A stretch of DNA of 11,682 bases from Vibrio cholerae ATCC 14035. GTDB taxonomy: Bacteria; Pseudomonadota; Gammaproteobacteria; Enterobacterales; Vibrionaceae. The notes beneath the pieces were generated by a model. It was not told the DNA's origin, searched no databases, and worked only from the letters and a program-made list of their open reading frames with translations. Both the position numbers and the translations under genes were made by a program. This document shows, piece by piece, positions 1-11,682 of the stretch. Each line of letters begins with the position of its first letter. The first letter of the stretch is position 1. The DNA lies in the NCBI RefSeq assembly GCF_000621645.1, contig NZ_JHXR01000041.1, positions 1 through 11,682 on the forward strand. Direction: 5' to 3'.

Positions 1-87
1 ATTCTCTGCCACTGTTTGCTGATCACTTCCTTCGACAGCGGGCTTTGTTGCACTTTTTCGGCTGCGGGTTTTGGCTGTTTCACTCAC
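1..87 (-). CDS. Hypothetical protein, N-terminal fragment (continues beyond the window)
   Basis: GTG at 87..85 is preceded by AAGGAG (7-nt spacer). The frame stays open to position 1 and reads MSETAKTRSRKSATKPAVEGSDQQTVAEN. It sits directly downstream of the major head gene. It is absent from the ORF track because it is truncated. Confidence 0.4.
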   Translation of the reverse strand, partial: MSETAKTRSRKSATKPAVEGSDQQTVAEN

Positions 88-108
88 AGTGAACTCCTTT
101 TAAACAGG

Positions 109-138
109 GTTTAAACGTGGCGGTGAATGAACACCGCC
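109..138 (-). terminator. GC-rich hairpin after the major head gene (possible weak terminator/attenuator)
   Basis: On the minus strand, GGCGGTG (138..132), loop TTCATT and CACCGCC (125..119) are followed by ACGTTTAAAC. The stem is a perfect 7 bp but the U-tract is only 3 nt. Confidence 0.3.
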
Positions 139-153
139 AGCTCGTTATCGCCG

Positions 154-1053
154 TTATGCGATGAAAGGACTCACTACGATTTCTACATCTTTGTAGTACG
201 GGTTAGAGTCGCCGCCTTCAATCAGCATGCGGTCAATGAGCTTCTTCGCTGCCGCACGGTTCTGATAGCCAACCACCAGTGTGGTAGGACGAACACCCAG
301 AGGCGTACCGTCAGCGCGTTTCATCGCACCCATCAACTGAATTGCTGCTTCATAGTTGGCTTCGGTCAGCGCCGCTTTAGAACCAATCGCCAATTGAGGG
401 AAAGAGAACCCCACGTTGCAACGGCCATCAACACCCGCAACCAGCTTGTTGTTGAACCAGGTGTATTCTTCATTCGGGTTCATGTTCTTAAACACGAATG
501 GGCGGCGGTTCTGATAGATCACAGGCTTTAGGACTTGTGATGTATCGAGTAGGAACCAAGGCGACCCCGTATCCGTTGACGGATCACCGACCACGTTCGA
601 GAAGGTAGTTGCTGGCGTGGTGTCCAATGGGTGGTCAGTGTCAAAGAAGTTTTGACCGTCATAGCACAGGGTTGCAAAGCCAGCGACTAGCAGCGGATAT
701 GCTAGCTTGTCTGGGAACATAGCCGCCTGATCACCAAAGCGCTGAGCGATGATGGAGTATTGGCCGATCTGGTCGTCTTCCACGTCTTCACGCTTGACTG
801 AGATAGAGCTTTCAAACGTTTTGTTGAGGATTTGATAGCCATGTTTGCCAATATCCGCCAACTGACGATCACCGACCCACTCTTTAATCTCTGGCAAATC
901 TTTAAGCCAGCCATAGAGGTTAGATGCACCAGACGATGGCACTTCGGTTGCTACCATATTCCATTGCGGTTTTGCTGCATCCACGCCACGCACGAAGGAT
1001 GCATTCATTGAAGCAAATAGCGCTTCGATTACTTGAGCTTCACTTAAAGCCAT
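154..1053 (-). CDS. Major head (capsid) subunit, Mu gpT family
   Basis: The 299-aa ORF has AAGGGAG 7 nt upstream of the ATG. Sequence features recalled from Mu/FluMu gpT-like proteins are present (NKTFESSISVKREDVEDDQIGQY, YDGQNFFDTDHP). Its position immediately after the I/Z gene is as in Mu. Confidence 0.9.
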   Translation of the reverse strand: MALSEAQVIEALFASMNASFVRGVDAAKPQWNMVATEVPSSGASNLYGWLKDLPEIKEWVGDRQLADIGKHGYQILNKTFESSISVKREDVEDDQIGQYSIIAQRFGDQAAMFPDKLAYPLLVAGFATLCYDGQNFFDTDHPLDTTPATTFSNVVGDPSTDTGSPWFLLDTSQVLKPVIYQNRRPFVFKNMNPNEEYTWFNNKLVAGVDGRCNVGFSFPQLAIGSKAALTEANYEAAIQLMGAMKRADGTPLGVRPTTLVVGYQNRAAAKKLIDRMLIEGGDSNPYYKDVEIVVSPFIA

Positions 1054-1055
1054 GA

Positions 1056-1559
1056 TTACGCTCCCTTAGCCAGAGATTGCTTAGACTTGAGGTACTCTTC
1101 TTGAGTCACTCCCATTTTGCGACACAGCGCGATCTCTTCTGGGTCAAGTTCGTCGGCTTGTACAGAAGTTTGCGTGGTGGTCACTTTTGAGTTGGTTGCA
1201 ATCGCTGGCGCGGTTTCAACAAACTTCTTGAACTGCTCAATGCCACCTTCCGCACGACACATGCTGAGGAACATTTCTTTGTTCGCAGGGGCAACTTTGC
1301 CAGCCTTGATCGCATCTTCTACCAGCGCATCAATTTCAGATTCCTGAATGGCCTTTAATGCCGCTTCAGCAGTTTCAGCGCGGTTAAGTGCTAGCTGATA
1401 GGTTTCTTTAGGCACGGCCACATTGAGATCAATGTTTGATGCACGGTTAAGCGCAATGTCTTTCTCTGACTTCAGAGAGTTGATTGCGATTACCGCGTCT
1501 TGCTCGGTTGCGGTTTCGGCCAAGCCAAGCGCAGCGAGAATAAGCTGTGGTAGCTTCAT
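1056..1559 (-). CDS. Head scaffold protein, Mu gpZ-like (C-terminal part of the I reading frame, with its own internal start)
   Basis: The 167-aa ORF MKLPQLILAALGL... is alanine/glutamate-rich and looks helical. GAGGAA lies 6 nt upstream of the ATG at 1559. The frame is continuous upstream with the protease-family sequence (see 1056..2011). Confidence 0.75.
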   Translation of the reverse strand: MKLPQLILAALGLAETATEQDAVIAINSLKSEKDIALNRASNIDLNVAVPKETYQLALNRAETAEAALKAIQESEIDALVEDAIKAGKVAPANKEMFLSMCRAEGGIEQFKKFVETAPAIATNSKVTTTQTSVQADELDPEEIALCRKMGVTQEEYLKSKQSLAKGA

Positions 1560-2011
1560 TTCGTTTTCCTCTTGTCGGTTGAGGGCGGGTACATTTAGGT
1601 TGGGATTGTTGGTAAAACCTGAACTTTCGATGCTGTAGATAACACCTGTTTCCTTATCGTAACCAAACGCTGGGGAATAGAAGGCGTACTTCTCTCCTCA
1701 ATCATTTCTCGGCCTTCGGCATTCAATTCCACAAACCCCCAAATCTCGCCGTTGCGATTTTCCAGTGACGTGATCCAGCCGTAAGCGGGTGCAGGCTCAC
1801 CGTTTGGCGCTTTGATATGGGTTGAATGTTCTACATCGAATGGGCGCTTTTTAGTGAAGCGCTGGATAATGGCGTTAGGGTTGGAGTTGTTCCAAGTGCG
1901 TCCATCAATCCCTTGAAATGTTCCGGCCGGAATAAGCGGAAGCCAAACACCTGCGGTGGCGGCATCCACATTTGCCATGTTGAAACAAAGGGCAGTAAGA
2001 CAATTAGCCAT
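1056..2011 (-). pseudogene. Mu gpI-like head maturation protease/scaffold gene, split by a one-base frame change near 1685-1700
   Basis: The frame from ATG 2011 (GGAG 8 nt upstream) reads the I-family N-terminus (LPLIPAGTFQGIDGRTW...EPAPAYGWI...NGEIWG...). After ...GREMIEER it becomes nonsense and stops at 1595-1597. The -1 frame is closed by TGA 1700..1698. From 1697 it reads GEKYAFYSPAFGYDKETGVIYSIESSGFTNNPNLNVPALNRQEENE and continues without a stop into MKLPQL (1559) down to 1056. Confidence 0.8.
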
Positions 2012-2087
2012 TGATTACTCCGGTTCATAAGCACTACATAACAACCTCCTTGGTGGTCGGTTGATATGAACTTGTTTTGGTGGAGTA

Positions 2088-2135
2088 AGAATGCGCCAAT
2101 GCGACAACCGAGCCGAAATAACGGCAGTTGCTCAA
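2088..2135 (-). promoter_or_regulatory. Putative activator-dependent late promoter upstream of the I gene (Mu P_I analogue)
   Basis: The minus-strand motif TTGAGCAACTGCCGTTATTTC (2135..2115) is 19/21 identical to a motif upstream of the endolysin gene. A -10-like hexamer CATTCT (2093..2088) follows after exactly 21 nt, the same spacing as at the other copy. The site lies between the terminator and the I start. Confidence 0.5.
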
Positions 2136-2190
2136 ATTGATAGGGTTGGGATACGTTTTGGGAGGGGAGAAAAGCGTGGTTAAGATTACC

Positions 2191-2230
2191 GCAAAAAAAC
2201 AGGTTGGCAAGCGAAACGCAAAAGCCAACC
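2191..2230 (-). terminator. Rho-independent terminator closing the lysis-packaging-F-cassette transcription unit
   Basis: On the minus strand, GGTTGGC (2230..2224) pairs with GCCAACC (2208..2202), with an inner GCG/CGC pairing, followed by TGTTTTTTTGC (2201..2191). The plus-strand reading has no U-tract, so it is unidirectional. Confidence 0.7.
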
Positions 2231-2343
2231 AAAAACACAACGCCGAACCTAGTTTAAACCATGTTTAAATCGCGCCAGATTGATTTAAACTTTTTTATTG
2301 ATACCTTTGCATGCCTTTTGGCTTTCTGTCGCGTTAGAGAGCG

Positions 2344-2628
2344 TTACATAAAATCACCAACTAAGTTGGCATGAATCCTTACCGCGAGATCATATTCACA
2401 TAGAAAAATATCATTCACCTGGTTCTGCATATCCGCCAAGATTTCTTCTTGGTTCTTTTCCACGACACGGTATCCAAAAAGCTCCGCCGAATTTTTAAGG
2501 TCCTCCAATTGCTTGCTAGATAGCACACCAAGCTTATAGCCATTGTCCATATCGACGGCATCTTTAAACTGCTCATCCATTACCAAGCCAATGCATGACA
2601 TAGGCAAATAAACATAGAGCTGACGCAT
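2344..2628 (-). CDS. Hypothetical small acidic protein (94 aa), last gene of the accessory cassette
   Basis: I prefer the ATG at 2628..2626 (GGAG 8 nt upstream, TAATG overlap with the upstream stop) over the GTG at 2643 used in the ORF track. The protein has 16 Asp/Glu against 8 Lys/Arg and no TM segment or signal peptide. A hand count of 2341-2640 gives about 41% GC. I recognise no family. Confidence 0.6.
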   Translation of the reverse strand: MRQLYVYLPMSCIGLVMDEQFKDAVDMDNGYKLGVLSSKQLEDLKNSAELFGYRVVEKNQEEILADMQNQVNDIFLCEYDLAVRIHANLVGDFM

Positions 2629-3263
2629 TAACTTAACTCCCACATTGCTTCAGTATGGTTAATGATCGCTGCATTCACGCCACCCACAGAAGCCTGCTGA
2701 ACATTCTGATTGCGTTGATTAAACATGATTGCATTGGATAGCACGCCTGCGATAGAGAGCTTGAATGACTCTAGCAACCCAGTAGTGTAAGAGGAGGTAG
2801 TCCAAGAACGCATTAAGCGATCAACTTCAACAGCTTGAGTCGAACCTGAACGAGTAGCCTTAACCTCGCCATCAACCAATATTGATATTGTGGCACCAAC
2901 ACGCTTGAGTAGATAAACGTGACGCGCTGATGGATTAAAGCCTGATGTTGACCATGTCACAACATAACTACCCGCATAAACTTGGATGCCATCGCCATTG
3001 GACAAAGACCGAAAGAAGTTATCAATCGTTGAACCAGAGAAAATGGATTGGTAAGCCGATGGATTTAATCCACTCACCGCCACTTCCAATTCAAAATCAA
3101 CACCTGCTGGAACAACCAAAGGCGAACTCAACAAAGCGTATTGCGTTAAACCATCAAACCTTGGGTAGTAAAGCTCAGAAGCAGGTAGAGAAAGACGCTC
3201 ACAACGCAATGCACTTGATTCAACATAGGTGACTGGCTCGCATCCACTTTCTTCATAAATCAC
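2628..3263 (-). CDS. Hypothetical protein (211 aa), possibly a concanavalin-A-like/LamG-type jelly-roll
   Basis: The GTG start at 3263 overlaps the upstream stop (GTGA), with AGGGGGTGG just upstream. The protein is beta-rich. Its pattern resembles Laminin_G_3 domains (FDG..QYA...P....F.LE......YQSIFS......F....G..W......H.Y.L.R.G....I.VDG). This fold call is from memory of the pattern only. Confidence 0.6.
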   Translation of the reverse strand: MIYEESGCEPVTYVESSALRCERLSLPASELYYPRFDGLTQYALLSSPLVVPAGVDFELEVAVSGLNPSAYQSIFSGSTIDNFFRSLSNGDGIQVYAGSYVVTWSTSGFNPSARHVYLLKRVGATISILVDGEVKATRSGSTQAVEVDRLMRSWTTSSYTTGLLESFKLSIAGVLSNAIMFNQRNQNVQQASVGGVNAAIINHTEAMWELS

Positions 3264-3772
3264 GCACCACCCCCTAGTATCTCCGTTGAGTAGGTTTCTT
3301 GCTCTGCGATCAACAACAGCTTAGTGCAAGTAAAGTCGCGGCCATTAGCGCGAATTTGTATGGCCGTGCCATTGGTCGCAATGTTTCCGTTTTTATCGAC
3401 ACTGAAGAAAGTCGAGAACGTCATCACATCCTCATCCACTTCTAAGCTCCGGTTCTGCACCAGTCGGTTGCCTTCAGTGCCTAAAAAATCCAGCTCCAAT
3501 GAACGGGTTGCCGCAGAGCCTGGAAAGCTACCGATAAAGTTTGCTTTAAAGTGCAAGCTGGCGTCATCGTTAAAACTGCGCAGCAGATTGGCTGCTGTAT
3601 CAAAGAACGGCAGCAAGCTGCCGAATATCGGCGCTGCGGCTTTGATGCGGTCAATCAAGTTGTATGTCACCCCCTGCGTGAACACCAAAGGTGATGCGGA
3701 AAAGTCAAACAACACTTCGCTCTTATGTCGATGCGCGTCTGAACCTGAAGTTAAGGGGGCTTCATAGATCAT
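3260..3772 (-). CDS. Hypothetical protein (170 aa), beta-rich, no recognisable family
   Basis: The ATG at 3772 overlaps the upstream stop (ATGA), with AGGAG 10 nt upstream. No TM segment or signal peptide is apparent. It does not resemble the Mu G/P2 S virion-morphogenesis pattern that I would expect at this position. Confidence 0.6.
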   Translation of the reverse strand: MIYEAPLTSGSDAHRHKSEVLFDFSASPLVFTQGVTYNLIDRIKAAAPIFGSLLPFFDTAANLLRSFNDDASLHFKANFIGSFPGSAATRSLELDFLGTEGNRLVQNRSLEVDEDVMTFSTFFSVDKNGNIATNGTAIQIRANGRDFTCTKLLLIAEQETYSTEILGGGA

Positions 3773-4017
3773 GCAGGCGTTACTCCTACCGTGGTTTCAC
3801 CACTGTTGGTTTTAGCCCAAACCAGATCACTGCCTGTTAGCTCATACACATAACGCTTTTGCGCTAGCATTGGGTCGCCTTCGGTGGTTACTGCTGGCTG
3901 CGTTTCTGCAACCAGCATTTGCCCGTTAACTGCTCCGCGATTCACAAATACGCCTTTCAACCCTACGTTGATTTGGCGGTATTCACTGGAGACTATTTTC
4001 ACTGCTGTGGTAGCCAT
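3769..4017 (-). CDS. Hypothetical protein (82 aa), beta-rich, first gene of the accessory cassette
   Basis: The ATG at 4017 lies 11 nt after the F stop, with GAGGAA 5-6 nt upstream. The composition is rich in Gly/Val/Thr. I recognise no family. Confidence 0.55.
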   Translation of the reverse strand: MATTAVKIVSSEYRQINVGLKGVFVNRGAVNGQMLVAETQPAVTTEGDPMLAQKRYVYELTGSDLVWAKTNSGETTVGVTPA

Positions 4018-4028
4018 GATCGTTCCTC

Positions 4029-4802
4029 TTACTGTTTTAAGGTTTCATTCAAGCGCGTCTCTTTGGCTTGCAAATCATCACTCAGCGCTTGCTCTCGTTT
4101 CTTACCTGGGTTGTAGTTCCAACCAGGCTCAATGCCTTCGGGCAATACTTCCACTTCTCCGGTGCGTTTGTTTACCCATCGCTTGTTTTGCGTATCAGGC
4201 GCGGAGGTTTTCACCTTGCCTTCAGCGATCAGGTTTTCAGCTTCCCGCTTTGATACTTGCCGAACCCAGCACTTACAGCCCCAGCCGTTGGGCGGCATAA
4301 ACTGCGCCCAAAACGGATCACCCACTGGCAGCAGAACACCATTCAAACGCACATGATCAAGCCGATGCTCACGCGATGGCCCCAACTGATAGAGCAAATA
4401 GGGCATGGCGCGCTTGGTTTTTTCGATGCGTTCCCACTGGCCTGCGGCGCGAGCGGTGCGCATGTTGGTGCGGTAAATGGTTTTTAAACGGCCTTCACTG
4501 CCCAATTGAACAAGCTTTGATTCTTGGGTGAGTGGGTCATCCATCACTTGTACGCCCCACCACCCAGACTTCACCAGTAGCGGCTTGAGCAGATCACGAA
4601 ACTGCTCAAAGGTTTGACCTTCGGCAATGGCCTGCTCAACCAACTGCTTCACCTCAACCAGCAAATCGGCATTGAGCATTTTGGCTACGGTGAAAGCGTT
4701 TGCGTGTTCCTCTTTCCACACGTCACGGTAGTCAAAGCTTGGCTTAATTCCTTTGCGCTTGAACCATTCCAGCGACTCTTTGGGCACAATGTTTTTAGGC
4801 AT
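4029..4802 (-). CDS. Head morphogenesis protein, Mu gpF / SPP1 gp7 family
   Basis: F-family hallmarks are present (NAFTVAKM..., YRTNMRTARAAGQWERI, PYLLYQ..., HRLDHVRLNG, PPNGWGCKCWV). I prefer the ATG at 4802 (AGGAG with a 7-nt spacer). The ORF-track start at 4811 has GGAG abutting the ATG. The gene overlaps the portal stop. Confidence 0.85.
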   Translation of the reverse strand: MPKNIVPKESLEWFKRKGIKPSFDYRDVWKEEHANAFTVAKMLNADLLVEVKQLVEQAIAEGQTFEQFRDLLKPLLVKSGWWGVQVMDDPLTQESKLVQLGSEGRLKTIYRTNMRTARAAGQWERIEKTKRAMPYLLYQLGPSREHRLDHVRLNGVLLPVGDPFWAQFMPPNGWGCKCWVRQVSKREAENLIAEGKVKTSAPDTQNKRWVNKRTGEVEVLPEGIEPGWNYNPGKKREQALSDDLQAKETRLNETLKQ

Positions 4803-6354
4803 CGCGCGCATCTCCTAAACCGCGAGCCTGAAACATCAGCTTCGCCATCTGTTCAACAAACTCACCCTCGCTGAGTTCCGCTTGCAAGGCAGGCAGGCCA
4901 GCCAAGAACGCATCATAACTGGCCGAGTCTTTGGCGAGCTTTAAGATCGGGTTCATAAACTCTTCGCCAGTTTCCACCCATTCGCTAACGGCTTCATCGG
5001 TCATCGCATCAACCTCCGCGTCTACGCTTTGGCTGATGCGGTTGATCGCAATACCTTGCGAATGGTTTAGGCCAACCTCTAGAGATTGCATGGAAGCTTG
5101 CGCCATAGGCACCAGCACTTCTTCTTCGTTCTCTGGCTCACTCAGGCCGAACTTATCACGCACGGATGAAGCGCTCACGCGTAGGCCACGGTCGATCAGT
5201 GGCGTTAAGCTATCGACCAGAACTTTGAGATCTTCCGGCTCTGGGATTTTGATGCGCACTTTCGGGTAATGCTCTTGCACACCCCAGTTGAGGATGATGT
5301 AAGGCTTAACCAAGAATTCATTGATGCAAGATTCGAGTTGGCGCGCATCCCACTTGGCAATATCAATCCGCACTTCGTTGTGAACGTTTGCTTGCGATTG
5401 AGAGCTGCCATTGTCGGCGGTCATGGTTTGGCCGAGTACGGCTTTTGAAATCTGTTCATCACACCAACGCGCCATGTTTTCAAATAGCGTGTCGCCGCCA
5501 TTGCCTTTGGCCGTTTCTAGCAAGTCAATCTTCATTGACTCTGGGATCACCGCACCCGCATCACTGGCGATGCGGCCAATGGCATTAATCAGCGTGCTGA
5601 TATCGCCCTCACTAGCGTTCGCGCCATACTTACCGACCCGAACCGGAATGCCGAACACTTCGGCAAACGCCCACCAATCGCGCACGGTGAACGATTTGAG
5701 CATGTACATCACTGCCACTAAGCGCGCTAGGCCATTGCGCCACACGCTGCCAGACTTAGATCGCGGCGTATGCACGATGAACTTATAAGGCTCTAGCGGC
5801 GCGCCCGTTGGGGCATCATCACTAATCAGCAAGATCTGCTCTAGGGTTTCTTGGTCTTGGCGCAGGTAACGAGGGTCAACCCACTTATAATCGCTCGGCT
5901 TCCACGGGGTTTTCTTGGTATCCCACAGCACTTGCACTACGGCAAGGCCCTTGCCTAAACCATCGAGCAAATCAAACAGCAGCTCAGGGATCATGTCGTC
6001 GGTCATGATTTCGCGCACGCGCTCTGCCATCAGCACATCATTGGCTTCATCGCTGTAGGCTTCCACGCTTGGCTCAATCGCTGCCACGGCGAGCTTACGG
6101 GTGCGCAACTGCGCTGCGTAGTGCAGGTCTCGCTCTTCCATTTCTTCCGCGAGCGTCATGTACGCTTCTGGGTCTGTGCCATCAATTACGCTACGCAGCA
6201 AGCCTGCAAGGCGCTGCGGCGTAATGGTTGAGGCCACACTGGCAGGGCGTGGGTTGCGCACGCCCGTGGTGTAAGCACGGGCAATGTCTTCGGCGAGTAC
6301 GGTTTTGTCGGCTTTGAGTGGCTGGCCGCGAGCGTCGAGAAATTGAATACTCAT
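4795..6354 (-). CDS. Portal protein, Mu gp29 (DUF935) family
   Basis: The ORF is 519 aa and its start overlaps the large terminase stop (ATGA). Size and position (terminase, then portal, then F) match Mu, and the sequence resembles DUF935 portals as I recall them. Confidence 0.85.
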   Translation of the reverse strand: MSIQFLDARGQPLKADKTVLAEDIARAYTTGVRNPRPASVASTITPQRLAGLLRSVIDGTDPEAYMTLAEEMEERDLHYAAQLRTRKLAVAAIEPSVEAYSDEANDVLMAERVREIMTDDMIPELLFDLLDGLGKGLAVVQVLWDTKKTPWKPSDYKWVDPRYLRQDQETLEQILLISDDAPTGAPLEPYKFIVHTPRSKSGSVWRNGLARLVAVMYMLKSFTVRDWWAFAEVFGIPVRVGKYGANASEGDISTLINAIGRIASDAGAVIPESMKIDLLETAKGNGGDTLFENMARWCDEQISKAVLGQTMTADNGSSQSQANVHNEVRIDIAKWDARQLESCINEFLVKPYIILNWGVQEHYPKVRIKIPEPEDLKVLVDSLTPLIDRGLRVSASSVRDKFGLSEPENEEEVLVPMAQASMQSLEVGLNHSQGIAINRISQSVDAEVDAMTDEAVSEWVETGEEFMNPILKLAKDSASYDAFLAGLPALQAELSEGEFVEQMAKLMFQARGLGDARDA

Positions 6355-7916
6355 AGTCGAATTCCTTTGCCGCGCAGATCACTGGCGTGCGGCATGTCGT
6401 CAAATCGGTTGTTTTCTTCTGCTGTACCAAAGAAGCGGCGCTGTGTTTCATCGGCATTCGCTTTGATGGTGTGCAGTTCGTAACGGGTGATGTCGGCTTT
6501 AGAAGCGAGATAAGCAAGGAAGATAGCCACCGCGCTATCACCGTGGCGCTTGTTACCATCGCTGCCTTTGGTTCGGCTGTCATCGATGCCAGGCACACCA
6601 CGATAGATTTTGATTTGCCCAAGGTCGGTGATCACATCCTCATGCTTAGGCAGCTTTATTTCGTCATCTTCGAAAGCGGCTTTGAACTTCGGCATGTTCT
6701 CACGGTAGTAGGCGACAGAGAGTATGACCTCTTCAACTTCCGCGCCATAACGGTATCGGGCCTGCTCGGCAAGGTATTGGCCGTTACCACGCGCATCGAG
6801 CTTGATGCCGTCGCGGCGAGGCAGGCGATCGCAGATGTAGTACAGCGCTTGCTCTTGCTGCTTGAATGGCACGTTCTTAAGCTCGACTAGGAACGGAACC
6901 GTTCGCTTGGTATCTGTCTCGACGGTAATCGGAGCAAACGACGTTAAGTCACCGTTACGGGCAAAGTCTTCACCGAGTGCATGGCGCAACCCTTTAGGCA
7001 AGGCTTGCAGTTGTGGGCCAACGTTCTCCACTAGCCACTCTTGCATAGTACGCATGCGCTCGGCTTCGCCTGCATTGTTGAATGCTGCGCTGCCAGTAAA
7101 GCTGATTACGGGCGCATCAGCCAAAGAGGCCGCACGCTCACGAAGACCACGGCTAATGTATGCGCCGCCGCCGTTCTTCGGCACACAGTAGTATTCTTCC
7201 AGCGCATCTTCTTCGGTGGCGGTGTCACGCAGTAGGTCACGCTTCCATTGGTCTTCGGCTTCTTGCGTCCATGTTTTGCCTTTGACCTGACAGATACGCT
7301 TATACAGACCATCGCGGCAGGCATCATCCAACGTGATGGTATGGATCGAGTAACGCTTCTTGCCTGCGCGGCTGTCTTGAATGAGCTGGTTAAATAGGTT
7401 GTCCACCCCGTTATGGGTAGAGATAAGGCGCACCTTTGCGCCCCACATGGTTAAAGCCAACGCGGCCTTGAGCACTTCTGCAAGCCGTTCATGGAATGCG
7501 GCTTCGTCAATGGTTACGCAGCCCTGCATACCCCGCAGGTTAGAAGGGTTGCTGGATAACGCTTGCACCTTAAAGCCAGAAGCGAAATAGACCACAAAGG
7601 TTAAGATTTCTTTGTTGCCATCGTCATCGAGAAAGACTTCTTCCTGAACATCTTGCGCCGCATAGTTAAACGCCTTGGCCCACATCGCTACCGCATCAAT
7701 GAATTCGCGCGCCATCTCTTTGTTGGAACCCACATAGAAATGGTGAGTGCCACCTGCGGCCTTTGACTTAGAAGCCGTGAGCGCAGCATCGGCCGCTTCC
7801 GCCCAAGTAATACCCGTCCGGCGGCTTTTCTCCGCAATCTTTAGCGGAGATTCATCAGCAATCCATCGCTTCTGGTAAGGCAGCAGCACATCTTGTTCGC
7901 GGAATTCATAGTTCAT
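6351..7916 (-). CDS. Terminase large subunit, Mu gp28-like
   Basis: The ORF is 521 aa with an N-terminal Walker-A-like KSRRTGITW and an acidic ATPase motif (VTIDEAAF). The C-terminal half is nuclease-like. It follows the DUF3486-like small subunit directly (TAA then ATG). Confidence 0.9.
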   Translation of the reverse strand: MNYEFREQDVLLPYQKRWIADESPLKIAEKSRRTGITWAEAADAALTASKSKAAGGTHHFYVGSNKEMAREFIDAVAMWAKAFNYAAQDVQEEVFLDDDGNKEILTFVVYFASGFKVQALSSNPSNLRGMQGCVTIDEAAFHERLAEVLKAALALTMWGAKVRLISTHNGVDNLFNQLIQDSRAGKKRYSIHTITLDDACRDGLYKRICQVKGKTWTQEAEDQWKRDLLRDTATEEDALEEYYCVPKNGGGAYISRGLRERAASLADAPVISFTGSAAFNNAGEAERMRTMQEWLVENVGPQLQALPKGLRHALGEDFARNGDLTSFAPITVETDTKRTVPFLVELKNVPFKQQEQALYYICDRLPRRDGIKLDARGNGQYLAEQARYRYGAEVEEVILSVAYYRENMPKFKAAFEDDEIKLPKHEDVITDLGQIKIYRGVPGIDDSRTKGSDGNKRHGDSAVAIFLAYLASKADITRYELHTIKANADETQRRFFGTAEENNRFDDMPHASDLRGKGIRL

Positions 7917-8498
7917 TTACGCGATCCCCAAGATTTGGTTTTTGATATCGGTGGCGGTATCCGCCGAAATGCCCGCTTGCTTAACAATCTTCTCAGCGGC
8001 CTCTGCGGCTTCAGCAGCGAACGCGGCGCGAATCTCTTTCTCGCGCTTCATACTGGTCATGGCGGCGGTTTCGATGCGCTGCACCACCAAGGCTAACTGG
8101 CCGAGCGCCTTGGGTGAGATCACTTCGCCATCTTCACCATCAGATTGCTCCATCATTTTCATGGAGGTATCAAACGCCATAGTGCGCACGAACTCTTGCA
8201 GCAGCTTACCGACATCACTGGTTGGTGCTTCACCAAGCTTAGAAACCCACACTTCCGCGACTTCACGAGACTGGCGCAAGCGTTGGCCCATATCTTCCAT
8301 GCGCTTGGCATAGCGGTTAAACCCTGTGCGGCTTAGCTTGGCATCATCTCCCAAGCCTGCGTCATCAATCATTTGATTGACCGCTTCTAGAATGTCTTTT
8401 TGCGTCATGTTGCCGCTGCGGATAAAGACATTCAGCGTATTGCGGATATCTTCCGGCAGCAGTTCAACTTTGCTTTTGCGGTTACTGGCAACTTGCAT
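7917..8498 (-). CDS. Terminase small subunit candidate, Mu gp27 / DUF3486-like
   Basis: The ORF is 193 aa and lies immediately upstream of the large terminase. The N-terminal region looks HTH-like (LPEDIRNTLNVFIRSGNMTQKDILEAVN) and the C-terminal part is a helical Ala/Glu-rich tail, as in Mu-like gp27 proteins. Confidence 0.7.
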   Translation of the reverse strand: MQVASNRKSKVELLPEDIRNTLNVFIRSGNMTQKDILEAVNQMIDDAGLGDDAKLSRTGFNRYAKRMEDMGQRLRQSREVAEVWVSKLGEAPTSDVGKLLQEFVRTMAFDTSMKMMEQSDGEDGEVISPKALGQLALVVQRIETAAMTSMKREKEIRAAFAAEAAEAAEKIVKQAGISADTATDIKNQILGIA

Positions 8499-8509
8499 AC
8501 GCCTTGCTC

Positions 8510-8800
8510 CTATGCCCGTGGGCGTTTAACACCTGGCACAACGGCTTGACCCGTTGCCACGTCTTCACCACGGCCAGTGAGGCGCGCAATTTGGCAATCG
8601 CCCACATCACGCAGTGACACTAGGCCTTGCTCTTGCAACCAAAACAAATGGGTGCGAACTACATCGCGGCTGATTTTGTGGCCGTAAGCATCAAGACACG
8701 AATCAATGATCGACTCGTTTGCTTCATAGCCATGCATCTCATGCAGAGAGCGCAAAATAACCAGTCGCTGGTCTTCGGTTAAAAGCTCTTTAAATGACAT
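8510..8800 (-). CDS. Conserved Mu-like phage protein (gp26 position), predicted winged-helix
   Basis: The ORF is 96 aa with GAGG 6 nt upstream. The pattern LVILRSL...SR..VRTHL.WL.EQGLV is typical of ArsR/MarR-like winged-helix folds. The position matches Mu gp26. Confidence 0.5.
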   Translation of the reverse strand: MSFKELLTEDQRLVILRSLHEMHGYEANESIIDSCLDAYGHKISRDVVRTHLFWLQEQGLVSLRDVGDCQIARLTGRGEDVATGQAVVPGVKRPRA

Positions 8801-8808
8801 GTAAACCT

Positions 8809-9108
8809 CTACTTATCATCTTTTAAACGTTGTTCTAAAAGGAGGTGGGCAAGATGCTCGACAGGCTGAATCTTTGCTTTTAGCTCTCTCATCTCACCCC
8901 GTGTATTGGCTAGCTCAACCAGCAACTCTGTGACTTGCTGCTGAGTCGGGAGGTTGTCTACATGCGCTTTTAAGTCATCCACTTTCTTTTCCACTTTCGC
9001 TAGGTCTTCACGCTTGGCATAGGTTTTGGAAAGCAGAACCAAGCCAACCATGACGAGGGATGAAAAGACCGTCCACGCGATAGAGAAATACTTCACAAAT
9101 AAATCCAT
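8809..9108 (-). CDS. Membrane-anchored coiled-coil protein, Mu gp25 / DUF2730-like
   Basis: I prefer the ATG at 9108 (AAGGAG 8 nt upstream, TGATG overlap with the upstream stop) to the TTG at 9111. It has one N-terminal TM segment (FSIAWTVFSSLVMVGLVLL) followed by a heptad-like charged helix. Confidence 0.65.
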   Translation of the reverse strand: MDLFVKYFSIAWTVFSSLVMVGLVLLSKTYAKREDLAKVEKKVDDLKAHVDNLPTQQQVTELLVELANTRGEMRELKAKIQPVEHLAHLLLEQRLKDDK

Positions 9109-9338
9109 CAATGTGGCTCCTTTCTAGACTGACAACTGACGCACCGCACAGCCTCAGGCTGAGCTTCTATTCTTCTTTTGGGTATTTCGCTACCACAGCT
9201 GAGGCAGTAGCGATTGCCTTCTTCATCTTCATCTGGCTGCTCTTGAATCATATTGCGCCGTGCTGCGTGATGGTTGCTTAAGGCTAAGGCAAGGAATTCC
9301 TGATCACGCTCTTGGGCTTTATCAAACAGATCGCTCAT
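9108..9338 (-). CDS. TraR/DksA-type C4 zinc-finger protein
   Basis: The ORF is 76 aa with CLSC-(17 aa)-CVSC, which has the spacing of the TraR/DksA C4 finger. There is an ATGA overlap with the upstream gene. Confidence 0.8.
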   Translation of the reverse strand: MSDLFDKAQERDQEFLALALSNHHAARRNMIQEQPDEDEEGNRYCLSCGSEIPKRRIEAQPEAVRCVSCQSRKEPH

Positions 9339-9931
9339 TGACGCCCCTTAATGGCATCCACCACGGCGGAGGTGGCTTTGTGGCCGCTGCCTTTGGGATA
9401 AGGTGCGAAACCATCCAAAGTACGCAAGCCTAAGTAAGTCCACGCAGGTGCCGAAAGCAAACCCGCGATATAGGGGTCTGCCCCTGTTCCCATGCCTTTC
9501 GCTTTTAGAAACTCAAAAACAAAGCAGTAAAGAACCGTAGCCCAGAGAGATTGGCGCGCCATCAGTGGGCGAGTTTTGCGAATGTATGGGTCTTCAGCTT
9601 TGTCGCCTGCGCGAATTGTTTCTTGCGTTTCGTGGTGTTCGGCTTGCTTGTCCTGCAGCGCAAGCTCTTGGCGGCGGGTGATTTCTCGCTCCATCTCCAC
9701 CTTGATGCGTTCCAGATCCACCAAGGCTTCTGGCGGAAAGCTTTGCAGCTCACGGGTTAAGGCGATTTGCTTTTGCCCTTTGTTCATGCCCAATGCGCCA
9801 TCAACGGCTTCTACTGCATCGGCCACTTTACTGGCGGTGTCATTGCCGCCGAACAAGCTTGAAATACCACGGATGACCGAAGGCCCCACTTCAAGGGCGA
9901 GCGCCGCTAGCGCTGGGATTGCGATAGGCAT
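9335..9931 (-). CDS. Putative holin (3-TM, GTA/Mu-like holin type)
   Basis: The ORF is 198 aa with a hydrophobic N-terminus (MPIAIPALAALALEV), a charged central helix and two C-terminal hydrophobic segments (LWATVLYCFVFEFL, YIAGLLSAPAWTYLGL). It lies in the lysis cluster two genes after the endolysin. GGAG is about 10 nt upstream. Confidence 0.55.
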   Translation of the reverse strand: MPIAIPALAALALEVGPSVIRGISSLFGGNDTASKVADAVEAVDGALGMNKGQKQIALTRELQSFPPEALVDLERIKVEMEREITRRQELALQDKQAEHHETQETIRAGDKAEDPYIRKTRPLMARQSLWATVLYCFVFEFLKAKGMGTGADPYIAGLLSAPAWTYLGLRTLDGFAPYPKGSGHKATSAVVDAIKGRQ

Positions 9932-10197
9932 TCTCTGAATCTCCGAATTTGTGAAAGTAGGTCAGCACCGGATTCAGGCTTATCAATGCCTAGGTGCAAT
10001 CGAACCTCACACGCGGTGACGCTGCTCCAGCCTTTATTGAAAAAGCTTTGTAGCGTGGCATCGTGTGAGAAGAAAAATTTGCGCTCCAGAGGACCCATTG
10101 CCGCAGAGCCTGTTAATTGATAACGCTGCAACTCAGCCGCAAGGCGCATTTCGCGCCCCTTGGCATAAGCGAACTCTGAGTTCTTTTGGCGCTTCAT
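9907..10197 (-). CDS. Hypothetical basic soluble protein (96 aa) between endolysin and holin
   Basis: I prefer the ATG at 10197 (TAATG overlap with the endolysin stop) over the upstream ATGs at 10212 and 10206. There is no TM segment and no lipobox. It overlaps the holin start by 25 nt. Confidence 0.5.
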   Translation of the reverse strand: MKRQKNSEFAYAKGREMRLAAELQRYQLTGSAAMGPLERKFFFSHDATLQSFFNKGWSSVTACEVRLHLGIDKPESGADLLSQIRRFRECLSQSQR

Positions 10198-10745
10198 TAC
10201 TGGCATTCCCATGCCGCATTCAGCAAATGCACTAGGCGGTTATGCCAGCCTTCAATAAAGCGCACTTGGCTTGGATTGTTCTTGATGATGCGTGCGTAAT
10301 ATAGAGAGCGGCGCAGAACGTAACGGGCGGCGAGGTATTCCACATCACAAGCGTGAACGGCGGCGCGAGTGTTTTTGCCCACTAGGCCATCGTCAGCCAC
10401 TCCGGCGCACTCTTGCAGCATTTTAATGGCAGGCTTCACGCCGTGTTGTACTGCACTATCAAACGTTAGCAGCGCGACAGGGCCTGCCCATTCATCACAG
10501 AACGCAGGCTTCCAGTAGTTGTCGTGGTAAATCTTCACCGCGTCATCCATGGTGAGTGATTTGATATCGACATTAGGGAAAGCGCGCTTGCTGATGCCGT
10601 ATTTCGTTTCGCCGCCCTTGTCTGTTGGGTCGTTAACGTAGCCGCCATCATCACGCAAACCGCCTTCAGCAGTCAGCACGAACAGCACAGCATGGCAAAA
10701 TTCAGGCGAGTAGCCAGCGGTAGAAAAGGGGAATTCGGTAAACAT
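10197..10745 (-). CDS. Endolysin, glycoside hydrolase family 108 N-terminal domain plus a PG_binding_3-like C-terminal domain
   Basis: The ORF is 182 aa. It carries the GH108 hallmark LTAEGGLRDDGGYVNDPTDKGGETKYGIS, and the C-terminal part has the DGLVGKNT peptidoglycan-binding pattern. Confidence 0.85.
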   Translation of the reverse strand: MFTEFPFSTAGYSPEFCHAVLFVLTAEGGLRDDGGYVNDPTDKGGETKYGISKRAFPNVDIKSLTMDDAVKIYHDNYWKPAFCDEWAGPVALLTFDSAVQHGVKPAIKMLQECAGVADDGLVGKNTRAAVHACDVEYLAARYVLRRSLYYARIIKNNPSQVRFIEGWHNRLVHLLNAAWECQ

Positions 10746-10779
10746 AAAAGCACAACCCGTTCAGACATTTGTTGAATTG

Positions 10780-10827
10780 ATTGTGCTTTTTGTGGGGTGA
10801 GTTTATGAATTAACGACAGTTGCTCAA
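10780..10827 (-). promoter_or_regulatory. Putative activator-dependent late promoter upstream of the endolysin gene (Mu P_lys analogue)
   Basis: The minus-strand motif TTGAGCAACTGTCGTTAATTC (10827..10807) starts 2 nt after the activator stop codon. A -10-like hexamer CACAAT (10785..10780) follows after exactly 21 nt. The motif is 19/21 identical to the copy at 2135..2115. Confidence 0.5.
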
Positions 10828-10829
10828 CA

Positions 10830-11246
10830 TTAGAACAGTTGGTGCTGACGCTTCCTCACTTCTAGGTTGCGCATTCTACGGATGGCCGCGTAGATGTTTT
10901 GAGTGGATAAGTTGTACTTGATCGCTAACTCAGGCACGTTCTGCCCGTTAAATTCACGCCAAATATACATGCATCGTAACTGATGCTCAAGCTGCTCACC
11001 TTTAGGGAAGTAATATTGCAAACCGCCTGTATCTTTGCACAAGCGCGCAAGCAGCACCAGTGCAACTATTTCATCTAGCCCCAGCTTGCTGCATTCATCT
11101 TTCAGTGATTCAAAGATGGTTAACATCATCTCAGGCCAACGCACTTTGCTTTCTTCATCATCCAGCAGTTTGTCGATATCGGCCAGTGATACGCCCTCAA
11201 ACCCGAACATATCAAAGTTCTCTTCTTGATTGGCTGCTTTGTTCAT
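10830..11246 (-). CDS. Late transcription activator, Mor/C family
   Basis: The C-terminal pattern GGLQYYFPKG...R...I...F.G.N...LA.KY.LS...IY..I is the Mor-family HTH region. I prefer the ATG at 11246 (GGAGGAG 4 nt upstream). The track start at 11270 is a GTG inside the upstream T-run. The gene sits directly upstream of the lysis genes, as Mu C does. Confidence 0.85.
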   Translation of the reverse strand: MNKAANQEENFDMFGFEGVSLADIDKLLDDEESKVRWPEMMLTIFESLKDECSKLGLDEIVALVLLARLCKDTGGLQYYFPKGEQLEHQLRCMYIWREFNGQNVPELAIKYNLSTQNIYAAIRRMRNLEVRKRQHQLF

Positions 11247-11260
11247 CGTCTCCTCCACAT

Positions 11261-11318
11261 ACAAAAACACCCCGCAATGCTAGGTGTTTGTAGTGTAACT
11301 GAGGCGATCAGCGCGGGG
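11261..11318 (-). terminator. Hairpin plus T-run between the small membrane protein gene and the activator gene
   Basis: On the minus strand, CCCCGC(GCT) (11318..) pairs with (AGC)attGCGGGG (..11270), followed by TGTTTTTGT (11269..11261). The loop is long (about 30 nt), so terminator strength is uncertain. Confidence 0.4.
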
Positions 11319-11324
11319 CATGTT

Positions 11325-11573
11325 TTAGCTTTTCCAAGCCTGTGCATTTTTTTGCTTATCCTCTTCAGAGATCACCATCTCTTTCTTTACTGAGTCGCCT
11401 GCCTTTTTAAAGGCGATGTAATAGAGAAAAGGCAGCTGAATAATAGGCAGCAATACCAACAGAGCAAAGCCACCGCCGCCAATATCAGCGCCAACTTTCC
11501 CACCTAACTTAAACAGAGGGATAGCACCAATCAAACCAACGATGATAGAGATTAATATTTCATATATAGTCAT
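11325..11573 (-). CDS. Small two-TM membrane protein (82 aa), function unknown
   Basis: AAGGAA lies 8 nt upstream of the ATG. There are two hydrophobic segments (ILISIIVGLIGAIPLF and FALLVLLPIIQLPFLYYIAF) and a charged C-terminal tail. The gene is visibly AT-rich relative to the packaging genes. Confidence 0.65.
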   Translation of the reverse strand: MTIYEILISIIVGLIGAIPLFKLGGKVGADIGGGGFALLVLLPIIQLPFLYYIAFKKAGDSVKKEMVISEEDKQKNAQAWKS

Positions 11574-11682
11574 TTTGTTGTTCCTTTTTCTTTTCTAACC
11601 AACGCATAAAATCATGCTGATAATAATACGCCAACTTATCATAACCCGCCGGGCCTGTGCAGTTGTCATTAGATGGAATGCG
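11560..11682 (-). CDS. Hypothetical protein, C-terminal fragment (starts beyond the window)
   Basis: The frame is open from the window edge to TGA 11562..11560 and reads ...NCTGPAGYDKLAYYYQHDFMRWLEKKKEQQNDYI. Its stop overlaps the first codons of the next gene, which is typical operon packing. Confidence 0.35.
   Translation of the reverse strand, partial: RIPSNDNCTGPAGYDKLAYYYQHDFMRWLEKKKEQQNDYI

What the first reader, a model, noticed from the sequence alone, without database searches (positions are those of the whole stretch)
2344..4017. Four-gene cassette of unknowns replaces Mu G at the F-I junction, the anti-defence hot spot of Mu-like phages
Mu has the order F-G-I. Here F (stop at 4029) is followed after 11 nt by four ORFs of 82, 170, 211 and 94 aa, and none shows the G/P2-S virion-morphogenesis pattern.

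All four have SD sequences and are chained by stop-start overlaps (ATGA at 3769-3772, GTGA at 3260-3263, TAATG at 2626-2630). The unit ends with a spacer and a clean intrinsic terminator (2191-2230), just before the I gene and its putative promoter.

Composition drifts away from the phage backbone. My hand counts give about 57% GC in a terminase sample (7021-7200), about 51% in 3361-3540, about 45% in 2701-2880 and about 41% in 2341-2640. This suggests acquired DNA at the 3' end of an operon (moron-like).

In Pseudomonas Mu-like phages the junction between G and the protease/scaffold gene is where anti-CRISPR/aca operons sit, so this junction is a known accessory hot spot.

There are three hypotheses:
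- An anti-defence operon.
- Proteins packaged in the capsid and injected (Dar/IPI-like), since they are co-translated with the head protein F.
- A capsid decoration or adhesin module.

I cannot assign any of the four proteins to a characterised system.
Basis: partly seen in the sequence, partly recalled or inferred. Interest (0 to 1): 0.8.

Follow-up and report, generated by a model that had tools for sequence, protein, structure and literature searches.

The report
Swappable virion adhesin-like cassette in Vibrio Mu-like prophage
The four genes after the head gene F are real, optional late genes of a Vibrio Mu-like prophage; they look like parts of an exchangeable sugar-binding attachment module carried on the phage particle, not like an anti-defence operon or a replacement for gene G.

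Summary
Four chained minus-strand ORFs (82, 170, 211 and 94 aa) follow F after 11 nt, and GC falls from about 50% to 41%.

- **G is not replaced.** In 50 of 50 related loci where G was found, it lies downstream of capsid gene T.
- **The proteins are not all unknown.** orfB is a standalone Sf6 tail-needle knob domain (PF16532, E 5e-29) that keeps the glutamate-binding residues. Such homologues in Mu-like Vibrio prophages were noted in 2013, with function unknown.
- **orfC** models as a ConA-like lectin-type jelly roll and almost always travels with orfD.
- **orfA** is a confidently modelled 82-aa jelly roll. It is homologous to a small gene placed just after T in other relatives.

An orfA-family gene is always followed by a partner built from a fibre-tip or glycan-directed domain: knob, tail-fibre C-terminal domain, or SGNH esterase. 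The post-F and post-T sites never co-occur, and about a third of relatives have neither. In siphoviruses the orfA domain sits among neck genes or is fused N-terminally to larger proteins.

The F-I junction is a true cargo hot spot; com/mom and Dam occur there in more distant relatives.

Best reading (about 0.5): a late-expressed, modular virion-surface adhesin or decoration cassette. Virion location and ligand are untested.

The parts
4029..4811 (-). Mu F-like minor head protein (260 aa), the upstream anchor. The cassette starts 11 nt after its stop.
   Evidence: PF04233 E 4e-16 and phrog_220 E 6e-88.
3769..4017 (-). orfA, 82 aa: a small seven-strand jelly-roll 'A-domain'. Proposed anchor or adaptor of the module.
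   Evidence: - Family: phrog_8311 E 6.5e-58.
- Model: AF2 pLDDT 94.9, all-beta. PDB matches are generic cupin/jelly roll only.
- Homologous to the small gene after T in relatives: hhalign probability 93.8%, E 1.7e-7 over 80 columns; iterative HMMs converge.
- Fused N-terminally in Vibrio phage Seahorse gp37 (TM 0.93) and in about 20 other representatives.
- dN/dS 0.17.
3260..3772 (-). [quoted passage not shown] It lacks the needle shaft.
   Evidence: - PF16532 E 5.4e-29 (101.5 bits against a cutoff of 27), and phrog_1030 positions 102-264 of 268.
- PDB 3RWN and 4K6B at E 4e-28.
- Glutamate-contact residues kept: E19, K76, S124, D126 (against PMC3741392).
- dN/dS 0.09.
2628..3263 (-). orfC, 211 aa: a beta-sandwich of the ConA-like lectin/glucanase/LamG type. 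The family was found only in Vibrio and one Pseudoalteromonas phage, and has mosaic alleles.
   Evidence: - phrog_6609 E 5e-111.
- AF2 pLDDT 73 with a core above 85.
- Foldseek PDB hits to GH16 glucanases, LamG, pentraxin and CBM66, E 2e-4 to 3e-3, TM 0.40-0.48.
- 14 clusters, all named ones from Vibrio.
- Present in four other phage types.
2344..2628 (-). orfD, 94 aa: the constant partner of orfC, with no recognisable family. Proposed assembly factor for orfC (inference).
   Evidence: - phrog_6699 E 2e-42.
- Follows orfC in Mu-like, PF430-3_p42, p41/H20-like and podovirus-like prophage contexts, but not in L015.
- No Pfam, NCBIfam or PDB match.
2012..2343 (-). Native gene-free F-I spacer, lying downstream of the cassette. 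It contains a terminator-like hairpin (2230-2202) with a U-tract (2201-2193), and presumably the late promoter of I.
   Evidence: - 67-83% identical to the F-I spacer of cassette-less relatives.
- Hairpin fold.
- No Rfam match.
- The promoter role is inferred from phage Mu P_I (established knowledge) and was not tested.
1056..2011 (-). I (protease/scaffold), the downstream anchor. In this window it is split by a 1-nt gap near 1695 into 138-aa and 167-aa ORFs.
   Evidence: - PF10123 matches both pieces.
- The gene is an intact 324 aa in L005/L006.
- Alignments.

Best explanation
The cassette is an optional, late-expressed virion accessory module of a Vibrio Mu-like prophage. It is probably a modular surface adhesin or decoration system aimed at host surface polysaccharide.

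**Proposed parts (inferred roles)**
- orfA, a small jelly-roll domain, is the constant anchor or adaptor.
- The proteins encoded after it are exchangeable distal units. Here they are orfB, a trimeric knob, and orfC, a lectin-type beta sandwich. Sister prophages carry SGNH/GDSL esterases instead.
- orfD is a dedicated assembly factor for orfC.

**Expression (inferred)**
The genes are read as the tail end of the late lys...F transcript and translated by stop-start coupling, so they are made alongside the head proteins.

**What is shown**
- Gene reality and purifying selection.
- Domain identities.
- Modular exchange of partners.
- Two alternative insertion sites beside head genes.
- N-terminal fusion of the orfA domain in other phages.

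**What is inferred**
- Virion incorporation.
- Position on the head or neck rather than the tail.
- Glycan binding.
- The orfA-partner contact.
- The role of orfD.
For: 1. **The orfA family always comes with a partner.**
   - Post-F site: knob, or a 453-aa GDSL protein. A third gene, where present, is orfC+orfD or a 399-aa SGNH esterase.
   - Post-T site: knob, or a 178-186-aa protein homologous to the C-terminal roughly 160 aa of annotated tail-fibre proteins such as Klebsiella K64-1 S2-7, RaK2 and ICP2 gp14 (phrog_37013 E 1.4e-26).
2. **All partner types are fibre-tip or glycan-directed domains.**
   - orfB.
   - orfC.
   - SGNH esterases.
3. **The module always lies inside structural gene blocks.**
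   - After F or after T in Mu-like phages.
   - Between connector genes and Neck1/tail-completion in siphovirus contig L015 and phage Seahorse.
   - Upstream of the putative scaffold gene and the capsid gene in a V. cholerae podovirus-like prophage, as orfC+orfD.
4. **Rosetta-stone fusions.** The orfA domain is N-terminal in Seahorse gp37 and in about 20 of 150 listed representatives. One of these carries a segment matching a 'virion structural protein' PHROG.
5. **The post-F and post-T sites are mutually exclusive.** Of 32 close IMG/VR loci covering both sites, 6 carry the module post-F, 15 post-T, 11 at neither and 0 at both. My hypergeometric estimate for zero overlap is p of about 0.014, ignoring relatedness. 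This suggests one function placed at either site.
6. **Late co-expression is likely.** There is an 11-nt gap after F, three stop-start overlaps and no promoter-like site on the coding strand.
7. **N-termini track orfA.** Four unrelated partners begin M/V-I-Y-E only where an F-type orfA is present. This includes L015, where the two genes are 60 nt apart.
8. **A knob protein has been seen in virions.** A 'putative tail needle knob' protein was detected by mass spectrometry in virions of a Vi01-like myovirus (PMC10892097).
Against: - There is no direct evidence that any of the four proteins is in the virion.
- No solved phage structure resembles orfA beyond a generic cupin/jelly roll.
- The module is dispensable: 11 of 32 close relatives lack it.
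- The same junction carries anti-restriction genes in more distant relatives, so the site alone does not argue for a structural role.
- The knob homologue of T4-like phage Miller sits alone among non-structural genes.
- orfD has no assignable fold or family.
- The shared N-terminal motif is only four residues and could be a recombination scar.
- The orfC model has moderate confidence (pLDDT 73), and its TM-scores are only 0.40-0.48.
Confidence: 0.5

Rival explanations
1. The cassette encodes auxiliary receptor-binding proteins that attach to the tail (baseplate or tail-fibre tips) rather than to the head or neck. They would be encoded away from the tail genes, comparable to T2-type gp38 adhesins or to branched receptor-binding complexes.
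For: - The partner domains are homologous to tail-needle and tail-fibre tips.
- SGNH esterases are known components of tailspikes, for example G7C gp63.1 (my own knowledge).
- orfC follows the tail-fibre genes in V. anguillarum p41/H20-like phages.
Against: - In Mu-like phages the module is always beside F or T, about 10 kb from where tail-fibre genes lie in Mu-type genomes (my knowledge of the Mu gene order; that region was not examined here).
- In siphoviruses it sits in the neck block.
- No similarity to known fibre-attachment domains was found.
Confidence: 0.2
2. The cassette is an anti-defence or host-takeover operon: Acr-like inhibitors, or enzymes that neutralise host immunity, carried at a known hot spot.
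For: - The junction is variable and holds com/mom and Dam-type methyltransferase genes in more distant relatives. A retron lies inside the structural cluster of MuM16-1.
- orfC and orfD have a foreign GC content.
- orfD is small and unassignable.
Against: - The four proteins have no HTH/Aca-like partner and no PADLOC or NCBIfam hits.
- No own promoter was found.
- The folds are extracellular-type glycan-binding or esterase domains.
- The orfA family is embedded in structural modules of three phage morphotypes, and also occurs as N-terminal fusions.
Confidence: 0.1
3. The four proteins are internal head proteins, packaged with the help of F and injected with the DNA (Dar/IPI-like).
For: They are translationally linked to F, whose best PHROG is 'minor head protein and DNA pilot'. 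They are also late-expressed.
Against: - Knob, lectin-like and SGNH-plus-binding-module architectures are typical of exposed proteins.
- The same orfA-plus-partner pair works from a site after T, and in the neck block of siphoviruses.
- No similarity to known internal proteins was found.
Confidence: 0.07
4. The cassette is a lysogenic-conversion moron acting in the lysogen, for example by modifying or masking surface polysaccharide to exclude other phages.
For: - The module is optional and compositionally deviant, lying at the 3' end of an operon just before a terminator.
- Esterase variants could alter O-antigen acetylation.
Against: - By direct reading, none of the four sequences has a signal peptide or membrane segment.
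- No independent promoter was found.
- The terminator belongs to the native spacer.
Confidence: 0.08

Closest known systems
Sf6/HS1 tail-needle knob (gp9 C-terminal domain; PF16532; PDB 3RWN, 4K6B)
   Same: orfB aligns over the whole knob (E 4e-28) and keeps the four residues that hold L-glutamate in the Sf6 and HS1 trimers. Leavitt et al. 2013 listed such homologues in 'nine somewhat Mu-like Vibrio prophages', with function unknown (PMC3741392).
   Different: orfB has no N-terminal tail-plug domain and no coiled-coil shaft; only 14 residues precede the knob. It is encoded next to head genes of a myovirus and is paired with the orfA-family gene. It therefore cannot be a P22-type tail needle.
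Modular receptor-binding or tailspike systems with a conserved anchor and exchangeable distal domains (for example G7C gp63.1/gp66, CBA120, Klebsiella K64-1/RaK2 branched fibres)
   Same: A constant small unit is combined with swappable knob, lectin-like, fibre-tip or SGNH esterase units. One partner class is homologous to the C-termini of K64-1 and RaK2 fibres. A small gene follows one distal unit, as fibre chaperones do.
   Different: Here the anchor is a separate 82-aa jelly-roll protein, sometimes fused. The genes lie beside capsid or neck genes rather than in the tail-fibre block. No attachment site is known.
Capsid decoration proteins and head fibres with adhesin function (T4 Hoc, T5 pb10, phi29 gp8.5; review PMC7602432)
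   Same: These too are optional, non-essential, late genes, and their exposed domains are suited to binding surfaces. Here the genes sit beside head genes.
   Different: There is no sequence or fold relationship to any of them. Capsid binding is untested.
Anti-CRISPR/aca operons upstream of the protease/scaffold gene in Pseudomonas Mu-like phages
   Same: They occupy the same kind of place, an accessory site just upstream of the protease/scaffold gene. Content varies between relatives.
   Different: There is no Aca-type HTH gene, no own promoter and no small-inhibitor-like proteins. The domain content is of the structural or glycan-directed kind.

Membership tests
PF16532 Phage_tail_NK (Sf6-type knob domain), for orfB | Sequence match above the curated threshold, over the whole domain | tested here: met
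   101.5 bits against a cutoff of 27, profile positions 34-175 of 175. PDB 3RWN at E 4e-28.
PF16532 Phage_tail_NK (Sf6-type knob domain), for orfB | Residues contacting bound L-glutamate at subunit interfaces (Sf6 E146, K200, S248, D250) | tested here: met
   E19, K76, S124 and D126 align with them. L255 is replaced by I and K277 by L (residues from PMC3741392).
P22/Sf6-type tail needle (gp26/gp9), for orfB | N-terminal tail-plug domain plus a trimeric coiled-coil shaft preceding the tip | tested here: not met
   Only 14 residues precede the knob. phrog_1030 is matched from position 102 onward.
P22/Sf6-type tail needle (gp26/gp9), for orfB | Trimer located at the tail tip | not testable with these tools
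   Needs virion structure or biochemistry.
Mu G / Phage_tail_S (PF05069) | Any of the four proteins matches the family, or G is missing elsewhere in the phage | tested here: not met
   No Pfam match. G is present after gp36 in the near-identical prophages L005/L006 and lies downstream of T in 50 of 50 loci.
Concanavalin A-like lectin/glucanase fold, for orfC | Curved two-sheet jelly-roll fold | tested here: met
   Foldseek probability 1.0 to GH16, LamG, pentraxin and CBM66, with E from 2e-4 and TM 0.40-0.48, using a model of pLDDT 73. This is fold-level only; no sequence family matched.
GH16 glucanase (catalytic member of that fold), for orfC | Catalytic E-x-D-x(x)-E motif | tested here: not met
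   No such motif on direct reading of the orfC sequence. A binding role is therefore more likely than a hydrolytic one (inference).
Anti-CRISPR / aca operon | HTH regulator (Aca) gene in the operon | tested here: not met
   No HTH or other regulator family in any of the four proteins.
Anti-CRISPR / aca operon | Own promoter upstream of the first gene | tested here: not met
   No sigma-70-like site on the minus strand in 1900-4900, and only an 11-nt gap after F. The consensus scan is a weak test.
Anti-CRISPR / aca operon | Inhibition of a host defence system | not testable with these tools
   Needs plating assays.
Moron (independent transcription unit in a late operon) | Own promoter and own terminator, deviant composition | tested here: inconclusive
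   Deviant GC for orfC and orfD only. No promoter was found. The terminator belongs to the native spacer.
Virion decoration / head- or neck-fibre proteins | Physical presence on the outside of the capsid or neck | not testable with these tools
   Only gene position and domain types support it.
orfA-domain family (phrog_8311 / phrog_29297; uncharacterised) | Collinear jelly roll of about 82-86 aa, followed by or fused to a distal domain | tested here: met
   - hhalign probability 93.8% between the post-F and post-T subfamilies.
- 123 clusters and 211 representatives.
- Fusions are N-terminal.

The most novel reading that the evidence does not exclude
The orfA domain defines an undescribed plug-and-play display system of tailed phages. 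In this reading an 82-aa jelly-roll adaptor sits on the head or neck and accepts unrelated distal proteins (knob, lectin, fibre tip, esterase) through a short N-terminal motif. The whole unit would hop between two alternative sites in Mu-like genomes and into siphoviruses, giving transposable vibriophages a rapidly exchangeable second layer of host-surface recognition.
Probability: 0.3. Interest if true: 0.7.

Novelty: new variant of a known kind. Interest (0 to 1): 0.5.

Why it matters
**Consequences if the reading is right**
- Mu-like vibriophages would carry an exchangeable, non-tail-fibre set of glycan-directed proteins, which would affect adsorption and host range.
- Those phages include prophages in genomes attributed to Vibrio cholerae and relatives, and Aeromonas and Shewanella prophages.

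**What it would assign**
- A role to the long-unexplained standalone Sf6-knob homologues.
- A role to a small phage protein family of at least 211 sequence clusters at 50% identity.

**Practical and annotation points**
- A compact adaptor plus swappable binding or esterase domains would be a useful scaffold for phage engineering.
- The work corrects an annotation trap: a variable site that holds anti-defence genes in some relatives holds structural-type cargo here.

Tried and rejected
**Searches that found nothing**
- PADLOC and NCBIfam scans of the four proteins gave no hits.
- Profile searches of the orfA, orfC, orfD and 185-aa partner families against PDB sequences found nothing usable.
- Rfam on the whole window found nothing.
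- Literature searches for Mu-like decoration proteins, MuM16-2 and Seahorse proteomics found no experimental data on these genes.

**Comparisons that were negative or too weak**
- hhalign of the 185-aa partner class against the knob showed no relationship.
- hhalign of the orfA profile against the small ORFs next to orfC in PF430-3_p42 and in the V. cholerae podovirus-like prophage was negative.
- Against the 220-aa protein upstream of orfC in p41, only a 23-residue N-terminal match appeared (E 0.008), too weak to use.
- Against the phrog_4770 protein of L066 the match was weak (E 0.0017, probability 15%). orfA itself hits phrog_4770 at E 0.005, so this is a lead only.

**Searches with limited return**
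- Foldseek of orfA against PDB gave only generic cupins.
- tblastn of orfD against phages gave a single weak hit.

**Ideas rejected**
- 'One of the four is a divergent G' is rejected, because G is found elsewhere.
- 'The terminator was imported with the cassette' is rejected.
Full report
**Setting**

The window is the late region of a Mu-like prophage read on the minus strand.
- The gene order is endolysin, gp27-like protein, large terminase (6351-7916), portal (4795-6354, PF06074), F (4029-4811, PF04233), the four ORFs of the finding, I protease/scaffold (PF10123) and major capsid protein T (154-1053, PF10124).
- Near-identical prophages (96-98% protein identity) occur in Vibrio genomes GCA_002283955 and GCA_002284175. 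Homologues are named from V. cholerae and Vibrio spp..
- The closest deposited phages are Vibrio phage 1.028.O and its relatives and Shewanella MuM16-2, at 74-76% DNA identity over the terminase-portal(-F) region.

**Observation**

- The gap after F is 11 nt, and AAGAGGAA precedes the orfA start.
- The overlaps ATGA, GTGA and TAATG are there, and the lengths are 82, 170, 211 and 94 aa.
- The hand GC counts are right to within one percentage point.
- The hairpin at 2230-2202 with a U-tract is plausible: -17.6 kcal/mol, z = -2.2.
- The ORFs are real genes. Against the diverged orthologues in L014, dN/dS is 0.09-0.17, like F and T.

**What the cassette is not**

It does not replace G.
- In L005/L006, the same prophage with longer flanks, G (PF05069) follows gp36 downstream of T.
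- An iterative HMM found G in 50 related loci, always downstream of T and never between F and I.
- Cassette-less relatives simply have a gene-free F-I spacer of 320-390 bp.
- The 330 bp between orfD and I in the window is that same spacer, 67-83% identical to theirs.

The cassette is therefore inserted directly after the F stop codon and upstream of the native hairpin. By analogy with phage Mu, where I has its own late promoter (established knowledge), this is the 3' end of the lys...F transcription unit. No sigma-70-like promoter occurs on the coding strand in 1900-4900.

**The four proteins**

*orfB* is a standalone Sf6-type tail-needle knob.
- It matches PF16532 at E 5.4e-29, and PDB 3RWN and 4K6B at E 4e-28.
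- Only 14 residues precede the domain, so it has no needle shaft.
- The four residues that bind L-glutamate in the Sf6 and HS1 trimers are kept.
- Leavitt et al. [quoted passage not shown]

*orfC* models as a two-sheet jelly roll.
- The model has pLDDT 73, with a core above 85.
- Its best solved matches are GH16 glucanases, laminin-G domains, pentraxins and CBM66: probability about 1, E from 2e-4, TM 0.40-0.48.
- It lacks a GH16 catalytic motif on direct reading.
- Its family is small: 14 clusters, all named ones from Vibrio.
- Alleles exist that keep both termini but swap the central sandwich.

*orfD* has no recognisable family. It follows orfC in four different phage backgrounds.

*orfA* gives a very confident model of a seven-strand minimal jelly roll, pLDDT 94.9. 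Among solved structures it matches only generic cupins.

**Comparative anatomy**

I anchored 80 IMG/VR loci on F, plus loci from protein look-ups. Among close relatives the post-F site shows five states.

| Content of the F-I gap | Gap length | Loci |
|---|---|---|
| orfA+orfB | 1161 bp | L016, L017 |
| orfA+B+C+D | 2021-2060 bp | window, L005, L006, L014, L018, L031, L040 |
| orfA+B plus a 399-aa SGNH esterase | about 2325 bp (L035) | L035, L100, L101; decayed in L019 |
| orfA plus a 453-aa GDSL protein | about 1989 bp (L012, L022) | L011, L012, L013, L022 |
| Empty | 320-390 bp | most other close relatives |

orfA is homologous to a gene of 82-86 aa that lies immediately after T in other relatives.
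- hhalign of the two subfamilies gives probability 93.8%, E 1.7e-7, over 80 collinear columns.
- Independent iterative HMMs converge on the same set.
- That post-T gene is always followed by a 167-186-aa partner. The partner is either a knob (43-50% identical to orfB) or a protein homologous to the C-terminal roughly 160 residues of annotated tail-fibre proteins. The fibre matches are phrog_37013 (E 1.4e-26), Klebsiella K64-1 S2-7, RaK2 and ICP2 gp14.

Of 32 close IMG/VR loci covering both sites, 6 carry the module after F, 15 after T, 11 at neither site and none at both. My hypergeometric estimate for zero overlap is about 0.014, ignoring relatedness.

**Outside Mu-like phages**
- An orfA homologue plus an orfC homologue lie between connector genes and Neck1/tail-completion in siphovirus-like contig L015.
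- In Vibrio phage Seahorse the orfA domain forms residues 1-82 of the 285-aa gp37, in the same genomic place (TM 0.93, 36% identity).
- An exhaustive profile search found 211 representatives. Most are 81-92 aa. About 20 are longer, each with the domain at or near the N-terminus.
- orfC+orfD also occur without orfA in other phage types. In PF430-3_p42 they lie between the lysis genes and the terminase. In p41/H20-like phages they follow the tail-fibre genes. In a V. cholerae podovirus-like prophage they lie upstream of the putative scaffold gene and the capsid gene.

**A curious regularity**

Four unrelated proteins that follow a post-F-type orfA all begin M/V-I-Y-E. They are orfB, orfC, the 399-aa SGNH protein and the 453-aa GDSL protein.
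- The L015 orfC homologue has the same start even though it lies 60 nt after orfA.
- orfC homologues in phages without orfA have other N-termini.
- Post-T knobs begin MPFGKAFVYQAP, which aligns to MIYEAP.

This may be a docking peptide or a recombination scar. Four residues cannot decide between them.

**Interpretation**

Taken together, the evidence fits a modular virion-surface adhesin or decoration system better than an anti-defence operon. It comprises:
- a constant small domain, free or fused N-terminally;
- exchangeable distal units that are all fibre-tip or glycan-directed types;
- a position always inside head or neck gene blocks;
- tight late-operon coupling;
- purifying selection.

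One piece of outside support exists: a 'putative tail needle knob' protein was detected by mass spectrometry in virions of a Vi01-like myovirus (PMC10892097).

I put this reading at about 0.5. Several points remain inferred: virion incorporation, head or neck placement rather than tail, glycan binding, the orfA-partner contact, and a chaperone role for orfD.

**Rivals**
- Attachment to the tail instead of the head or neck, which is a variant of the same idea: 0.2.
- An anti-defence operon: 0.1.
- A lysogenic-conversion moron: 0.08.
- Injected internal proteins: 0.07.

The anti-defence idea keeps some weight because the junction is a real cargo hot spot. More distant relatives carry com+mom (PF25680), a Dam-type methyltransferase, a two-TM 173-aa protein or pairs of small proteins there. 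Shewanella MuM16-1 has a retron reverse transcriptase inside its structural cluster (PMC8541194).

**Novelty and score**
- The knob homologues in Mu-like Vibrio prophages were noted in 2013.
- The rest I could not find described in the library searched. That covers the orfA-domain family, its obligate pairing with exchangeable distal domains, its two alternative sites and its N-terminal fusions.
- Conceptually it is a new variant of a known kind, namely modular phage adhesin or receptor-binding cassettes.
- Interest is 0.5. It yields a concrete, testable hypothesis and a new small domain family, but no experimental support and no categorically new mechanism.

Noticed in passing
window 1056-2011 (minus strand), around 1695: The I protease/scaffold gene is split into a 138-aa and a 167-aa ORF by a 1-nt gap relative to the intact 324-aa gene of L005/L006. 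The surrounding segment is also a diverged allele (82% overall DNA identity). phrog_13230 matches the 138-aa product end to end, so the same short ORF is annotated in deposited phages. This could be a defective prophage, a sequencing error or a genuine split gene.
   Followed up: partly
window 2012-2343: A spacer of about 330 bp without genes is conserved (67-83%) upstream of I in relatives with and without the cassette. It contains the hairpin and U-tract (2230-2193). It gave no Rfam match and no sigma-70-like promoter. It probably holds the end of the lys...F unit and the activator-dependent late promoter of I.
   Followed up: partly
L066 7140-8085; L078 6037-6973; L069 7077-7886; L037/L039 6144-6665; L026 5981-6428: In more distant relatives the F-I gap carries other cargo:
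- a Com-like zinc-ribbon gene plus Mom (PF25680);
- a D12 N6-adenine methyltransferase flanked by 317-aa and 321-aa unknowns;
- a 173-aa protein that looks two-transmembrane on reading the sequence (phrog_11791; topology not tested);
- two proteins of about 77 aa.
   Followed up: partly
L066 5845-6989: The same gap in L066 also starts with three ORFs:
- a 94-aa phrog_4770 protein, the family orfA hits weakly at E 0.005;
- a 143-aa ORF;
- a 141-aa ORF whose sequence reads like a tail-fibre-assembly-type protein.
This may be a third, more distant version of the module. The link to orfA is weak (hhalign E 0.0017).
   Followed up: partly
L040 2175-2831; proteins P0012, P0014: These are mosaic orfC alleles. 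The N-terminus (MIYEESGCEP...YYPRFDGLTQYA) and the C-terminus (IINHTEAMWE) are kept while the central beta-sandwich is replaced, as expected for a specificity-determining domain swap.
   Followed up: partly
L035 1909-3111; L100 1500-2699: The C-terminal half of the 399-aa SGNH esterase (NLAPNPEFSG...GW...) reads like a carbohydrate-binding beta-sandwich module. Only the GDSL domain was confirmed by Pfam.
   Followed up: no
L005 2437-2859 and 5150-5344, compared with L006 and the window: Otherwise near-identical prophages differ in two places. L005 has a DUF5675 protein where L006 (and, on reading its sequence, the window) has a GH108-type endolysin. L005 and L006 carry an extra 64-aa gene between gp27 and the large terminase that the window lacks.
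   Followed up: no
L096 3743-4444 (Citrobacter phage Miller); L097 4755-5459 (Klebsiella phage Carvaje): Knob-domain proteins of about 233 aa occur as a lone gene on the opposite strand, with its own terminator, among non-structural genes of a T4-like phage. They also occur directly after the large terminase gene of a siphovirus. tblastn found knob homologues in 308 phage records from a wide range of phage types and genome sizes.
   Followed up: partly
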